From: a virus
Taxonomy: Duplodnaviria > Caudoviricetes
DNA length: 64,000 nucleotides
Reading direction: 5' to 3' (one strand)
IMG/VR virus record: IMGVR_UViG_3300014205_000175
Span: 32,001-96,000 of that record
In this document: positions 1 through 64,000 of the stretch, piece by piece
How the letters are laid out: every line of letters begins with the position of its first letter
How positions within the stretch are numbered: position 1 is the stretch's first letter
Program-made: the position numbers and the translations under genes
The notes under the pieces: model-generated
The model's database searches: none
Told to the model about the DNA's origin: nothing
Seen by the model: only the letters and a program-made list of their open reading frames with translations

Positions 1-453
1 TCTGGTCGATATCTTTACCGTGTAACTGGTATCTTCATTCCACGGATCTAACGGTTCAGTCTTATTACCATAGGCATGGATGACGTGTTCCAAACGTCTG
101 ATATGGGGTTCGTGAAATATCGTGTCCCAATAGTAGGTCTCACTATCAGCAAAACGGTACAGTAGAACTGTTTCATTTTTGATGACGTCAGGTGCCGTAA
201 TGCGATTACTCTGACTCAACGGCAACCATCGAGCAGTAATCCATGCCCGGCCTTCTACTTTGGATTGACGTGTTACTCCTTGAGCATCGGGTAGAGATAC
301 ATCGTAAGTAGGCTTATAACGTATCAGTGGCATCTCTAGATTAGCAATATCCTCAATCGGTGTTACTGTAATATCCCAGCTACCGCTGAATTTATCCTCT
401 AACACTATGCCTAAAGAGTAGAACTTAAATTTACTCTGACGATCGGCTAGCAC
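1..453 (-). CDS. Baseplate central spike-like protein (phiKZ gp164-like), truncated by window edge
   Basis: Translated by hand from GTG at 453 (GGGGA RBS upstream): ...WITARWLPLSQSNRITAPDVIKNETVLLYRFADSETYYW..., open to position 1. Resembles the gpV/spike N-terminus and is syntenic with sbcC in phiKZ-like phages. Confidence 0.6.
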   Translation of the reverse strand, partial: MLADRQSKFKFYSLGIVLEDKFSGSWDITVTPIEDIANLEMPLIRYKPTYDVSLPDAQGVTRQSKVEGRAWITARWLPLSQSNRITAPDVIKNETVLLYRFADSETYYWDTIFHEPHIRRLEHVIHAYGNKTEPLDPWNEDTSYTVKISTR

Positions 454-468
454 TTTCTATATCCCCTA

Positions 469-1869
469 TTAACTTACAGTGATTACTTTATTTACCGCAC
501 TACCAGCAGGCACTACAACGTTATCGGCATTGATAACAACGATGTCGGCGTTTTTGAGGCTGCCGTAAGAGTGCTCGTGGTGCGACACCATGAAGATTTG
601 GCTGTAGTTACTTTGAGCGATCATTTTACTGATCGTATCGAAAGCCTTGGCACGGTGCGTGCTGTCCATGCTTTTACCAAACTCATCCATATAAATCGGT
701 GAATGATCCAACCCCAGATAACTCATCGACACGATTCTGAAAGCCAGATCGATGACTTCACGCATCCCAGAGCTACATTTACCGATATCTGGAATCACGG
801 TTTGGTGATTGACGTGCACTTCAAAACGGTAGTCAAGATCCACCCCGTCGTCAGATAAATCCAGCGGTAGAAGCTCAAAAGGATAAAGCCAGATCTGCCG
901 AATGATGCGATTGATTTTCTCCACGAAGCTATTGATAAACCCCGATAGCGATTTGGCAATCAGGCCGTCTTTAGGTGAGAGCTCGGCTACCATAGCGGTC
1001 AGAGCATGTTGACGCACCGATAGCTGTTCGATGTTCTTACGAATGTTCTCTACCACTGCAGCTTGGCTATTGGTGATACTCAGTTGCTGCTGCTTCTCAT
1101 TGAGAGATAGTTGGGCATGACGGATAAGATCAGCGTAGATCGATTGACGCAGACTGTTGAGTTCTCCGTGGTAAGACTGTTGATGCTGACCTAGGGCTTT
1201 TTCTAGCGCCGTAGCGTATTTTTGCACGATATCGTAGAACGTCGTAAACGTCTGGTATATCTGTAGCTGTGCGCGTTGTTGGCGGATATTGTACTGGCTC
1301 GCGATGAGTTGTTCGTCTAGTAGTTGTGATTGACTCTTGAGTTTTTGAATATCGAGTACCTGGTTCGAGGACCGTAGCGTTACGAGTTTTTCTAGATCTT
1401 TGAGATGCTCGTTATGCTTTTTCATCTCCAGTAGTACCGGTACGTCGTATTTGGCTTTTTCCAACACCGCGATTACTTCAGCTGGGTTATGGATGACGAT
1501 CTCACCCGTATCGATATGACGCCACACGGCAGCTAGAATCGGCATCTGGTCGCGAGTTTTGACATAGATGCGATAGCGAGTGAAATACTCTTCGATTGCA
1601 GCGGCTTTAGTCTCGGCAGCCTCAATGCGTTTTTTCACCTCGTTAATACCGGTTACAACGACTGCGAGTTGTTGCTCGCCAGCATGGTATTGTTTATCGT
1701 CGTAACCTGGCACCCATGCATGACGACATTCAGGACAATTGATCTGGTTGTGTGATTTCAGATGTGCTAGGCGCGTGATGACTCCGGATAACTGAGCGTG
1801 CTTGGTCTCTTCAATCACAAGTACACGGCGATCGACGCTAAGCTGTTCTTTGAGCTCTTCGTAACGTGC
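469..1869 (-). CDS. sbcC: SbcC/Rad50-like ATPase, C-terminal half (phiKZ gp165-like)
   Basis: Zinc hook CPEC, coiled coil, ABC signature CSSG, Walker B IYMDE and H-loop VSHH. The frame stays open upstream to about 1869 (ARYEELKEQLSVDRRVL). Confidence 0.85.
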   Translation of the reverse strand, partial: ARYEELKEQLSVDRRVLVIEETKHAQLSGVITRLAHLKSHNQINCPECRHAWVPGYDDKQYHAGEQQLAVVVTGINEVKKRIEAAETKAAAIEEYFTRYRIYVKTRDQMPILAAVWRHIDTGEIVIHNPAEVIAVLEKAKYDVPVLLEMKKHNEHLKDLEKLVTLRSSNQVLDIQKLKSQSQLLDEQLIASQYNIRQQRAQLQIYQTFTTFYDIVQKYATALEKALGQHQQSYHGELNSLRQSIYADLIRHAQLSLNEKQQQLSITNSQAAVVENIRKNIEQLSVRQHALTAMVAELSPKDGLIAKSLSGFINSFVEKINRIIRQIWLYPFELLPLDLSDDGVDLDYRFEVHVNHQTVIPDIGKCSSGMREVIDLAFRIVSMSYLGLDHSPIYMDEFGKSMDSTHRAKAFDTISKMIAQSNYSQIFMVSHHEHSYGSLKNADIVVINADNVVVPAGSAVNKVITVS

Positions 1870-2948
1870 TTACTAAAGAGTCGTTCGGTATTAGCCGGCA
1901 GATCTTTGAGCGCGTCATAAAGGCTATCATACGCCAGTTCGATAGCAGCACCGATCGTTACCGGGTCTTCTTGGACATTAAGATAGACGAGACGCTCGGT
2001 CAGATGATGAATCTGCTGACGTAGCGATGAAATCTGCTGATCGAGATTCTCTAGTTCGGTAGTAGAGACCTTTTCGACGTTACCGATCAAGGATTGGAGC
2101 TCTTCCAAGCGTTCGATGGTTTGCTTATAACGGTCTTGCTCGATCGCGATCTGATGTTCAGTGCGACTGATTAACTCAGGCAGCTTGATTGGCGAAGGGA
2201 TGTGGTGCGTGTATTCCAGACTTCGTAGCGCGGTCTTTAAGCCGTAGAGATCAACACTGAGTTGTTCATTGACTTGCTGTGTCGTTAACGGCGCGGTATT
2301 GTTATACGCAGCTTTGAGTTCCAGTAGTTGGTCGATAAAAGTTTTTGTCTCCGTCACTTCTTTTTTCAAAGCTTCGACAGCTATTTCATCGAGCAGCTTA
2401 GCCGATTCGGTAACGAGTAAGCTTTGCTGAAACTTCAGTGCTCCATCCGCATCACGTAGCTTTGTACGTAGATCCTGATACAGAGCTAGCGCGAAGTTAA
2501 AGTTGATGTTCGAGAGCCGCGTAAACCATTCACGCCGTGTTGCAACACTCATCGTCGAGAAAGCTGTCAGTCCCACCATAATGTCATGAACATCAGGAGT
2601 GATGTTAAAGTGACTGGCGACCAGCTCTTTTTGTACTTGCGCAGTCCCTCCTGAATTAAGCTCTTCTCCGTCTACAACAAAGCTATGCTTGGCACCACTA
2701 CCGAAAGCACTGGTGAGACGATACTGACGGCCACCTTGTTCGATAGTAACGATCTTATAACCGCCGGGTTTAAAATCAGCACTCACAGCCGGCAGCGGCG
2801 AGAGTTCACGCATCAGTGACGATTTACCGCAGCCATTAGTGCCTAGGATCAGCTGAATTTTATGTTCTGGCGTGTATTTGAAAACGTCATATTGAGTCAG
2901 AGCAAATCGTCTATAACCAGCTAGTTCAATAGCGATAATACGCATCAC
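1815..2948 (-). CDS. sbcC: SbcC/Rad50-like ATPase, N-terminal half
   Basis: MRIIAIELAGYRRF start, Walker A GTNGCGKS, then coiled coil. Appears frameshifted near 1870. Confidence 0.85.
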   Translation of the reverse strand: MMRIIAIELAGYRRFALTQYDVFKYTPEHKIQLILGTNGCGKSSLMRELSPLPAVSADFKPGGYKIVTIEQGGRQYRLTSAFGSGAKHSFVVDGEELNSGGTAQVQKELVASHFNITPDVHDIMVGLTAFSTMSVATRREWFTRLSNINFNFALALYQDLRTKLRDADGALKFQQSLLVTESAKLLDEIAVEALKKEVTETKTFIDQLLELKAAYNNTAPLTTQQVNEQLSVDLYGLKTALRSLEYTHHIPSPIKLPELISRTEHQIAIEQDRYKQTIERLEELQSLIGNVEKVSTTELENLDQQISSLRQQIHHLTERLVYLNVQEDPVTIGAAIELAYDSLYDALKDLPANTERLFSKHVTKSSKNSLASIAVYL

Positions 2949-3056
2949 GACACCTCTTATATTAAAGATTCCTAGTCACACTATGTTTCACGGCTTCGAT
3001 TTTTACCCCACGCACCACCCACCATTACGGCAGGCGATGGGTGGAGTGAGGTAACG

Positions 3057-3863
3057 TTAAAGCCAAATCGGTCGATCTTGCCAGTCACGTGTAGCTACTG
3101 CTACACCGCCTTGCATAATGCCGTAGAGATAATAGTCGATAGCCGTAGTAGCTATGATAGGTTGATAAGGAGAAGGATCACCGGCGTCGATATAACCGTT
3201 GATACCCGGTGAAACACTGTTGAATGAAGATAGAACGAAACCATTACCGGCATGATAACTTGCCAGCAGTGCCCCTTCTAGCCGACCTAGCAAGGAACGC
3301 AGATGACGATTTTCTTCTTCAAGCACCGCATTGTGTGCGCGATCGCTGTAAATGAATACTTTAAGATTACTGCGATTGACAAGATTGGTCTCATGCAGTT
3401 CATCGGAAACAAGACGACTACTACCGACGCTGAGCATTTTAAGCTCTGGCACTACACCGAGCATGTTTTGCGTAAGACTAGAAATCTGGGTCTGCAGCGT
3501 CGAAAGATCCGTATCGGCAGGTAATAGCGGAAGTCCGATACCTAGCATGTACTGCTGGTAAAGTACTCCTCCGGCCGACGGGAACTCCGTAATATAGCTA
3601 GTTGGCACATATTTCCAAATCCCGTCACTGCTTTGTAACGAGACGATGTAAACACCTGCAGCTAGATCACGCGCATAATCTTCACCGGTTAGACCAATGG
3701 CGAGATAAATCGTATTAAGAGGATCAGATTGCTGAGCGATGAGTTCATTGAAAGAACGAATGGTGTGACAGGTATAAACCGTCTGTGGGGCCAGGTATGC
3801 GTCCAAGGGCGGTTTTAACGTCCACAACCCACTCATCCCTACTGACGGGATAAACTGATCCAT
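3057..3863 (-). CDS. Conserved phiKZ-like hypothetical/virion protein
   Basis: 268-aa ORF overlapping the stop of the upstream virion gene. Confidence 0.6.
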   Translation of the reverse strand: MDQFIPSVGMSGLWTLKPPLDAYLAPQTVYTCHTIRSFNELIAQQSDPLNTIYLAIGLTGEDYARDLAAGVYIVSLQSSDGIWKYVPTSYITEFPSAGGVLYQQYMLGIGLPLLPADTDLSTLQTQISSLTQNMLGVVPELKMLSVGSSRLVSDELHETNLVNRSNLKVFIYSDRAHNAVLEEENRHLRSLLGRLEGALLASYHAGNGFVLSSFNSVSPGINGYIDAGDPSPYQPIIATTAIDYYLYGIMQGGVAVATRDWQDRPIWL

Positions 3864-5158
3864 TACAAGCCCCCTAGCGTCGTTTTAGGCACTATGACGA
3901 AGTTGATGTTGTCGATGATACGCGATAGATAAATTTTATTCGACCGTCGGATGCGTTTCATCGTTTTCGGAATGAAACTATAGCGCGTCATCTTCTCAGC
4001 CACCAGCAACATCTCTTCGAGCTTATAGACGAGCTCTTGAGTTTTGATAGTCATGCGATTAAAGTCTAGCGACACACTTGGAATTGGCATGTAATCAGCA
4101 TAGAGGTCACTGAATACTTTGCGTCCGTCAATATTAAACTGACCGTTGATGATTTCCAACATTAGCGATTTATATGCACACGGCACTAGACAGATATTTT
4201 GTCGGGTGTGGATGGTGGTGTAAAAATCGATATGTTGTAGCGCAAAGCTAATCGCTTCATTAGGTTCAATCAAAGAACTGTAGAGACCGGTTTGCGTGAG
4301 CATATTCGGTGCAGCGATTTTGTCCCAGCGTGGCAGGACGATGAATTCGGTGCGTTTGAATATTTCAGGATAAATCGCTTCCCATTGACTACGAGTGTGG
4401 CTGGTATGCTGAAGGATATAGTCGATGATTGCGTCTTTGATACTATCGATGTTATCACCAGCATCACCGTAGATCAGAATCGGCCATAGGGTTTCGATTC
4501 GGCGTGTAGGGTTGGTCGGATCGATACGATCAAAACGATAGACTCGCGTATAGGTTTCAGGACGTGATTGTTTGGCATCTTCAGCACGCCGCATCAGTAG
4601 ATCGACCGGCTCTTCAACAATCAGATTGGCAACGGTATTAAACGGATAAAGAAGCGCGTCGATGTGAGGCAGTGGTGGCACAACAATGATATTGTAACCG
4701 TCGTATTGCTGGCGAAATGCTTCATCACATAACCAGATATAGAATTGATTACCGGTGGCGGCTTCGACGTATGAGATCCATTGCGGCAGACTTTTACCGT
4801 TTTGCGTCATGACATCACCTACTTCGAGCTGGGCGATCTGGTTCGGTAGCTCAGTGTAGAGATAGACACGTAAGTTGTCATGCGAATAAGGCGGTAGGCG
4901 CGAGCCATAATAAGCCATCAACGCCTGCATCACTCGCATCGTAAAAGTCACACTGGCTGCAGGCAGCACCTGCTCAGCACCTTGTTCATCAGCACAGAGA
5001 AAAGTTATCAGGTCATAATTTGGATAATCTTTGTTTTGATAAAAACCTTTCTCGAACGAATAGGTGTATCCTAATGCCGATAACTCCCCGATCACTGATG
5101 TATGTCCGGGGACGTTAGACAATAGCGAATGTACGTTTATAAAACCTTTAACAATCAT
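3863..5158 (-). CDS. Virion structural protein (phiKZ gp157-like)
   Basis: 431-aa ORF with GGGAG RBS. N-terminal IGELS motif and position beside RNase H match phiKZ-like phages. Confidence 0.6.
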   Translation of the reverse strand: MIVKGFINVHSLLSNVPGHTSVIGELSALGYTYSFEKGFYQNKDYPNYDLITFLCADEQGAEQVLPAASVTFTMRVMQALMAYYGSRLPPYSHDNLRVYLYTELPNQIAQLEVGDVMTQNGKSLPQWISYVEAATGNQFYIWLCDEAFRQQYDGYNIIVVPPLPHIDALLYPFNTVANLIVEEPVDLLMRRAEDAKQSRPETYTRVYRFDRIDPTNPTRRIETLWPILIYGDAGDNIDSIKDAIIDYILQHTSHTRSQWEAIYPEIFKRTEFIVLPRWDKIAAPNMLTQTGLYSSLIEPNEAISFALQHIDFYTTIHTRQNICLVPCAYKSLMLEIINGQFNIDGRKVFSDLYADYMPIPSVSLDFNRMTIKTQELVYKLEEMLLVAEKMTRYSFIPKTMKRIRRSNKIYLSRIIDNINFVIVPKTTLGGL

Positions 5159-5234
5159 CGCGGTACTCCCTTCCTAAATCTAAATGCCGTGAGGCTCCAC
5201 ATAATACCAACTACGTAACACTCTAGGAGCATGT

Positions 5235-5525
5235 ATGAATTTCCAAATATTTTTAATCATATTTAGCTTCATGCGTGAGCTATTCTTTGATAAGAAAGAA
5301 GAAGCCGATTTTAAAAGTAAGCATTTTAAGCCCAAGCGCTGGATTGCTTTCTTCTTCACAGTGATAACTTTTAGTGCCAGTATTTTCATGAGCATGCGTC
5401 TTGTACAACTAGCTAAAGACTATACTGCCCTCAAAGCGAGTGTCAGCGATTGTGTTGTCAGTGAGGTAAAAAAGCCGGTACTAGTAACATCGGATGACTC
5501 AAGCCCTAAGGTAAAAATAAAATGA
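5235..5525 (+). CDS. Small membrane protein
   Basis: AGGAG RBS, hydrophobic segment WIAFFFTVITFSASIFMSM, overlaps the RNase H start. Confidence 0.6.
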   Translation: MNFQIFLIIFSFMRELFFDKKEEADFKSKHFKPKRWIAFFFTVITFSASIFMSMRLVQLAKDYTALKASVSDCVVSEVKKPVLVTSDDSSPKVKIK

Positions 5526-6937
5526 CTAATCGTATTGTTATCTACATCGACGGCTCCTCTCGTCCGAACCCTGGTAAATCAGGGTGGGGAGCTCACGGTT
5601 ATAAATACTGTAAACCTTCAGTTAACCCACGCCGGCTCGATGACTACTACATCACCAGCGTGGGTTACTTGGATAAGCAACAATACGCCAAGCACCAAGA
5701 ATGCGTTGAACCGACGGAATTCTATGATTTTTGTGTCTTCGAGGATCAGTGCGAGACCAACAATGCGGCTGAACTATTCGCTCTTTATCGCACGCTCGAT
5801 TATTTCAAAAGCCATGAGCTAGAGCAGATCACTATCTATACCGATAGCGAATATGTCAGAAAAGGGTTAACCGAATACACTACCGTATGGATTAAGAACA
5901 ATTGGCGACGCGCTGATGGTCGCGAGATTCTCCATAGCTCGATATGGAAAGAGATTCTAGCCCATAAAGCTGCCTATGAAGCACGCGGCATCGTCGTCAA
6001 CCTTGAATGGGTCAAAGGTCATGCAGGAACCTATGGAAATATTTTAGCAGATCGTTTGGCATCTATCGCAGCACTTAAAGGTTACAGCCAGTTAGAATAT
6101 AGTGATTATGGACTGAGTCCGGCAGCGGGCTATGGTAAGGCTACGGTAGAGCGTCACCCATTCATCTGCTTTAAGCGACTGTATTTTAGCAGCTCTAGCG
6201 AAATCAGTGATGTCGGTAGGTACTTTATCGCTGAGCCCGGTGATGACTCCGACATCGGGCGTCGGATGAGTGAAGCTACGTATTCAGTTATCGCCAGCCA
6301 GATCAGTGATCCGGTACTGGAAGCGATCAAAGAAAAACAGCGTAGCGTCTCACGCGATCTTACTCGTACTGTCATGGTAAGACTCGATCGTGCTTACGAT
6401 AAAGATATCTATCCATACATCAGCCGGTATGGTAGTGATTGTCTCATCTCAACGGGTGACTATCGTGCTAATCTTAATTTTATCGATAGTCGTAACGTCA
6501 CCTCTGAGATGGTGCCAGCGGGCTTGTCGCTGAAGGCGATGGAGACATTTGCATTACTAGAGACACTATTGTGTCAGTATAGCCAGCAACAACTCTCTAG
6601 TGAATATCAAACCATCGACATCACTGATAGGTTTTATGATGTCACCGGCAGCAAAAGAGCTCTAAAGCCGGAATTTATCGTTGGCTTCAAAGATTTATCG
6701 CTGGCAGTTGAAATTCAACACAATGGCCAGACGCGCAGCATCTCAGTACCCTTATCACTCGGTGGTGACTTACTACCACGTAACAATCTCAAACGTATTG
6801 AAACCATGCAGCCTCAGATCACACTGTTGATTTGGGAAGAATCTTACAATGTTTACCGGTACGCCTGCGCGATTCAGGTTGAAGATGCATTGGGTATCTG
6901 GTCTAACTATTATTCGAACCGCATTTTGTTGGTTTAA
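5522..6937 (+). CDS. Ribonuclease HI with long C-terminal extension (phiKZ gp155-like)
   Basis: IYIDGSSRPNPG, TNNAAEL, YTDSEYV, WVKGHAG and GNILADRLA motifs give the full D-E-D-D set. Confidence 0.93.
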   Translation: MTNRIVIYIDGSSRPNPGKSGWGAHGYKYCKPSVNPRRLDDYYITSVGYLDKQQYAKHQECVEPTEFYDFCVFEDQCETNNAAELFALYRTLDYFKSHELEQITIYTDSEYVRKGLTEYTTVWIKNNWRRADGREILHSSIWKEILAHKAAYEARGIVVNLEWVKGHAGTYGNILADRLASIAALKGYSQLEYSDYGLSPAAGYGKATVERHPFICFKRLYFSSSSEISDVGRYFIAEPGDDSDIGRRMSEATYSVIASQISDPVLEAIKEKQRSVSRDLTRTVMVRLDRAYDKDIYPYISRYGSDCLISTGDYRANLNFIDSRNVTSEMVPAGLSLKAMETFALLETLLCQYSQQQLSSEYQTIDITDRFYDVTGSKRALKPEFIVGFKDLSLAVEIQHNGQTRSISVPLSLGGDLLPRNNLKRIETMQPQITLLIWEESYNVYRYACAIQVEDALGIWSNYYSNRILLV

Positions 6938-7046
6938 ATACTTGATCGTGAGGTAGTGACGGCAGAGATCGATAATGGTCTCTATGGGGTTGTTCAACTT
7001 AACATGCAGTAGAATATCTGGCTGTATGTAGCTCTGGAGTGTCGCG

Positions 7047-7517
7047 ATGTCTAACATTTGGTTACGCCGAATGGTAGCACAAAAGTGTTCAACAATGTCT
7101 TGGCCACGCGCGAGGTGGCATCGGTTCTTATCCGATTTTCTTCCTACGCGAATCAAAAGACTGGTGTTTATCTCTTCAGTTTACGGTTACCTGAAAAACG
7201 ATGAGGTGGTGAGCGATGAGGTTCTGAAAAAACTAAATGTCGTATTGAGTCTGTCCAAAGATGATCAAGCCATCAAATTGCCACTGGTGATTAAAGACAT
7301 CGTATGGAAAGATTTGAGCCAGTCCTATTTTCTTGATAGTGTGCCGGTGGGGTATGAAGTCATGCAATCGCGTGAATACATCGGTGCTCTGATTAAAAGA
7401 AATCGTCTTGATGAGGCTATCACTACGCTGATAGATTGCGCGCCATGTTGGACTCTTTACGGGAGTAAAACCGATATTAGTTTTGATCTCAAAGTACTTA
7501 TCAGAAATTTCGCGTGA
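7047..7517 (+). CDS. Hypothetical protein
   Basis: 156-aa ORF with GGAG RBS, followed by a hairpin. Confidence 0.55.
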   Translation: MSNIWLRRMVAQKCSTMSWPRARWHRFLSDFLPTRIKRLVFISSVYGYLKNDEVVSDEVLKKLNVVLSLSKDDQAIKLPLVIKDIVWKDLSQSYFLDSVPVGYEVMQSREYIGALIKRNRLDEAITTLIDCAPCWTLYGSKTDISFDLKVLIRNFA

Positions 7518-7520
7518 CTT

Positions 7521-7562
7521 GAGTCCTTCCCTGCCGTCCGTAGTGGAGGCAGGGAAGGACTC
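7521..7562. terminator. Hairpin between convergent genes
   Basis: 15-bp perfect inverted repeat GAGTCCTTCCCTGCC...GGCAGGGAAGGACTC. Confidence 0.75.
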
Positions 7563-7570
7563 TGTATGGA

Positions 7571-8410
7571 CTAGGCTTTGACAATATGTTCGAGCAGATC
7601 ATTGTAACACTTCAGAAACACTGTCGTGTCATAATAGAGCATGCTCACCAGTTCAACATAACGCGCCGTTTCATACAACCCGGCACTAACTGTCTTGGCT
7701 ACAGCTGGCGTGATCGCTTTGACATCGGTGTCATTAAGCTGAGCTACTAGCATCGTCACGAGATCAGTGGTTTCTTGCGTCTGAGATTTAATCTCATTCA
7801 GTCGGTAACGAGCGATTGATTTACCGATAGTCGCAACATGTTCACGCATCGTATTGATGTCAGCAAAGCGATATAGAACATTACGAATTGCCTGTTTAGC
7901 TACCCCATTTTCCTCTGGGAAAAATAGCTGCAGATCACGCAAAATAGTTTCACGCTCTTGACCAGCTTCATGATACATGCGACTGACATCTTTGGTCGAG
8001 GTGTGTTGCTCGCGATTGGTTACGAGCACTGAGAGATAGCTATTGATATGTGCTAGCAATAGCACGATGCGATCATGCGCGATATTGAGCGAACGAGCTA
8101 GCGAAACTGCATAGTCGAGATAATGTCCAGAAAAATTCTCCGGTACACTGACGAGCGCTTCACCGTAGATGAGAAAATCTAGATGCTGTGCCTTGTAGTG
8201 AGCGCGCGGGGTAAATTTAAAAATTTCATTACAGTGCGAGGGTTGCTGCGTGTCGCCGAACAGATTTTTCAGACTGCCGAGCTCAGCGATAAAACTCGGT
8301 AGCGACTGACTGAGCATTTTTTTCATATCAGCCAAAAAACCGGCTTCTAGGGCAATACGTTCAACGTGACGTAGGGTGCTACGATTGGCAGCCAGTAAAG
8401 AGGGATGCAT
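7571..8410 (-). CDS. Putative internal head protein (phiKZ gp153-like)
   Basis: Likely start MHPSLL at 8410 (AGGAG upstream). N-terminal IALE|A prohead-protease-type site; sits next to uvsX. Confidence 0.55.
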   Translation of the reverse strand: MHPSLLAANRSTLRHVERIALEAGFLADMKKMLSQSLPSFIAELGSLKNLFGDTQQPSHCNEIFKFTPRAHYKAQHLDFLIYGEALVSVPENFSGHYLDYAVSLARSLNIAHDRIVLLLAHINSYLSVLVTNREQHTSTKDVSRMYHEAGQERETILRDLQLFFPEENGVAKQAIRNVLYRFADINTMREHVATIGKSIARYRLNEIKSQTQETTDLVTMLVAQLNDTDVKAITPAVAKTVSAGLYETARYVELVSMLYYDTTVFLKCYNDLLEHIVKA

Positions 8411-8492
8411 GAGGGGTCTCCTGAAAATTACGCACTCAAAAGATATGCCTAACACTACTGCGCTGGGATCGGAATAGAAATGGTTATGATGA

Positions 8493-8507
8493 CATATATA
8501 ATACATG
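8493..8507 (+). promoter_or_regulatory. Early-promoter-like motif CATATATAATACATG
   Basis: One of 8 intergenic copies; resembles the phiKZ early TATATTAC core. Confidence 0.65.
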
Positions 8508-8537
8508 AAGTACCACCATATCCTTTTGGAGACCGTG

Positions 8538-8867
8538 ATGATCAATAAAAATTGCATGCGTATCGTATTCGACAGTGAAAGACTGCATCTGTTGCGAGCT
8601 GAAGTTGTGGGATGTTTTTTCAAATATCTGAATCTCCCTATGGATGTTATCGTATTCGGCTATGTTGATAACTCTTATGAGCGCATCGAGCTAGGTACAA
8701 TTAGTGATGTAGGGATGCAGATCCGCATCGCTTCAATCGATGATGCTCGCTGCGAGCTCCTTGTAACTAGTAACGAAGAGCTTTATTGTTTCGTACGCCT
8801 ACTGCGTAAACATACTGGCGCATGGATCGATGCTCTAGATGAATTCACGCTATCACACCGGGCGTAA
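8538..8867 (+). CDS. Hypothetical protein
   Basis: ORF behind the promoter motif; GGAG RBS favours the ATG at 8538. Confidence 0.5.
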   Translation: MINKNCMRIVFDSERLHLLRAEVVGCFFKYLNLPMDVIVFGYVDNSYERIELGTISDVGMQIRIASIDDARCELLVTSNEELYCFVRLLRKHTGAWIDALDEFTLSHRA

Positions 8868-8966
8868 ATTGCCATAACAGACCCTGTCATACTAAAAAAC
8901 GGGGTCTTTTTTTCCAGACATGCATCATGTTCTGGCTAAAAGTAACAACATCCAAGGGAGTTTTTA

Positions 8967-10403
8967 ATGTTGCGCCCAGAATTCAAAGAATCACAGAACG
9001 TTAAGATCATGGTCAACATCGGGGCATTGCTCGATATCCCGACTGGTTATTATCTGAAAGGTCGCCACGGCGAGTCTATTCTCAATGGCGGTCTAGGTAT
9101 GCTCACCGGCGTGACGGGACTCGGTAATAACTTCAAATCTACGCTCATGCATTACATGATGCTCTCGGCAGCAGCGAAGGTCACTGAAGTCACCGACACC
9201 TACATGAATACCTACGACACCGAGATCAACATTCACGAAAACCGCCTGTTGGCTTTTTCGAAAACTTTCGATGTTTTCAAAGAACGTAACATCATCGCCG
9301 AACATATGTGGTCGATTACTGATAAGGCGGTGTATTACGGCAATGAATGGTACGAGGTACTGAAGTCCTATCTCAAGGAGAAAAAGAAAGCTGGTGAGAA
9401 GCTAGAACGGGAAACGCCATTCTTGATGCGAGATGGGAAAGCGCTTTTACGCACTACGGTGCCTACGTTCGGCGAGATCGATAGTTTTACGGAGTTTGAC
9501 ACGGAAGACATTGCACGTATTCAAGACGAGAATGAACTCGGTGATTCGGGCGGCAACACTATTCACATGCGTCAAGGGCTAGCTAAGCTACGCATGCTAA
9601 TGGAGCTACCGACACTATGTGGTGCGGTTAATCACTTCATGCTACTCTCGGCGCACTTCGGTAAAGATCTCGCGATTCAAGCCGGTCCATATGCGGCCCC
9701 GCCGTCGAAAAAACTCCAGCACCTTAAAGTCGGTGATAAAATCAAAGGGGTTACGGATAAGTTTCACTTTCTCACCAACAACTTCTGGCAGGTGTATAAC
9801 GCTTCGCCGCTACTGAACGACACGAGCAAAGGTCCGGAGTATCCGGTTAATTCCGGTGACCCGCAGCCAGGCAACATGGATCTGAACGTTGTCACAGTGA
9901 AGCTCTTACGCAGTAAATCCGGCCCGTCGGGCGCGACTTTCGAAATCGTCGTCTCGCAGTCCGAAGGAGTGCTGCCGAGCCTCACTGAGTTTCACTACAT
10001 CAAGTCGCAGAAGCGTTATGGTTTGGAGGGCAGTTTGCAAAACTTCCATCTCGACCTCTATCCTGATGCTAATCTCACGCGACCGACGATACGCTCAAAG
10101 ATCAAAGCTGACCGTAGACTACAGCGAGCACTGAACATCACTGCTGAGCTCTGCCAAATCACCAACGTGTGGCGTCATCTGGAATCCGATATTGTATGTA
10201 CGCCCAAAGAGCTTTATGAGGACTTGAAGAAACTCGGCTACGACTGGGATATATTGTTGACTACGCGAGGGTATTGGACGTTTGATAACGATAAACACCC
10301 GGTGCCGTATCTGTCGACAATGGACATGCTTAACATGCGGATCGGTAAGTATTTCCCGTACTGGATGAACGAAGACAAAACCATCAAACCCGGTTATTTC
10401 TAA
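8967..10403 (+). CDS. uvsX: UvsX/RecA-like recombinase (phiKZ gp152-like)
   Basis: Variant Walker A GLGNNFKST, YDTE, Walker B EIDS and RSKSGPSG motifs. Confidence 0.85.
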   Translation: MLRPEFKESQNVKIMVNIGALLDIPTGYYLKGRHGESILNGGLGMLTGVTGLGNNFKSTLMHYMMLSAAAKVTEVTDTYMNTYDTEINIHENRLLAFSKTFDVFKERNIIAEHMWSITDKAVYYGNEWYEVLKSYLKEKKKAGEKLERETPFLMRDGKALLRTTVPTFGEIDSFTEFDTEDIARIQDENELGDSGGNTIHMRQGLAKLRMLMELPTLCGAVNHFMLLSAHFGKDLAIQAGPYAAPPSKKLQHLKVGDKIKGVTDKFHFLTNNFWQVYNASPLLNDTSKGPEYPVNSGDPQPGNMDLNVVTVKLLRSKSGPSGATFEIVVSQSEGVLPSLTEFHYIKSQKRYGLEGSLQNFHLDLYPDANLTRPTIRSKIKADRRLQRALNITAELCQITNVWRHLESDIVCTPKELYEDLKKLGYDWDILLTTRGYWTFDNDKHPVPYLSTMDMLNMRIGKYFPYWMNEDKTIKPGYF

Positions 10404-10411
10404 CCACCCAG

Positions 10412-10450
10412 GACAGCCTTCTCCCTACCCGGAGGCTGTCTCTTTTTTTT
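10412..10450 (+). terminator. Intrinsic terminator
   Basis: GACAGCC...GGCTGTC stem followed by a T-run. Confidence 0.65.
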
Positions 10451-10464
10451 GAGGCTTTTTAAAA

Positions 10465-10821
10465 ATGACGACTACCGCTCAACCTGAATACATTAGCCAA
10501 TATCTGGCACCGTTGCAAGAGAACGAAATCGACCTGGTAGCTAAAGTGCGTGAGATCTTGCACTCTCATGGCCTGCATGCACAAGTGACTGCAGCTTATG
10601 ATAACCATCACCACATTCGCGAAGCCCAAGGTAAAAACGAGATTGTGCAGCGCTACTGGCTGAATCGTTACTGGAATCTACAGCTACTATCGTGCTCGCA
10701 GCCCTCGATGGAACAACGCTACTGTCTGATCCCGAACGGCAGCACTGCTGATTGGGTACGTCTGTTCAAAGCCAGCATTGCTCCGTTTTGCATGACGCAC
10801 AGTCTGCCGCGGGTGTTGTAA
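10465..10821 (+). CDS. Hypothetical protein
   Basis: 118-aa ORF; stop overlaps the next start (TAATG). Confidence 0.65.
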   Translation: MTTTAQPEYISQYLAPLQENEIDLVAKVREILHSHGLHAQVTAAYDNHHHIREAQGKNEIVQRYWLNRYWNLQLLSCSQPSMEQRYCLIPNGSTADWVRLFKASIAPFCMTHSLPRVL

Positions 10822-11489
10822 TGGCAGGGAATCGCAAACAGGCGCAAGCGTATATACTCAAGTATATCGATCGACTAGCGCCAGGTGGACATAATCTCAA
10901 GCTCTATCAGGATTTGTTCGCGGCCATGAACGATGCCGAGTTCGATCGCTATATGCAAGATCTCAAGAGCGGACGCAAGTTCTTGAGTATTGTGGCGCCT
11001 AACTTCGGGACGACGAAGATCTCGGTGCAAAACAACCTCGCGATCGCCGACGAGATCGGGCATGATTTTTTCCAGCGGCTGTGGATTGGTCCGACCGACA
11101 AACAACCCGCGTATCTGACGCCGGTCAAATATCTCGTCATCGATCTGCCGCTACGACGTCAGTCCCAGCATTTGATCAAAAAGCGCAGCATCCCGGATAA
11201 TAACCGCGTCGTCGATCAGCTCACTGCCCAACCTACCGGTCCTTCCAAAGGAGCTAAGATCTCGTACCCGGAACTACAGATCTTGGCGGCTATGAACATG
11301 GATGAGTCTTTAACTGAGATGATCAAATTCCGCGGTGGTGATAAAGGCGGGTATAATGCAATGAATGCGATGATGCTACGCTACGGTACGGCAAGTCTCA
11401 AAACCCTTAACCAATATGCTACCGGTGTAGAGTCCACGAAGACCTTGAAAGTTTTCCTCACGGCAGCCCATCTACAGAACAACCTGTGA
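10821..11489 (+). CDS. Virion RNA polymerase beta C-terminal subunit (phiKZ gp149-like)
   Basis: LPLRRQSQHLIKK...DQLTAQPTGPSKGAKISYPELQIL...EMIKFRGGD resembles the RpoB C-terminus (TQQPxxG..GG). Start MAGNRK at 10821. Confidence 0.85.
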   Translation: MAGNRKQAQAYILKYIDRLAPGGHNLKLYQDLFAAMNDAEFDRYMQDLKSGRKFLSIVAPNFGTTKISVQNNLAIADEIGHDFFQRLWIGPTDKQPAYLTPVKYLVIDLPLRRQSQHLIKKRSIPDNNRVVDQLTAQPTGPSKGAKISYPELQILAAMNMDESLTEMIKFRGGDKGGYNAMNAMMLRYGTASLKTLNQYATGVESTKTLKVFLTAAHLQNNL

Positions 11490-12217
11490 CAATGGACATA
11501 GATTACTCGGCACTATACATCGAACTTGACTGCCTGCTCGATACACGCATCTCGACACTGTTGTTAAGCTTCGGTCCTGAGGCAGTAAAAACCACACTAG
11601 CGCAAGGCTATCATACCCGTTGGGTTGATAAGTTTCCTAATATCAGTTACGATGATTTTCAAGCTGCTTACGCACAACGCGATAAACGCACCATACAGCA
11701 AGCGATCAAGACGCCTTTGACCAAGCTCATTCAGGAGTTTGTTTTAGGTACCAATGCCAACACTGCCAATACACCGTTTCACCATAACCCTAAGATCATT
11801 ATCAATATCCATCCCTATAAACTTACTCAAAATGAGATTCGAGTAGTGCGTGACGTGGTGGTGGCGCTAACCAAAGGTCAAGCTGACATTGAGATGGTGT
11901 CATTGAGTCTGGAAGAGATCACCCCGCGTTACGTCAATAATGAAATCTCACTGCTGGTAATGTACGATTACCATCTGTGGCTCGAAACACATAGTGCCAA
12001 TGATAATTTCAAAAAAGCCGCTTGTCCGCAGATCGGTTTATTTGCTCCGATGATGTTCAAAAAATATCCGGTTACTACCGAAGATAAAAAAATCATCCAA
12101 TCGCTCGACACACCCGTGTTTGATCATATCGCTCGCACTATCAGCCCATTCATCAGGGCTGTATTTTTGCCTGCTGAGAATTTCAGTCTGGCTGTCAATC
12201 CGTACAAGAAACCCTGA
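11486..12217 (+). CDS. Conserved phiKZ-like hypothetical protein
   Basis: 243-aa ORF coupled to the RNAP subunit; ELDCLLDTR motif. Confidence 0.65.
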   Translation: MTMDIDYSALYIELDCLLDTRISTLLLSFGPEAVKTTLAQGYHTRWVDKFPNISYDDFQAAYAQRDKRTIQQAIKTPLTKLIQEFVLGTNANTANTPFHHNPKIIINIHPYKLTQNEIRVVRDVVVALTKGQADIEMVSLSLEEITPRYVNNEISLLVMYDYHLWLETHSANDNFKKAACPQIGLFAPMMFKKYPVTTEDKKIIQSLDTPVFDHIARTISPFIRAVFLPAENFSLAVNPYKKP

Positions 12218-12246
12218 CACCGGAATACACCGGTGTCAGGATTCTG

Positions 12247-12627
12247 TCAGCCCATTCTGTTCATGAATTCTTCATAGGAGCCAGTTTCAACGCCGATATC
12301 GGTCTCCCCTTCGACAGGATTATCGCGTGCGATTGTGGTGTCGATGCGCGGTGTAGTACCCGGCACAGCTGGATTGGTCGATATGCGCAGCATCACGTTA
12401 GCGACCATGTCCTGCATCGCCGCTTGGTTCTTGTTAGCGGTCTCATCTAGCTTCAACCGTGCTTTACCAAGAATCGTGCGATCCATACCGTCCATCGCTT
12501 TAACTAAAAATTCTCTATCTTCTTTATCCCCTGGAATACGACCATTTTGGAAGAGTTGATCGACGATTTGTTCTCGCACCATCAACGTTTTATTGAGCAT
12601 CCTTTGTTCATCAGGATCGAGCGCCAT
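12247..12627 (-). CDS. Conserved hypothetical protein
   Basis: 126-aa ORF with GGAG RBS; hairpin at 12213-12240 separates it from the convergent gene. Confidence 0.65.
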   Translation of the reverse strand: MALDPDEQRMLNKTLMVREQIVDQLFQNGRIPGDKEDREFLVKAMDGMDRTILGKARLKLDETANKNQAAMQDMVANVMLRISTNPAVPGTTPRIDTTIARDNPVEGETDIGVETGSYEEFMNRMG

Positions 12628-12667
12628 CTTGAAAAATCTCCGGTTGTGTTTGAAAAAGTCTTAATCT

Positions 12668-12682
12668 CATATATAGTACGTG
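12668..12682 (+). promoter_or_regulatory. Early-promoter-like motif CATATATAGTACGTG
   Basis: Intergenic copy of the 15-bp motif upstream of 12706. Confidence 0.65.
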
Positions 12683-12705
12683 GTCACATCGCTGTGAGGT
12701 TTTAT

Positions 12706-13182
12706 ATGTTTGGGTGGTTTAAAAAATCAAAACCTGTTCCAGATCCATGGGATGTAGCTATTCGCGATCTCGATAGTATGGACATGTTTGTTTTTCTCGG
12801 TGTCTATCGTTCGATCTATAGTGTAGAAACCTTGTCGGTAGTCTACCCGACTATTGTTGAATACACTCAGGCGTTGAAAAAGATTAATCACTATTTTGCC
12901 AGTGAACGCGTACTACCTGCATCAGAATACGTTCTAGAGCCTACTATAGCCGCTGTAAGCGATTTTTTCACTGACGGTCATGGTAACTATATCCAACCCA
13001 GAAAAGCAGCAGAGGAGTGGTCTAATCAAGTCAAGGAGTTTATCTCTCATATTCGGAAAGTGAATGATTCTTCCATCCACATTCGCAATAAGAACGTTAC
13101 GAGCCGTCTGGCCGGTAACATTATCAACACCATCTCTTCATTGAATAACCTTGCTAACATCACGGATAATTTTATTGTGTGA
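12706..13182 (+). CDS. Hypothetical protein
   Basis: GAGG RBS before MFGWFKK. Confidence 0.6.
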   Translation: MFGWFKKSKPVPDPWDVAIRDLDSMDMFVFLGVYRSIYSVETLSVVYPTIVEYTQALKKINHYFASERVLPASEYVLEPTIAAVSDFFTDGHGNYIQPRKAAEEWSNQVKEFISHIRKVNDSSIHIRNKNVTSRLAGNIINTISSLNNLANITDNFIV

Positions 13183-13223
13183 GGTGTATCCGATGACGAG
13201 GTGATATTAGAAAAGGACTTGTC

Positions 13224-13592
13224 ATGTCTAAAGACACACGACCGTTCGACGATATCATCACGACAGGCACTAGCGATAGTGTGCTAGCTTCCCTTTATCG
13301 ATCGATTTTGCATGACCTACAGATTAAACTGTATCGTTTCGATCAACTACTGGTGAACTACGTAGCTGTCATGCACCGGTCAGCTACCAACATTAAAGAC
13401 CGCACTTCGGTGAAGTCTAATCTCTACAAGGAGTTGCTGAAAAGTAAAATCACCTTCAAAGTGTTCATGAAAGGCTTGCGTGTTTTGAATATCAAGAAAT
13501 TCGATCTGGTAGTACGCCTGCACCACGCCAATGGCACTATTACTACCCATGAAAAAAGCGTTGTGTTAGAAGAAGACGATACGGAGGTATAG
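13224..13592 (+). CDS. Conserved phiKZ-like hypothetical protein
   Basis: 122-aa ORF with AAGGA RBS; KITFKVFMKGLRVL motif. Confidence 0.65.
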   Translation: MSKDTRPFDDIITTGTSDSVLASLYRSILHDLQIKLYRFDQLLVNYVAVMHRSATNIKDRTSVKSNLYKELLKSKITFKVFMKGLRVLNIKKFDLVVRLHHANGTITTHEKSVVLEEDDTEV

Positions 13593-13593
13593 T

Positions 13594-14085
13594 TTGAATA
13601 CACGTGATATAATTCTTCGCTCCGATGTGCTAACGGTAGACGAGCTCAAGCGTCTATTGGAGATAGTCAAAAATGCTGTCAACAACCAAGCCGCAGTTTA
13701 CCTGCAGCCTGAGATCGAACAGCACATCAAAACGTTCCTGGGTGAGATCATTAGCAACACCTGTTTTTATCAGGTGGTGTTAGAGAAACCGATCATGGAA
13801 CTAGTTGAACGTATCGCTAGCGATCGAGACATTTGTGAATTTGTATTATCGATCACTACTCTCGTCAGTCAGTGGATGGCTAGCGAAGATTTTCAGCACG
13901 CTCGCGTTATCAAGACCATCGCCAACAGCCTTGAATACAGCCAGTCGAATTATGGTGAGCTTACGCTGTTGCCGCAACAGATTCAAGATTCTATCCGGTT
14001 GGAGTCTGGCTGGGTAGATAGCTTGTTAGAACAAAACCTATGGTTAGTCGTTTTGTATTTGTACAATCTTGCCTCTAAGGAATAA
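13594..14085 (+). CDS. Hypothetical protein
   Basis: 163-aa ORF, TTG start with GGAGG RBS, in operon. Confidence 0.6.
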   Translation: MNTRDIILRSDVLTVDELKRLLEIVKNAVNNQAAVYLQPEIEQHIKTFLGEIISNTCFYQVVLEKPIMELVERIASDRDICEFVLSITTLVSQWMASEDFQHARVIKTIANSLEYSQSNYGELTLLPQQIQDSIRLESGWVDSLLEQNLWLVVLYLYNLASKE

Positions 14086-14090
14086 TCACT

Positions 14091-14864
14091 ATGAACTTCA
14101 CGCCGAAGCCCGAAACCCTGCTGTCGAAAAAACTCGCCGGTATCCGCAACAGTGTCCGTAGCACGGGGCGCTCTGATCGCAACCAAGATCGCTCCTATCG
14201 CGATCCGAAACCTTCGCCGATGTCCTGGATTCAAGACGGTATCGACCATATCAACATCTGGGAATATGGTGCAACCGAAATTGGTAAAGTGCTAGCACAT
14301 AACACTACGCTGCCTTTCCACCATCACATCTTCGGCAATTTTAACTGCATGGAAGCGTTCTGGCACTACATCTCCAGTGTCGAACACGATGACCGCATCC
14401 GCACCATGCGCGGGCGTTCACTCTATGAATTCTCGAAGAAGCTCACGAAGCTACAGGTGCCGAACTTTTGCGCGATCATCATCGACGCTAACTGGCAAAA
14501 GATCAAACGCTATCCTGAAATTCAGGAAGCTCTGATCGAGAGCACGCTGCCCTTTGACTGCTACTATACGCAGCGCAAGGCAGCCGGTATTCGTATCCGT
14601 ACGCCTTACGCATCGTGGTTGATTGATGGCTTCGAAGAGATCCGTCGTGCACTCAAAGAAGAGCGCGAACCGAATCTCACGAAGTTCCGCGATCCTAGCA
14701 ACGTAACGGAAGACATCTATGCGCAGCTGATGACTCTCATTACTAGCCATCAGACACGAGAGATTCATAAACCCGTGGAAGTAGTCGAGTCTTCCAAGGT
14801 CAGCGCTTTGCTGCGACAAAACAACGAAGAGCAAGTTGTCAACGAAACTTGTGTGGTTGAGTAA
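14091..14864 (+). CDS. Conserved jumbo-phage protein, possibly NADAR-like
   Basis: DGIDHINIW...IGKVLAH...PF...FGNFNCMEAFWHY pattern. Confidence 0.5.
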   Translation: MNFTPKPETLLSKKLAGIRNSVRSTGRSDRNQDRSYRDPKPSPMSWIQDGIDHINIWEYGATEIGKVLAHNTTLPFHHHIFGNFNCMEAFWHYISSVEHDDRIRTMRGRSLYEFSKKLTKLQVPNFCAIIIDANWQKIKRYPEIQEALIESTLPFDCYYTQRKAAGIRIRTPYASWLIDGFEEIRRALKEEREPNLTKFRDPSNVTEDIYAQLMTLITSHQTREIHKPVEVVESSKVSALLRQNNEEQVVNETCVVE

Positions 14865-14884
14865 TTTACTCCGGGTGCGAAAGG

Positions 14885-14921
14885 ACTACCTTCCCTAAAT
14901 GGGGAAGGTAGTTTTTTTTTT
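14885..14921 (+). terminator. Intrinsic terminator
   Basis: ACTACCTTCCC/GGGAAGGTAGT 11-bp stem plus T-run. Confidence 0.8.
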
Positions 14922-14955
14922 CGTTGCATCCAGTGGATAATTAGGAGCTCTCAAT

Positions 14956-16008
14956 ATGGCCATACCCAGTAAGCGCTTTGAATTTATCGACGATGAGAAC
15001 AAGATCGTTATTACAGATTTTAATAACGTTACTTCCAACGCTATATATAACTTCCCTCACGTGGAAGCTGATAGTTTCGAAGAGTTTTTTCGTCAGCTAG
15101 CTAATAGGAACGATGATGATGAGGAAGTAGTCCCGGTGATACCACCAGACCCCCCAGTAGACCCCGAGATACTGCCATATATCTCACTTGAGGCATTATA
15201 TCAGTTCTTTAATATGGAGCTTAACAACTTCCCTGTCGCCTATTTTAGTCCGGTATTCGATGGTAGTGCCTCGCGCGATCGGGTAGCCGAAACAATCGTC
15301 AGAGGGTTATTTCCTGTCGGCGGTCTTGACTCAGGCGATCCTGTTGATGAGGCTGAATTCACGGCTAAACACAGCCATAAAATCGAGATTCTCAAATACC
15401 TCATTCCTGCATTCCCGTCAGCACCAGTACCTCTCGATCTAAATAGCCCTAATTTGATGCACTACACTATTACCATGAGTAGCCTGCATAGTAATTATAA
15501 TGCAGAATTTAAAGCTTTTGTTATTAGTAACGGTGAAATCATCACTTACCAGATATTGTTTCATGTGTGGCGACCTATTATTGCTGCTGGTTACAGTTAC
15601 GGGTTCTATGGCCTATTAAACCACATGCTCACGGAGTTACCGGTAGCTGGTCAGTTGTATGTGGATATATCTTATTACACGCTTAAGGAGTACGGTCACG
15701 ATTCGTTGACGATGCTCGATATTGCTTCAGCAACGAATATCTCGCTCCTGGGTGCGTTATTTGTCCCATTGGGACCAGAGGTAATGGTTAAATTTACGCT
15801 CCCTCCACGGTTAAAACTAGCCGACTATATGGATTATTATGATATGGTCGATAAAGCGATGCAACGACTTAAGATCAAAAACACTTTTTTCGATGAGTCG
15901 CCTGACTTTACCCTATTGCAAGCTACTGCCTTAGTGCAAAAAATGGAGTCATTTGGTCAGCAGTCCCAACAGCTTTTACCCGATAGCGCCTACGCTATGC
16001 TGCTTTAA
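14956..16008 (+). CDS. Hypothetical (possibly virion) protein
   Basis: 350-aa ORF with AGGAG RBS and an acidic/proline linker. Confidence 0.6.
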   Translation: MAIPSKRFEFIDDENKIVITDFNNVTSNAIYNFPHVEADSFEEFFRQLANRNDDDEEVVPVIPPDPPVDPEILPYISLEALYQFFNMELNNFPVAYFSPVFDGSASRDRVAETIVRGLFPVGGLDSGDPVDEAEFTAKHSHKIEILKYLIPAFPSAPVPLDLNSPNLMHYTITMSSLHSNYNAEFKAFVISNGEIITYQILFHVWRPIIAAGYSYGFYGLLNHMLTELPVAGQLYVDISYYTLKEYGHDSLTMLDIASATNISLLGALFVPLGPEVMVKFTLPPRLKLADYMDYYDMVDKAMQRLKIKNTFFDESPDFTLLQATALVQKMESFGQQSQQLLPDSAYAMLL

Positions 16009-16013
16009 CACAC

Positions 16014-16058
16014 ATGCGTATAAGGGGGGTGGCAGCTAGCCACCCCCCTTATACGCAT
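16014..16058. terminator. 20-bp perfect hairpin between convergent genes
   Basis: ATGCGTATAAGGGGGGTGGC-AGCTA-GCCACCCCCCTTATACGCAT. Confidence 0.75.
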
Positions 16059-16066
16059 AATGATTG

Positions 16067-18256
16067 CTATCTGTTAGGACCCGTAACAACATCGGAACCA
16101 CGTGAGCCCAGTTCCAATGCATTCATGCCTACTCCTAGTGGTGTATAAGACAATACCCCGGAAGTGGCCGAATCATGAATCGCCGAAGCCCAGTATGCCG
16201 ATGATGAATATTTACTTGCCTGCGTATACATGCGTGCTGCTTGCAAACGTGCTTTCGGTAGCGGGTAGATCTGGTTGTAGATATCTAAGCCTGCTACTAC
16301 CGCCATATAGTCCATTAGGATATTATCCTCATCCATCATCGGTAGAGTGTTACCGGCTGCCTGACTGATGAACTCCCAGATCGTACCGGTACCCATCGGC
16401 ATATGCATGATTGACGATAGATCGACAACGCTAAAAGTCACATCAACTGCCATCGGTTGACCCTTACGGTTAAAGGTCAGATTACTCGTACCGCGTGTGA
16501 TGCTAAGGGACTCAACCATGCCGAGCTGGATCTGACAGCGACCACGGTCGTAGACCTGACATAAGAATGGTGCACCATAAGTCTGTTTACCGGTAGAACG
16601 CGGTAACACCGATGCTAGTAACATGCAAAACGGGATATAGATGTTTTGTAGCTGCGAAAATGGATGCCCGTAGGGAGCTACGAGCTGAATAGTGTAGTTG
16701 GCACGCGGTAGGGTGGCAGTAGAGCTTTGCCACGTCTTAGGGATGTCGTAGTAACTACCGGCGAGTAAGGCGTGTAATCCATCGCTAAACCCTAGCGTCA
16801 AGCCACTTGCGGCACCTGCGACTATGTCTTTGATGCCAGTTACCCCGGCTTCCAAAGCATTGGCGATCAGACCGTCACCCAAATTACCACCGGCAAATGT
16901 AAAACTCATCTGACGCGCAGTACTCGATGACTGGTTGAGCTTTTGTGATAAATCGCTTTCCATCACTGAGTTACTAAAAGACTCTGAAGCCGCGCCGGTA
17001 CTGTCTACTTTAAATACCGCGAATGCCCCACCTTGTGAGAGCTCAGCATCAAGATAGGTAATGAGTTCTTCAGCCCACGATGGATTGGGGTTACTGCCAT
17101 CTTCTTGTGTGCCAGCGCGATGTTGTCCGGTGACAGGATCGATTTTTGGTGTTACTGAGGTGAGGGTGCGATCTGAATCATTCGGGATATTGAACCACGA
17201 CTGCAATTTACTGACTTCAGCGAGGATCGAGATCAGTGTGTGGTTGCCTTCGGGAGTGACGAAAATAGTGGTTTTACCAGTAGCGCCCTCGTTACGCACG
17301 TAACCCTCAAATGAACTGGGATCTCCGCTATTGAGCTGTTCATACTCTTTGAGAAACACCTGGTTAGCCATACGCTGTGCTTTGAGTGCTACGGCATAGA
17401 TATCGACACGTCCTTGTTCATTGAATATTTCAGGAAACCGTGCATGCATGTCATTGATAAAACCAGCATCGAAATTAAACGGATCGCCGATACGTTGTGT
17501 ACTTTGATCGCCGCCAGGGAACTTGGGCATCAAGCCTCGGTTGATTACAAGTGAGTTGACCAACATGTCGACGGCTGCCCAGTATAGAAACATCGTCGGT
17601 TTCATAGTGTAGAACTTACTTGTAGCGCGCGAGAAAAATTTACTGATGATGCGAGCACCGACTACCGCTGTAGTTAAGACCGGAAATGCCACTGCAGTAA
17701 ACACCGTACCGACGATTTGCCCGGCAGTATAAGCCCAGCCCTTAGCTTGACCAGTGTTGACAAGACTTGCCATACCAGGATTAAAAGCGTTGGTGAAAAA
17801 TGAGAACAGGGAATTATACTGCGGTACACCGAATCGTAGATATACGGTCTGAGCATTATCATCGATCGCTTCGCTATAGTAACGCCCCATACCGTGATTG
17901 CCCGTAGTGGCTCCGACGGTGACATCGGCGCGTCCTGCATAACGTCCTTTGATACGTACATCAGCATACCGGTTAAACTGTGGTCTGGCGTTTACTGCCG
18001 TGTTACCACCCATACGGGTATCAGTGAACTTGCGTGCAGCGCTAGACCAGTAACGGTTGGCGATGTCGTCTTGTACGTCAGAGGCGATTTGCTCGTTCTC
18101 TTCAGTGTGTGCAAGAGATGAATCTGACATCAAAAATGACATCTTAGCCCAGCTATTGTCAAGGATAGTGAAACTATCGCCAGTTGATGACTGTGTATTC
18201 ACACCTACTAGTGGACCTGCTGCGGTTTCGATTAGACGAGGATCTGCTGTAACCAT
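16067..18256 (-). CDS. Tail/baseplate hub protein (phiKZ gp182-like)
   Basis: 729 aa directly downstream of the tape-measure gene. FTDTRMGGNTAVNARPQF and GMVESLSITRG...PMAVDVTFSVVDL tube-like motifs. Confidence 0.7.
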   Translation of the reverse strand: MVTADPRLIETAAGPLVGVNTQSSTGDSFTILDNSWAKMSFLMSDSSLAHTEENEQIASDVQDDIANRYWSSAARKFTDTRMGGNTAVNARPQFNRYADVRIKGRYAGRADVTVGATTGNHGMGRYYSEAIDDNAQTVYLRFGVPQYNSLFSFFTNAFNPGMASLVNTGQAKGWAYTAGQIVGTVFTAVAFPVLTTAVVGARIISKFFSRATSKFYTMKPTMFLYWAAVDMLVNSLVINRGLMPKFPGGDQSTQRIGDPFNFDAGFINDMHARFPEIFNEQGRVDIYAVALKAQRMANQVFLKEYEQLNSGDPSSFEGYVRNEGATGKTTIFVTPEGNHTLISILAEVSKLQSWFNIPNDSDRTLTSVTPKIDPVTGQHRAGTQEDGSNPNPSWAEELITYLDAELSQGGAFAVFKVDSTGAASESFSNSVMESDLSQKLNQSSSTARQMSFTFAGGNLGDGLIANALEAGVTGIKDIVAGAASGLTLGFSDGLHALLAGSYYDIPKTWQSSTATLPRANYTIQLVAPYGHPFSQLQNIYIPFCMLLASVLPRSTGKQTYGAPFLCQVYDRGRCQIQLGMVESLSITRGTSNLTFNRKGQPMAVDVTFSVVDLSSIMHMPMGTGTIWEFISQAAGNTLPMMDEDNILMDYMAVVAGLDIYNQIYPLPKARLQAARMYTQASKYSSSAYWASAIHDSATSGVLSYTPLGVGMNALELGSRGSDVVTGPNR

Positions 18257-18335
18257 TGTAAAATCTCCTATATACTTTCAGAGGATATCCCCACCCCAGA
18301 CCTTCTTACGAGGGTCTGGGGTGGAGGTTAGAATA

Positions 18336-21300
18336 TTAAATCACTTTACGATTGAGGCTGATCGGTAATTTATCCATCTGCGATGTTTTCAGTCGTGATG
18401 CCGGTGCCTGTGATGCTGGGGCAGTTTCACTAGGCATGGCTGATTTTAGCGCGGTAACGATCTCAGCGAATTTCTCGGCACTGATGTTACCCGAAATAGT
18501 CGTTAGCACTTGCAGCATCTGTTCTTGCAGGCTTACTGATTTACCCATTAGAGTTTCCACTCCGCTGAGTTGCTTGAGCATATCGGTGGCATTATAACGA
18601 CTACCGTTATCGATAGGAGTAACATTACTAGCAGTACGTGGTGCAGTAGGTACATTAAATGACGGTTGAGCGGCGGTTACCGCTGCCGGCTGACTACTAT
18701 TAGCCATCGCTGTACCGATAGCTGCTAGCGGACTACTAGCGCCAGTGGTACTGGTATCTTTGACTGGATTCGCTACCGCGACAGCATCAGAAGAAGCTGA
18801 TATAGGAGGTAGTCCGCTATCATTAGCCGCAGGAGCACCGATGTTAAACTCATTAGCTTTACTGGTAACCTTACCATCCAGATGAGCTAGTAGTTCTTCG
18901 ATTGTGCGCGGCTGATTATTGTTATAGAAAATTGGTGTATTGCTACGTGCTGCTTTGGGTAGCAACTCAGCAGCGATAGTGTCTGGACTGGCCGAGAGAA
19001 GCTTTTTCGCTCCCGATGGTCCTAGCATATGCGCTGCGTATAGTTCGACTGCCGATGCGTTAGGAGCTACATCGGATATTAAACGGGCATTAGCTTTCAT
19101 ATATTCAGCTGCCATCAGAGCATTAGCAACTGGATCGTTTTTCGACGTATTAGGTCCTAAGCCATATTGCCGACCGTGTTTACCGAGCATGTATTGCCAG
19201 GTCTTATCGACAAACTGAAATAGTCCGCCTGCAGAGCTTTGACTGCTGCGTGCAGTAGCTTTGAAGCCTGATTCGATTGCAGCGAACGTTTGCAGTGTAG
19301 TAGGATCGACTCCGGCGATCTGAGCGACTTGCTGCACCATGCGTTTGATCGCATCGGGGGATTTATAATTACCCGTAGATAGATCACGAATCGCATCCAT
19401 CGTACCGGGCTGAGCACCGAAACCAGCTTTACCGGCGACATCATTGATACCGTATTGGCCACGAATGTTAGCACTGGAGCTCACTGTAGCTTCACCTATG
19501 CTCACGATCCTGTCATCAACACCCATCGTGCGAGCAGTATTACCAGCCGTGCGTGCTGCGCCACGTGACGAGTTCAACCCACCATTACCGATGTCACGCG
19601 CCATACCTGCTGCGGCAGCACCGATGCTGGAAGTAGGCGTACTCATAGCAGGCTTAGCATCATTGGCTGCTGAAGGATACTTACCACCGGCAGCTAACGC
19701 TGGAGATGAGGCAGGTTTACCAAATGCATCAGGATCAAAGCCTTTGGTAGTGTAACTAACCTGCTCGGTTTTAGCTGGCGGTGCAACCTTACCTTTGCTG
19801 CCTTCCGGTGTCACCCCTTCGCTACTCAGAGCTATTTGAGTACTTGAAGGCGTGGGTTTCGAAGTGCTGCCGCTAGCGAGTATTTGCTGGGCAACTGCAT
19901 CATTACGTCGATATTTAACCGCACCGGGTTGTGCGCCATATCCTCCACCACCTCGATGCGCTGAAGCGAGTACTAGCTCACTGGCTAGTTGCGGGTTTTG
20001 ACGAACTGCGGTGAGTTTACCTTGAATGCCAGCTGGTTCGACATGCCAAGGTTCACCACCCACAGGTCGAGTAAAGCCGTATTTTTTCATTAATCCGAGC
20101 TGATCGAGTGCTGCAGCATCGGTGCTATTGATATCTACCGCGAGACCCGATTCATGTAGCGATCGTCCCGGCGGGGCAGCTTTACTAGGATTGGCGGCAT
20201 GCAGTGCAGCTTGTTTCTCATACGAGCGATAACCAGAGTTGACTTGAATCTTTTTCCCTGACATTTCGCCGTACTCTTGTGCCATCGCTTTGAAGCGCTG
20301 TAGCATCGTCGGATTGATTCCCTGTAGCTCTACACCACTACCAAGTTTTATGTAATTACCACCGCTCTCTCCACTACAGAGCTCGGGTGAAATAACACTC
20401 GTATTCTTTTGGAAAGCTTCATTATTAAGAATAGCTGGCTGAGATGCTTGAGCCAGTGGAGTTTTACTTGTACCGAGGATCTTATCGGCTGAAGATTGTA
20501 CCGAGGGTTGTGCGCTACCAGCTACTAATGAATCAGGCTCTTTAGAGGGAGCTACAGATGTTATTTCACCCACAGGCTTCGATGCAGCAGTAGCGATCGT
20601 AGTGGGTCGTTTCTGATATCTGGCTGGAGGCAAAGTCGCACGGGCGCGCGTTACGGCATCCAGATAATCGGCACGGCTGGCAGAGAGCAAATCTACTCCG
20701 GCAAACGGGCTTTCTTTGGTTTGATAAATATCATCAGGGACATCCAGAAGTGAGACGTACTTCTCGAAATTCTCGCTTTTGAGATTCGAGATCGACATTA
20801 GCGTCAAACGCGGATTGGTTGCCCACAAGGCATTACGGTTTTTTACATATGTCGGTATAAAGCGCTTGGACAACCATACAGCTAGTGTCTGGGCTTTAGC
20901 TAGACCAGTAGGAGTCTCGGGATCGACATCAAAGATCTCATAGACCACCTGCATTTCTATACGGTTATCCGAGACCGTAAAACCGTCGTTTTTAAAGACT
21001 TCGACTTTTTTCTGTATATAGTCTTCTAGTTTGAAGATCTGTTGATAGCGATCGTTCTCATCGCCATAGGACGGCAACCCATACTGGGCTAGGCGAATAT
21101 AGTCCAAGCGGCTAACATTTCGATCTTTGAAATACCGATATAATGCATAGACCGGATTAGCTTTGAGAGCTGTGATACCCATGCTTTTAAATAGATCTGC
21201 TGCCCGTCCGAGTACCGAAGAAGCTACGGCAGACTGGATCGTGCTAGGTAGGCCTGATTTTTCCACGGATGGCTTACCTCCTTCATCATTCTTAGAGGTA

Positions 21301-24300
21301 GGGTCAGACTTACTTACAGCAGCCGCAGCACCAGAGATTATTGCGGCTTTATTCATATCAGCTAGCGTCTTGGGTTCTTTAGCGGCTTTATCGAGCTTAT
21401 CGAGACCGAGGTCTTTCTTCGCCGCGACGATAGCAGCTTCGACATCTGACTTACCGGCTAAGAACTGCAGATAATCTTTGATCGGGCTATTGGTGACATT
21501 GTAATACGGAATGTCAACTTTGATCGCATCGATATAAATCTTGGCTTCAGCGAGTTTGAGTTTATCGATATCAGCGATAGCTAGTTTCGAGTTGGCTTTG
21601 AAAAGCGCCGTGCGATGCAGGTTGTATACATGGACGAAGCGTCCCAGAAACCATTCTTGTAGCGCTGCGATATGCTCTTCATCAGCTTCCGGGTCTAGAC
21701 CGAAGATCTCCAAGATCACATTGCCGTCGATCTTGCTCTGGTCGATCATCGCTTGTCCTTGCCGAATGACAGTAGCGTTGTCGCTGACATACTGTTCGAG
21801 CTTCAGTAGGTAATGGTAATACTCGCTATCAGCGGGCGGGATACCGTACTGTGCGAGACGAATAGCGGTGAGTTTAGAGGCACTGTTGCGAGTGAAAAAC
21901 TGGTAGCCTTTATATAACCCATAACCGACAGCACCGACGGCAGCAGCGCCAGCTATGAACGGCACCAGAGGGGAAGCAAGCATACCAGCACCCATTGCAC
22001 CGAATTGACCGATGCCAACAGCACCCAATCCAAGCCTGCCGACAGTAGTTACTGCCGACGCAGCGCTGGCGATACCACGACCAGCGAATAAAGCCCCTTT
22101 GCCGGCCATTTGCAGGCCTTTGACGGGGTTTAATGCGTAGTTAGCTACTGTGCCTACCCCACGGGCTACAGCGCCGACACCACGCCTTAAAATACCTGGC
22201 CTTCTAGCAGCCCCTCGACCTAACCCACGGCGTCCGCGTCGTCGACCCACTGCATCTCCCGCGCCACCTAGCATATCACCAATACTACCGCTAAGTGTAT
22301 CCATAACGCCACCGAACATATCTTTCATCGAGGCGATCTTATCTATCATCATATCGATAACATTACCACCACGATATCGTGCTTCTGATTTATTTTTGGC
22401 GTGCTCCTCAGCGCTTTTATGACGACGCTCCTCGGAAGCATTTTTCATTTTATCCAGCTTCTCTAACCAGCTGCCATCACGCCTGCCACTACCATCGACA
22501 TCATTAAAGTGCGTCAATCCACCGACACGATCTTTGACTGCCTTAGTAACGGTGTCATAACTAGTGCGAGCTTTATTGACAAGCTGATCTTTTTGCTCTT
22601 TGATACGTTCAGTCACCGATGGTGTGTCTGTCTCATCTTTGACCTTCGGAGGTTTAAGTTTGGACCATAGACCACTAATGCCAGAAACCATGGTATCGAT
22701 AACATTGTCACCGCGATACCATGGTTCGGGTTTGTCTTTGGCATGCTCCTCAGCGCTTTTACGACGGCGTTCTGCGGCAGCATTTTTCATCTTATCGAGC
22801 TTCTCTAACCAGCTGCCATCACGCCGGCCACTACCATCGACATCGTTAAAGTGCGTCAGGTCACGAATACGATCTTTGACGGTCGTGGCAGCAGTGTCGA
22901 AACGGGTACGGATTGTCGGCACTGGTTGGTCTGGTGTATCTGTGGTGACTGGAGTTTTCAGTTTGGACCGTAGGCCAGTAACACCCGAAGCTATAGTGCC
23001 GATAACATTATCGGCATGATGTTTATTAGCTGTGGTCAAGTCTTTTACGCGATCTCGTAATACGGTGCCGGTTTGTTTGACTCGGCCAAATAGTTTATCT
23101 GCACTGGCTGCAGTAGTAGATTTATTGATACCTTTCTCATCTTTAAAGCTACGTAGTCGCATCTTACCAGGACGACCAAGGAGATTTTTGATTGAGATAT
23201 CGCGTATGTCTAAGAGTACGTTATAGATATAACGATTATAGCCGCCCACACTACTGATGCCGTCACTGACTTTACTAGCAGCAGCTTGACCGAAAGCTTG
23301 GGTTTTACCCATCACCATACTGCCGAACTTGGCTACACGAGCGTAAGCGCTTTGGGCGCGTTCTTTGATAAAACGCATCGCCTTAGTCCTGATAGCTTCG
23401 ATCTCTACTCCTTGACTATTGATCAAACCGCGAGTGATATCTTCAGTAGTGAGTACAATATGTCCGTCAGTAGTAGCAACAGCACCCGTGATGAGTCCTG
23501 GGCGAGTGATCGCTTTACCACTGACCGTATCGATGTAACCGCCTAGACGCATGAGTTGAGCAGTCAGACGTGGTTCATTTTCCCCACGTACGTAAATATC
23601 GGTGGGTTCATCGAATAATTCAGCTACTGTCGTGCCGGCTTTCTTAACATTAGTCCACATGTCCTGCAAAGCTTGCGGGATCTTATTACGCACCACATCG
23701 GACGTGGTAGTGTAAATATCGCCAGCTAGATTCCACGCACCACTGATGAGTTTACCCAGACCGTCAGTAACTCTACCTTTGTTCTTTTTAATCTGCTCGC
23801 TGGCTAGATCGAACGTAGGTTTAGCGATACGGTCTTTAGTGAAGGTATAAGCACTCGTTGTGTTGTCTTGCAGTTTATTAAAAGCACCGATGCCACGTTT
23901 TTTGATGCCTGACAATAGTCGCGTAGCACGATCGCCAATACCGAGAGTAGCACTGGTAGGCACCTCTTGCAGAATCGCTGGAGAAGGCTGACTATCGGCA
24001 TTATTCCAACCGTCTTTGATATCTGACCATCCGCGTTTGAAACGACCGCCAGCCAGACGTGCAAATACTCCTAGACTTTGAAGTTTATCGCCAGCTTTAA
24101 AAGTAATACCGTTAAATAACTTACCATCCATACCGGCGATATGACTATCGATAGAAGCTGTATGGGTGCGGATCTCGCCTAGCACATCGAGCATCGCATC
24201 ACCGGTTTTGTTCGTAGCGATGCGAGTGTCGACTTTGGTGTTAAGATCTTGCACTGCCTGCATCGTCAAACCATTCATCGTTACCAGATCGATGCTCGTG

Positions 24301-26645
24301 CCACCTGGAGCAGCACCGTTACCGAAGCGCGACTGCACCTCCTGCGCCATCGGTCCTACATGTGCACCGCCATCACCACGACCTGCCTTATACTGCCACT
24401 GATAGTTTTTAACCGCAGCTAGCCTATCCAGTACGTTAGGTGCCGGACTAATGTTTTGCTTGGCGTGAATATCGGAGGTTGCATGATAAGGTTTGATATC
24501 GCGCTTGGCATGAATGTCTGATGTAACTGTACCAGGATCGGGCGGTTCGGGGTTTTTCCCGCGTGCATCTAAGAGCCTCTCGACATAGCTCGTCTTATCG
24601 AGTTCAGTGACGTTGTTTTTGGTTTTGGTGATTCCCATGTCACCCAACAAATCACCCATGCCAGCGTCGGTATATTGCTGTGCGATGCCTTGTTGAGCAG
24701 GGATGGTATTTTGAATATCACGACCGAACTTATCGACAGCGGATTTATACGTGGTGTCTCCATCACCGTCCATCATTTCACTAGCCCTACTCGCAATATC
24801 TTCAAGACGACTAGAGACACGTGAGCGATGGGCTTGATCGATATAGCGTAGGAACTTTTGATTAGTTAGAGTTTTGAATGTTAACGTATTCCCGTCCATC
24901 ATCCACCGCAGCAGGGCTTTTTTAAGCGCTGCGATCTGAGGTTCGGTAAGTATGCGATCGAGTTTAAACGTTTTAACAAAGCGTGCAAGCTCATCGTGGA
25001 GTTTGCCGTTACTCTCAGGATTGATGAGTTTTTTAGTGATGCTTTCTTTGATCGCAGATTCGGTATTAAATCTCCCTGACTCAAAATCAAAGCGTTGCAC
25101 TTCAACGCCATCGACTGCAGCCAATCCACTAGCGAAAGCAGGATCGTGTTCAACCCACATCCGTAGTAGTTTGGTCGAGCGAGTATTTTCCTGGAGGATT
25201 TTACCTAGGTAGCCAGGGATAATATCGGTGATGCTGCGATAGACGCGGTTATCAAAAATCGCATCGGGTTGCGTGAGATTACTCATGCCACCAGCGCCGA
25301 CTAGTTTCATATCGACATCTTGCTTGGCAAATGGTTCCAACAAGCTTCGAATAAAACTCTTGGCCGAATTACCATCGGCATCATTGAAGTAGTCGCTGTG
25401 ATAAGCGTCTTGCGCGAGACCTTGCGGGTTCATCGCAGCACCGACCCACTTCTTACCGAACTTATCAAGACGGCCGTTTTCTGGTGCGATGGTACGACGT
25501 AGCCGTGCACCGAGTTTAGCGGCAGCTTTGTTGACCGGGTTCTGCAGCAGCAGTGAAGCACCGATATTGCCAGCGGTGTTAGCGCCGGACATATCTCCCA
25601 TGTCCAAACCGTCACCGAGATCTTGCTGCTGCATCGAGAGTTGATCGATCGCATCGAGCGACATGTCCAAGCCCATCTGGATCGAGCTCGACATCTCTCG
25701 AATCTGATCGACCATGCGTTTTTTGATCTTCTCAAACCCCTTACCGATAACACTCTCGCTATTAAAGAGCTTACCTTGGATATTATTAAAAAGCTTATTA
25801 CGCGCGATATCTTTAAAGCGCTCAGTGTTCTGAATCTTCGTAAACTCAGGCAGTCCTGTATTTTTTACGACTGCGTCGTTTTGCGTCTTGAATATCTCGA
25901 AATATTCTTTGGATTTGGTCAGTAGCTCAGCATTAACAAAGTAGCTGCGGTACTGAAGCTCCAGGGATTTTTTCTGGTAGGCCTGTGTAACCTGCGTCTC
26001 ATAGTTACTGAGCGCCGCGAGGTTATGATCGATGCTGGTTAGTAAACCTTGTTGAGAAGTAAATCTTTTGGCTTCTACCTGTCGATCCAAATCTCCTTTG
26101 GTATCGTCACGAGCTTGTTGACGTGCCTGTAGGTCGATTTGGGTATTGAACACTTCAGCGAGTGAGCCGGCGATCGTCTGTTCTTCTTGTTGTTGCTTAG
26201 AAGGTCCTGACGGTGCATCGTAAATACCAAGAGCATCTTTGATTTTACTCGCGAGACGGCGACTACGCGAATTCTCGTCCGAGCTCATCTTCTCTAGCAC
26301 TTTGGTAAAGCGCTTGGCGGTCGGTTTGATTTCGCGTGCTGCCTCCCGATAGAGACTGGAGATATGCCCGGATACTTCCTCTACGCGCGAGCCGATGACT
26401 TGGTACTCTTTCGGCAAAGCTTCTTGCGCGAAAGTACGCAGCGTATTTTCCGACAACACGGTGCTTTTCGCACCACTGATCGCGCCCTTGAATGCACTGG
26501 TGACGGCACTGCGTTTTTTCGGATTGACATCACTACGAGCGCGAATGTCATTGACCCGTACGTCAGAGTCGAGTGTATCGAAATTTAGATCTTCATCAAA
26601 ATCGAAATCTAGGTCAAATGCCTCGTCTTGCTTCTTTTTAGCCAT
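18336..26645 (-). CDS. Tape-measure / tail-associated lysin (phiKZ gp181-like) with internal S74 chaperone, M15 peptidase and lytic transglycosylase domains
   Basis: 2769 aa, divergent from the vRNAP beta' gene. SLT motifs AAIESGF and AGGLFQF; M15 motifs SGYRS, SLHESGLAVDI and EPWH; S74 motifs SDIHAKQNI and GPMAQEV; Gly/Ala-rich hydrophobic segment. Confidence 0.9.
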   Translation of the reverse strand: MAKKKQDEAFDLDFDFDEDLNFDTLDSDVRVNDIRARSDVNPKKRSAVTSAFKGAISGAKSTVLSENTLRTFAQEALPKEYQVIGSRVEEVSGHISSLYREAAREIKPTAKRFTKVLEKMSSDENSRSRRLASKIKDALGIYDAPSGPSKQQQEEQTIAGSLAEVFNTQIDLQARQQARDDTKGDLDRQVEAKRFTSQQGLLTSIDHNLAALSNYETQVTQAYQKKSLELQYRSYFVNAELLTKSKEYFEIFKTQNDAVVKNTGLPEFTKIQNTERFKDIARNKLFNNIQGKLFNSESVIGKGFEKIKKRMVDQIREMSSSIQMGLDMSLDAIDQLSMQQQDLGDGLDMGDMSGANTAGNIGASLLLQNPVNKAAAKLGARLRRTIAPENGRLDKFGKKWVGAAMNPQGLAQDAYHSDYFNDADGNSAKSFIRSLLEPFAKQDVDMKLVGAGGMSNLTQPDAIFDNRVYRSITDIIPGYLGKILQENTRSTKLLRMWVEHDPAFASGLAAVDGVEVQRFDFESGRFNTESAIKESITKKLINPESNGKLHDELARFVKTFKLDRILTEPQIAALKKALLRWMMDGNTLTFKTLTNQKFLRYIDQAHRSRVSSRLEDIASRASEMMDGDGDTTYKSAVDKFGRDIQNTIPAQQGIAQQYTDAGMGDLLGDMGITKTKNNVTELDKTSYVERLLDARGKNPEPPDPGTVTSDIHAKRDIKPYHATSDIHAKQNISPAPNVLDRLAAVKNYQWQYKAGRGDGGAHVGPMAQEVQSRFGNGAAPGGTSIDLVTMNGLTMQAVQDLNTKVDTRIATNKTGDAMLDVLGEIRTHTASIDSHIAGMDGKLFNGITFKAGDKLQSLGVFARLAGGRFKRGWSDIKDGWNNADSQPSPAILQEVPTSATLGIGDRATRLLSGIKKRGIGAFNKLQDNTTSAYTFTKDRIAKPTFDLASEQIKKNKGRVTDGLGKLISGAWNLAGDIYTTTSDVVRNKIPQALQDMWTNVKKAGTTVAELFDEPTDIYVRGENEPRLTAQLMRLGGYIDTVSGKAITRPGLITGAVATTDGHIVLTTEDITRGLINSQGVEIEAIRTKAMRFIKERAQSAYARVAKFGSMVMGKTQAFGQAAASKVSDGISSVGGYNRYIYNVLLDIRDISIKNLLGRPGKMRLRSFKDEKGINKSTTAASADKLFGRVKQTGTVLRDRVKDLTTANKHHADNVIGTIASGVTGLRSKLKTPVTTDTPDQPVPTIRTRFDTAATTVKDRIRDLTHFNDVDGSGRRDGSWLEKLDKMKNAAAERRRKSAEEHAKDKPEPWYRGDNVIDTMVSGISGLWSKLKPPKVKDETDTPSVTERIKEQKDQLVNKARTSYDTVTKAVKDRVGGLTHFNDVDGSGRRDGSWLEKLDKMKNASEERRHKSAEEHAKNKSEARYRGGNVIDMMIDKIASMKDMFGGVMDTLSGSIGDMLGGAGDAVGRRRGRRGLGRGAARRPGILRRGVGAVARGVGTVANYALNPVKGLQMAGKGALFAGRGIASAASAVTTVGRLGLGAVGIGQFGAMGAGMLASPLVPFIAGAAAVGAVGYGLYKGYQFFTRNSASKLTAIRLAQYGIPPADSEYYHYLLKLEQYVSDNATVIRQGQAMIDQSKIDGNVILEIFGLDPEADEEHIAALQEWFLGRFVHVYNLHRTALFKANSKLAIADIDKLKLAEAKIYIDAIKVDIPYYNVTNSPIKDYLQFLAGKSDVEAAIVAAKKDLGLDKLDKAAKEPKTLADMNKAAIISGAAAAVSKSDPTSKNDEGGKPSVEKSGLPSTIQSAVASSVLGRAADLFKSMGITALKANPVYALYRYFKDRNVSRLDYIRLAQYGLPSYGDENDRYQQIFKLEDYIQKKVEVFKNDGFTVSDNRIEMQVVYEIFDVDPETPTGLAKAQTLAVWLSKRFIPTYVKNRNALWATNPRLTLMSISNLKSENFEKYVSLLDVPDDIYQTKESPFAGVDLLSASRADYLDAVTRARATLPPARYQKRPTTIATAASKPVGEITSVAPSKEPDSLVAGSAQPSVQSSADKILGTSKTPLAQASQPAILNNEAFQKNTSVISPELCSGESGGNYIKLGSGVELQGINPTMLQRFKAMAQEYGEMSGKKIQVNSGYRSYEKQAALHAANPSKAAPPGRSLHESGLAVDINSTDAAALDQLGLMKKYGFTRPVGGEPWHVEPAGIQGKLTAVRQNPQLASELVLASAHRGGGGYGAQPGAVKYRRNDAVAQQILASGSTSKPTPSSTQIALSSEGVTPEGSKGKVAPPAKTEQVSYTTKGFDPDAFGKPASSPALAAGGKYPSAANDAKPAMSTPTSSIGAAAAGMARDIGNGGLNSSRGAARTAGNTARTMGVDDRIVSIGEATVSSSANIRGQYGINDVAGKAGFGAQPGTMDAIRDLSTGNYKSPDAIKRMVQQVAQIAGVDPTTLQTFAAIESGFKATARSSQSSAGGLFQFVDKTWQYMLGKHGRQYGLGPNTSKNDPVANALMAAEYMKANARLISDVAPNASAVELYAAHMLGPSGAKKLLSASPDTIAAELLPKAARSNTPIFYNNNQPRTIEELLAHLDGKVTSKANEFNIGAPAANDSGLPPISASSDAVAVANPVKDTSTTGASSPLAAIGTAMANSSQPAAVTAAQPSFNVPTAPRTASNVTPIDNGSRYNATDMLKQLSGVETLMGKSVSLQEQMLQVLTTISGNISAEKFAEIVTALKSAMPSETAPASQAPASRLKTSQMDKLPISLNRKVI
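22345..22870 (-). repeat. Intragenic direct repeat in tape-measure gene (two copies, 360-bp period)
   Basis: LTHFNDVDGSGRRDGSWLEKLDKMKNA..ERR.KSAEEHAK.K.E..YRG.NVID.M occurs twice with near-identical DNA. Confidence 0.9.
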
Positions 26646-26711
26646 ACAACACCCCCTAATTCTTAAAGCTGGTCCAACGGATTCCTTGAACTATAGTCAG
26701 GAGACTTAAAA

Positions 26712-28328
26712 ATGTCAGCAGCAGACCTACCGTTTAATCTTGATTTACTTACTCCTACACTCGATCAACTAAAAAGCCTGCGTCCGATTCGCTCGCTCGA
26801 TATCTTCGAGAGCTCTACTAAAAACTTCCATCCCGAGGGTTTATTCAGTGTCGAGACCTTTGGTAAAGTAGGTACTGAAAACCGTAACCGCAGTTTTGGT
26901 TATATCGATATCATCGCTCCGATTCTGCATCCGGTAATCTACAAAGCATTAGCGGAACTGAAAGAACTCTATGGCGACATCATGAATCAGACCAAATACG
27001 CGCTATGGAATGAGAAGCTCAAGGATTTTGAAGTTGCCAGTGCGATAGATGGTGAGACAGGTATGGCGTTTTTCCTCCAGCACTATAAAGAGATCAAATT
27101 CCTCGATCGCAAAAGTGTCAAACGTTCCTTTAACATCGAACTGATAGAAAAATTCAAAGACCGCTCGCTCATCCAGTACATACTAGTGCTGCCGGCAGGA
27201 CTGCGTGATTATGAGATTGGCGATTCGGGTAAACCCGAAGAAGGCGAAGTTAACACGTTCTATCGTTCACTACTGTCACTCGCTAACCTCATCACTCCTG
27301 CGGTATTTAAAAACGATCCACGCGGCGTAGACTCTACACGCCATCGATTGCAGCTGACGATGATTGAGATCTACAACTACTACCGTGGACTAATCGAAGG
27401 TAAATCAAAATTCATCCAAAGCAAATGGGCTGCGCGTAAGATTTTTAACAGCACACGTAACGTCGCCTCCACGATCATCAACGAAGCGACTACCGCAGAT
27501 GACATCAACATCATCAAAGCCAATGAGACCGCGGTAGGACTGCATCAATACGCGCGCTCTACTGCACCGATGTCGCTACACCATCTGCGTGAGACGTTCC
27601 TGCACAAAGTTTTCACTGGTGCCAATACTCCGGCAATCTTGGTCAACGCTAAAACGTTGAAAAAAGAGATGGTTAATATCAGTGCCGATCACTACGACGA
27701 GTGGATGAGTTCCGAAGGGCTTGATAACGTCATTGCACGTTTTGGTGAGCGAGAGCTGCGTCACGAACCGCTGATGCTCGATAAACACTATCTAGGACTG
27801 ATCTATAAGGGTCCAGATATGACGTATCGGTTCTTGCAAGATATCGACGATCTGCCTGAAGCCGAGATGGCCAAATACGTCACACCAATCACCTTCTGTG
27901 AGCTACTGTATCTGTCGCTCTATAAAGATTCGCATACGGTGCCAGGATTTGTTACGCGCTATCCTATCACAGGCTACGGCAGTATCTACCCGTCCCTCAG
28001 TCACTTGAAAACCACGATGCCGTTTGAAGTACGTACCGAGCTCGATGACAACTGGCAGCCGACGGATTCAATCGCAAAGAACTTTCCTATCGCCGGTGCG
28101 AGTTTCTTTGATACCCTGGCACCAAATTTATGCCATTTGGGTAGATTAGGATTGGATTTTGACGGGGACGTTATTTCGTATATTTGCGTGGTAAGTGAAG
28201 AAGCTAAAGCCGAAGTGCATAGGAAGATGGCCTCAGCGAGCTACTATGTCGATGCTAATGGTAAGATGTATTTTAGTGCTGGCACTGAAACCATCGGCTA
28301 CGTGCTAGGCTACTTGACGGGTTCGTAA
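26712..28328 (+). CDS. Virion RNA polymerase beta' subunit (phiKZ gp180-like)
   Basis: FHPEGLFSVETFG, VLPAGLRD, TRYPI and catalytic LDFDGD motifs. Confidence 0.93.
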   Translation: MSAADLPFNLDLLTPTLDQLKSLRPIRSLDIFESSTKNFHPEGLFSVETFGKVGTENRNRSFGYIDIIAPILHPVIYKALAELKELYGDIMNQTKYALWNEKLKDFEVASAIDGETGMAFFLQHYKEIKFLDRKSVKRSFNIELIEKFKDRSLIQYILVLPAGLRDYEIGDSGKPEEGEVNTFYRSLLSLANLITPAVFKNDPRGVDSTRHRLQLTMIEIYNYYRGLIEGKSKFIQSKWAARKIFNSTRNVASTIINEATTADDINIIKANETAVGLHQYARSTAPMSLHHLRETFLHKVFTGANTPAILVNAKTLKKEMVNISADHYDEWMSSEGLDNVIARFGERELRHEPLMLDKHYLGLIYKGPDMTYRFLQDIDDLPEAEMAKYVTPITFCELLYLSLYKDSHTVPGFVTRYPITGYGSIYPSLSHLKTTMPFEVRTELDDNWQPTDSIAKNFPIAGASFFDTLAPNLCHLGRLGLDFDGDVISYICVVSEEAKAEVHRKMASASYYVDANGKMYFSAGTETIGYVLGYLTGS

Positions 28329-28362
28329 TAGTGTGGCTATTTAGCACTAGAGGGAATACGCG

Positions 28363-28650
28363 ATGTGGCTGTATATCACTACCCAGGCCATGCTGGATAA
28401 TCGCGCACTAAGACTCGCATCCAGAGTAGAGATTATTCAAGACTGCAATACGTGTAGTCGTAATGACTGCATTCAATGTGAAGGGGCGACCGAGCTTATC
28501 CGAGCAGTGTGGCAACTCCCTGGTATCGCAGAACCGATCGTGAGTGATAGCGAAGAAGGATTGAAACTAGTTTTCAATGGTTACAATCCTATTTTGGCAA
28601 CGATATATAGCTGGATCAGACGCAATCGTATTCCGTACGCATTATACTGA
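28363..28650 (+). CDS. Small Cys-containing hypothetical protein
   Basis: 95 aa, CNTC..CIQC, GAGGG RBS, followed by a hairpin plus T-run. Confidence 0.55.
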   Translation: MWLYITTQAMLDNRALRLASRVEIIQDCNTCSRNDCIQCEGATELIRAVWQLPGIAEPIVSDSEEGLKLVFNGYNPILATIYSWIRRNRIPYALY

Positions 28651-28757
28651 GTTCGTTCATCCCTCCACCTACCTGCCTTACTACGGGCAGGTAGGTAGGT
28701 ATTTTTTGTTTTACCTAACCATCAAGTGGTTACTGTTTTTTGCGAAGGACAAATGAC

Positions 28758-31700
28758 ATGCTATTAGAATACAGTGTTTATTACAAGAAATTCGGCATTC
28801 GCCGTCTGGGACAGTTATTCAACCCGCCGATAAATACTCTTGACCAGCTTCATCTATCGCGCGAGAGCACCTATCACTATGTCTCTCACGATGTAGACGT
28901 AGTAATGCCTGATGCGAATAGTTCTCTTTTTAGCGGCTATGGCAAAAAAGTATGGGTTAGCCACGTTAGTACGTTGACGAGTACCGAAGGCGCACCAAAA
29001 CCACTGAACAAGCTAGTCAAAGCGCTATTTCGTGACTGGCATCTGAAAAACAACAAGCTCTTCAAGTACGTCGAAGATCCGACGGCTATTGTACCCGACG
29101 CACTTACGCTCGTCGTATATAACTACGGACTACTACATGCGACGTATCGTTATCTCAAGACACCGATGGCTGATTACTACCGATGGTTCAACATCGAGAA
29201 AACCCGCTGGGACAATATCGCTACGGTCGTGGATAAAACCCAACGCCAACAATTTGTCATAGTTGATACGCCCAAAGTGCTACCGTCGGTCGGCATGCTG
29301 AAGATGTTCAGCGGTAAAGTCAGTATTCGCACGACCAAGATCTTTGACAATTCTGAACGACGTATGGTTCTCGAACTATGGAAATGGATTGATCCGGCTA
29401 CACGTGGCGAGAGCACACTCAGTAGTCTCAGTAAAGAACAAGCGCTCTATACCAACGTTATATTCCGCTATGAGAATAGCTTCACTATCCTCAACCTCGG
29501 TAAGCTCGAAGAATGGCGTGCCGGTAACGAAGGCAACACCGAGAACGCAGGTCAGCCGATGCTGCCGGTATTCATGTTGCAGAAGTTCGTACTAAAGCTC
29601 ATGATGGGATTGCAAGCCAATGCTCCTGCGGCGGTAGACGAAGAAGATAGAGATGAAGAACTCTCTGAGCCTGATACGCATAGCGAGATGACCCAAGCAC
29701 TGATGCCCAACGTTACCGCTAATGCCACACAGACTGAGCCCGAATACGCCGACTCGTTCGTAAGTCATCTAAACAACCTCGATGATGATCTAGCGGTACT
29801 AGAGAAGCTCGATCAAGCGATGTACTCTGACGAAGAGACGGTTGCCACGGATAGCGACACCGAAGAAGAGGACGAACTGTCGGAGGTAGCACTGCAAGCC
29901 AATAGCGATGATGCAGCACGTATCACCGCATCGATCTACCAGCCCGCCGATGCAATGCAGCAAAACCGCAATACGGTAGCCCAACTCGCTGAAGACGGCG
30001 TTATCACCGCTGCCGCTTACAAGGATCTACTCAAACAAATCGCTGCTGCCGAACAGGTTAAAAATCCTTATGATAGCACGCAACTACTATCAGACTACAC
30101 ACCTATTGCTGCTGAAGAACTAGCACTCAGTGACGAAGGCCATATTGCTCCACATGCAGCCATCGCCGATAAGTCGATGGCTAAAACCACGCTGACGAAA
30201 TTCGATGCGAACTATGTAGGCAGTGTTATCAAAAAAGACATCCTCGCTGGCGTACAACATCTATCGAACGCAGGAGTATTGATCAAGGACTATCAAATCG
30301 AAAAGGAAATCTCAGCGCTTGGTAAGTACGAGATCCATAGCGTGAAGCTGCGGCCTTTGGATGGAGTCGAATCGACGGTGTATTTCCGTGTACCGGAGAT
30401 CGATCAAGACGGCGAGCTCTACATTGCCTCAAACAAGGCCAGAATGCGCAAACAGCGATCAGACCTTCCGATCCGCAAGATCTCTCATGACTCGGTAGCC
30501 CTATCGAGTTACTACGGTAAGGTGTTCGTCAATCGCACTGAACGGCGTCAGTATGATGAGGTTACGTGGCTTGCAGATATCATTCGTGAGATCGGTATGG
30601 CGGGTGGCAATGAGACGATACGTAAAGTCACACCGGGTAACGTCTTTAACAATCACCTAAAAGTGCCGCGTATCTATAGTGGCCTGTCGATGCATTTTAA
30701 GTATATCGATACGGCCAACTATCATCTTGTTTTCGATCATCAAGAACGACTAAAACTTCTTGACATTGAGCAGCTTGCTAAAATCGAAATCAATGGCTGG
30801 GTGTTGTGTGGTCATACGCGTAAGAAAGAGCCGATTCTCGTGAACCCTTCAGGATTGTTTTCGATCTATCGCGATAACAGCTATGTGGCAATCGGTAATG
30901 TCTATCAGCTCCTGATGCTCGATGCGAGTAAGGCACCGATCCAGTATAGCGAACTTAAGATATTCAGTAAAGCCGTACCGCTAGCGGTAGTGCTAGGGTA
31001 TTACTTCGGTTTGTCTGACATCATCAAACTCGTACAGGGTAACCCCAAAGTACTTAGCGCGAAAGCACGCTATACGCCCAGTAGTGACGAATGGGTGATG
31101 CGTTTTAGCGATTATAAGCTGGTGTTTAATAAAACCAACACTGCAGCCACACTACTACTCTCAGGAATGCTGTTCTATAAGGACACGTTACGGCAGTTTA
31201 AATATAGTGACTTCGATGCACGACATGTGTATATGAATGTCCTTGATCAGCGCGGTATCAACGTCCGCTATCTCAAAGAACTCGACACACTCAAACAACT
31301 CTTTGTCGACCCAATCACTCGCGGTGTGCTCGAAGAGATGCATGAACCGACGGCATTCACTGGGCTACTGGTGCGTGCTAATGAGTTATTGATGAGCGAC
31401 TGGCATCCTGATAGCAACGATCTACGTTATATGCGTATCAAAGGCTATGAGCGTGTGGCCGGGATGGTGTATAAGGAACTCGTCAACTCGGTGCGCGATT
31501 ATCGTTCGCGTAATATCCGCGGTAAATCACAGATCTCGATGGCACCTTATGCAGTATGGCGTGCGATTACTCAAGACCAAACGGTTAAAATGAGTGAAGA
31601 CATCAACCCCATCAATGATCTGAAAGAGATCGAAGCGGTGACGTACGTCGGTGCTGATGGTCGAGCCAAAGACGCGATGACCAAAACCGCCCGCGAGTAT

Positions 31701-33014
31701 CATAACAATGACATGGGAACGATCTCTGAATCCACTGTCGATAGCGGTGATGTGTCGATTAACACCTATATGTCAGGCAATCCGCAGCTCACCAACCTGC
31801 GTGGTGTGACGCGCGACTTTGATATGCAGCGAGACGGATCTACATCGTTACTGTCGAGCTCAGCACTACTAGCACCCGGTGCAGTGAACGATGATCCGAA
31901 ACGGGTAAACTTCATCGGCGTGCAAAATGCTCACACAGTAGCTTGTGCGGGGTATCGTCAACCGTATTTAAAAACCGGTTATGAATACGTCGTACCGTAT
32001 CGCGTCGGTAAACTCTACGCCTATATGGCTGAGCAAGATGGCCGTGTGGCTGAACTCAGTGACAAAGTCATTATCGTTGAGTACGCCGATGGTAGTAAGA
32101 CAGGTGTGAAACTAGGTCGTCAGTATGGTCGTGCAGAAGGTTCCATTTATCCGCACGACATCACCACGACATTGGTAGTAGGGAAGAAATTTATCAAGGG
32201 CGATACGATCGCTTACAATACCCAGTTCTTCGAACCCGATATGCTCGACCCGAACCGCATCGTGCTCAAATCACACATGGTAGCACGTGTGGCACTGATG
32301 GAGTCGACACAAACCCTTGAAGATGCAAGTAGTATCTCGCGTCATCTATCGGATATGTTGCAAACACGTGTCGTCAAAGAAAAGACTTTCACGGTGAGTT
32401 TCAAACAAAATATCCGTAACATCACACCTACTGGTACTGAGCTTACACCGAAAGATATCTTACTGATCCTCGAAGATGAGATCACTAGTGGTATCGATAT
32501 TTTTGATAGCGATACGATCGAGTCTCTATCGCGGCTATCGAATCTCGCACCGAAGGCTAAGGTCAAAGGTGTGCTTGATCGCTATGAGGTATATTACAAC
32601 GGGGACTTGGAAGACATGAGTCCGACACTACGTAAGTTCACTCAACAGTGTAATCGTGAGATGACTGCGAGAAGTGCTGGAACCGATTACCCCATCACCA
32701 ATGGTCGTGTTACAGAAGAGTTTCGGGTTGAAGGCAAAGCCCTACAGCTCGATACTGCTGTTATCAAAGTCTACATCGTTGTTAGTGACAAAGCCAGTCT
32801 TGGTGACAAATGCGTGTTTGCTAACCAGATGAAATCTGTTATCTCCGAAGTACTCTACTATGACGTTAAGACTGAAACGGGTAGCGAAATAGAAGCGATT
32901 TTCTCCTACAAAAGTCTTAACAACCGTATCGTCAATAGCCCGCAGATGATCGGCACCACGATCACGCTTCTCAAGAAGATCGCAGAAAATGCCGTAGCGA
33001 TGTACGATAAGTAA
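28758..33014 (+). CDS. Virion RNA polymerase beta subunit (phiKZ gp178-like)
   Basis: About 1418 aa. GTISESTVDSGDV, NDDPKRVNF, EDASSIS and LGDKCVFANQMKSVI RpoB-like motifs. Confidence 0.93.
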   Translation: MLLEYSVYYKKFGIRRLGQLFNPPINTLDQLHLSRESTYHYVSHDVDVVMPDANSSLFSGYGKKVWVSHVSTLTSTEGAPKPLNKLVKALFRDWHLKNNKLFKYVEDPTAIVPDALTLVVYNYGLLHATYRYLKTPMADYYRWFNIEKTRWDNIATVVDKTQRQQFVIVDTPKVLPSVGMLKMFSGKVSIRTTKIFDNSERRMVLELWKWIDPATRGESTLSSLSKEQALYTNVIFRYENSFTILNLGKLEEWRAGNEGNTENAGQPMLPVFMLQKFVLKLMMGLQANAPAAVDEEDRDEELSEPDTHSEMTQALMPNVTANATQTEPEYADSFVSHLNNLDDDLAVLEKLDQAMYSDEETVATDSDTEEEDELSEVALQANSDDAARITASIYQPADAMQQNRNTVAQLAEDGVITAAAYKDLLKQIAAAEQVKNPYDSTQLLSDYTPIAAEELALSDEGHIAPHAAIADKSMAKTTLTKFDANYVGSVIKKDILAGVQHLSNAGVLIKDYQIEKEISALGKYEIHSVKLRPLDGVESTVYFRVPEIDQDGELYIASNKARMRKQRSDLPIRKISHDSVALSSYYGKVFVNRTERRQYDEVTWLADIIREIGMAGGNETIRKVTPGNVFNNHLKVPRIYSGLSMHFKYIDTANYHLVFDHQERLKLLDIEQLAKIEINGWVLCGHTRKKEPILVNPSGLFSIYRDNSYVAIGNVYQLLMLDASKAPIQYSELKIFSKAVPLAVVLGYYFGLSDIIKLVQGNPKVLSAKARYTPSSDEWVMRFSDYKLVFNKTNTAATLLLSGMLFYKDTLRQFKYSDFDARHVYMNVLDQRGINVRYLKELDTLKQLFVDPITRGVLEEMHEPTAFTGLLVRANELLMSDWHPDSNDLRYMRIKGYERVAGMVYKELVNSVRDYRSRNIRGKSQISMAPYAVWRAITQDQTVKMSEDINPINDLKEIEAVTYVGADGRAKDAMTKTAREYHNNDMGTISESTVDSGDVSINTYMSGNPQLTNLRGVTRDFDMQRDGSTSLLSSSALLAPGAVNDDPKRVNFIGVQNAHTVACAGYRQPYLKTGYEYVVPYRVGKLYAYMAEQDGRVAELSDKVIIVEYADGSKTGVKLGRQYGRAEGSIYPHDITTTLVVGKKFIKGDTIAYNTQFFEPDMLDPNRIVLKSHMVARVALMESTQTLEDASSISRHLSDMLQTRVVKEKTFTVSFKQNIRNITPTGTELTPKDILLILEDEITSGIDIFDSDTIESLSRLSNLAPKAKVKGVLDRYEVYYNGDLEDMSPTLRKFTQQCNREMTARSAGTDYPITNGRVTEEFRVEGKALQLDTAVIKVYIVVSDKASLGDKCVFANQMKSVISEVLYYDVKTETGSEIEAIFSYKSLNNRIVNSPQMIGTTITLLKKIAENAVAMYDK

Positions 33015-33124
33015 CAGCACGTGGTGAATGGAGGGCGGGCAGTTACTAAATATGCCCGCCCACTAACGTTAAATAGTTTGGGACCCATTCACCTATAGTA
33101 ATCCACCCCAGTCAGGAGCTTTTT

Positions 33125-33325
33125 ATGAGCGTTCACAATCTACGTATGCAGCAGTCGGTGGTCACGATTGCTAACACGGCAGAGCTTTCTGCCCGCGTCA
33201 TTCGGGAATTTTCGGGCAACGACATCGCCAATTCCCTCAACAACAATCCGCTGACGTTCGATGCTTTGCGGGGACTAGTCATCTCGCGCATTCAGCATAA
33301 TCTGTCGAAAATGCAACCGGTGTAA
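33125..33325 (+). CDS. Small conserved protein downstream of vRNAP beta
   Basis: 66 aa with AGGAG RBS. Confidence 0.6.
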   Translation: MSVHNLRMQQSVVTIANTAELSARVIREFSGNDIANSLNNNPLTFDALRGLVISRIQHNLSKMQPV

Positions 33326-33340
33326 CAGGGAGTCTTCTCA

Positions 33341-34789
33341 ATGCTTTCTCAATCGACTGTAGTCGCTGCTGCTGCACTAGCTGATTCCCTGGCGGCGCGT
33401 TCGCTAACCCTGCAAGCTCGACCCAACACGGTCATCAGCGAGCTTAACCGTGCCACCAATGCCGCAGCACTCGATGCAGTGGCACTGCCCGATATCGACA
33501 AATGGGAGAACTTCGATGCTGCCGCTTATGGTGGTTTCATCGAGCACATTACGTTCAATCTCGATAACCCGACGCAACACGATCTGGTGATCCAGAACTA
33601 CACCGATGATCTGCGTCAAGCGGTGCTGTCGCACATCCAGTTTGCGCGCAACATCGTCAAACCGGTAGTGATCGATTTCGCTGAACGACTGCAGCAGCAT
33701 CTGCAAAATACCATGGTACCCACGGCTGAAGATCAGTTTACGGTGACGGTATTCGAAGTACCAGAGCCTCTTTCTGACATCGTATTTACCGAGTCGCTCA
33801 ACCGCTATCGCAACACGCCGCTGCATCCGCCGCAAGCTAAAATGCAGCTCAAAGCGTTCGGCGATGAATCATTACTGCCGTATTTGCTCACTGGTGAAGA
33901 TGAAGTCGATCGCCAGATCGCTGACTGGTATGGTCGCACGCAGAAAGACAATTACACCGAGATGTTTCTCGATGTCACGAATCCTACTATCGTCGTACAA
34001 CCTGTGTCACTGGCCCGTCAGGTCAATCGCTGGTTGTTTAGCTATCTGCTCAGCAATGCGCTATACAACAAAGCCGACATGTTCGACGATACCACTAGCT
34101 TGAGTCTCTCGACCCATAAGTCAGTGGCTGCCAACTATCGCGACTATAGCGGGGCAATGCTCGTTAAAGCTCTAGACCATTTGGCTATGTTGAATAAAAA
34201 TAACGTGCTAGTGATGGAAGCATTGGCATCGGTTAAATCGATCACTGTCAATGGTGATGTGTATCGCGCGTGGCTGGCTGATGGTGGTTGCACGGAAGTG
34301 CTCTTTGCTCTACTCATTACCAATGCACCCTATAAGACCGCAGCACAAATCCAGCCTCATCTAGAGCGTCTTAATCGTGAATGGACTTCGTACAAGCTTT
34401 TCTGGTCGAATAGCCAGTCCAATCGTCGACTGAGCATCGTCAAAGAAAGTGCGCGGTTGATTTTCCGCGAGACGATGACACATCTGAGTGAAGATGAGCA
34501 AGAGTACGTTAAAACCCATAACGACTATATGGGAAATGTCGATCGTCTGCTCAGTAAATTCACTGAGAATCTCAAGCTCTCTGATCTTAACGACATCTAC
34601 GCACTGGCTCTGAAACTCGTGTGTAACTGCCGCTTCTACTATACTGATGCTGAATGCATTCTGAGCGAGATCGAAGAGATCTCGAAGCAAAACCCTGACA
34701 TCGATGTAAGGGAAGCTGCGCTTATCGCTACTATCCACTACCTGGTTGACTTCATGTGCGACCAGCTGCTGCTTACGAGCAAAGTGTAA
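33341..34789 (+). CDS. Virion/head protein (phiKZ gp177-like)
   Basis: 482 aa with GGGAG RBS; synteny between vRNAP beta and the gp176/protease homologs. Confidence 0.6.
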   Translation: MLSQSTVVAAAALADSLAARSLTLQARPNTVISELNRATNAAALDAVALPDIDKWENFDAAAYGGFIEHITFNLDNPTQHDLVIQNYTDDLRQAVLSHIQFARNIVKPVVIDFAERLQQHLQNTMVPTAEDQFTVTVFEVPEPLSDIVFTESLNRYRNTPLHPPQAKMQLKAFGDESLLPYLLTGEDEVDRQIADWYGRTQKDNYTEMFLDVTNPTIVVQPVSLARQVNRWLFSYLLSNALYNKADMFDDTTSLSLSTHKSVAANYRDYSGAMLVKALDHLAMLNKNNVLVMEALASVKSITVNGDVYRAWLADGGCTEVLFALLITNAPYKTAAQIQPHLERLNREWTSYKLFWSNSQSNRRLSIVKESARLIFRETMTHLSEDEQEYVKTHNDYMGNVDRLLSKFTENLKLSDLNDIYALALKLVCNCRFYYTDAECILSEIEEISKQNPDIDVREAALIATIHYLVDFMCDQLLLTSKV

Positions 34790-34857
34790 TCCACCTACCC
34801 ATCTTGCCGGCCTTTTGGGCATGGCAGGATGGGTAGTATGTGATTTTTTTATGGTGA

Positions 34858-34918
34858 CATATATAATATATGAAGACTGTCACTAACGACATCTTCTAAT
34901 TTCCAAGGAGCCGCCATC
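34858..34918 (+). promoter_or_regulatory. Early promoter motif + stem-loop + RBS leader
   Basis: CATATATAATATATG, GAAGACTGTC..GACATCTTC stem, AAGGAG; homologous to 56873-56938. Confidence 0.7.
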
Positions 34919-35485
34919 ATGAACGAGAAACTGCAGGAACTCGCTGATGAATGCCGCCGCAACTTCATGTTCTCAAAGAAAATCGAAGGTGGATACATCG
35001 GACCGAAGGGTGAGTTCATTCCTGTTCCTGCCGGCATTAGGCGCGTCGGCTTCAACTATGCCAATGGCAATGGTGGGTGGAGAATTGATCTAAAGTCAGG
35101 AAATAAAGCAAAAACCCGATTAGAAGTACGAGACTCACCTTTCCATCATGACTACATGGCCTCGTTGCAAGAAGCCCTCCGGCAACTTCATATACTCAAA
35201 CCAGAAGGGTTGTTGAAATCACAAACACGACATGCAGTAAAAGAACACGCTCACAAAAAAATAAAACTAGGAGTCGTCGGCGTTAGGTTCAATACCGCAT
35301 TTTCTCGCGGACATTGCTACCATTCTTTCATCGTAATGTGGGGGAAGAAGCGGAAAACAATACCTATCCCCCGCGACTACACCCAAGCTCAGTTTGATGC
35401 AGGTTTGGAAAAAGCCAAAACCATACGTCAGGAGTTTGAGCGCATCAAGTTGGAGAAGAGTCGCTTTACCACTGACAGTAAATAA
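34919..35485 (+). CDS. 188-aa paralog 1, putative double AP2-like DNA-binding protein
   Basis: Basic. VPAGIRR..GGWRI..RDS..ASLQEA and LGVVGVRF..F..G..AQFDAGLEKAK.IR, i.e. two beta3-alpha modules. Confidence 0.55.
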   Translation: MNEKLQELADECRRNFMFSKKIEGGYIGPKGEFIPVPAGIRRVGFNYANGNGGWRIDLKSGNKAKTRLEVRDSPFHHDYMASLQEALRQLHILKPEGLLKSQTRHAVKEHAHKKIKLGVVGVRFNTAFSRGHCYHSFIVMWGKKRKTIPIPRDYTQAQFDAGLEKAKTIRQEFERIKLEKSRFTTDSK

Positions 35486-35547
35486 TCTTCCGCCATATAC
35501 TAGGGCTAACACTACCGTCAGCCCACTAAATCTAAGGAGCTTCCAAT

Positions 35548-36114
35548 ATGGACAAGGAACTGAAAAAGCTTGCCGCTGAATGCCGTCACAAGTTCATGTT
35601 CTCAAAGAAAATCAAAGGTGGTTACATCGGGCCGAAAGGCGAGTTTATTCCTGTCCCGACAGGCGTCAGACGCAATGGCCGTGACTACGCCAACGCCAAC
35701 GGCGGATGGAGAATCAGCATAAGATCGAAACATAAAACAGAAATCCAGATAGATGTGCGGGATTATTGTTTCCATCACGATTACAAGGCTTCGTTACAAG
35801 AAGCCATTCGACAACTGAGTACTTTCAGACCGGAAGGGTTGCTAAAATCGCTAAAGCTACACACAGAAAAAGAACGCAGTCATAAAAAAATAAAACTAGG
35901 AATCTCTGGTGTTAGGTTCGAAACCTTGGACTGTAAGGGTCGACGTTATTATTATTTCACAGTAACGTGTGGGAAAACACAACGAAGAGTACCTGTCCCT
36001 CGTAACTACACCCAGGCTGAGTTTGATGCAGGTCTGGAAAAAGCCAAAACCATGCGTCAAGAGTTCGAACGTAACAAGATGGAGAAGAACCGTTTTACCG
36101 CTGACCTTAAATAA
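35548..36114 (+). CDS. 188-aa paralog 2, putative double AP2-like protein
   Basis: Clear paralog of 34919..35485. Confidence 0.55.
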   Translation: MDKELKKLAAECRHKFMFSKKIKGGYIGPKGEFIPVPTGVRRNGRDYANANGGWRISIRSKHKTEIQIDVRDYCFHHDYKASLQEAIRQLSTFRPEGLLKSLKLHTEKERSHKKIKLGISGVRFETLDCKGRRYYYFTVTCGKTQRRVPVPRNYTQAEFDAGLEKAKTMRQEFERNKMEKNRFTADLK

Positions 36115-36177
36115 TCGCTCGTTGTACATTCGGGTTAGCACTATCGCTAACCCGTTAATTTCTAAGGAACTACCACT

Positions 36178-36744
36178 ATGGACGAGAAACTGAAAAAACT
36201 GGCCGACGAATGCCGGTTAAATCGCATGTTTTCAAAGAAGACTGACGGGGGCTATTTTGGCCCGCGTGGAGAATTTATCCGTGTTCCTACCGGCATTGCG
36301 AGAATTGGTCGCAACTACGCTGAGAAATCCGGCGGGTGGAAAATTCACATCTTGAAAGCAGGCCAGCCTAAAATTATTATTCCGGTCAGGGATTCTCAAT
36401 TCAGTGGTGACTACATGGCTTCGCTACGTAAAGCCATTAAACAGTTGTCCGAACTCAAGCCCGACGGGGTGTTGCTTTCTAAAAAAGGTGTCAAGAAAAC
36501 CGAGGCTTCTAATAAACAGGTAAAGCTAGGAATGGCTGGCATCAGATTCAATCGTATCACTCGTAACGGAAAATCCTATTACTCATTTTCAGCGCTATGC
36601 GGGGATAAAAAGAAAACAGTCTGCATTCCTCCAGATTACACACCTGCGCAATTCGATGAAGGTTTAGCGAAAGTCAAAACTCTTCGAAGCGAATTTGAGC
36701 ATCAGCACACCCAAAACCGTCTTTTTACTGGCGGTAGTGTGTAA
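36178..36744 (+). CDS. 188-aa paralog 3, putative double AP2-like protein
   Basis: Clear paralog (GP.GEFI.VPTGI, YT.AQFD). Confidence 0.55.
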   Translation: MDEKLKKLADECRLNRMFSKKTDGGYFGPRGEFIRVPTGIARIGRNYAEKSGGWKIHILKAGQPKIIIPVRDSQFSGDYMASLRKAIKQLSELKPDGVLLSKKGVKKTEASNKQVKLGMAGIRFNRITRNGKSYYSFSALCGDKKKTVCIPPDYTPAQFDEGLAKVKTLRSEFEHQHTQNRLFTGGSV

Positions 36745-36791
36745 CATATTTGAGCTAGTAATATCGTCAGTCCCCTATAGGAGCTTCTACC

Positions 36792-37358
36792 GTGAAACAA
36801 GACTTACAGAAGATCGCCGACGAGTGTCGCGAGAAACGCTGCTTCTCCAAGAAAATCGGGAAAGGATGTTTTGGTCCTAAAGGTGAATTTATTCCACTAC
36901 CTACGGGTATTAGTCGCAAAGGAAAAAATTTCATTTACTCAGGTAGCTGGATAGTCAGAACACATACAAGAAACTTGCCTCCGATCATATTCACATTCCT
37001 AGACTCTGATGTTCATTGTGATTACATGGTATCTTTGAGCAGAGCCATCGAGAAACTAAAAGAACTCAAGAATAATAAAGTGTTCGTGACAGGCAACCAC
37101 CTTAATCAACACGAAAGTAAAAGCAAGAAACTGAAATTTGATATCGTAGGAGTTAGTTTTCACCTCCATAAAAGACGAATGTGTAGACTGCCGGTTCCTA
37201 CTTTTACCGCGTCGTGCGGTTACAAACGGAAAAAATTCACACTGCCTTGTATCTACACCCAGGCACAGTTCGATTCCAAACTGAAAGAAGCTATAGCCTG
37301 GCGTAAGGAGATGGAAAAACAGCGGTTGCAGGAAGTCGGGTTCGATAAGTTCAAATAA
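36792..37358 (+). CDS. 188-aa paralog 4, putative double AP2-like protein
   Basis: Most diverged copy; GPKGEFIPLPTGI and YTQAQFD retained. Confidence 0.55.
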   Translation: MKQDLQKIADECREKRCFSKKIGKGCFGPKGEFIPLPTGISRKGKNFIYSGSWIVRTHTRNLPPIIFTFLDSDVHCDYMVSLSRAIEKLKELKNNKVFVTGNHLNQHESKSKKLKFDIVGVSFHLHKRRMCRLPVPTFTASCGYKRKKFTLPCIYTQAQFDSKLKEAIAWRKEMEKQRLQEVGFDKFK

Positions 37359-37448
37359 CCGATAGCGATTCCGATGCACCTGCTCTGCTACTTTGGTCTA
37401 CTAGCCTTGTAGTGGGGTTATTCGGTTTTTAACTATATAGGTATTCCC

Positions 37449-37919
37449 ATGAAACAACTCCGCGATACCCTATCTAAAGTTCTTAGGTCGACCCATCCTC
37501 ACAGCGAAGTAGAGACTCTCATTGCCAATACCGTGACTAAGTACGACATACAGCGAATCATCGAACACGGTTCACTGATATCGTTGCCGGTTAAAGAGAG
37601 CTCTCCCTCTCGGCTAGGGGAATGCCACGCTATGACCGCTTATCAACACATGCTCAACCCTTCGATCCAAGTGTACAGTGGATTTTGCTTGATCTTTGAG
37701 GACGTAGTAGCTGATCAGTGGTATCACCATAGTTTCGCAGTACAAGATGGCTACATACTCGAACCCACTAACTGGATAAGAAATAAGTATTTTGGGGTTG
37801 CGTTAGACCGTCAACAGACCCGTGCATTCGTTCTTAACGAAGTGGATAAACTACTGGCATTAGCTAAATGGATGGATCTAGACACTGACTTGATCGCCAA
37901 CTATCGTCACACTCACTGA
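37449..37919 (+). CDS. Putative papain/transglutaminase-fold protein
   Basis: GECH...WYHHSF...DGYILEPT gives a Cys-His-acidic arrangement. Confidence 0.45.
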   Translation: MKQLRDTLSKVLRSTHPHSEVETLIANTVTKYDIQRIIEHGSLISLPVKESSPSRLGECHAMTAYQHMLNPSIQVYSGFCLIFEDVVADQWYHHSFAVQDGYILEPTNWIRNKYFGVALDRQQTRAFVLNEVDKLLALAKWMDLDTDLIANYRHTH

Positions 37920-37929
37920 GGTTCTTGTT

Positions 37930-38346
37930 ATGCTCATTTCAGCAGCAGCTATCCAGCATTTGCGTCAGCAAGAAATTCAGAAACATCCGGATGAACGCGT
38001 CTTGATAGGTTCTCCGTGTGAATATTTTTTCATGACCTACAATGAAGATTCTGATAATGTAGTCTGTGGTGTGAAAGCTGTAATCATAGAACTTAGCAAA
38101 TTTTCCACCGAGACTGAAGTGTTTGCTGCCGATCTAGCGATTCTATCTCACGTACCGGAAATGTACGTGCGGTGTGAAGATTTGAAAGTTGTTGGGAGGA
38201 AACTTACTGACGCCGATGGTGATGAGTCGATTTGTTTTATCGAGGCACAGCACTACAAAGAAATCATTCAAACCATTAATGACAACTATCGACCAAATTC
38301 CAGTAGTCTTCGGCTGGTTTGGTCTAACGATAAGAAAGATCAATAG
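37930..38346 (+). CDS. Hypothetical protein
   Basis: 138 aa with GAGG RBS. Confidence 0.55.
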   Translation: MLISAAAIQHLRQQEIQKHPDERVLIGSPCEYFFMTYNEDSDNVVCGVKAVIIELSKFSTETEVFAADLAILSHVPEMYVRCEDLKVVGRKLTDADGDESICFIEAQHYKEIIQTINDNYRPNSSSLRLVWSNDKKDQ

Positions 38347-38356
38347 AGGTATCATC

Positions 38357-38980
38357 GTGCAAACCATCAAAGTCAATACTCGTGAAGAACTCATCGCTAT
38401 CGTCCGTGCTGCAGCACCTGACGCGGATCTGAATCACTTTGATGTGAGCGACATCACCGATATGTCGTGGGTATTCTGTAATAGTCAGTTCAACGGTGAC
38501 ATCTCGGGATGGGACGTCAGTCGTGTCACCGATATGGACGGTATGTTCAACAGTAGCTCGTTCAACGGCAATATCAGCCGATGGGATGTATCGCGCGTTA
38601 CTGATATGTATGCAATGTTCGCCGATAGCTCGTTCAATAGCGACATCTCAGGATGGGATGTATCGCACGTTACTGACATGGCTGGCATGTTCGGCGACAG
38701 TCAGTTCAACGGCGATATCAGTCACTGGAACGTATCAAATGTCACTGACATGGCTGGCATGTTCGCGTATAGTCACTTTAATGGTGATATCTCGGCGTGG
38801 GATGTGGGACAGGTTATCGACATGGAAGAGATGTTTGGCGATAGTCAGTTTAATGGTGACATTTCTAAATGGAACGTTAGCAACGTCATCAACATGCGAT
38901 GGATATTCAGCGACAGTCAGTTCAACGGTGATATCAGTAGTTGGAACATCAATCCCGGAGCTAGTGTGACACCAGCATAA
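38357..38980 (+). CDS. DUF285/BspA-type repeat protein, copy 1
   Basis: Eight 22-aa repeats of the form WDVSxVTDMxxMFxxSxFNGDIS; GTG start at 38357 after GAGG. Confidence 0.9.
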   Translation: MQTIKVNTREELIAIVRAAAPDADLNHFDVSDITDMSWVFCNSQFNGDISGWDVSRVTDMDGMFNSSSFNGNISRWDVSRVTDMYAMFADSSFNSDISGWDVSHVTDMAGMFGDSQFNGDISHWNVSNVTDMAGMFAYSHFNGDISAWDVGQVIDMEEMFGDSQFNGDISKWNVSNVINMRWIFSDSQFNGDISSWNINPGASVTPA

Positions 38981-38989
38981 CTAATAAAC

Positions 38990-39029
38990 CATCCACAGGC
39001 GCAGCCTTAACGGGCTGCGCCTGTGGATG
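38990..39029 (+). terminator. 17-bp hairpin closing the accessory island
   Basis: CATCCACAGGCGCAGCC/GGCTGCGCCTGTGGATG. Confidence 0.7.
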
Positions 39030-39086
39030 ACAGAAATTATTTTTTTGACTGAACTACTATCTTTTGGTAACTTTAGGAAGACTATC

Positions 39087-39794
39087 ATGAAACGTAATGC
39101 TAAGGCCATCATAGCCAATCTGTACGAATCGAAAGATCACAAACTCTACACGCGTAAAGACTGCATTATTCAATTCCCCAAACGCTTTATCGATCGCGGC
39201 ATGGGGGAGATCGGTGCAGAGAACCACATCTTTGGCATCTACGCTATCATCATGGGAGATGAATACGCTGTGAGTGCCGTGCCATCGATGATCAAAACCG
39301 CACCGCATCAAATCAGTCAAATCGACATCGGCGAAGTGCCGTACTATAATTTCCATTATGCTGCTGGTAGTGCTATAATGGAAAACACTCATCTGGTTAA
39401 AAAAGAGACTCTCGTCTATAGCGTTATGGAAGAGTTCTTTTTGAAAGGTAATGTGCCGTGGTATATCAATTATGAAGACCTAGGCAAAATCTTCGACAAA
39501 GCCAAATATTACACAGGCAGTAACGTAGCGCAAAACTACGCTATTCTAGAATCGCTAGCTGCATATGTGTCACGATCAGCGAAAAAACGTAGTGTGCAAT
39601 ATCGTCACGTAATTAAAAAGCGTGAAGACCTCATCACTCCGCCTGAATACATCGGCATCTATGGTAATGTCTTTTACGCCGCTCCGGGTACGGTGGGTAA
39701 GCTCGCCGGCAGTTATTTCCAAGATGGTGTGGTGAGCGCGTTAACGCAACCTAACACCCAGTCTAGTCATGTTGAACAACTTTTACGCTCCTGA
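39087..39794 (+). CDS. Putative additional vRNAP subunit (phiKZ gp176-like, beta' C-terminal part)
   Basis: GNVPWYINYEDL and KLAGSYFQDGVVSAL motifs; synteny just upstream of the prohead protease. Confidence 0.65.
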   Translation: MKRNAKAIIANLYESKDHKLYTRKDCIIQFPKRFIDRGMGEIGAENHIFGIYAIIMGDEYAVSAVPSMIKTAPHQISQIDIGEVPYYNFHYAAGSAIMENTHLVKKETLVYSVMEEFFLKGNVPWYINYEDLGKIFDKAKYYTGSNVAQNYAILESLAAYVSRSAKKRSVQYRHVIKKREDLITPPEYIGIYGNVFYAAPGTVGKLAGSYFQDGVVSALTQPNTQSSHVEQLLRS

Positions 39795-39827
39795 CACTCT
39801 TTTAAACTCTACTAGGAAACCAGCAAA

Positions 39828-41069
39828 ATGCGCCATGTCTTAGATTTCAACACTGCTACAGAATCAGACGATCAGGTCAGCGACATGACAGATCTTCTTA
39901 CTTCCACTCCTAATTCCAGTGAGGATTTTCAAGAAGTCGAACGCTCTTTAGTTGTATTGGAACACCTTATCGATGTCTCAGAAATCATCAAAGCCAAAAA
40001 ACATATCTCCACTGAAGATTTAGCTTTTGTGCGTATCTGTAATGAAATGGCTGTAGCTGGCACGATGAGTTCGGCTGACCAGCTTCTACCTTCGATGGAG
40101 TCTTGGTCTAGTCCGGTCGTGGCTACCGAGGCTATCATGGAAGACGTAACAAGTGCCATCAAGCGAATCGCCCAGTATATCGGTTATGTGTTTAAACGTA
40201 CCGCTGACTCTTACCAGTATCATTTTACCATGTTTGAGCGTCAGTCTTCTGCTGTGGCGACAGCTCGTTACAACATCAAAAACTCCTCTGCCTCCAAATT
40301 TTCTATCGCTACTAAAGATAGCAAATATATGCACTATGGTAACAGCGAGAAAGTCAAAGATTTTCGCCAGTATCTGGATAAGTTTAAAGAAGTATCGGAG
40401 TTTTGCACTAAGTATAATAGTGCCTCGGCTGATTTTCTAAAACGCGATTTCATGCAGTCGTGGAAAAACCTAGTATCCCCTCTTACTGGCTATGATGAAA
40501 AATATCTCGAACTCTTCACCAGTTTGAAAGACTTTATCGAATCTGTAACAGCTATCAGTAGCACTACTCGTACCGGTAAGATGGGAGAGGCGGAGATTCT
40601 GCGCACTCCTAACTATCTAGGTATGTCACATGCCGAAATCTGTCAGCCTGCCAAAGGCTCTTATGATATTAAGTACGCTGAATCTTGTCGCCGTGTGCAT
40701 AAGTATTTCGCTGTGGATTTCATTCGCGATGACAAGTTTGAAACCTCTTTCTTTAAAAACACCGTGGTATTCGATAATGTCGCCAAAGCCGATATACTGA
40801 AAGCTCTAGATCTTTGCGATGAAATCATTCAAGCGTACCGTAAACACTTGGATCTGACTACGCGTCTATCACAAATGGGTTCTAGCTATGTGATGCTGGA
40901 TGCTATCAACACTGCGCTTTACCCTCCGGCGTGGTGGAAAGCTTGTCTGTCTAACTATCGCATTATGGTGCGTATGTCATCTATCATGACCGCAATGATC
41001 GAAGGTGCTTTCGTATATGCACGTGGCAACGTAGCTAAATGCGTCCAGTTGGCTAATAAAGCTAAATAA
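39828..41069 (+). CDS. Putative internal head (ejection) protein
   Basis: Acidic N-terminal propeptide with ATE|S, SME|S and ATE|A protease-type sites. Confidence 0.6.
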   Translation: MRHVLDFNTATESDDQVSDMTDLLTSTPNSSEDFQEVERSLVVLEHLIDVSEIIKAKKHISTEDLAFVRICNEMAVAGTMSSADQLLPSMESWSSPVVATEAIMEDVTSAIKRIAQYIGYVFKRTADSYQYHFTMFERQSSAVATARYNIKNSSASKFSIATKDSKYMHYGNSEKVKDFRQYLDKFKEVSEFCTKYNSASADFLKRDFMQSWKNLVSPLTGYDEKYLELFTSLKDFIESVTAISSTTRTGKMGEAEILRTPNYLGMSHAEICQPAKGSYDIKYAESCRRVHKYFAVDFIRDDKFETSFFKNTVVFDNVAKADILKALDLCDEIIQAYRKHLDLTTRLSQMGSSYVMLDAINTALYPPAWWKACLSNYRIMVRMSSIMTAMIEGAFVYARGNVAKCVQLANKAK

Positions 41070-41122
41070 TGACTCATTAGGAGTGTATCATAGACCCTTA
41101 CGTCAAAACCCGTCTATTCCTC

Positions 41123-41374
41123 TTGGAGCAGGAATACAAAGGGGTGCTGAAGACTCTAGACGAATATATCGCCACTCGTCCTATCGGCTACAAAACTAAA
41201 CTTAAAGCTCTGGTCGCCGATTTGAAGAGTGACTACCAGTGGTTGATTTCGTATATGGAACTACATCACGACGCAGCAGCGATGCAGGAGTTAACAAAGC
41301 ATTTACTGCATTACGTCGTCCCGACACATACTCAGATCAACGATAAGTTTCATGAACTCATGGCAGCTACGTAA
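41123..41374 (+). CDS. Hypothetical protein
   Basis: 83-aa ORF with uncertain start, followed by a hairpin at about 41376-41422. Confidence 0.4.
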   Translation: MEQEYKGVLKTLDEYIATRPIGYKTKLKALVADLKSDYQWLISYMELHHDAAAMQELTKHLLHYVVPTHTQINDKFHELMAAT

Positions 41375-41439
41375 TGTCAGCCATCTCACTCGCCCTTACC
41401 GAAGGCGAGTGAGGTGGCTGACGGAAATTTTTACGATTC

Positions 41440-41454
41440 CATATATATTACGTG
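41440..41454 (+). promoter_or_regulatory. Early-promoter-like motif CATATATATTACGTG
   Basis: Identical to 56873-56887; contains TATATTAC. Confidence 0.75.
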
Positions 41455-41497
41455 AGAACTGCTAGCTCTACTTTTTCAAAATGCAAGGATGTAATCG

Positions 41498-41887
41498 ATG
41501 AAAACCTATCATATCGAAGGCGGTGAGACATTCGTGGTGGCGGGTGGAGTGGCATTAGCAATGACGACACTACGCGATGACCGACCATTGTTCTTGTGCT
41601 TTAACAACATCGACTGGTTTCCCGAACATCTACCTGATGCTCGTGAATACGTAACGTATGAAGTTATTCTGTGTGATGGTATCAAAAGCATCTCACTTAA
41701 TGACCGAGCCTACTGTGCGCTGTTGGGTTATGAATCAGCCTCGGGCAATTACCTACCCAGTGAGGAACTCGTAAGATTAATCGCAGACGACTACAGGCTG
41801 TTCATCAAAGCTGAGGATCACGAGCTGTCAGAGTGTTTCCTCATCGAACCAACCCAATACGTCACTCAAATCACCCGCATTAGCTAG
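41498..41887 (+). CDS. Hypothetical early protein
   Basis: 129 aa with AAGGA RBS. Confidence 0.6.
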   Translation: MKTYHIEGGETFVVAGGVALAMTTLRDDRPLFLCFNNIDWFPEHLPDAREYVTYEVILCDGIKSISLNDRAYCALLGYESASGNYLPSEELVRLIADDYRLFIKAEDHELSECFLIEPTQYVTQITRIS

Positions 41888-41915
41888 GGTCTATTATTAA
41901 CAAAGGAGTATCAGC

Positions 41916-42254
41916 ATGAGCACAACAGTGAGCGTAGAAAACAAGTACCGAGAACTTCTGGCCATTGCCAAAAAAGTGAGCGCTCTGGTGGCTGAGCATC
42001 CTGAGTATCTGCATGAGGATGCCGATGGTGGAGGACACAAATGGTTTCATGCCGAACACCCGGTCCAAGACGAACTCGATACGTTCCTATGCGGTAACTT
42101 CATCACCGACAAAGGCCAGTACTCGACGCTTTACTATATTCTTCAGCACCGTGCCAGACAACATGGTATACGGCTGTGGACCGGGGAGCGCGACAGCTTC
42201 GGACCCCTCGTAAGCTGCATGAGCTACGATGGTTGGGCGTTCTCGTTCGGGTGA
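41916..42254 (+). CDS. Hypothetical phage protein
   Basis: 112 aa with AAGGAG RBS; C-terminal GERDSFG motif. Confidence 0.65.
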   Translation: MSTTVSVENKYRELLAIAKKVSALVAEHPEYLHEDADGGGHKWFHAEHPVQDELDTFLCGNFITDKGQYSTLYYILQHRARQHGIRLWTGERDSFGPLVSCMSYDGWAFSFG

Positions 42255-42355
42255 GTGTCAAGCCCAGTGCTACAGCCCCAGTGGGGCTGTAGTGCTTTTT
42301 TTCACCTCTGTCTTCGGTAAATCGTATGGTCATCACATATATCTAAAGGTGCATC

Positions 42356-43117
42356 ATGTCGATCATCAAGTTTACCGAAACCAAGCTCACGAACAGTGGC
42401 AAGAAGGGAGTGTTAAAACCCGATGAAAATGGCTATTACGAGATCGTTATTGGTGGTCTCAATACTCTTAACAGCGCCGGTGAGTACTACGTGTATGAGA
42501 GCGCCAAGCATCTATTCGAGCAGTCTTCGTCGTTCATGCGGCGCATCAAAAGCGGTTGCCTAAAAGGCGAGCTCGGTCATCCTAAGCGCACCCCTGGTAT
42601 GAGCGCTGACGACTATCTACAACGCATCATGACGATCGAAGAGACCAACGTCGTCTGTCACTATGCGGATATCTACCTCGATACGGATTTCGGGCGCAAG
42701 AACCCACAGTTCAAAAACCCTCAGTTGGTAGCGATGATCGCGAAGGTCAAACCGGCTGGACCTAAGGGCGCATGCCTGCAAGCAAGCATTGACAACCCTA
42801 GAGAGGAAGTGTGTTTCTCGATTCGGGCACTGACCAAAGACCAGTACGTCAACGGCCGCAACGAGCGCACTCTGGTGCAGATCATCTGTCACGACGTTGT
42901 GACCGAACCCGGTATCGCCATTTCGCGCAAATGGGAGAGTCCTGGACTAGAGAGTATCTCTGAGACCCCGATCACAGTCAAGCAGCTAGAGCGCATGGCT
43001 GAACGCTCGCATGGGAATCTCGCGATGGAGTCCATTGGTAGTCTCGCTAAAGAGACGCTGAAGATCGTCGAATTTACCTCACGTCCTATCGCGGCACCTC
43101 GCTACTCTCAATGGTAA
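42356..43117 (+). CDS. Prohead (head maturation) protease (phiKZ gp175-like)
   Basis: LKGELGHP (His), FSIRA (Ser), DVVTEPG (Asp); C-terminal GLE|S and AME|S self-cleavage-type sites. Confidence 0.88.
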   Translation: MSIIKFTETKLTNSGKKGVLKPDENGYYEIVIGGLNTLNSAGEYYVYESAKHLFEQSSSFMRRIKSGCLKGELGHPKRTPGMSADDYLQRIMTIEETNVVCHYADIYLDTDFGRKNPQFKNPQLVAMIAKVKPAGPKGACLQASIDNPREEVCFSIRALTKDQYVNGRNERTLVQIICHDVVTEPGIAISRKWESPGLESISETPITVKQLERMAERSHGNLAMESIGSLAKETLKIVEFTSRPIAAPRYSQW

Positions 43118-43228
43118 ATCTTACGCCCATCACACCGCTAAACAGGTGGTGTGATGGGCAATATTTCTAGCGTCCGTTGATGTTATAAGGAGGTGTGTGG
43201 TAGAATTTATCTGACTTATCTTTGAACG

Positions 43229-43243
43229 CATATATAGTACTTG
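43229..43243 (+). promoter_or_regulatory. Early-promoter-like motif CATATATAGTACTTG
   Basis: Motif copy 84 bp upstream of the mini-tnpB ATG. Confidence 0.6.
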
Positions 43244-43326
43244 GCAATATAGCCCTAGATCTTAAATTACCTTACTAGCTTACACTTATAGTGTAGTTTG
43301 CCCCTCAATCACTCCAAGAGTCTCAC

Positions 43327-43494
43327 ATGCCTCAAAAAGCATACCGAGTGCGTCTGTACTCGACTCCTGCGGAGCAGGAGGTACTACGTCGTACCATAGG
43401 TACTATGCGAGTTACGCCTGATCGCTCACATATACCGCAGGGCATGCGGAAATCAACGCTTGTGGAGAGTAGGTGCTGTAAGGCCGCTCAGTGA
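43327..43494 (+). pseudogene. tnpB: Internally deleted tnpB (55-aa mini-ORF)
   Basis: Translated by hand: MPQKAYRVRLYSTPAEQEVLRRTIGTMR (IS605 OrfB N-terminal motif) joined in frame to IPQGMRKSTLVE (TnpB C-terminal tail); RuvC and zinc finger absent. Confidence 0.8.
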
Positions 43495-43550
43495 AACAAG
43501 AATCCTCTCGCCAGTAGGCAGAGGAGTGTCAAAAATTTGTCGTACAGAAA
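43425..43550 (+). ncRNA. IS200/IS605 TnpB omegaRNA-like scaffold and right end with putative guide
   Basis: ACCGCAGGGCATGCGG hairpin, AACGCTTGTGGAGA, TGAAACAAGAATCC, subterminal hairpin CCTCTCGCC-AGTA-GGCAGAGG and terminal GTCAA at 43528-43532. Confidence 0.7.
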
Positions 43551-43707
43551 AACAACATCGACCTGTTTGTTGTAGAGTCTTTAGCTGGGTATGATGAAAA
43601 GTTGTTCGTCGAATTGCCGGCTAAGTCTTTCATGGACGTACAGGATTTCAGTTTTAACACCTGAGCTGCGGCGGGTCTCCGTAGCATATCTGGAAGGAGT
43701 TTTTAAA

Positions 43708-44160
43708 ATGAAGTTGAAATTCGCACAGGAAATCCAAACGCTCATCGATAACATTGCTGCTTTGCCTGATACAGCATCCACCGATGAAGAACTGAACAGG
43801 CCCAACAAGCTCATTACTGATTTTGAAAACTCACTTTTAAAGCAGCAGAACAATCGAGAAATAAGCACAAAACAGTACGCCAAACTAAGAAGGCAGGTAA
43901 GTTACCTTTGGGAATTCCTGAAAGCAGCTAGAGATACTGCTTTGAAAAACCAGAACATCACAATCGAGCAGCTAAACCGAAATAAAGCTCAGCCTGACAA
44001 GCGTGATGTTTACCGTCATTTCGTTACCCACATCAAGCTCGTTGAAAACGGTGAAGTTTTGAAACATGTAACCTATGTCAAACACGCTCTGAGATATGGG
44101 GTTTTGCAGCTATCTGACTATGAGGTTCATAATCTCATCAACGGTAACAAAGTAGCCTGA
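43708..44160 (+). CDS. Hypothetical protein
   Basis: AAGGAG RBS before MKLKFAQ; A-rich; followed by a hairpin at 44168-44200. Confidence 0.6.
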   Translation: MKLKFAQEIQTLIDNIAALPDTASTDEELNRPNKLITDFENSLLKQQNNREISTKQYAKLRRQVSYLWEFLKAARDTALKNQNITIEQLNRNKAQPDKRDVYRHFVTHIKLVENGEVLKHVTYVKHALRYGVLQLSDYEVHNLINGNKVA

Positions 44161-44282
44161 CGTGTTCTGTAGCCGGCCCGAGATGATCGGGCCGGCTACA
44201 TCGAAGTGCAGTACGGTGAGTCTGTCCGTAATGGTTTAAGAGAGGTAGCACGAGTAACCTGTGTCGGAAGAATTTATAACCC

Positions 44283-44297
44283 CATATTTAGTATGTG
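44283..44297 (+). promoter_or_regulatory. Promoter-like motif variant CATATTTAGTATGTG
   Basis: Intergenic variant upstream of 44402. Confidence 0.5.
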
Positions 44298-44401
44298 GTA
44301 TATACAGTACCAGATTGTTCGCCACACACGTAGAAAAAAATACGGTTCTACCACACCCTGTGGAGCTGTGCTCTAGTTTCTAACATACAAGGAGATTCAC
44401 C

Positions 44402-44899
44402 ATGACTCAAGAGAAAAAACTGTCGCTCAAAGATGAAGTCCTCGCTCTGGCCAAAGAGATCCGCTGCAAAGTCGAACTCGATACCGACACCGGTGTCGTT
44501 AGCGGTGACACGACGAGCGTCTACAACGAACATCTGCCTGATGGTCTCACGCCGTCGCTGGTCAAATCGCTGTCCGAGTACAACACTACTTATGTCGCAG
44601 CCGGTACCTATGCGGTGGGCGAAATGGCGGTCGAAGCGTTCCAGAAGAACTCCAAGATCGATCGTGTCGTCAGTGAGCTGCATCTGGGCTATAAGGATTC
44701 GTTCGAAGTGGCGTTCGATCGTCGTACCGAGACGAAGAACAATCTGCAAAAAGACGCTGACGGTAATCCGGTGACGATTACCAAGTACGGCGCCTGCAAG
44801 TTCAGCCTCAATGTCAACTCGGCCAACAATGTCGGGCAGCTGAAGATCGCACGCTCGCTGGTCAGCCAGATGGCAGCCGAAGCTCTCGGCAAGTGTTAA
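44402..44899 (+). CDS. Conserved jumbo-phage protein, probably abundant
   Basis: 165 aa with AAGGAG RBS, strong C/G-ending codon bias, own terminator at 44911-44955. Confidence 0.7.
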   Translation: MTQEKKLSLKDEVLALAKEIRCKVELDTDTGVVSGDTTSVYNEHLPDGLTPSLVKSLSEYNTTYVAAGTYAVGEMAVEAFQKNSKIDRVVSELHLGYKDSFEVAFDRRTETKNNLQKDADGNPVTITKYGACKFSLNVNSANNVGQLKIARSLVSQMAAEALGKC

Positions 44900-44983
44900 C
44901 TCGTTAGTGTCCTTCCCACCGACTATTAAGTCCGGTGGGAAGGGTGTCTTTTTTTCATTGTATCACACTAGGTTGCACTATAA

Positions 44984-45532
44984 ATGACGCACCAAATGAA
45001 TCTATCAGACGACCGTGTAGATATCTTCATGGCCTCTGATGACTTCTACACCTATCTGGGTGGGATCTACAAGGCATTCTGTCTCTCTGAGGTTCAAAGC
45101 TCCTACAGTAAGATTAGAAACATTGTTGGCGATCGACTCATTAGCCAGGAGCTCTCAACAATCTCAGAGACAACACGTTTTTCTTTGTCAATCAAGATGA
45201 CTACCGCTCACGGCAGATATCTACTCATCTACGCTTTTGATCTAGCAGCCCGATCACGTCAACTACTAGAGAGTCTTGTGGGCATATGTACTGCCAAACA
45301 CAATCTTATTCCGATCACACGAGAAGAGATTCACACCCGTGTTAGCTTACCTACTAATCTCATAGTCAACACATACGCTGGTGACACTGAGAACTCCTTT
45401 CACCTTTTTGAAGAACACAGTAGTTATGGTATCGTGACTAAGTTACTTCCAGTACCCAAGGATCACCGTACAAGCCTCAGGAAGCAGCGTTCGGGTCTAG
45501 CAGGTGTGTTGGTATTCCATGACGATAAATAG
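44984..45532 (+). CDS. Hypothetical protein
   Basis: 182-aa ORF ending at a 14-bp hairpin (45532-45565). Confidence 0.5.
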   Translation: MTHQMNLSDDRVDIFMASDDFYTYLGGIYKAFCLSEVQSSYSKIRNIVGDRLISQELSTISETTRFSLSIKMTTAHGRYLLIYAFDLAARSRQLLESLVGICTAKHNLIPITREEIHTRVSLPTNLIVNTYAGDTENSFHLFEEHSSYGIVTKLLPVPKDHRTSLRKQRSGLAGVLVFHDDK

Positions 45533-45584
45533 CCTACAGGAGCCCGCTAATGGGCTCCTGTAGGCATCTATATCGCTAAGGCTA

Positions 45585-46448
45585 TTAACCCATGTTGCTA
45601 ACAGCTTCACTACCCACGAGTTCAGACATCTGCTCATAGCCGATTCCAGCTGCCGCCACATCACTGGCTTGCTTTTGGATAAACGACGGACGCATGAACG
45701 GATCGGCGTTGGTGAGGTTGATCTTATCGAGAATAGTCTGTGCGAACTTGTTGACACCGATACCATACTGGCTGATACCGGTAAATTCGATGCTCAGGTT
45801 CAGGACTTCTGAAGCGCTCGTGAGATCGCGCTTACCGATGATCTCGCCGTTCGACTTCGGGAACATGTTGGTCGTCACCCATGCTTGCGTGACTTTGCTG
45901 TGTAGCGGATCGGGTTCGATAAATAGACACGTCATCGAATACCAGTCTGCCAGCATATCTTCAGGACGCTGACCAAGAGTAGAAGCAAGTGCGTACTTGG
46001 TATCAGGGTCCATCAAACCATAACGAATCCAGTAATCGAGCATGGTTTGAATCGGTCGACCGTATTTCTCGACGAATCCAAACACCGGTTCGGTACGGGC
46101 ACGCTTGACATCAGTGATCTCTTGCTGCATCTCACCAGCGCCACCGACAGGATGCTCGTCGGTCTCAACGGTCAGTCCAGCGTTGAAGCCTTCGATAGTA
46201 CGTACATGCAGTTCCATCAGCGACTTGAGCGACTGCGTCCACTTCTCCGGATTGGGGAAAAGTGTGAATAGACGCGGTGCTTCAAGCAAAATGCACACGA
46301 GGTTACGGCGCACGTAGGCTTGGTTGCTGACCCATTCGATGAGATTGGGGCTATAACCTTGTTGGCCGCCGAACGATAGATCGAGCATCGGTTGGTTTTC
46401 ATTAACCGCGTATGCTTGACCTAGAATGGCGTCTGTAATACGAGCCAT
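45585..46448 (-). CDS. Tail tube protein (phiKZ gp30-like)
   Basis: 287 aa directly downstream of the sheath; EKYGRPI and LFIEPDP motifs. Confidence 0.85.
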   Translation of the reverse strand: MARITDAILGQAYAVNENQPMLDLSFGGQQGYSPNLIEWVSNQAYVRRNLVCILLEAPRLFTLFPNPEKWTQSLKSLMELHVRTIEGFNAGLTVETDEHPVGGAGEMQQEITDVKRARTEPVFGFVEKYGRPIQTMLDYWIRYGLMDPDTKYALASTLGQRPEDMLADWYSMTCLFIEPDPLHSKVTQAWVTTNMFPKSNGEIIGKRDLTSASEVLNLSIEFTGISQYGIGVNKFAQTILDKINLTNADPFMRPSFIQKQASDVAAAGIGYEQMSELVGSEAVSNMG

Positions 46449-46570
46449 AATGTTTCTCCAAAAAGAAGGTTGGGAATTTTTTCAACTTACCGCAAACTAG
46501 ACGACAGATCCTTCGCCAGTCATCGGCACGGTAGCGGGATAGAAACCACCGCCGTGCCGATGTTATTTTT

Positions 46571-48649
46571 TTACCCAGCCAGATCAGAGATCCGGTGCGC
46601 TTGGACATGCGTGACCATAACCGTTTTCATCGACGGACTATAGATCTTGATCGGCAATGTCCAGCTGTAACCGCGCAGCGTATCTAGATCGGTATGATGG
46701 GCATCCGGTACGATAACGAAGCGATTGTCAAAGCGATCCTTAACTCGCGATAGCACAAACTCATTGACACGCGTTTCCAGCTGTGCGTTCGTGAGATGTG
46801 CAACACCGGTGAATTCACGCCACGTCGCATGCGACACTTTGTTAAGCTGACAGATTGCCATTGCCGTGAAGTAGCTATTGAGCACCGACGTGTCGTCAAA
46901 GTACACGGTCTTCAGAGCCGGGAAGAAGAACGAACGACGATCGTACGCTTGCACCCAGTTCAGACCCACGTCCCAGTTACGGTTACGCACCGAAGCGGGC
47001 ACCCAGGTATGGGAGATATCATACATGCGCTCGATCACCGAACCCGGTGCACCGTCGAACGCATAACCATTTTTCCACCGACCATTACTCGCACCCATAT
47101 AGCGTGCTGAACGAATCGCCACTTCAGCAGTCAGCGGCAAACGCTTATGGTACTGGCTGTCACGTAGTTTGCCACTGCGACCAACGATCATACCACGCAT
47201 CACCGGCGTGCCGAAGTAATCCGATTCCGGGAACATCTGTAGCCGCGTACGCAGCGCGATAGCGAGCGAATGTTCTTCAGAAGGTTCCATAATGCGTTGA
47301 TTGACATCGAAGGTCGAGAGCACAACAAAGGTGTCTTTACGTTGTGCGATGAAGTTACACAGCTGGAACTTGGTCTCCAACGGGAAACCCGAATCATACA
47401 GCACCGATTCGACGTTCACTGCATTTTCCATCACCGGACTATTCGCGTCGAGATAATCCTGCATCTTCTCTTCGACTAGATCCGCTAACACCTGATCGTT
47501 CATCACGCCATCCGAACCACCATCCATAAAGACGTTCGAATATTCGGAGAAGCGGATGGTGTTGGCATCATCGACGAAGTGAATCGAATGATACGGCGTA
47601 CCAGCGGCAGTCATGCCGTTGACGATGTTGATAAGCCATGCATCTTCGGCGTTAGCCGTAATATCACTATAGCCATCGATAAAAGGTACTTCAGCTGCGA
47701 AGAGCATCTCTTGCACATATTCGAGATGATCGTGGTAGATATTGAGCGTCGAGATGTCACCATACACCGACGGGTAGTTGTAGCTGGCTTGACGGTTATA
47801 GCTGTCGAGCAACACGTCACCGATATACAGACGACGCTCAGTCATCGGGTCAACGGCTTCGGGTTTAAACGTAATGGTGATGTTTTCCTCACTCATTACC
47901 GACGGCACCACCTTCGCCGTGCTATTGGCATCAGCACGACGGATCATCTGCATATAGTACGGGAAAGCGCGATCGGTATTCATGACGCCAGTGGGCGGCG
48001 TGAGCATCGATTTCTTATTGATCGGCCACAGACGGAAACCTGTGTGGTTACCATAGTCACCTTGATAGGACGAACGGAATTCGAAGATCGGATACATCGT
48101 CGATTGCGTACCGGTGTTGGGGTCGACTTGCGAGCCGGGCTTCGTCGTAGCCAGACCGAAAGCTTCCATTTCCAGTTCGGTAGCATAATGGGATTTAACC
48201 CATTTGACTTTGTAACCAGCACCACTACCGACGATGATCGGGTTACCTGCAACATCAACCTTGATCGCGCCGAATGGGTCACGATCGTACAGATCGACTT
48301 GCGTCGGCAGTACATCGAGCCATAGCGTAAGGTTGGGCTTTGGTCCGGCGTCTTTGGGGATGACGCGCTGGATCATCGACACGTTGGCTTCAGCGTTGAC
48401 GAGGTTAGCGAACACCGTGGCATGGGTAGCATATGCCGAGCGCTCATTGAAAGTCTCATCACCGAAAATGTTGATGCGCTCGGCACCGACCACCAGTTGC
48501 GGCGTATCAGGACCTTTGCGGCAGAACATGTAAAATTTCGGAAGATGCTGCGGAACTGCTTCAGATTCACGGGGGAGTTGGCGCGAGCTAAGGTCTTGGG
48601 TGCCTAGCTCAATAACCAACGGGGCTGCATTGACGATGTAACCAGCCAT
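46571..48649 (-). CDS. Tail sheath protein (phiKZ gp29-like)
   Basis: Start MAGYIVNAAP; PQHLPKFY, YDSGFPLETK and FFFPALKTVYFDDTSVLNS motifs. Confidence 0.9.
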   Translation of the reverse strand: MAGYIVNAAPLVIELGTQDLSSRQLPRESEAVPQHLPKFYMFCRKGPDTPQLVVGAERINIFGDETFNERSAYATHATVFANLVNAEANVSMIQRVIPKDAGPKPNLTLWLDVLPTQVDLYDRDPFGAIKVDVAGNPIIVGSGAGYKVKWVKSHYATELEMEAFGLATTKPGSQVDPNTGTQSTMYPIFEFRSSYQGDYGNHTGFRLWPINKKSMLTPPTGVMNTDRAFPYYMQMIRRADANSTAKVVPSVMSEENITITFKPEAVDPMTERRLYIGDVLLDSYNRQASYNYPSVYGDISTLNIYHDHLEYVQEMLFAAEVPFIDGYSDITANAEDAWLINIVNGMTAAGTPYHSIHFVDDANTIRFSEYSNVFMDGGSDGVMNDQVLADLVEEKMQDYLDANSPVMENAVNVESVLYDSGFPLETKFQLCNFIAQRKDTFVVLSTFDVNQRIMEPSEEHSLAIALRTRLQMFPESDYFGTPVMRGMIVGRSGKLRDSQYHKRLPLTAEVAIRSARYMGASNGRWKNGYAFDGAPGSVIERMYDISHTWVPASVRNRNWDVGLNWVQAYDRRSFFFPALKTVYFDDTSVLNSYFTAMAICQLNKVSHATWREFTGVAHLTNAQLETRVNEFVLSRVKDRFDNRFVIVPDAHHTDLDTLRGYSWTLPIKIYSPSMKTVMVTHVQAHRISDLAG

Positions 48650-48778
48650 TTTTACTACTCCTTCAGCCAATAGAGAGTGGGAAGAACGAAACCTAGGATG
48701 TCGACAATCGTGTGAGAACACAAACCATCTCACAGGATAGTCGTATTTTTTTATTTCAGCTATAGAGAGGTAATTACT

Positions 48779-49768
48779 GTGATATATGCTACCCCGTATG
48801 ACACTACCGTAGGAAAAATGATTGATCTAAAAGCTACCGTGCGAGCTATCCGCGAAGCGATGATCAGAGACATGGTGCATTTTCGCACTCTCGATGTAAA
48901 CAGCATTACTGATATCAAGGCTGCATTTATTATCGGCGCTGGCAGCAGTGAGGATGTGATTCCGTTTTTCAGCCATCCGCTAGTGATTGACGGGACTGAT
49001 CACGCGCAGTTTTTGTTTACCGATATTCGTCCGTTTGTTAAAAAGAATGAAGTCGAAGGATTGGGGTTCACCGATATTCCTCCGGTCAAAAACACCACTG
49101 AATTTAACTTCACCAAGTCGCGCGCGATTCTATCACTAGCATGGCTATCGGGACATCAGTCAGCGCTACGTAACGATCTGGCTTGGGCCGGTGTTGTCTA
49201 TGCCATGTGGCTGAGCGAAGTGATCGCCAAGAAATATGCGCTCGATCCGAAAGATCAAATCGTGCTCGCAGTGCTAAGCTACTACTTTTATTACAGTCTA
49301 TTTTCTGCGGATGAGCCTGATAGTGACGGCGTGGAAAAAATGGCCATCCATATCATCAAAGCTACCCGTGCACCGGCACCTTTGGTATTTGAGATTTTGG
49401 ATAAAGCTGGTGCCATTCGTGACATCACTGAATTTTGTACTGCGGTGATTCGCGTGACTGAAAACGTACGGCTACAGGACTTTAACGTCAGCATGTTACT
49501 GACGATTATCTCCAATAGCTGGTATGGTCTCAATAGCCGGGAGATCCTCGCAGTAGCACTCGAACATCCACCCACCTGGTGCGCGATGGTCTATATGTCT
49601 TTGACCGAACGCACTTTCCGCAACTACATGGTATCCAGGATCGCTGATCGTTTTGGCAAACATGGTAACAGCGACACTTTCCTCAAAGCCTACACGGGTC
49701 TGGTGAAAGAACACACTGTCCAAAAAACAGCCGGTACGGAAAGCCTAGAGATCCTGGCCTTCGAGTGA
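48779..49768 (+). CDS. Virion structural protein (phiKZ gp28-like)
   Basis: TPYDTT start and ALEHPPTW motif; divergent from the sheath gene. Confidence 0.7.
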   Translation: MIYATPYDTTVGKMIDLKATVRAIREAMIRDMVHFRTLDVNSITDIKAAFIIGAGSSEDVIPFFSHPLVIDGTDHAQFLFTDIRPFVKKNEVEGLGFTDIPPVKNTTEFNFTKSRAILSLAWLSGHQSALRNDLAWAGVVYAMWLSEVIAKKYALDPKDQIVLAVLSYYFYYSLFSADEPDSDGVEKMAIHIIKATRAPAPLVFEILDKAGAIRDITEFCTAVIRVTENVRLQDFNVSMLLTIISNSWYGLNSREILAVALEHPPTWCAMVYMSLTERTFRNYMVSRIADRFGKHGNSDTFLKAYTGLVKEHTVQKTAGTESLEILAFE

Positions 49769-49775
49769 GGATGCT

Positions 49776-52373
49776 ATGCGCGATAGCTTGGTTGACTATG
49801 CTGTCAAAAATATCTGGTGTAATCCCAGACAAGACAGCCAGTTTGTACTGAAACCGAAACGCATCAGTGCTCATGAGGGAGTAACTCAGCAGGTGCGAGT
49901 GTTAGGTCGGCTATTGAAGCTACCTAACACTACAGGACGTTGGCATCTTTATCAGATCGGACAAGCAAGTCCTGATACGTTCAATATCTACCGCGATAGT
50001 CCTGACTGGTTGGTCGATCGCTGGGTGCCGTTCTACGATACCGTCCATCGCCACCACGTTTTCATGCAGCTCTATAGTGAACGTGGTGTTGTCATCCCTG
50101 GGCATAAGTGCTGGACGATGTATATGGATGAACGTAACATCATCGTCGCTGTCGAAGAAGCCAATCGCATACCTTTCGACTATCGCCAGGCTGATGTGTA
50201 TCTGCGTATCTATCAGAATGCCTATTTTGAAAGCATTCGTGCTACTGGCGACACTATGATCACTGCGAGCGGCGGTACACCTGTCAATATCGCTGAGATT
50301 CTAGCACTGCAGACGCGTTACCTAGAGTTCAAAACACGTCCCGGTTACTGCTTTAGCTATGTCAATGGCTTACTCGTTGACAGTATCGATTTATACAACG
50401 TCAGAGTCGGCGATCAAGTCGAAATGATTCATGACGCTTCAGTAGCCCGTGTGGTTACTTTTCAACTCAAGAACCTACCCACTTTTGTCAGTGAAAAAGA
50501 CAGTAGTCGCAAATATCTGCTCAGCTACCCTTTCACGGATCGTAACACTATAGAGTACTTCGATGATCAAGAAATCTTTGTTGTCAGCACGCCGTCGACG
50601 CGCTTCAAAGGCGTTTATGTCTATCGCCACGATCCTCGAACCGTTCGTATGGTTACTCATCGAGATTACAGCCTTAGCGTTTCTAGCGTTCTGTATCTTA
50701 CTAATCATCTTAAAGATCTGGTTGAACTAGATGCATCTGGATATGATGATCTAGCCGTACGCCTGATTATCCGTAAAGCGGGCTACGAGCGCACGCTGGT
50801 GTATGAGAATAGTCGCATGCATGAGCTCTATAAACTCGACTATGATAACGTGTTAGATGCAGTGATAGGAACAGGCGATACGTTACCGATGTGGCGCTGT
50901 AGTGCATTGGAAAATAGTCCTTATACTGCACTGATGGCTGCTCGTGCCGAAGAGATTACGCGTGAGCACGTAGTAGCCACGCTCGGGTATAATGCCATGA
51001 GTTGTCTGATGGGATACACTCCGGTGAAACTACTAGCGAATGAATCCAACCGCATCATCGCGCTACCCGAGCTGCTACGACATGATGCCACCATCTATGA
51101 GTATGACGGTGATGGGTTATTGATCGATCACTACCATAATCATTACGGCGTGGACTACATTCCGCGTAATTCACATGCGGTGTATTTTGAAGCACTGCGT
51201 GGTTACAGCACAGATACGCCCGAGGTGATTTTCTCACGCAACGGTATGCTCACGGTACCTACCGCATGTAATTGGCGACTATATAAATCGTACACTATTT
51301 TTAATGATGGTGACAATATCTGGGAAGACATTACCGATAGTGGTCAGTATCAGCTCAATGGTAGTCAGCTCGTACACGGTCAAGATGATGCTGGAATGCT
51401 GCTGATGCTGCGTACCGATCGTAAGTTTCTCGCTTATGATCTAGAGATTCCAATGACTGCGGGGGTGTTGCGCTTCCCGTTGATGGAACAACAAGACCGC
51501 AGTGAAGGCTTGCATTCATATATAATGCCAGTACCAGCCGGAGAGCTCGACATATTCATGAATGGTCGATCGCTCATCGAAGGTATTGACTACATCGTCC
51601 ATTTTCCTAACATACTCATCTGTAACAAGATCTATCTTAATCAGCCTGCTGCCAGCGCTATACAGAAAATCCATGTGCGCTACAAAGGGCTTGCCCACGG
51701 AGCTAGCGAAAAAGCTGACAACACCGGTTTTATCGAGCACGGTGTGCTATCAAACAACCGACGTTTCGATATTCGTGATGATCGGGTAATGCGCATAGTC
51801 AGTGGCGGTTCTTTTAAAACACGTGACGACATGGTGTTCTCCGAGCTTCATCCTGGCGTGAGCATCGTTAACGCTTTGAATGGCCAGCCGTACATGATCA
51901 AAGACATCGTCGTGCCGCTTCGCGAAGTGGTTGATGTTGACACTTATGTGCTGCGTGATGCTTCGCGCCAAATCGACCATCAGGTGTCAGACTATCTCAC
52001 ACAAGAGATTCCTGAACCTGCCCGTGATGCACTCTCAGCGATCACTCATCGACATATTCTCTATAGTCCGTTTATCTCCCGTCTACTCTACGACATAGTC
52101 ACAGGCGGGATGGCTAGCGAAGTCTATACTGCCAACCTTAGCGACCAGCAGATCATGGAGATCTGTCAGCCGTATGAACAATGGCTAGACTTCGATCCGA
52201 TCAAACGTGATAACTGGAGCGACAACCGTTATGTTGTGATCCATCCTCATCAGCATAGCAGCACTTTTTCTATTAACCTTTTCGCATATCGATTTATGCT
52301 GAGGGTAATCAAACTTTACGCTGAAGGTCTAGTAGATCTATCAGCTTTCGTCACAGTCGAACATGCAGCATAA
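49776..52373 (+). CDS. Virion structural/baseplate protein (phiKZ gp27-like)
   Basis: 865 aa; NIWCNPRQD and FMNGRSLIEGIDY motifs. Confidence 0.75.
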   Translation: MRDSLVDYAVKNIWCNPRQDSQFVLKPKRISAHEGVTQQVRVLGRLLKLPNTTGRWHLYQIGQASPDTFNIYRDSPDWLVDRWVPFYDTVHRHHVFMQLYSERGVVIPGHKCWTMYMDERNIIVAVEEANRIPFDYRQADVYLRIYQNAYFESIRATGDTMITASGGTPVNIAEILALQTRYLEFKTRPGYCFSYVNGLLVDSIDLYNVRVGDQVEMIHDASVARVVTFQLKNLPTFVSEKDSSRKYLLSYPFTDRNTIEYFDDQEIFVVSTPSTRFKGVYVYRHDPRTVRMVTHRDYSLSVSSVLYLTNHLKDLVELDASGYDDLAVRLIIRKAGYERTLVYENSRMHELYKLDYDNVLDAVIGTGDTLPMWRCSALENSPYTALMAARAEEITREHVVATLGYNAMSCLMGYTPVKLLANESNRIIALPELLRHDATIYEYDGDGLLIDHYHNHYGVDYIPRNSHAVYFEALRGYSTDTPEVIFSRNGMLTVPTACNWRLYKSYTIFNDGDNIWEDITDSGQYQLNGSQLVHGQDDAGMLLMLRTDRKFLAYDLEIPMTAGVLRFPLMEQQDRSEGLHSYIMPVPAGELDIFMNGRSLIEGIDYIVHFPNILICNKIYLNQPAASAIQKIHVRYKGLAHGASEKADNTGFIEHGVLSNNRRFDIRDDRVMRIVSGGSFKTRDDMVFSELHPGVSIVNALNGQPYMIKDIVVPLREVVDVDTYVLRDASRQIDHQVSDYLTQEIPEPARDALSAITHRHILYSPFISRLLYDIVTGGMASEVYTANLSDQQIMEICQPYEQWLDFDPIKRDNWSDNRYVVIHPHQHSSTFSINLFAYRFMLRVIKLYAEGLVDLSAFVTVEHAA

Positions 52374-52385
52374 AGGAGACAAGAT

Positions 52386-54068
52386 ATGAGTGGTGAAGCT
52401 ATTTCCACTTTGGGCGTGGTGGGTAGCGACGGGGTCGTACCCATTTATGACCCCGAGGCACGCTGGTGCTGGTGGTCGCTGGACGAAATCTATCTAGGCA
52501 CTGAAGGGTCACGTAAATTTATCCCTAAAGTCAACGACTACGTCATGGATCATTCGTCATATACAGTTTATCGGGTTAGACATATTGACCCGGTAACGCT
52601 GGTGGCGAGTTTGGTACAAATCCGTCCGAATGGTATCTCTTATGTTATCGATGAGCGAGATGCACTAATCGGTACGGGTCCTGGTACGCAGTCTGATACT
52701 TACCGCATCTATATCGACACTAGCGTCACGCCTCACACGCTAGCGGTAGATGCTAGACTGAAAGTAGCCGGATCGATGGTTAAATACTGCAAGATATTCA
52801 GGGGTGCAGATCTGTCTGATAGCGGAGATGTCATCACGCGTGTCTACGATGCATCGCAACGCTATACCGGCAACATCGTGAATCTGGAACGCGTGGCGTA
52901 CAATAGCCATGACAACTTCGCGATCTTCACCGTGCCGGTATGCTATACACTAGCCGAACTACCCGATGGTGAGATCGTCACTGCAGTGTTCTACGATGAT
53001 GCAGGTCACGTTGTATCCAAACGTCAGCTACTCGTAGAGAATACGGCATTCATTCGACAGGCTTACGATGAAGAGCGCTATATCACGGCTATCTCGATGC
53101 GTAGCCCATTCCTCTCAGCTACCTATGAGAACCTGATCGAGTTTCCGTTGAACGTACCGCTTACCGCAATGAATCTTATTGGGGTGGTGCATTACAATGA
53201 TGGTAGCACACTGGAACTTCCTGTAGACGGCAGTAAATTCAAAATCTTCGGGCTGGATCAGTATCTGTCTAGCATCGTCGGACAGAAGATTCAGCTGGTG
53301 TTAAGCTATGCCCTGTCACCGAGTGAGTCAGTTTACGGGGCGACTACTGGGGATGGCAAATACATCACCCAAGCCTTTAGCCTGGTGACAGTTGAACCGA
53401 ATAATGCTTATACCGTCAAGGTGTTCGGTTATCCGGAATTTGTCAATCTTTATGAAGGTTATCGCATGCGCTGGTTCATGCTTAACCTCGATCGCAATAT
53501 ATTCGCCGATGTAACCTCACATGTACGGTTTGCTGATAATAGTGGAGGTTTCCGACCGACTGGTTATGGTTATATTCAACGCCATGCTATCAGCTTAAAA
53601 CTCAGCGATGTGTCGGGTGCCTATCGTAACTTCATGCACACTCAAGTGCTCGATGTCTTACTACGAGGTAAACCCGAAGACTATGACACTCCATGGGAAG
53701 TCGCCAGCGAATCTGCTTCTGACGAAGCACTCTATGGTGCTGGCCTAAAAGTTGAAAGACATTATAACTTCAAAGAACGCTTTACCATCCATAGCGGTGT
53801 TGAAGCTTATTCGACCTGGCTTGATCGTGTCTATCGCAACACCTACCCACTCATCAACCGCTTGACAGAAATCGAAATACCACTACCGACGCATTTCGAA
53901 CTGAGGTATCAAGAGCGCACGATGCGTTATGAGATGCAGGATTGGAATAAAGAGCTTAGTCTAGGCGTTGTGCCTATGCTAGGTAGCAATGTTTATATCC
54001 GTTTCATTAAAGTAGCCGGTAGTGGAGATTTGACGCTATCGGTAGCAGCCATGGTAGTAAAAAGCTAA
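52386..54068 (+). CDS. Virion structural/baseplate protein (phiKZ gp26-like)
   Basis: 560 aa; synteny in the sheath-gp28-gp27-gp26-terminase block. Confidence 0.7.
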   Translation: MSGEAISTLGVVGSDGVVPIYDPEARWCWWSLDEIYLGTEGSRKFIPKVNDYVMDHSSYTVYRVRHIDPVTLVASLVQIRPNGISYVIDERDALIGTGPGTQSDTYRIYIDTSVTPHTLAVDARLKVAGSMVKYCKIFRGADLSDSGDVITRVYDASQRYTGNIVNLERVAYNSHDNFAIFTVPVCYTLAELPDGEIVTAVFYDDAGHVVSKRQLLVENTAFIRQAYDEERYITAISMRSPFLSATYENLIEFPLNVPLTAMNLIGVVHYNDGSTLELPVDGSKFKIFGLDQYLSSIVGQKIQLVLSYALSPSESVYGATTGDGKYITQAFSLVTVEPNNAYTVKVFGYPEFVNLYEGYRMRWFMLNLDRNIFADVTSHVRFADNSGGFRPTGYGYIQRHAISLKLSDVSGAYRNFMHTQVLDVLLRGKPEDYDTPWEVASESASDEALYGAGLKVERHYNFKERFTIHSGVEAYSTWLDRVYRNTYPLINRLTEIEIPLPTHFELRYQERTMRYEMQDWNKELSLGVVPMLGSNVYIRFIKVAGSGDLTLSVAAMVVKS

Positions 54069-54070
54069 AG

Positions 54071-54110
54071 ATCTGACTCTTCCCTCCCGTTAAGGAGGGA
54101 AGAGTCAGAT
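54071..54110. terminator. 17-bp hairpin between convergent genes
   Basis: ATCTGACTCTTCCCTCC/GGAGGGAAGAGTCAGAT. Confidence 0.75.
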
Positions 54111-54485
54111 AGCCGCACCTTCATCTTGTAATACTGCTATCATCCGGTCCAGATAATTTTCCATCAACACGTCCCCGACGATTTTATCCCTGAATAAAAA
54201 ACCACCCCATACATCGATGGTGAGCAGATGATCGCGAATAAAGCTATGTAGATTATCATGCAAGCCATGGTGAATCTCGACGTGAATAAGATAGGTCACG
54301 CATAAGTTCATCCAATGCCTGCGACGACGGTTATGCAGTATACTAAATATCAATAGCTTGCCATCGCTGAGCGTCACCTCTAATCGACGAAAAGGAGTCC
54401 AGGTTTTAAAGTTATCAACGTGGATAAAAATAAATTTAGAGCGGGATACGAAATACCTGAATAAAAATCGCACTGCGTTAAACAT
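54105..54485 (-). CDS. Hypothetical protein
   Basis: 126 aa with GGGGG RBS; inserted between gp26-like and terL. Confidence 0.5.
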   Translation of the reverse strand: MFNAVRFLFRYFVSRSKFIFIHVDNFKTWTPFRRLEVTLSDGKLLIFSILHNRRRRHWMNLCVTYLIHVEIHHGLHDNLHSFIRDHLLTIDVWGGFLFRDKIVGDVLMENYLDRMIAVLQDEGAAI

Positions 54486-54637
54486 AGATACACCCCCTGA
54501 ATACTAGCTGCTGGGTACATGACCTGTTGCTTAGTTTTAATAACAGTCACGGAACACACCCACATCATTCTCATACTTTTTCAATAAAGCGAGCGAAAAG
54601 CTATCTTATAGCCGATTTGAAACTAAGGGACGTAAAA

Positions 54638-56788
54638 ATGATACTATTTGAAGAGGACTATCAGACGAAGCATCCAGGTAGCATTATCGACATGGATACG
54701 AGTAACGAGAGCTTCAGAAGACTCGCATTACTCTATCGTGATATGGGAATATCGAATCATGCTTTTCCTCTCGCACTACATAACCCTGAACTAGTAGGTG
54801 TGGACCCATTCGACCCTAATCTCACAGTTGAGCAGATCATTCTCATCGCTGCGGAAGTCAAAAACCCTTGGTATTATTTTCGCGAGATCGCCCGTGCACC
54901 TGGTCGCGCTAGCCCTGAACCAGTTAAGTATAAAGCCCATCGTGGCAACATCGCGCTCTACTGGTTGTTTTTCAATCACGTCTCACTGATCCTAGAGCAA
55001 ATCCGTCAGACAGGTAAATCCTTCGGTGCCGACACCCTCATGACCTATCTCATGAATGGCGGTACGAACAATACACAGATCAACCTCATCACCAAAGATG
55101 AGACGCTACGCTCAGCGAACTTAGCACGACTCAAAGAAGTCCAAGATCTCTTGCCGTATTACCTGAACCTACGTCGCAAGAATGATCTAGCCAATACTGA
55201 GATGCTCAGCGTTAAACTACTCAGTAACGAATTTCGTTCACACCTACCTAACAAGTCTCCGAAGGCCGCGCTAAACGTTGGGCGAGGGCTGGTTTCTCCG
55301 GTATTCCACATCGACGAAGCGGCTTTCATCTATAACATCGGTATCACTCTACCGGCGGCACTAGCAGCTGGTACAGCAGCGCGTGATAGTGCTCGCGCGG
55401 CTGGTCAGCCTTTTGGTACGATCCTGACTACAACTGCCGGTAAAAAAGACGACCGCGATGGTAAATATGTTTACAACATGATCCAACAGTCAGCAATCTG
55501 GAGCGAGAAGTTTCTCGATGCACGTAATGAAGAAGAGCTCTATGAGTTTATTCGTAAGAACTCCTCGCAGCGTGCCGGAGACTCACGCCGCGGAGTGCTG
55601 CGAGTATATGCAAGCTTTAACCATAAACAGTTGGGTTATACCGATGAATGGCTTTATCGAGCGATCGAAGAATCGAATGCCACGGGTGAAGACGCTGACC
55701 GCGACTTCTTTAACCGTTGGACTTCGGGTTCACAGTCTTCGCCGCTGACTCCAGAAATGGCTGAGAAAGTCAGAAATTCCGAAGATAAAAACTACTACAC
55801 CGAAATCTCACGACCCTATGGTTACATCACGCGCTGGTACGTCTCTGAGCAAGAGCTCGAACACGAGATGCGCACCGAACATCATGTCATGAGTCTGGAT
55901 ACTAGCGATGCTGCAGGTGGCGATGATATAGGTATGACAATTCGCAATATCCGCACCGGTGCTGTAACTGCATCGGGTAACTACAATGAGACCAACCTCA
56001 TTACGTTTGCTGAATGGATTGTCAACTGGTTGATTAGATACGAACATCTGACCCTCATCATCGAGCGTCGTTCTACTGGCTCGATGATAATCGATTATCT
56101 AATCGTGATGCTGGTAGCGAAAAACATCGATCCTTTCAAACGCATCTATAACCGTGTCGTGCAAGACGCTGACGAACAAACCGATCGCTTCAAAGAGATC
56201 GCCCGTCCGATGTTCGCCCGTGATAGCAGCATCTATACGCGTCACAAAAAAGCGTTCGGCTTCGCTACTTCGGCAGTCGGAGCCACGAGTCGTACTGATC
56301 TCTACGGTACGAGTCTTAATAACGCGATCAAATACACCGGTGACTCCGTCCATGATAAGAAAACCATCGACCAGATCTTAGGGTTAGTGATCCGTAATGG
56401 ACGAGTCGATCACGCTGAAGGCGAACACGACGATAACTGCGTCGCGTGGCTCTTGTCGTACTGGCTAATGTCACAAGGCAAACATCTCGAATACTACGGC
56501 ATCGATAGCGCTAAGATTCTCTCGCAGTCTAACTTCCGTAAGCAAGAGATCCAGTCTGGTGATGTATATGAGCAGTATTATCAAGAGCAGCTCAAACAAC
56601 AGATCAACACCCTCACCGAACAGCTACGTAACGAACGCGATGACTTTATCGCTCGTAAGCTAGAGTTTCAGCTACGTTCAGTAGTACAGAAACTCGACAC
56701 CTACGATAACGTGCATATGTCGGTCGATGACCTTATGAAGCAGCTCAATCAAGAACGCCAGATCAGAAACCGCATCCATCGCTACTAG
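54638..56788 (+). CDS. terL: Terminase large subunit (phiKZ gp25-like)
   Basis: Walker A RQTGKS, Walker B FHIDEAAF, TTTAG coupling motif, nuclease LDTSDAAGGD and EHDD. Confidence 0.93.
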   Translation: MILFEEDYQTKHPGSIIDMDTSNESFRRLALLYRDMGISNHAFPLALHNPELVGVDPFDPNLTVEQIILIAAEVKNPWYYFREIARAPGRASPEPVKYKAHRGNIALYWLFFNHVSLILEQIRQTGKSFGADTLMTYLMNGGTNNTQINLITKDETLRSANLARLKEVQDLLPYYLNLRRKNDLANTEMLSVKLLSNEFRSHLPNKSPKAALNVGRGLVSPVFHIDEAAFIYNIGITLPAALAAGTAARDSARAAGQPFGTILTTTAGKKDDRDGKYVYNMIQQSAIWSEKFLDARNEEELYEFIRKNSSQRAGDSRRGVLRVYASFNHKQLGYTDEWLYRAIEESNATGEDADRDFFNRWTSGSQSSPLTPEMAEKVRNSEDKNYYTEISRPYGYITRWYVSEQELEHEMRTEHHVMSLDTSDAAGGDDIGMTIRNIRTGAVTASGNYNETNLITFAEWIVNWLIRYEHLTLIIERRSTGSMIIDYLIVMLVAKNIDPFKRIYNRVVQDADEQTDRFKEIARPMFARDSSIYTRHKKAFGFATSAVGATSRTDLYGTSLNNAIKYTGDSVHDKKTIDQILGLVIRNGRVDHAEGEHDDNCVAWLLSYWLMSQGKHLEYYGIDSAKILSQSNFRKQEIQSGDVYEQYYQEQLKQQINTLTEQLRNERDDFIARKLEFQLRSVVQKLDTYDNVHMSVDDLMKQLNQERQIRNRIHRY

Positions 56789-56872
56789 TACCGTCACTCT
56801 TCCGGCCGTATAAAGGTCGGAAGAGTGATTTTACGTTTTTAGGTTGAGTGGTAGTGAAGTTTTTTTCAGTCA

Positions 56873-56938
56873 CATATATATTACGTGAAGACTGCCGCTC
56901 TGGCGTCTTTCTATCTTCTAATACCAGGAGCCACCACT
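56873..56938 (+). promoter_or_regulatory. Early promoter motif + stem-loop + RBS leader
   Basis: CATATATATTACGTG, GAAGACTGCC..GGCGTCTT stem, CAGGAG; homologous to 34858-34918. Confidence 0.75.
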
Positions 56939-57499
56939 ATGCAAACCATCAAAGTCACCAGCCGCGAAGAGCTTATCAACATCATTCATCGAGCGCCATT
57001 GAACGCAGATTTGAACCATCTGGACGTAAGTGCAGTCACGGACATGAGTCTGGTGTTTGCCGGCAGTCGGTTCAACGGCGACATTTCGAAGTGGGATGTA
57101 TCCCGAGTTACCAATATGAACTCTATGTTCTCTGATGGCTGGTTTACTGGCGATATCTCACAGTGGGATGTCAGTCAGGTAACTGACATGAACGGTGTGT
57201 TTTCATGTAGCCAGTTTAATGGCGACATCTCGTGCTGGAATGTCTCATCCGTCAAAGACATGGGATGGATGTTTGCTGGCAGTCAGTTTAACAGCGACAT
57301 CTCGCGCTGGGATGTCAGTCACGTAACCGATATGCGTTGGATGTTCCACAAAAGTCTGTTCAACGGCGACATTTCGAAGTGGGATGTGGGTAACGTTAAG
57401 ATCATGAAGGCGATGTTCAGATGCAGTCGGTTCAATAGTGACATCAGTCGTTGGAGTATTGGTCCCGATACGGACGTCAACGGCATGTTCGACAAGTAA
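56939..57499 (+). CDS. DUF285/BspA-type repeat protein, copy 2
   Basis: Seven 22-aa FNGDISxWDVS repeats; N-terminus MQTIKV..REELI shared with copy 1. Confidence 0.9.
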   Translation: MQTIKVTSREELINIIHRAPLNADLNHLDVSAVTDMSLVFAGSRFNGDISKWDVSRVTNMNSMFSDGWFTGDISQWDVSQVTDMNGVFSCSQFNGDISCWNVSSVKDMGWMFAGSQFNSDISRWDVSHVTDMRWMFHKSLFNGDISKWDVGNVKIMKAMFRCSRFNSDISRWSIGPDTDVNGMFDK

Positions 57500-57524
57500 C
57501 TTCAATTAACAGGAGATCCGCATC

Positions 57525-57827
57525 ATGAACATCCAAGAACGCCGTGCTAACATAGCCGGAATCATCGCCGGACTGCTGTTTCAAGAAACCGAACACGTCA
57601 AGATCTACGATGTTCATGTGGTGCGGATGCGGCCCGATGGTATCGATTTTAGCCATACCACCGACGAAGGTCACGAAATCGTCTCGATGCGCTCGACACC
57701 AGGAGGGTTGGTGCAGATGTATATCCGCAACGATTCGAGCAGTCGCTGGATCGAACGCCGCGCCTCGGAACTTCCTGCGAAGTATTTCCATGTCTACCTC
57801 CAGTATAGTAAAGAGCTCGCAGCGTAA
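57525..57827 (+). CDS. Hypothetical protein
   Basis: 100 aa with AGGAG RBS. Confidence 0.65.
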   Translation: MNIQERRANIAGIIAGLLFQETEHVKIYDVHVVRMRPDGIDFSHTTDEGHEIVSMRSTPGGLVQMYIRNDSSSRWIERRASELPAKYFHVYLQYSKELAA

Positions 57828-57831
57828 GTAT

Positions 57832-57887
57832 CGCCTCTCCCACCCCGGCCATTGAGGCTAGGGGTGGGAGAGGCGTGTTTTTTTTTT
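57832..57887 (+). terminator. Intrinsic terminator
   Basis: CGCCTCTCCCACCCC/GGGGTGGGAGAGGCG stem plus T-run. Confidence 0.8.
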
Positions 57888-57893
57888 GGCCTG

Positions 57894-58211
57894 TCAAGCA
57901 GAATTACCTTGTCGCATACGGGCGACGACTGAAGGGTCGTCTTCTCGATGCGGCGGTGCGTCTGGGTCACCCTTACCATGCGAAGCCAGATAAGCCTCGA
58001 ACTCCTGAGCGAGTCGCCGCATATCTGCCACATACGTCGAATCGTAACCCAGCCGCTCTGCTTCATCCACATAAGCACGTAAAGCAGCAGGAGCCGCTGG
58101 ATCTTTAGCACCGAATACCATATTGGGCCACTCGGGCACAGTGCCATCACGGCGCGTTACCAGATATTTCCCTTCAGGTGCTTTGTCACCATATCTCCAC
58201 AAACCAGCCAT
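57894..58211 (-). CDS. Conserved hypothetical phage protein
   Basis: GKYLVTRRDG..KDPAAPAALRAY motif; GGAG RBS. Confidence 0.7.
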   Translation of the reverse strand: MAGLWRYGDKAPEGKYLVTRRDGTVPEWPNMVFGAKDPAAPAALRAYVDEAERLGYDSTYVADMRRLAQEFEAYLASHGKGDPDAPPHREDDPSVVARMRQGNSA

Positions 58212-58237
58212 ATCGATCTCCAGATGTTAAAGAATAC

Positions 58238-59464
58238 CTACTGATGGTAGGCGTGTTTGGTGTAGGCTCTGAGGCAGATGTAGATAAATACCGCGTTACG
58301 GATCGCAGCGAGAGTCTGTTCGCTCACGTGCCCGGTAGCTTTACTCACGATACTACTGCCAAGCTTACGCAGTTGCTCTAGATCCGCGCTATTTTCGCGT
58401 GACGACAGTACGTAGCCTTTGAGGTTACTCGTTAACACGATGAGATTTTTCGAGCGATGCAGTACATACTCGTTTTTGAGCAGATAGTTATACGACAGCA
58501 CCAACGACATATCGACGAACTGCAACACGAGCTCGCGTTCTTTGCCGGTGATGTTATCAGCCATCCACTGTAGCACTAGACGAAACGATTTACCGCTAGC
58601 GGTAGGGATCACGCTCTCAACGACCGCCATCAGTTCTTGCTTAATGAAACTGTTGCGATCAGCTAGGGTTTCTAGCACATAGGTTTTGTAGTTATCCAAC
58701 CCATGGATGCGATCTTTGACGATCTCTTCCCCGTCGGCATCGACCATCGTCGACGAGCTACTATGGATCTTGCTACCGCTCTCGTGAACTTTGATGAACT
58801 CCACGTAGATGTTTTTGAGCATATCCTTGGTGCGGCTTTGCAGATCGTTGATCGCGTTGACGATCCCAGCGTCATCGGTATACGGAATGAGCTTTTGATA
58901 ATGTACGCCTTGCGGGTCGACGAATTCTTCCGCGCGATACTTGAACACTTCTTGCCACGTACCGAGTTTCTTGATGAGATAGCGGCCACTCAGGCGTTCA
59001 TACACCGCTTGGGCAGTGTAAGTGTCGATCGGGTATTTAAAGTAATGCACGAGTAAGGCAGCGATCGTGCGATAGCCAAAGATCAGTCCCACGTCCACTG
59101 CCGCTTCGACTCGCTTATGCGGATTCAGATACGGAGAGGTGAGGAAACGATGGATCATGTACACGAGAGTTTGATTGAGTGCATCGGATGAGATTTTAAA
59201 TTCATGGTTGATGGTGTCTATGGTACCAATTTGGCGTTCGACATACATCGCTTCACGATCCATCATCTCATCGAAAAACTCGGCATAGTCTTTCAACGTG
59301 AACCGCACACGGTGCACTCCCATCAAGTTGCCACCGAAAAACCCCATATGTTCAGGGTTACGATTGACGAACTCGATCTGGTAGCGCTTGACTTTTTTGG
59401 CTAGACGAGCGTCGAACTTTACATGAGCGAATAACTCGTCGAACACTTCTTTGATCGTAATCAT
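58238..59464 (-). CDS. Conserved virion protein (phiKZ gp32-like)
   Basis: 408 aa; HMGFFGGNLMGV and YLIKKLGTW motifs. Confidence 0.65.
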   Translation of the reverse strand: MITIKEVFDELFAHVKFDARLAKKVKRYQIEFVNRNPEHMGFFGGNLMGVHRVRFTLKDYAEFFDEMMDREAMYVERQIGTIDTINHEFKISSDALNQTLVYMIHRFLTSPYLNPHKRVEAAVDVGLIFGYRTIAALLVHYFKYPIDTYTAQAVYERLSGRYLIKKLGTWQEVFKYRAEEFVDPQGVHYQKLIPYTDDAGIVNAINDLQSRTKDMLKNIYVEFIKVHESGSKIHSSSSTMVDADGEEIVKDRIHGLDNYKTYVLETLADRNSFIKQELMAVVESVIPTASGKSFRLVLQWMADNITGKERELVLQFVDMSLVLSYNYLLKNEYVLHRSKNLIVLTSNLKGYVLSSRENSADLEQLRKLGSSIVSKATGHVSEQTLAAIRNAVFIYICLRAYTKHAYHQ

Positions 59465-59949
59465 CGAGCGATGAACTTCATGAAGCTCTCGCGGCTATAG
59501 AAGACGCGATCGGCGTGTTCTTGCGCATAGTCGGAAAGCACACCACAGGGACGCGTGATACGACCATGCATCTCTAGCACTACATAGCGTTTCTTCGCTT
59601 GAGCGTCTAGTGCGATACGGAGTTCATCGAATGCACGCGAAGGCTGCTGGGTAATCGTGTCGGTATCATTCACGTAGACGACTGAGTCCTCAGGTTCTTT
59701 ATCTAACTGTTGATGCACCATCAGAATCGCTGCTGACTCGACTTGGTTGGTTTCATTACTTAGACGTGTAGTGTTCTCTCCTAGTACTTTGAGTAGTGCT
59801 TCAGCATAGACTGAGGAGAGTGGGCCGGTGATGGTTACGGTACTGGCAGCAGTATCAGTAGCTGGTGCGTTTTCAGTAGGTGTACCGATCTGGGTGACTT
59901 GAGCTTGATTGTCAACTGGTTGGTATTTGTTCAGATCTAGTTTAGACAT
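59461..59949 (-). CDS. Hypothetical (possibly head) protein
   Basis: 162 aa coupled to the next gene; GPLSSVYAEAL motif. Confidence 0.6.
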   Translation of the reverse strand: MSKLDLNKYQPVDNQAQVTQIGTPTENAPATDTAASTVTITGPLSSVYAEALLKVLGENTTRLSNETNQVESAAILMVHQQLDKEPEDSVVYVNDTDTITQQPSRAFDELRIALDAQAKKRYVVLEMHGRITRPCGVLSDYAQEHADRVFYSRESFMKFIAR

Positions 59950-60466
59950 GTTCGTTTCCCCGTGAGTAGTGTGGCAGCCAGAAGATTTGTTGTTGTATGG
60001 GTTTTTACTTATCTGACATCCCCCCAGTCCCCCCGATTAGGGGGGACAATAGGGTATGGGCTTAGTGGCTGATATAGCAATGGCGGTAGAGGTTATATTT
60101 CTTAAAAAACCCTTGCGCTGGAGGGATGTTTTTCGTCAGAAAAAAACATCCCGATCCTGCTCAACGTGTGTAAAAAAGCCTGATGGCAACAGTAGCGTGC
60201 GTAAAAATTCATGGGGGGCTTCGCCCCCCTCTCCCCCCCATCTAAATACCTAGTTACGTTCGCTGAAGCTCACTGAGTTACTATGTCCAAAGTATCAGGG
60301 TAGTGCGGTATTTTTTTCACAGCGTTTGAAGCCAGTGTAAAATTTACAAGACTCTGCTGCATACTGTGGTACGCTTATTTGGGTGTATGCTGTTTTTTCT
60401 TTTTACTTTAGCGTTAGTACGGGTTTAGCTCCATGTAAAACCGGCTGCCTGATCTGGGTACGAACC

Positions 60467-60481
60467 CATATTTAATATCTG
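60467..60481 (+). promoter_or_regulatory. Promoter-like motif variant CATATTTAATATCTG upstream of phuZ
   Basis: Motif variant in a long intergenic region. Confidence 0.5.
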
Positions 60482-60561
60482 GTAGTCGCATAGAGAAAAA
60501 CCAGTTAGCGAATATCAAGTGGTAGTAACGTTCGGTTATATTTTAATAAGGAGATTGTAAC

Positions 60562-61527
60562 GTGGCGATGACGATGAAGCTGTTGGGTTGTGGTGGTGCA
60601 GGGATTAATATCGTTAAAAAGTTCCTGGGTAAGTCTGGCGAAGGGTTTGCTGATCTCGATATCTGCATGCTCGATACGTCGCGTTCGAATATGCCTAAGG
60701 ATATCAACGAAGACAACATCTATCTCTTCGATGGTCTGGATGGTAGCGGGAAGCTGCGTGCGAGTAACTACTCAGTCATCAGTGAGCGGGCACGTGAGAT
60801 CGTGCAACGGGTCAAACCTGGTGATGTGACGGTGGTCGTGCATTCAGCCAGTGGTGGCAGTGGGAGCGTTTTAGCTCCAGTCCTGATCAGTGAGCTTCTG
60901 AAGCGCGAGGTGATGGTGATGGTCGTGGCGGTAGGTTCGTCTGACAGCCGCATCGAAGTCGAGAACACTATCAAGACGCTCAAGAGCTATGCGATCATCA
61001 GCCAGAAGAACGAACGGCCGATCAACATGATCTACGCTGAGAACACGCGCGAGATGGGTCGCGGGGCAGTCGACAAAGCGATCGAGACCAACATCATCCT
61101 CGCGTCGCTCTTTTTCTCTGGACAGAACCGTGAACTCGATAAGAGCGATCTACGCAACTTTCTCGACTATCACAAAGTAACGAGTTTTGCGCCGAAACTT
61201 ACGATGGTTGATTTCTGTAGCGGTGGCGTGTCATTGGAACGCGATCAAGCGCTCGTGAGTGCAGTGAGTCTGACCGATGAGAACGCATCGACGGCGATTG
61301 ATCAGCCGCTCGAATATCAGGCTACTGGCTTTATTACGACTGCTGTTAAAGAAGCAGTAAAAGTAGACATGCCTATTCATATGGTCACCGTTGCGAACTA
61401 CTTCGGTAATGTCATCGAACGCCTGGAAAAACAACTGCGTGTCATCGATGAAGCTCGTTCTGCTGTGATCGAAAAATCCATCGTGTCGAATCAGGAAAAC
61501 TACACCGATACTGGTTTGGTTCTCTAA
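60562..61527 (+). CDS. phuZ: PhuZ phage tubulin
   Basis: GCGGAGINI, DTSRSN, GSGKLR and SASGGSGS tubulin/FtsZ motifs; 321 aa. Confidence 0.93.
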   Translation: MAMTMKLLGCGGAGINIVKKFLGKSGEGFADLDICMLDTSRSNMPKDINEDNIYLFDGLDGSGKLRASNYSVISERAREIVQRVKPGDVTVVVHSASGGSGSVLAPVLISELLKREVMVMVVAVGSSDSRIEVENTIKTLKSYAIISQKNERPINMIYAENTREMGRGAVDKAIETNIILASLFFSGQNRELDKSDLRNFLDYHKVTSFAPKLTMVDFCSGGVSLERDQALVSAVSLTDENASTAIDQPLEYQATGFITTAVKEAVKVDMPIHMVTVANYFGNVIERLEKQLRVIDEARSAVIEKSIVSNQENYTDTGLVL

Positions 61528-61599
61528 GCGGCTAAGTCACGAGAGGGGACGTCTAGGGACGCCCCTTTTAAATAACGTGTTATACGGGAATAACTAATA

Positions 61600-61806
61600 A
61601 TGAACCTTCAATATCCAGACACACATACGAAGTTCCGCCACGGTGAACGTGTGAAGAAGACGAAGGGATCACAGTGGCATGGTACTGTGGTCGGATGGTA
61701 TAGCACTAGCCTTACCCCTGAGGGCTATGCCGTCGAGAGTGCCAGTGAGAAAGGTAGTGTGCAGATTTACCCGGCTACAGCGTTAGAGCTGTGGCCCACT
61801 AACTAA
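61600..61806 (+). CDS. dfrB: DfrB-family (R67-type) dihydrofolate reductase homolog
   Basis: [52 protein letters not shown] is collinear with the R67 DHFR core, including VQIY. Confidence 0.88.
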
Positions 61807-61848
61807 CGGTAGATTGTCGGGGGCTTTGGAGCCCTCGGTTTTTGAAAG

Positions 61849-62142
61849 GTGTTAATGATGACAGATACATCGGCAACCGTGTTCAACTTTCCTGTGCCTA
61901 CTCCGACTGTGCGCCCTTACCAGTTGGTTGCTACGAGTGAGCTACGCTATGCGTGGCGGCGTTCGTGCGATGTGCCGTGGTATTTAAGCTGGATGAAAAG
62001 CCACGAGAAAGTGTTGCAGCGAAAGTATCTTGAATGTCATGACAGCGACGCAGAACCTAATGCAGTGTGGATAGATATCCCGACAGTCGAAGAAGAACCG
62101 TCGATTATGCTAACGGCGTTAGGGTATCAACGTGAATGTTAG
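61849..62142 (+). CDS. Hypothetical protein
   Basis: 97-aa ORF in a co-directional run. Confidence 0.5.
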   Translation: MLMMTDTSATVFNFPVPTPTVRPYQLVATSELRYAWRRSCDVPWYLSWMKSHEKVLQRKYLECHDSDAEPNAVWIDIPTVEEEPSIMLTALGYQREC

Positions 62143-62446
62143 TAGTTTGCATGAGCTGGTAACACGTGCACTGATGTTAGATCAAGCCGTACCTCGCTCT
62201 AGAGGTATAGGTGAAGTAGAATCATATATTTATAGCCACGCTGAACTCGACGATTACTATATCGGTCTACGATTACAGTCGGATGCATGGGAATTTAATA
62301 TCCTGGGCTATGGCTGTAAGTGTCTATACGGTTTACGCTATGAGCCGCAACGAGGATGGCTGACTACGGGTCATGCTCATCATGTACTCCCAGAATGGAA
62401 AAAGATTTTAGTGAACACTTTTGCTATCATAAAAGAGAATATGTGA
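62132..62446 (+). CDS. Hypothetical protein
   Basis: 104-aa ORF followed by a hairpin at about 62452-62492. Confidence 0.5.
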   Translation: MNVSSLHELVTRALMLDQAVPRSRGIGEVESYIYSHAELDDYYIGLRLQSDAWEFNILGYGCKCLYGLRYEPQRGWLTTGHAHHVLPEWKKILVNTFAIIKENM

Positions 62447-62590
62447 TGCCACCTCTAGCTCGCCTGCCTGTGAGGGTGGGGCGAGCTAGAGGGGTTGTGT
62501 GCCTTTGCGATAGTCGACACTATGGCTATCCTTCTTCCATAGTAAAAAACCTCGCTACGCTTCATCTAATGGCTTCTAGGGGTATTTAAC

Positions 62591-62977
62591 ATGAGATATT
62601 TAGAAACGTTTTACATGTTGGACATCCGTGACATCTGGGTGTACCTAGAGAACGAGCTTTTACCGATCTGCCGTAAGTATAATGCGCGACTCTCGTTCGA
62701 CATAGCTTGTGAAGCGGTGATCGCTGAGGCTCTACAGAGGGTAGGGATCAGTCTGACAGGTAAGCATTGTTTCGATAATATCTGTCGCTACGATGTAACC
62801 GAATGTGGCGACCCTGACCTAGAACCGATTAAATGGTGGGTAACTCAGCAGCTCCAGCGCGCTCTAACAGCGCATCAGGTTTGTTTGAGTTATGCCGAAC
62901 GCGTTAAATATCTCGCTAGCCGCACTGCTTTGGTGCTGGTGGTGGTGAGGGACATGGATAAAAGGGAGTTAGGGTAG
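62591..62977 (+). CDS. Hypothetical protein
   Basis: 128 aa with AGGGG RBS. Confidence 0.6.
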   Translation: MRYLETFYMLDIRDIWVYLENELLPICRKYNARLSFDIACEAVIAEALQRVGISLTGKHCFDNICRYDVTECGDPDLEPIKWWVTQQLQRALTAHQVCLSYAERVKYLASRTALVLVVVRDMDKRELG

Positions 62978-62979
62978 AG

Positions 62980-63639
62980 ATGAAAAATACAGACACGGTA
63001 GATCTAAATGAGCTTTTGCAACCTACCGAGATGACTCTCATCGACATGCTACCTTATGTTGTCGAGTGGGATGATGATCCGTATCTGAACGCGTTGGTCG
63101 CACCTCCGGTCGGCATTTATCTGCCGGGCTCGGTTGAACCAGTCCTGCACTCAAACGGCAAATATTACCCGCAGTCGAAACTCGGTGAAGAAGCTCACCT
63201 CATCACCGATCTCACGCAGATCTATAACGTTACTGAACCGATCGTCGACAAGAACGGCATCGTCCTCACCACGCCCGATAAACTCAGACGTCTTAAGCGC
63301 TATATCACTACGCAGCCACAAGTGCCAGCGATGGCAATCAAAGTAGCTTGCAGTATCGCGATTGCCTTTATCAACAATCTATCCATCTATACGCGCAGCC
63401 CTCGTAACACCTATCACCTGAGTAGGCTCGTGTCGGATCAGCACTTTGATCTTATCGCGACCGAAGCCTACGAGAATCTGCTCGATGAGATGCTATTATC
63501 CCTAAACGCGTTCGTAGGTAAGGATCGACATCATATCTATTTTACGCGTCTCAAAGGTACGAGCTTGGTGGTAGAGAAGACGATCGACTTTCGCGTGTAT
63601 GACTGGTATCGCATGCAACAATCTAAGGATCATGATTAA
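62980..63639 (+). CDS. Conserved phiKZ-like hypothetical protein
   Basis: 219 aa coupled to neighbours; C-terminal DFRVYDW motif. Confidence 0.6.
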   Translation: MKNTDTVDLNELLQPTEMTLIDMLPYVVEWDDDPYLNALVAPPVGIYLPGSVEPVLHSNGKYYPQSKLGEEAHLITDLTQIYNVTEPIVDKNGIVLTTPDKLRRLKRYITTQPQVPAMAIKVACSIAIAFINNLSIYTRSPRNTYHLSRLVSDQHFDLIATEAYENLLDEMLLSLNAFVGKDRHHIYFTRLKGTSLVVEKTIDFRVYDWYRMQQSKDHD

Positions 63640-63985
63640 ACTGCTGCCGTACAAGCCCATGTATGTGGTGTTGGATGTTTCTCGGTTCATCGACTGGAAG
63701 TACCGTTTCAGAGTAGAGGAAGAAACCCTTGCAGAGATGCTCAAGATGATTCTCTATAGCTATCCGTTCGGGATATTCGCGGACGGCATCTGGGAGCTAC
63801 TCGAAACGGCGATGGATTTTGACCACATGTCCGATGTCCATCTACAGAACTTAGATATAGCCATTGAAGAACTATGTTTCGATGTTGATGCGTATATCCG
63901 TGTGATGTTAGGTGGTGTGGCGGACGAGTATCGTTATTATCAATGGCTTAACCCTTGGTCAGTAGTACTGAAGAGGAACATCTAA
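63632..63985 (+). CDS. Hypothetical protein
   Basis: AAGGA RBS before MIKLLPY at 63632. Confidence 0.55.
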   Translation: MIKLLPYKPMYVVLDVSRFIDWKYRFRVEEETLAEMLKMILYSYPFGIFADGIWELLETAMDFDHMSDVHLQNLDIAIEELCFDVDAYIRVMLGGVADEYRYYQWLNPWSVVLKRNI

Positions 63986-64000
63986 TGCATTTGCCATTGC

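Follow-up and report, generated by a model that had tools for sequence, protein, structure and literature searches.

The gp181-type gene and its internal S74/ICA domain

The window analyzed here, 64,000 nucleotides long (positions 32,001 to 96,000 of IMG/VR virus record IMGVR_UViG_3300014205_000175), contains an ORF that encodes a protein of 2769 aa and is the longest gene on its contig of 202,826 bp (Table 1). Its neighbors are gp180- and gp182-type genes, which is the phiKZ arrangement, and two RNA polymerase subunit genes together with the gp182-type gene bracket it, again like phiKZ gp181. The protein combines N-domain homology, a C-terminal lysin and gp180/gp182 synteny, the hallmarks of the phiKZ gp181 family, and on this homology and gene order the ORF is the phiKZ gp181 orthologue. 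The giant tail protein of phiKZ-like phages is essential. Gp181 of phiKZ is described as a tape measure only with the qualifier 'likely' (PMC12676376), and gp239 of SPN3US has been named a tape measure (PMC10052503).

Table 1. Features of the gp181-type gene in window coordinates, and loci of the two-gene lineage.
Feature	Position	Strand	Remarks
gp181-type tape-measure/lysin gene, 2769 aa	18336..26645	-	PHROG 3201 E=1e-214; synteny
All-helical conserved N-terminal domain, aa 1-~694; ~79-81 kDa if released as predicted	24564..26645	-	
Pro-rich linker NPEPPDPG, aa 698-705	24531..24554	-	
Upstream motif copy T708-I717	24495..24524	-	S709 codon 24519-24521, K714 codon 24504-24506; candidate second cut between T708 and S709
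Domain-proximal motif copy T723-I732	24450..24479	-	S724 codon 24474-24476, K729 codon 24459-24461; predicted default cut between T723 and S724
S74/ICA domain, aa 724-811	24213..24476	-	Pocket aromatics W750/Y752; GPMAQ; helix at C-terminal end
Helix pair, aa 787-842, predicted to form a three-stranded coiled coil that runs into remaining protein	24120..24287	-	
DIYVxG-type conserved segment, aa 977-1089	23379..23717	-	No Pfam match
VanY/M15-type peptidase domain, aa 2111-2179	20109..20315	-	PF02557 E=9.6e-8
SLT lytic transglycosylase domain, aa 2436-2524	19074..19340	-	PF01464 E=1.8e-7
Two-gene gp181 lineage loci	L003 8529-17917; L052 8001-15413; L053 8001-14848		

The AlphaFold model of the N-terminal domain (mean pLDDT 73.5) consists of long helices and lacks a beta-helix. 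The domain gave no match in the PDB and nothing informative in the Atlas or by features, and its top matches in BFVD were only gp181-type proteins. The Pro-rich linker that follows it is not conserved among relatives. The protein is longer than its relatives partly because of an internal duplication of 114 codons (22347-22568 and 22689-22910, 82% DNA identity over 222 nt), and a second duplicated pair inside the gene lies 303 nt apart. The DIYVxG-type segment is present once here, compared with three copies in the gp181 orthologues of phiKZ, PS119XW and 201phi2-1. Midway along the protein, a single segment of weak hydrophobicity (aa 1552-1570, 21936-21992 (-)) may be a membrane-spanning helix, and a similar segment lies near aa 1360-1440 in the 3 homologues checked. 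Elsewhere in the window (34919-37358 (+)), there are four tandem paralogues of 188 aa that are basic and 39-63% identical to the first copy, which itself has no Pfam match.

The initial annotation placed an S74 domain with a doubled cleavage motif inside this gp181-type protein, and both the domain and its internal location in a gp181 orthologue were borne out by the follow-up. All motifs that it quoted lie where it put them, namely NPEPPDPG, the two copies of SDIHAK, NYQWQYK (aa 747-753), HVGPMAQEVQ (762-771), IDLVTMNGL (785-793) and NTKVD (802-806). Pfam Peptidase_S74 (PF13884) matches aa 724-772 with an E-value of 1.5e-10 and 41.6 bits against a curated cut-off of 22, and the first position of this match is exactly S724. 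A single-sequence phmmer search against the PDB returned no matches, but a profile built from 32 homologous domains matched 8jov, 3gud from GA-1, 7dc3 from MyRF and 6f45. S724 and K729 align with S1/K6 of 3gud_A and with S587/K592 of MyRF (mutated catalytic position), the pocket aromatics W750/Y752 correspond to MyRF Y615/Y617, and the GxxAQ signature reads GPMAQ. In the AlphaFold model of the domain (mean pLDDT 80), the four top VIA matches were solved ICA domains (4uw8, 7dc3, 3gw6 and 3gud), with Z-scores of 6.5-7.1, all below 8, against 4.0 for the next match, and rmsd values of 1.7-3.4 over 73-81 residues. The top ten Foldseek rows were likewise all ICA domains, none of them at E<=0.001, the best being MyRF at 7.7e-3. 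By sequence, dyad and fold, the domain thus belongs to Peptidase_S74, and its cleavage is a prediction. The genome encodes no second S74 domain of its kind. The domain falls outside the fiber and tailspike CIMCDs in the narrow sense: about 1960 aa follow it, and the part upstream is all-helical.

The initial annotation also suggested that the tape measure may trimerize. A three-copy model of the domain reached a trimer score of 0.79, compared with 0.00 for the best control; among solved homo-pairs, 20 of 30 reached the mark used for this score, compared with 1 of 23 single chains. Model runs agreed in at least 76% of contacts, with pLDDT values of at least 70. The suggestion is plausible; because similar complexes have already been solved, the model shows likeness to known ICA trimers rather than binding. 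The modeled interface includes S724/K729 and the coiled coil, while S709/K714 are unplaced. Trimerization of ICA domains is driven by their C-terminal coiled coil (PMC8326128), gp181 has been listed among putative trimers (PMC5380687), and an internal ICA domain predicts a trimeric tape.

Distribution of the domain and duplication of its motif

The insert proved to be clade-wide rather than a one-off, with 140 gp181-type proteins carrying the domain. These proteins were collected by searching 50%-identity representatives with a profile, supplemented with close homologues and re-checked with a core-only HMM. An SDxxxK motif upstream of the core is retained in all 140, a count that may be biased toward intact copies since the collecting profile included the motif. 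The aromatic-x-Y pocket pair is kept in 139 and GxxAQ in 136 of them, and at least 1209 residues lie downstream of the domain in the 132 full-length carriers. A search with just the N-domain as query yielded 120 gp181 homologues, 35 of which have the S74 domain, located at aa 657-827 and always directly after the ~690-aa N-domain. It is hardly credible that the domain lacks a function and was either inserted recently as a passenger or created by misassembly. Its distribution is patchy and it was found in no cultured gp181, but the 140 proteins, which come from many samples and are mostly less than 50% identical, have it at one and the same site and with an invariant dyad, and synteny is maintained in the relatives' contigs that were fetched.

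According to the initial annotation, such an architecture is not known from phiKZ gp181, and in agreement with this, phiKZ gp181 contains neither an SDxxxK motif nor an S74 domain. In the gp181 proteins of phiKZ, PS119XW and 201phi2-1, both flanks of the domain are present and S74 is absent, and no carrier among cultured gp181 proteins came up when two S74 sequences were used as tblastn queries. In an unrooted tree of N-domains, all 35 carriers fall in one subclade of 59 rows (SH-aLRT 93), with phiKZ outside, a topology that does not bear out a loss of the domain from cultured phages. Carrier state changes 8 times on this tree, compared with 30.6 changes after shuffling, and carriers are mixed with non-carriers. 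In close non-carriers (P0005/7, P0019, P0010/11/28, P0014/26), a low-complexity linker replaces the core while the flanking helices remain. Read from the tree and these remnants, several losses of the S74 domain have occurred in the clade, and such losses among close relatives indicate that it is optional rather than essential. The closest S74 domains outside gp181 are C-terminal and occur in podovirus virion proteins of 360-425 aa (PHROG 8003), which are a possible source of the gp181 domain. In the literature searched, coverage of which is incomplete, no description of S74 in a tape measure or gp181 was found; Iyer 2021 (PMC7824862) puts S74 in the fibers and spikes of group 2 jumbo phages. 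The internal S74 domain of gp181 is real and, apparently, an undescribed variant of a known module.

The two SDIHAK copies, at S709 and S724, lie 15 aa apart. They agree at 8 of 11 residues, and the codons for 5 of these 8 carry synonymous differences; SDxxxK otherwise occurs in these proteins at about 0.2 per 450 aa. This combination of shared residues, synonymous changes and low background shows that the doubling is not due to chance, and it is an old duplication maintained at the protein level. Among the 140 proteins, 110 have one motif, 28 have two and 2 have three, although a few of the 30 multi-motif proteins may owe their extra copy to chance. Extra copies within 60 aa numbered 28, against a mean of 4.1 and a maximum of 11 in 1000 shuffles. 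When upstream copies were defined without the lysine, Lys was nevertheless present in 27 of 29 (background 10%), and when they were defined without the serine, Ser was present in 27 of 45 (background 7%). The duplication claimed in the initial annotation is therefore real and also appears to be under selection. Spacing between the copies varies from 10 to more than 50 aa, and proteins with one and with two motifs are interspersed on the tree (8 changes versus 9.6 shuffled), which together suggest repeated duplication and loss.

The use of the upstream copy can be read in two ways. In 20 proteins, the sole motif is displaced 31-94 aa upstream of the core, as opposed to the usual ~15, which makes an upstream copy plausibly usable. 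If these displaced motifs work, the pocket would accept a motif with a looped-out spacer, as S709 would need. On the other reading, cleavage would take place between T723 and S724 only, and the upstream copy would be a docking peptide that tethers the N-domain or a competitor for the pocket that slows the cut. The modeled interface with its single dyad S724/K729, the 110 single-motif proteins, the scattered states and the decayed upstream copies found in, for example, P0016 and P0022 are all in keeping with a single site. Against it, both catalytic residues of the upstream copies far exceed background, and in the 20 displaced-motif proteins the displaced copy is the only dyad available. We regard this single-site reading as doubtful, although it overlaps with our preferred explanation in that cleavage occurs in both.

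Predicted self-cleavage and alternative roles

The initial annotation located the cut between the serine and the aspartate of the motif. This position needs correction, since ICA domains cleave the bond that leads into the serine, and the predicted bonds are those between T723 and S724 and between T708 and S709. MyRF is cleaved between P586 and S587 (PMC8326128), the mature Bd3182 fiber of Bdellovibrio ends at A781 with S782 as the catalytic serine (PMC10769870), and chain 3gud_A starts at the serine. The bond between T723 and S724 is, on the best reading, the default predicted site, and cleavage at a T-S bond would yield pieces of ~79-81 and 218-220 kDa. The protease site would mark, to the residue, the border between the helical N-domain and the lysin-bearing part.

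The explanation that we favor, and consider probable as a whole, is that an internal ICA autoprotease frees the N-domain and caps the lysin part, with S724 as the default site and S709 as a second one. The C-terminal coiled coil of the domain (aa 787-842) would join three chains, the SDxxxK segment would thread the hydrophobic pocket (W750/Y752) of the neighboring chain, and the Ser-Lys dyad would cleave the bond preceding the serine, by analogy with MyRF (PMC8326128). The ~80-kDa helical N-domain would thereby be released, and the S74 trimer would stay on the ~218-kDa lysin-bearing part and form its new N-terminal cap. The S709 copy would be an old, selected second site, probably using the same pocket with a looped-out spacer or else serving to trim the N-piece. 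Because relatives have lost the domain, the cut would be an optional maturation step, the purpose of which may be either to shed a domain needed only for assembly or to obtain two virion proteins from one gene. Taken by itself, self-cleavage of the gp181-type protein at its ICA domain is likely; use of both S709 and S724 is conceivable but carries less than an even chance.

A central consideration is whether the domain cuts at all. It could instead be an internal trimerization or registration module (foldon) in which cutting is absent or negligible, a role with which the coil-driven trimerization of ICA domains, the listing of gp181 as a putative trimer and the lack of a known substitute protease in relatives without the domain would all agree. 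MyRF with the S587A substitution still crystallized as a trimer (PMC8326128). A serine that ICA trimers can dispense with, yet that is invariant here together with the lysine in 140 of 140 proteins, suggests selection for cutting rather than folding, and repeated duplication has hit the cutting motif and not the coil. We therefore judge a purely structural role quite improbable.

The other alternative concerns the product. The domain may act as a fiber-like chaperone for the upstream N-domain, which would then be the key product, as a virion or ejected protein in its own right, the polyprotein being split into two mature proteins. In many proteins, the motif follows the N-domain at a constant distance, 37-38 aa away from a glycine that serves as a conserved landmark, the nearest relatives outside gp181 are the virion proteins of podoviruses in which a Gly/Ala/Gln-rich body precedes a C-terminal S74, and a lineage with two separate genes exists. 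However, the N-domain is helical and lacks triple-beta structure, and in phiKZ and most relatives it folds although S74 is absent. A chaperone role of this kind, which is not exclusive of the favored autoprotease explanation, seems unlikely. Cleavage of MyRF is independent of its upstream beta-helix (PMC8326128), and such independence makes ICA autoproteolysis compatible with an all-helical N-domain.

A bolder form of the autoprotease explanation, which we put forward tentatively and hold to be rather unlikely, is that the tape measure is a self-processing polyprotein throughout a large uncultured clade of phiKZ-like jumbo viruses, in which repeatedly evolved tandem dyads give two working sites for one pocket, used in sequence or as alternatives. 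If true, gp181 would hold the first multi-site ICA domain, and a two-module gp181 would be suggested for all phiKZ-like phages. In any case, the naturally occurring variants with two or three motifs or with a long spacer provide material for studying the choice of cut site by the ICA pocket. New here are the corrected bond, the statistics of the duplicated motif and its selection, the displaced-motif class and the repeated losses.

Split gp181 genes and relation to known systems

In AgentSmith and about 30 relatives, the gp181 orthologue is encoded by two adjacent genes, one of ~1030 aa and one of 1229-2081 aa that corresponds to the lysin half; the junction comprises a stop, a new start and a ribosome-binding site between them. 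This lineage indicates that the N-half and the lysin half can exist as separate chains; no mapping of its break (~aa 1030) to the S74 site was obtained. A split at codon 691 of gp181 in PA1C (MK599315), near the S74-equivalent site, was rejected as evidence because it is probably a sequencing error: relative to PS119XW, the record shows seven other short deletions within 50 kb. Most of these fall in short base runs, and one splits another structural gene. Several 1-nt deletions in the PA1C record relative to PS119XW, probably sequencing errors, split or shorten genes including gp181 (L055 301-7070; L057). Gp276 of 201phi2-1 was reportedly found as two fragments by proteomics, an observation that lies outside the evidence used here.

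The gp181 domain shares its profile, fold and SDxxxK dyad with the CIMCD/ICA domains of K1F endosialidase (3GW6), the GA-1 neck appendage (3GUD), the T5 L-shaped fiber (4UW8) and the Bdellovibrio MAT fibers, and also the pocket aromatics, GxxAQ, the C-terminal helix and the trimer, which is modeled in the case of gp181. Fiber domains are C-terminal, follow a triple-beta helix and are a discarded piece, whereas the gp181 domain is internal, with more than 1200 residues after it (1960 in the 2769-aa protein), follows a helical domain and would stay on the larger product. The doubled motif is another difference from the fibers. The ICA domain of MYRF and Dictyostelium MrfA (7DC3), the best Foldseek match, is closer in its internal position and coiled-coil trimer (predicted for gp181), and it releases an N-terminal fragment without upstream activation (PMC8326128), a likeness that is proposed for gp181. 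Those proteins are, however, membrane-tethered transcription factors of eukaryotes that have a beta-helical stalk and one motif, as opposed to a phage structural protein. The findings extend ICA domains from fibers to tape measures and provide a phage parallel to the internal ICA domain of MYRF.

Within the phiKZ gp181 family (PHROG 3201, including SPN3US gp239 and 201phi2-1 gp276), the 2769-aa protein shares the N-domain, the DIYVxG segment, the C-terminal lytic domain and the gene order gp178-gp180-gp181-gp182; compared with phiKZ gp181, it has an additional S74 domain and VanY-type peptidase. The PHROG 8003 proteins of PBC5/PEp14/Pavtok-like podoviruses have S74 domains 35-48% identical to that of gp181 and are likewise non-fiber proteins, but they are ~390 aa long, carry S74 at the C-terminus and almost always have one motif. 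These podovirus proteins look more like ejection proteins than fibers. Virion proteins of this kind with a C-terminal S74 are widespread among podoviruses, and in some of them S-S-x-x-x-K replaces S-D-x-x-x-K (L001 9179-10381; L006-L044).

Follow-up and report, generated by a model that had tools for sequence, protein, structure and literature searches.

A probable tnpB relic retaining its omegaRNA scaffold and right end behind a promoter of a phiKZ-like phage

The locus at positions 43229-43550 of the window, as the whole 64,000-nucleotide stretch of DNA analysed is called here, is probably a non-autonomous relic of an IS605/IS1341 element, devoid of its left end and internally deleted, whose transcription would be passive and which would need the arrival of a compatible TnpB in order to act. 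It joins a fragment of tnpB to an omegaRNA scaffold and a right end, behind a phage promoter (all features given below lie on the plus strand). As no compatible nuclease is present in the assembly, this mini-element is most likely an inert hitch-hiker. Nuclease-less tnpB derivatives that keep their omegaRNA are an already known kind of remnant; tnpB elements commonly end in this way, and the relic would be a further case. The motifs quoted in the first-pass annotation of this DNA, with TTGAT at 43177, TCAA at 43529-43532 and the following bases from 43533, were all found in place when checked against the sequence.

The window is part of a virus record of 202,826 bases, whose DNA is present in a landfill metagenome run. 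The genome codes for PhuZ, for multisubunit RNA polymerases and for a nuclear shell protein of 610 amino acids (phrog_4795, E 1e-84; chimallin structures, E 5e-26); directly downstream of the chimallin gene (G000 C1 115935-117767; L145 3936-5765) lies that of a non-virion RNA polymerase subunit. By its gene content the phage is phiKZ-like and nucleus-forming. The gene flanking the mini-element encodes a Peptidase S80 head protease, whose best named relatives are found among jumbo phages. CheckV rates the record as 75% complete, and the corresponding ENA assembly measures 205 kb. Coding sequence that is repetitive and tail-fibre-like is found at both ends of the record (G000), and breaks in the ENA contig fall at about the same places, so that the CheckV estimate may understate how complete the genome is. 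Upstream of the chimallin gene, six similar-looking ORFs of 366-412 amino acids with related N-termini (G000 C1 106696-113424) could form an array of paralogues, and repeat proteins with 22-residue DUF285/BspA-like units are encoded at window positions 38189-38980 and at about 149050-149350 of G000 C1.

The best preserved part of the mini-element is the omegaRNA core scaffold (43424-43532), which, as judged from the sequence, is complete, with no decay in its predicted stems and pseudoknot. About 100 related 3' ends were gathered, 38 of them were aligned leaving this locus out, and the covarying stems found were used to build a covariance model (R1). A covariance-model search had been called for in the first-pass annotation; it gives a full-length match here (119/119 positions, 77.4 bits) that falls within the 37-123 bits of elements with a full tnpB but is partly circular, since the related elements had been picked with motifs from this very locus. 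A more independent check is offered by the pseudoknot that joins the stem-1 loop to the terminal TGTC: among the relatives, loop and scaffold end covary (GGACA or GGGCA with TGTC, GGGCG with CGTC, GGAAC with GTTC), and the mini-element retains 4/4 of the pairs. Stem 1 occupies 43435-43449 with the loop GGGCA, stem 2 pairs 43459-43463 with 43496-43500, and stems 3 and 4 are present as well; the motifs CCGCAGGGCATGCGG, AACGCTTGTGGAGA and TGAAACAAGAATCC start at 43435, 43455 and 43492, respectively. Stems 1-4 and the loop-to-end pseudoknot of a TnpB omegaRNA core are thus all represented. In the ISDra2 omegaRNA the terminal bases likewise pair with the stem-1 loop, and a core of 116 nt is enough for activity (PMC10097598).

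The IS200/IS605 right end (43500-43532) comprises GAAT at 43500-43503, a subterminal hairpin at 43503-43525 and the terminal TCAA site at 43529-43532, as in derivatives of the IS605/IS1341 group; it folds with -13.5 kcal/mol and is also supported by the alignment of relatives. The annotated claim of an intact omegaRNA and IS605 right end is hence borne out. This structural support comes from comparison and not from folding energy, the minimum free energy fold of 43400-43560 alone being no better than that of shuffles (z -0.84). A scan of 42000-45000 against Rfam, which holds no family for this scaffold, returned a chance snoRNA match only, and exact scaffold patterns had no match in viral and genome collections.

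What remains of tnpB is a 55-codon ORF (43327-43494), whose residues 1-29 correspond to the TnpB N-terminal HTH and whose remainder is the junction plus the scaffold read as protein. Residues 3-29 match PF12323 (HTH_OrfB_IS605; E 4e-6, above the cut-off, 25.7 bits) and the ORF aligns with positions 1-27 of the TnpB model NF038281 (E 0.03), which identifies it as a tnpB-derived coding sequence of the IS200/IS605 family, IS605/IS1341 group. The RuvC and the zinc finger are absent from it, and the full TnpB with RuvC D-E-D and zinc finger of an intact IS1341-type element is missing. The likeness to the TnpB N-terminus stops near residues 28-29 and that of the 3' end starts at 43432, the approximate deletion junction lying at 43411-43431. 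The distance from ATG to ACGC is 129 nt here versus about 1100-1190 in most full elements; therefore about 1.0 kb of tnpB is gone. The surviving fragment scores lower as an HTH than intact chimallivirus TnpBs do (25.7 versus 31.8-36.9 bits), and a conserved YP of TnpB reads YS (among 31 intact TnpBs, proline in 28 and serine in 0). By codon use the whole ORF scores as non-coding (-6.3 bits), no standard ribosome-binding site was found for it, and searches for homologues of the mini-ORF gave nothing usable. The first-pass annotation had described an in-frame union of a TnpB N-terminus with a TnpB C-terminal tail. Its N-terminal half stands, and a full TnpB in L005 ends in exactly the same tail, IPQGMRKSTLVE, but the in-frame join is at chance level (1 in 3) and carries little weight, since 22 of 30 full TnpBs stop before the scaffold stretch and only 3 read into it in the frame of the residual ORF; for the most part the tail is a translation of the RNA scaffold.

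From their position relative to TCAA, the 16-20 nt that follow the right end (43533-43552) are predicted to serve as the guide. At exactly the right-end cut begins a start-less open frame of 43 codons (43533-43664) with phage-like codon use. Its codon log-odds of 12.9 bits corresponds to the 71st percentile of the real genes of the phage, a score reached by 2.2% of off-frame windows and by 0 of 20000 shuffles. The guide would read the interrupted gene, of which this coding-like frame is most likely the 3' part; the gene was probably small and early. The geometry of IS605 insertion ordinarily makes a guide point at the empty allele. The bases that had been proposed as guide begin at the stated position and read as the interrupted phage gene, as any IS605 insertion gives. 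No homologue of the peptide encoded by the flanking frame was found, nor usable relatives of the downstream 150-aa gene. In the phage genome the guide has no second match (12 nt, 1 mismatch; with or without TAM); external matches to the guide and to TTAT plus guide (14 viral, 5 genome) were put down to chance, as none extends past the pattern.

At the opposite side, the motif CATATATAGTACTTGG at 43229-43244 is akin to the phiKZ/OBP early-promoter consensus and resembles the consensus table compiled for phiKZ, 201phi2-1 and OBP (PMC7058600). The promoter motif reported in the first pass is genuine: CATATATAGTACnTG occurs in 20 plus-strand copies in the phage genome versus 0-3 in simulated sequence, the copies being mostly 36-119 nt ahead of a start codon, and at this locus the 16-nt form and the ATG of the residual ORF are 82 nt apart. 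The promoter would be an early one, and the locus would be transcribed from it. Several intact chimallivirus tnpB genes are also placed behind TATATTA-type promoters; the promoter may therefore predate the deletion, having simply driven the full tnpB, and is no sign of selection for a stand-alone RNA. A further copy of the motif is found at window positions 44283-44298, and all copies in the genome are on the plus strand. The three sigma-70-like sites found upstream are no more than chance would give.

The upstream boundary of the unit is a strong terminator-like hairpin of 15 pairs after the head-protease gene (43125-43159; the fold of 43118-43180 has -30 kcal/mol). Between this hairpin and the promoter, the TTGAT at 43177-43181 had been compared with the ISDra2-type TAM. 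The pentanucleotide is there, but it is rejected as TAM or left-end target: it lies 48 nt upstream of the promoter, appears in 30% of region shuffles and has no left-end hairpin behind it, and in related left ends TTAT is found 13-17 nt before the left-end guide in 11/11 cases. The sole family-type target tetranucleotide downstream of the promoter is the TTAT at 43286-43289, a weak candidate for the old left junction; the four TTAT of the region make chance a likely explanation, and the left-end hairpin is absent there. No family-type left end with subterminal hairpin, a pattern present in relatives, was found upstream of the mini-element. When the flank was attached in turn to every TTAT and TTGAT upstream, no convincing gene start with a ribosome-binding site resulted. 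An IStron, which would have a group I intron core at its left end, was also considered and discarded, with only about 80 nt from promoter to ATG and no Rfam intron match in 42000-45000.

The 203-kb assembly, rated as 75% complete, holds no other tnpB, tnpA or omegaRNA scaffold, and no PF01385 or PF07282 match was found in the phage genome. The genome-wide search that had been suggested for tnpB or tldR genes, sibling mini-elements and TAM-plus-guide targets returned none in this assembly, which deprives the proposed loading of a TnpB or TldR in trans of its cognate protein, sibling element and target. A TldR system, in which a full-length but nuclease-dead TnpB carries a guide directed at a promoter, was not seen, the assembly having no TnpB-fold protein and no second target. 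Signs of mobility (an empty-site allele or sibling copies) were also sought and none was found: the mini-element is single-copy and was not found in close relatives, and the closest of these, 67-70% identical in the neighbouring protease and not syntenic, carry other genes at that place, so that no empty site can be read from them. Near-identical short pieces of the phage, including 43166-43316, come from a groundwater run of a second study; none crosses the junction, and they are uninformative about full or empty alleles. Among the sequencing runs listed for the phage DNA there is no RNA run.

Loss of the nuclease is frequent among the relatives. In the 57 related loci with enough upstream sequence, tnpB is full in 30, a fragment in 9 and lacking in 18 (27/57 nuclease-less), and the scaffolds of truncated or protein-less relatives score as high as those of full elements. 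The nearest parallel in architecture, in a Succinivibrio MAG (L029), fuses TnpB residues about 2-35 to the 3' end with scaffold and right end intact; it differs in residing in a bacterial chromosome, in keeping the last zinc-finger/RuvC-III codons and in having other copies in that genome.

The most similar scaffold found is that of the intact TnpB of Klebsiella phage vB_KvM-Eowyn (NC_070650, 219712-220806; L001/L122). Five cultured chimalliviruses carry full-length TnpBs at eight loci, namely Eowyn, EL (L117/L149), Miami (L118/L150), VB_ZK_P1 with three copies (L119/L148/L151/L153) and phiKp_32 with two (L120/L147/L152), and at least seven of the eight proteins have all three RuvC catalytic motifs. 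Each has its own scaffold, and no orphan scaffold was found in those five phages. The pseudoknot of these scaffolds is apparently retained (loop GGTCT with AGAC; in Eowyn GGGTA with TACC), stem 4 is shortened and no IS left end was seen at any of the eight loci; TATATTA motifs precede the intact tnpB of Eowyn, that of EL and one copy in VB_ZK_P1. These tnpBs share with the mini-element the chimallivirus-type hosts, the lack of a left end, the stem-3 loop motif and, in several cases, the type of promoter. They are full-length but have lost the long right-end hairpin and the TCAA, whereas the mini-element shows the reverse pattern. The stem-3 loop motif is common to all eight chimallivirus scaffolds and this locus and absent from 71 other scaffolds, and a chimallivirus-resident origin of the mini-element is plausible; as a chimallivirus-specific mark the motif was rejected, since five viral contigs unlike this phage proved on a direct scan to contain it as well. 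The chimallivirus TnpBs resemble free-standing RNA-guided homing nucleases. The literature searched returned no paper on TnpB in chimalliviruses, or on TnpB in connection with nucleus-forming phages and homing.

The mini-element can be compared with other derivatives that depend on a protein supplied in trans. PATE-like minimal IS200/IS605 elements of G. stearothermophilus encode omegaRNAs for use in trans (Meers et al., 10.1101/2023.03.14.532601); both they and the mini-element are nuclease-less, keep the right end and the omegaRNA and would need TnpB in trans. The PATEs, however, have both ends and no coding sequence, while the mini-element keeps 29 tnpB codons, occurs only once, lacks a known parent in the genome and stands behind a phage promoter; it falls outside the PATE definition because no family-type left end lies upstream. 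Stand-alone omegaRNAs, as summarised in PMC10691335, are also guide scaffolds lacking an effector and work in trans, their role being called unknown there; according to the same source they occur in genomes that also have the effector, whereas no effector was found here. With the ISDra2 omegaRNA (PMC10097598) the mini-element shares stem 1, stems 2-4, the pairing of the stem-1 loop with the terminal bases and a guide after TCAA, but it belongs to another sequence family, its relatives insert after TTAT instead of TTGAT, and the protein is absent.

Taking these features together, we propose the following course of events. An IS605/IS1341-type tnpB element would have inserted into a small phage gene, whose 3' part, to judge from its coding signal, is now the right flank and supplies the guide. 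The left end and the start of the interrupted gene, both missing today, would then have been lost, leaving tnpB directly behind the phage promoter. The internal deletion of about 1 kb, which would have come afterwards, has taken the region coding for RuvC and zinc finger and spared the 3' scaffold. The locus is probably transcribed from the phage promoter. TnpB requires its RuvC for omegaRNA maturation, and apo TnpB processes longer RNAs (PMC10278001); since the RuvC is needed to mature the RNA, the locus is unable to act alone. By itself it can neither cut DNA nor mature its RNA, and in the absence of a left end it is not movable as a unit by TnpA. Only with a compatible TnpB present would it act like a stand-alone omegaRNA, aimed at the uninterrupted allele in related phages.

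The reading as a relic is favoured by the survival of an HTH fragment only, the lack of any other tnpB, tnpA or scaffold in the 203 kb, the lack of a left-end hairpin, the coding-like flank that starts at the right-end cut, the replaced proline, the lower HTH score, the abundance of truncated relatives and the single copy. Against it, an undecayed scaffold beside a drifted-looking protein fragment could denote selection on the RNA, the promoter closely matches the consensus, a tnpB may lie outside the 75% complete assembly, and compatible nucleases may be supplied by co-infecting phages, the closest scaffold being that of Eowyn. The first of these points is also the best argument for a working stand-alone guide cassette, an explanation that we consider unlikely: the early transcript would be loaded and 5'-processed by a TnpB that either an unassembled part of the genome or a co-infecting chimallivirus encodes. 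The complex would cut the uninterrupted allele of a sibling phage in the phage nucleus, and the cassette would spread by recombination or harm competitors. In favour of such a cassette, the scaffold is complete with its pseudoknot intact, the promoter is genuine and the guide reads the interrupted gene, and eight full-length TnpBs with the stem-3 loop motif in common exist in five cultured chimalliviruses; stand-alone omegaRNAs act in trans (PMC10691335) and apo TnpB processes longer RNAs (PMC10278001). However, the assembly has no TnpB, an empty allele or sibling was not found, the stem-3 motif also occurs in the five unlike viral contigs, most chimallivirus scaffolds differ in pseudoknot sequence and have a short stem 4, and orphan scaffolds were not seen in the five cultured chimalliviruses. 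Homing guided in trans through the TnpB of another chimallivirus is, in our estimation, about as improbable; somewhat less probable still is the stricter version, in which the promoter-driven, nuclease-free guide RNA of a nucleus-forming phage hijacks the TnpB of co-infecting chimalliviruses and cuts their uninterrupted flanking gene.

The remaining explanations are considerably weaker than the relic. A promoter and an intact scaffold with no nuclease would also suit a decoy, as had been suggested from the sequence; like an RNA anti-CRISPR, the scaffold, made early in infection, would sequester a host TnpB. The guides of host TnpBs, on the other hand, target their own insertion sites and not phages. 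Moreover, this phage encodes chimallin and PhuZ, with which a decoy fits poorly: the phiKZ nucleus already shields DNA, excluding Cas9 and protecting against Cas12a (10.1101/370791). We regard the decoy as very unlikely, and place at the same low level the idea that the RNA guides a nuclease-dead TldR-type repressor or that the 55 amino acids form a functional inhibitory peptide; the open, in-frame ORF speaks for it, but that frame arises by chance in one of three joins and is rare in intact genes, the codon use is non-coding, neither a standard ribosome-binding site nor a homologue was found, and the genome offers no TnpB-fold protein elsewhere and no target besides the flank itself. Least credible of all is an assembly artefact that collapsed a full tnpB. 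The origin is metagenomic, and the three assemblies with this arrangement may all derive from one sample, the Logan contig perhaps from the source sample; but the ENA assembly shows the same arrangement with identical gene spacing, and collapse is disfavoured because the Logan contig (depth about 52) reads through the entire stretch and shows neither a difference nor a gap or joint.

As a relic, the mini-element shows that in chimallivirus tnpB genes the guide scaffold can outlast the nuclease. Were it loaded in trans, it would amount to an RNA-guided gene drive in two parts, acting between nucleus-forming phages, and would give a hint at the purpose of stand-alone omegaRNAs, a role called unknown in PMC10691335; were the hijacking of a co-infecting phage's TnpB true, a split system for RNA-guided homing or competition would be at work inside the phage nucleus. 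The intact, end-less TnpBs of the five cultured chimalliviruses are a better lead, testable in laboratory phages such as EL. Among the collected relatives there are also very short protein-free elements with an omegaRNA scaffold, in a Selenomonadaceae MAG (L087), in viral contigs (L115, L103) and at L064; in L115 and L103 a left-end hairpin precedes the scaffold ACGC by 70-120 nt, and L064 and L087 have in common a leader that is conserved at three sites. The contigs L006 (three scaffolds), L008 (two), L162, L163 and L165 contain more than one omegaRNA scaffold or orphan ones, at a distance from any tnpB.

Follow-up and report, generated by a model that had tools for sequence, protein, structure and literature searches.

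Why should a nucleus-forming jumbo phage carry, directly behind its tubulin gene, a short reading frame resembling the R67-type (type B, DfrB) dihydrofolate reductases (DHFRs), and what would its product do during infection? The window analysed here, a stretch of 64,000 nucleotides, corresponds to bases 32001-96000 of a 202,826-bp IMG/VR record that CheckV estimates to be about 75% complete. A preliminary description of this DNA had proposed a phage-encoded DfrB enzyme after phuZ, with a role in folate and dTTP supply and a possible significance as a reservoir of dfrB resistance genes. We examined the gene and its surroundings, the metabolic genes of the record and its relatives, and the wider DfrB family.

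The reading frame after phuZ and its product

The frame opens with an ATG and runs intact through 68 codons, and an in-frame TAA three codons upstream of this ATG excludes a longer N-terminus. Its product matched the Pfam family PF06442 (DHFR_2) with 83.1 bits (E 1.2e-23; gathering cut-off 25) over profile positions 21-75 of 78, as well as PHROG 31682 (1.3e-21). In a phmmer search of the PDB, query residues 9-63 aligned without a gap to chain residues 5-59 of R67 DHFR (1vie, E 5.4e-19), a match that is, judged from the alignment, far beyond chance. The AlphaFold2 model, built on 69 homologues with a mean pLDDT of 91, displayed the five strands of an SH3-like barrel protomer. Its best seven Foldseek matches in the PDB were all R67 DHFR (including 6nxz and 1vie; TM by target 0.92-0.97, rmsd 0.6-0.7 A), followed by generic SH3/Tudor-like domains with E above 0.01. 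The 68-aa R67-type ORF of the preliminary description was thereby confirmed by sequence, profile, PDB match and fold. Furthermore, an identical product is encoded on a second contig of 205 kb. Against the NCBIfam model NF000331 (trim_DfrB), the product scored 91.2 bits, under the allele-level cut-off of 137; by these profile scores it is a DfrB family homologue and no catalogued resistance allele.

In R67 numbering, in which residue i of the phage protein corresponds to residue i+12, the product keeps K32, W38, W45, Y46, S59, G64, S65, V66, Q67, I68, Y69 and P70. The positive residue 32 and the VQIY motif used as criteria by Lemay-St-Denis et al. (2025, PMC12486381) are found as K20 and V54-Q55-I56-Y57 (R67 V66-Y69), and R31 is changed to Lys within a V-K-K triplet. 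Alignment of DfrB homologues revealed 24 invariant columns, every one of which is kept in the phage protein, and the residue motifs listed earlier, GSVQIYP among them, are all present. The R67 segment E60-A61-H62-P63-G64 reads A-S-E-K-G, with H62 replaced by Glu and P63 by Lys. Loss of the interface His had been pointed out in the preliminary description and holds in the alignment, but most close homologues likewise have Glu62, and the change is no defect.

The features surrounding the gene are collected in Table 1. The upstream ORF shares about 35% identity over 99% of its length with annotated jumbo-phage PhuZ, and 186 phage records match it; dfrB begins 72 nt after its end, so that the placement directly after phuZ was correct. 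The hairpin between the two genes was missed by a simple hairpin scan because its stem is bulged, and only 30 nt separate its U-run from the dfrB ATG. This 30-nt spacer showed no recurring promoter motif, and no sigma-70-like site came up immediately ahead of dfrB; a GGGA about 10 nt 5' of the start is weakly Shine-Dalgarno-like. Transcripts may reach dfrB by read-through, or may start at a phage promoter that these scans did not recognise. An Rfam search of 59900-62700 returned no match. The GC content of dfrB, about 0.53, is inside the local range, and recent transfer was rejected on composition, dfrB showing no anomaly. dfrB is flanked by phuZ, the two hairpins and phage ORFs; neither an attC-like core site nor an integrase was found there, in line with the lack of integron context reported at the outset.

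Table 1. Features of the dfrB locus, in window coordinates
Feature	Coordinates	Strand	Description
phuZ (phage tubulin), conserved upstream neighbour	60562..61527	+	Pfam Tubulin 2.9e-10, TubZ_C_2 weakly
Accessory block of about 1 kb (dfrB, orf97, orf104)	61528..62530	+	Between phuZ and the conserved gene 62591-62977
Terminator-like hairpin and U-run between phuZ and dfrB	61541..61569	+	dG -18.2 kcal/mol, z -2.87 against shuffles
dfrB-like gene, R67-type (type B) DHFR homologue	61600..61806	+	68 aa; VQIY (cluster I); Glu at R67 position 62
Terminator-like hairpin directly 3' of dfrB	61817..61843	+	9-bp stem, UUUUU tail; dG -14.3 kcal/mol, z -1.7, weak alone
orf97	61849..62142	+	97 aa; no Pfam or PHROG match; Atlas leads sub-threshold; absent from G001 (L054)
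orf104	62132..62446	+	104 aa; no Pfam or PHROG match; Atlas leads sub-threshold

The extent of the block carrying dfrB was read from the closest relative, the IMG/VR contig G001, in which only about 150 bp lie between phuZ and the homologues of window ORFs 62591-62977 and 62980-63639. This gap marks window positions ~61528-62530 as an accessory insertion. Its right-hand boundary is given by the leader 5' of gene 62591-62977 (AAAAAACCT...ATCTAATGGCTTCTAG), which is common to the G001 locus (L054). The leader segment 62535-62580 is kept in L054 despite about 60% protein divergence and may be a promoter or leader element. Additionally, a hairpin with a perfect 13-bp stem was observed after orf104, at about 62449-62490. 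At some distance, window positions 34919-37358 hold four successive plus-strand ORFs of exactly 188 aa each, which may be a tandem paralogue array.

Thymidylate synthesis in the phage and its relatives

Among the products of the record are a nuclear shell protein (chimallin, phrog_4795, 1e-84), the beta subunit of a phage RNA polymerase (7e-171), a jumbo-type major head protein and a family B-like DNA polymerase. The combination of chimallin, phage RNA polymerase, jumbo head protein and PhuZ indicates a phiKZ-like, Chimalliviridae-like nucleus-forming jumbo phage. Megablast of the dfrB locus against GenBank phages returned nothing, and the phage has no close GenBank relative in that search.

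A ThyA-type thymidylate synthase of 362 aa (271 bits, Pfam) is encoded at C1:200800-201888 in the coordinates of the record. It passes the TIGR03284 equivalog model (250 vs 108 bits) and keeps the catalytic Cys, the R-S-x-D motif, the dUMP-specifying Asn and the H/Y pair, alongside an insertion of about 100 aa. With the equivalog score and these residues kept, the enzyme should release dihydrofolate. A role of this homologue as a dCMP or dUMP hydroxymethylase was rejected because it passes TIGR03284 and retains the dUMP-specifying Asn and the Y-G-H-x-W-R-N motif. The preliminary description had suggested a search for thyA and folA elsewhere in the genome; besides the canonical ThyA, six-frame searches of the 202,826-bp, ~75% complete record found no FolA (PF00186), ThyX (PF02511), RibD_C (PF01872) or SHMT (PF00464). 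With ThyA present and FolA, ThyX and RibD_C absent from the record, DfrB is the sole candidate reductase for the dihydrofolate made by ThyA, with the reservation that at this completeness folA could sit in the missing part. The two genes are unlinked, dfrB lying at C1:93,600 and thyA at C1:200,800, 107 kb apart. In a separate observation outside the window, the two ends of a 634-aa ORF at C1:133719-135623 (L032) match dCTP deaminase, and its residues 236-314 match an HNH endonuclease; a nucleotide-metabolism gene seems to have been interrupted here by an intein or a homing endonuclease.

Two related jumbo contigs from IMG/VR provide the comparison. G001 (164.6 kb; PhuZ 76% identical) and G002 (120 kb; PhuZ 49% identical) each encode ThyA together with a FolA-type DHFR, and no DfrB was found in either. 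In G002, folA follows thyA immediately. In G001, a stretch of about 3.5 kb that contains folA is flanked by homologues of C1:73943-74251 and 74356-75114, which are adjacent in the present genome; the gene order there shows a slight rearrangement. ThyA and the genes around it keep their synteny between G001 and our record at 60-86% identity, ThyA itself at 60%. As far as gene content and order can tell, this pattern points to non-orthologous displacement of FolA by DfrB, and it makes a folA hidden in the missing quarter of the genome less likely. A further jumbo record, G003 (IMGVR_UViG_3300023174_002543; L108, L143; 367 kb, CheckV 100%), encodes DfrB and ThyA, with no chimallin match and no FolA. 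Overall, FolA was found in none of five large DfrB-bearing viral contigs.

Two further peculiarities were observed in the relatives. The phuZ match in G001 (L054 1673-3669) covers only PhuZ residues 100-321, and a 411-aa HNH/NUMOD-like ORF lies immediately upstream; the gene may be split by a mobile endonuclease or an intron. The thyA of G002 (C1:5945-7381 of that contig; L059/L060) matched as two halves, the stops between them being one TGA, one TAG and two TAA, and the break may be an intron.

Taken with the conserved residues described above, the product is very probably an active R67-type DHFR in the phage thymidylate cycle. We consider it likely that the ORF represents a functional type B DHFR that recycles the dihydrofolate from the phage ThyA, in place of the FolA of its relatives. 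The role in folate and dTTP supply put forward in the preliminary description is thus supported by gene content, namely a canonical ThyA, no FolA, ThyX or RibD_C, and two relatives with FolA instead. Four 68-residue SH3-like protomers would assemble into the DfrB homotetramer, whose central pore would bind NADPH and dihydrofolate through K32 at its mouth and the V66-Q67-I68-Y69 strand lining it. During infection, the enzyme, presumably expressed and acting in the cytoplasm, would turn the dihydrofolate released by ThyA into tetrahydrofolate, and this recycling would maintain the dTMP supply of a genome of roughly 270 kb. The one-carbon unit would have to be reloaded by the host SHMT because the phage has none. 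In such a cycle DfrB would stand in for the FolA-type reductase of related jumbo phages, dfrB itself sitting in a small accessory block inserted after phuZ. As with other DfrB enzymes, an intrinsic insensitivity to trimethoprim is to be expected and would be a by-product of the architecture.

Lemay-St-Denis et al. (PMC12486381) proposed that viral DfrB proteins reduce the dihydrofolate of viral ThyA in genomes lacking FolA, and by this ThyA-positive, FolA-negative, DfrB-positive logic the mechanism put forward here is already published. What is new is the chimallivirus host genome, the contrast between FolA and DfrB in sister phages and the statistics for position 62. The range of DfrB is extended to chimalliviruses. 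In addition, closely related nucleus-forming jumbo phages with the same ThyA and either a FolA-type or an R67-type reductase offer a natural comparison, which supports the recent proposal that the native job of DfrB is folate recycling for viral dTMP synthesis and not drug resistance. The picture of the DfrB family is unchanged by this case, and its value is therefore confirmatory and comparative.

Integron relatives and the interface position 62

Phage DfrB proteins have several precedents. A 2020 report described dfrB genes in viromes (PMC7265639), a 2023 study characterised DfrB homologues from phages (PMC9835603), and eight dfrB genes were counted in lytic phages in 2025 (PMC12466917). We found DfrB homologues in 26 GenBank phage records, each shorter than 150 kb and none from a PhuZ phage; in many of them the gene is already labelled R67 DHFR. 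At least 276 IMG/VR stretches encode a homologue, and a search of 1.84 billion proteins gave 1,240 matching cluster representatives at E up to 1e-10. The statement in the preliminary description that DfrB enzymes are usually integron cassettes is outdated in view of these IMG/VR and protein-cluster counts and of PMC12486381, most homologues being environmental or viral.

An integron relative was nevertheless found. The best matches in a plasmid search came from Pseudomonas megaplasmids, with 73.5% identity across the full 68 residues; DfrB1/2/3/4/6/10, the clinical proteins, share 58-67% identity over the core with the phage protein. In pXM8-2 and pTmex-577K, the gene of the matching protein WP_257792703.1 sits in a class 1 integron cassette that spans 284 bp and has canonical G|TT junctions. 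This cassette was located at L041 5920-6203 (NZ_OR652289.1) and in L042 (NZ_CP143525.1), with the Glu62 DfrB homologue as its only long ORF. This ORF is antisense to the other cassettes of the array, and its stop codon lies inside the neighbouring attC, so that the C-terminal tail depends on the neighbouring cassette. Its different array positions in the two plasmids indicate that the cassette is mobile.

A quick maximum-likelihood tree joined the phage protein, this cassette and a small number of metagenomic proteins in one group (SH-aLRT 84) and set the clinical alleles apart as a clade of their own (SH-aLRT 95); the tree (53 columns, 146 rows) is poorly resolved, and the grouping with the integron cassette is accordingly weak. 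The phylogeny with integron DfrB proteins suggested earlier therefore leaves the phage protein loosely beside a Pseudomonas cassette and apart from the clinical alleles. At the level of sequence, the comparison shows that the phage protein and the cassette share ancestry, which does not imply a phage origin of the cassette, and that the DfrB subfamily of the phage has reached integrons, where it already sits in Pseudomonas. The proposed reservoir of resistance genes is conceivable at most: a cassette of the same subfamily exists in integrons, but its 73.5% identity is too low to suggest that it came from this phage, whose protein lies below the NCBI cut-off (91 vs 137 bits).

These relatives bear on an alternative in which dfrB is cargo selected for trimethoprim resistance, either in transit between phage and integrons, in one direction or the other, or enabling the phage to stay productive in treated hosts. 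The nearest plasmid relative, with 73.5% identity and Glu62, being a class 1 integron cassette of Pseudomonas megaplasmids, and its placement beside the phage protein in the quick tree (SH-aLRT 84), would agree with such cargo, and an effect on fitness has been reported for resistant dfrA genes carried by lytic phages (PMC12466917). However, a divergence of 26% argues against recent exchange, and attC, integrase and transposase are absent nearby, with no compositional anomaly. The protein falls below the NCBI DfrB allele cut-off, and DfrB homologues are common in environmental viral contigs. By analogy with lytic phiKZ-like phages, a phage with chimallin and PhuZ would also be a poor vehicle for stable transfer. 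Moreover, PMC12486381 reports that the DfrB family did not evolve in response to trimethoprim, and the FolA/DfrB swap with relatives accounts for the presence of dfrB without drug selection. Selection as resistance cargo is in our judgement improbable, and a reductase serving the phage thymidylate cycle remains the preferred reading.

The replaced interface residue was followed across the family. In 161 metagenomic, viral and plasmid homologues, a set skewed towards relatives of the phage protein, position 62 is Glu in 119 and His in 42, with nothing else, while K32, W38, S59, S65 and VQIY are invariant or nearly so. Distinct DfrB cores from IMG/VR viral contigs carry Glu62 in 56 of 72 cases and VQIY in all 72. 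Positions 37 and 39, both flanking W38, show the strongest covariation with position 62: Glu62 pairs with Gln37/His39, and His62 pairs with Gln39 and either Glu37 or Ala37. At the dimer-dimer interface positions, the phage protein keeps W38 and S59 and has Glu for H62. Loops L1 and L3 form the dimer-dimer interface of DfrB (PMC12486381), and, given the covariation of 62 with 37/39, we infer that the His/Glu pair has been swapped between the two sides and not lost, a reading of sequence covariation rather than coordinates that draws on two large clades and not on independent events.

Earlier work indicates how much variation this interface accommodates. The interface segments of active DfrB homologues are not conserved (PMC12486381), and an S59A/H62L variant of R67 was reported to be favourable for the tetramer. 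A Vibrio phage DfrB protein (L050) carries E-K at positions 62-63. The Vibrio-phage homologue DfrB-H4, which may differ from the L050 protein, gave resistance up to 600 ug/ml (PMC9835603). In nature, the "essential" interface His62 of textbook R67 is the minority state.

A second alternative, somewhat less probable than resistance cargo and doubtful in our view, holds that the protein is a non-catalytic SH3-like binding module with another role, like some DfrB homologues of clusters III-V. Non-catalytic viral homologues of these clusters, for example in Streptomyces phages, form no tetramer and do not reduce dihydrofolate (PMC12486381); the replacement of the classical interface residue H62 and the unlinked positions of dfrB and thyA would be compatible with such a module. 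The non-catalytic homologues, however, have neither VQIY nor K32, reach only about 22-29% local identity to DfrB1 and occur in ThyX phages (PMC12486381), whereas the phage protein carries all of VQIY, K32 and W38, matches DfrB1/2/3/4/6/10 at 58-67% identity, shows the majority state Glu62 of the VQIY group and comes from a ThyA-positive, ThyX-negative genome. According to the same study (PMC12486381), VQIY occurs in SSN cluster I alone, and no residue is better conserved than K32 among active DfrB members. In addition, 114 of 123 tested homologues predicted to be tetramers conferred trimethoprim resistance, the other nine seeming insoluble or unexpressed. A silent or decaying passenger, in a block insulated by terminators with too little expression, is the least probable alternative and hardly to be expected: the terminator-like hairpin just upstream, the negative promoter searches and the absence of the block from relatives would fit it, but the frame is intact with all family-invariant residues kept, the GC content fits the surroundings, and a phage that encodes ThyA would hardly do without its sole DHFR candidate.

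Beyond the catalytic reading of the gene itself, we tentatively offer a broader proposal, which we regard as possible and speculative. Proteins with Glu62 and Gln37-His39 may form a DfrB lineage of their own, mostly from viruses and the environment, in which the titratable His would be shifted from loop L3 to loop L1 of the dimer-dimer interface, giving a tetramer whose acid-induced dissociation would differ from that of R67 or possibly be absent. This lineage may replace FolA in nucleus-forming jumbo phages, and an inverted, as yet unnumbered cassette may have brought it into clinical class 1 integrons. If this is true, phage-type DfrB proteins would form an unmonitored pool of trimethoprim-insensitive reductases.

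Comparison with known systems

R67 DHFR and the integron cassette proteins DfrB1-DfrB10 (1vie, 2rk1) share with the phage protein the SH3-like fold and K32, W38, W45, Y46, S59, S65, VQIY and P70. They have 78 aa, whereas the phage protein has 68 aa and a shorter disordered N-terminus. Their His62-Pro63 and Ala37/Gln39 contrast with Glu62-Lys63 and Gln37/His39 in the phage protein, and they reside in integrons, unlike the phage dfrB. The closest annotated relative, WP_257792703.1, shares the N-terminal motif Y-P-[DE]-T-H-T-K-F, Glu62 and VQIY; it is encoded in a mobile cassette, whereas the phage gene is without cassette features.

The viral DfrB proteins paired with ThyA (PMC12486381) resemble the present case in their Caudoviricetes genomes, the presence of ThyA, the absence of FolA and the proposed role in dTMP synthesis. 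GenBank examples of viral DfrB include Sinorhizobium phage phiM9, Vibrio phage 1.030.O, Rhizobium phages and Pseudomonas phage PS-1, and Glu62-Lys63 is common to the phage protein, phiM9 and the Vibrio phage. The distance of 107 kb between dfrB and thyA here exceeds the about 20 kb taken as a criterion for such pairs. The present gene belongs to a nucleus-forming jumbo phage (chimallin, PhuZ) with FolA-bearing sister phages, whereas the DfrB-positive GenBank phages are all under 150 kb.

With the FolA-type DHFRs (T4 frd type; G001 and G002), the phage DfrB would share the metabolic step and the ThyA partner. FolA (PF00186) and DfrB (PF06442) are nevertheless unrelated in fold and ancestry, and the position of the reductase gene in the genome differs in G001. 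The phage DfrB would be a tetramer of 68-aa protomers, compared with a single chain of about 160 aa for the monomeric FolA.
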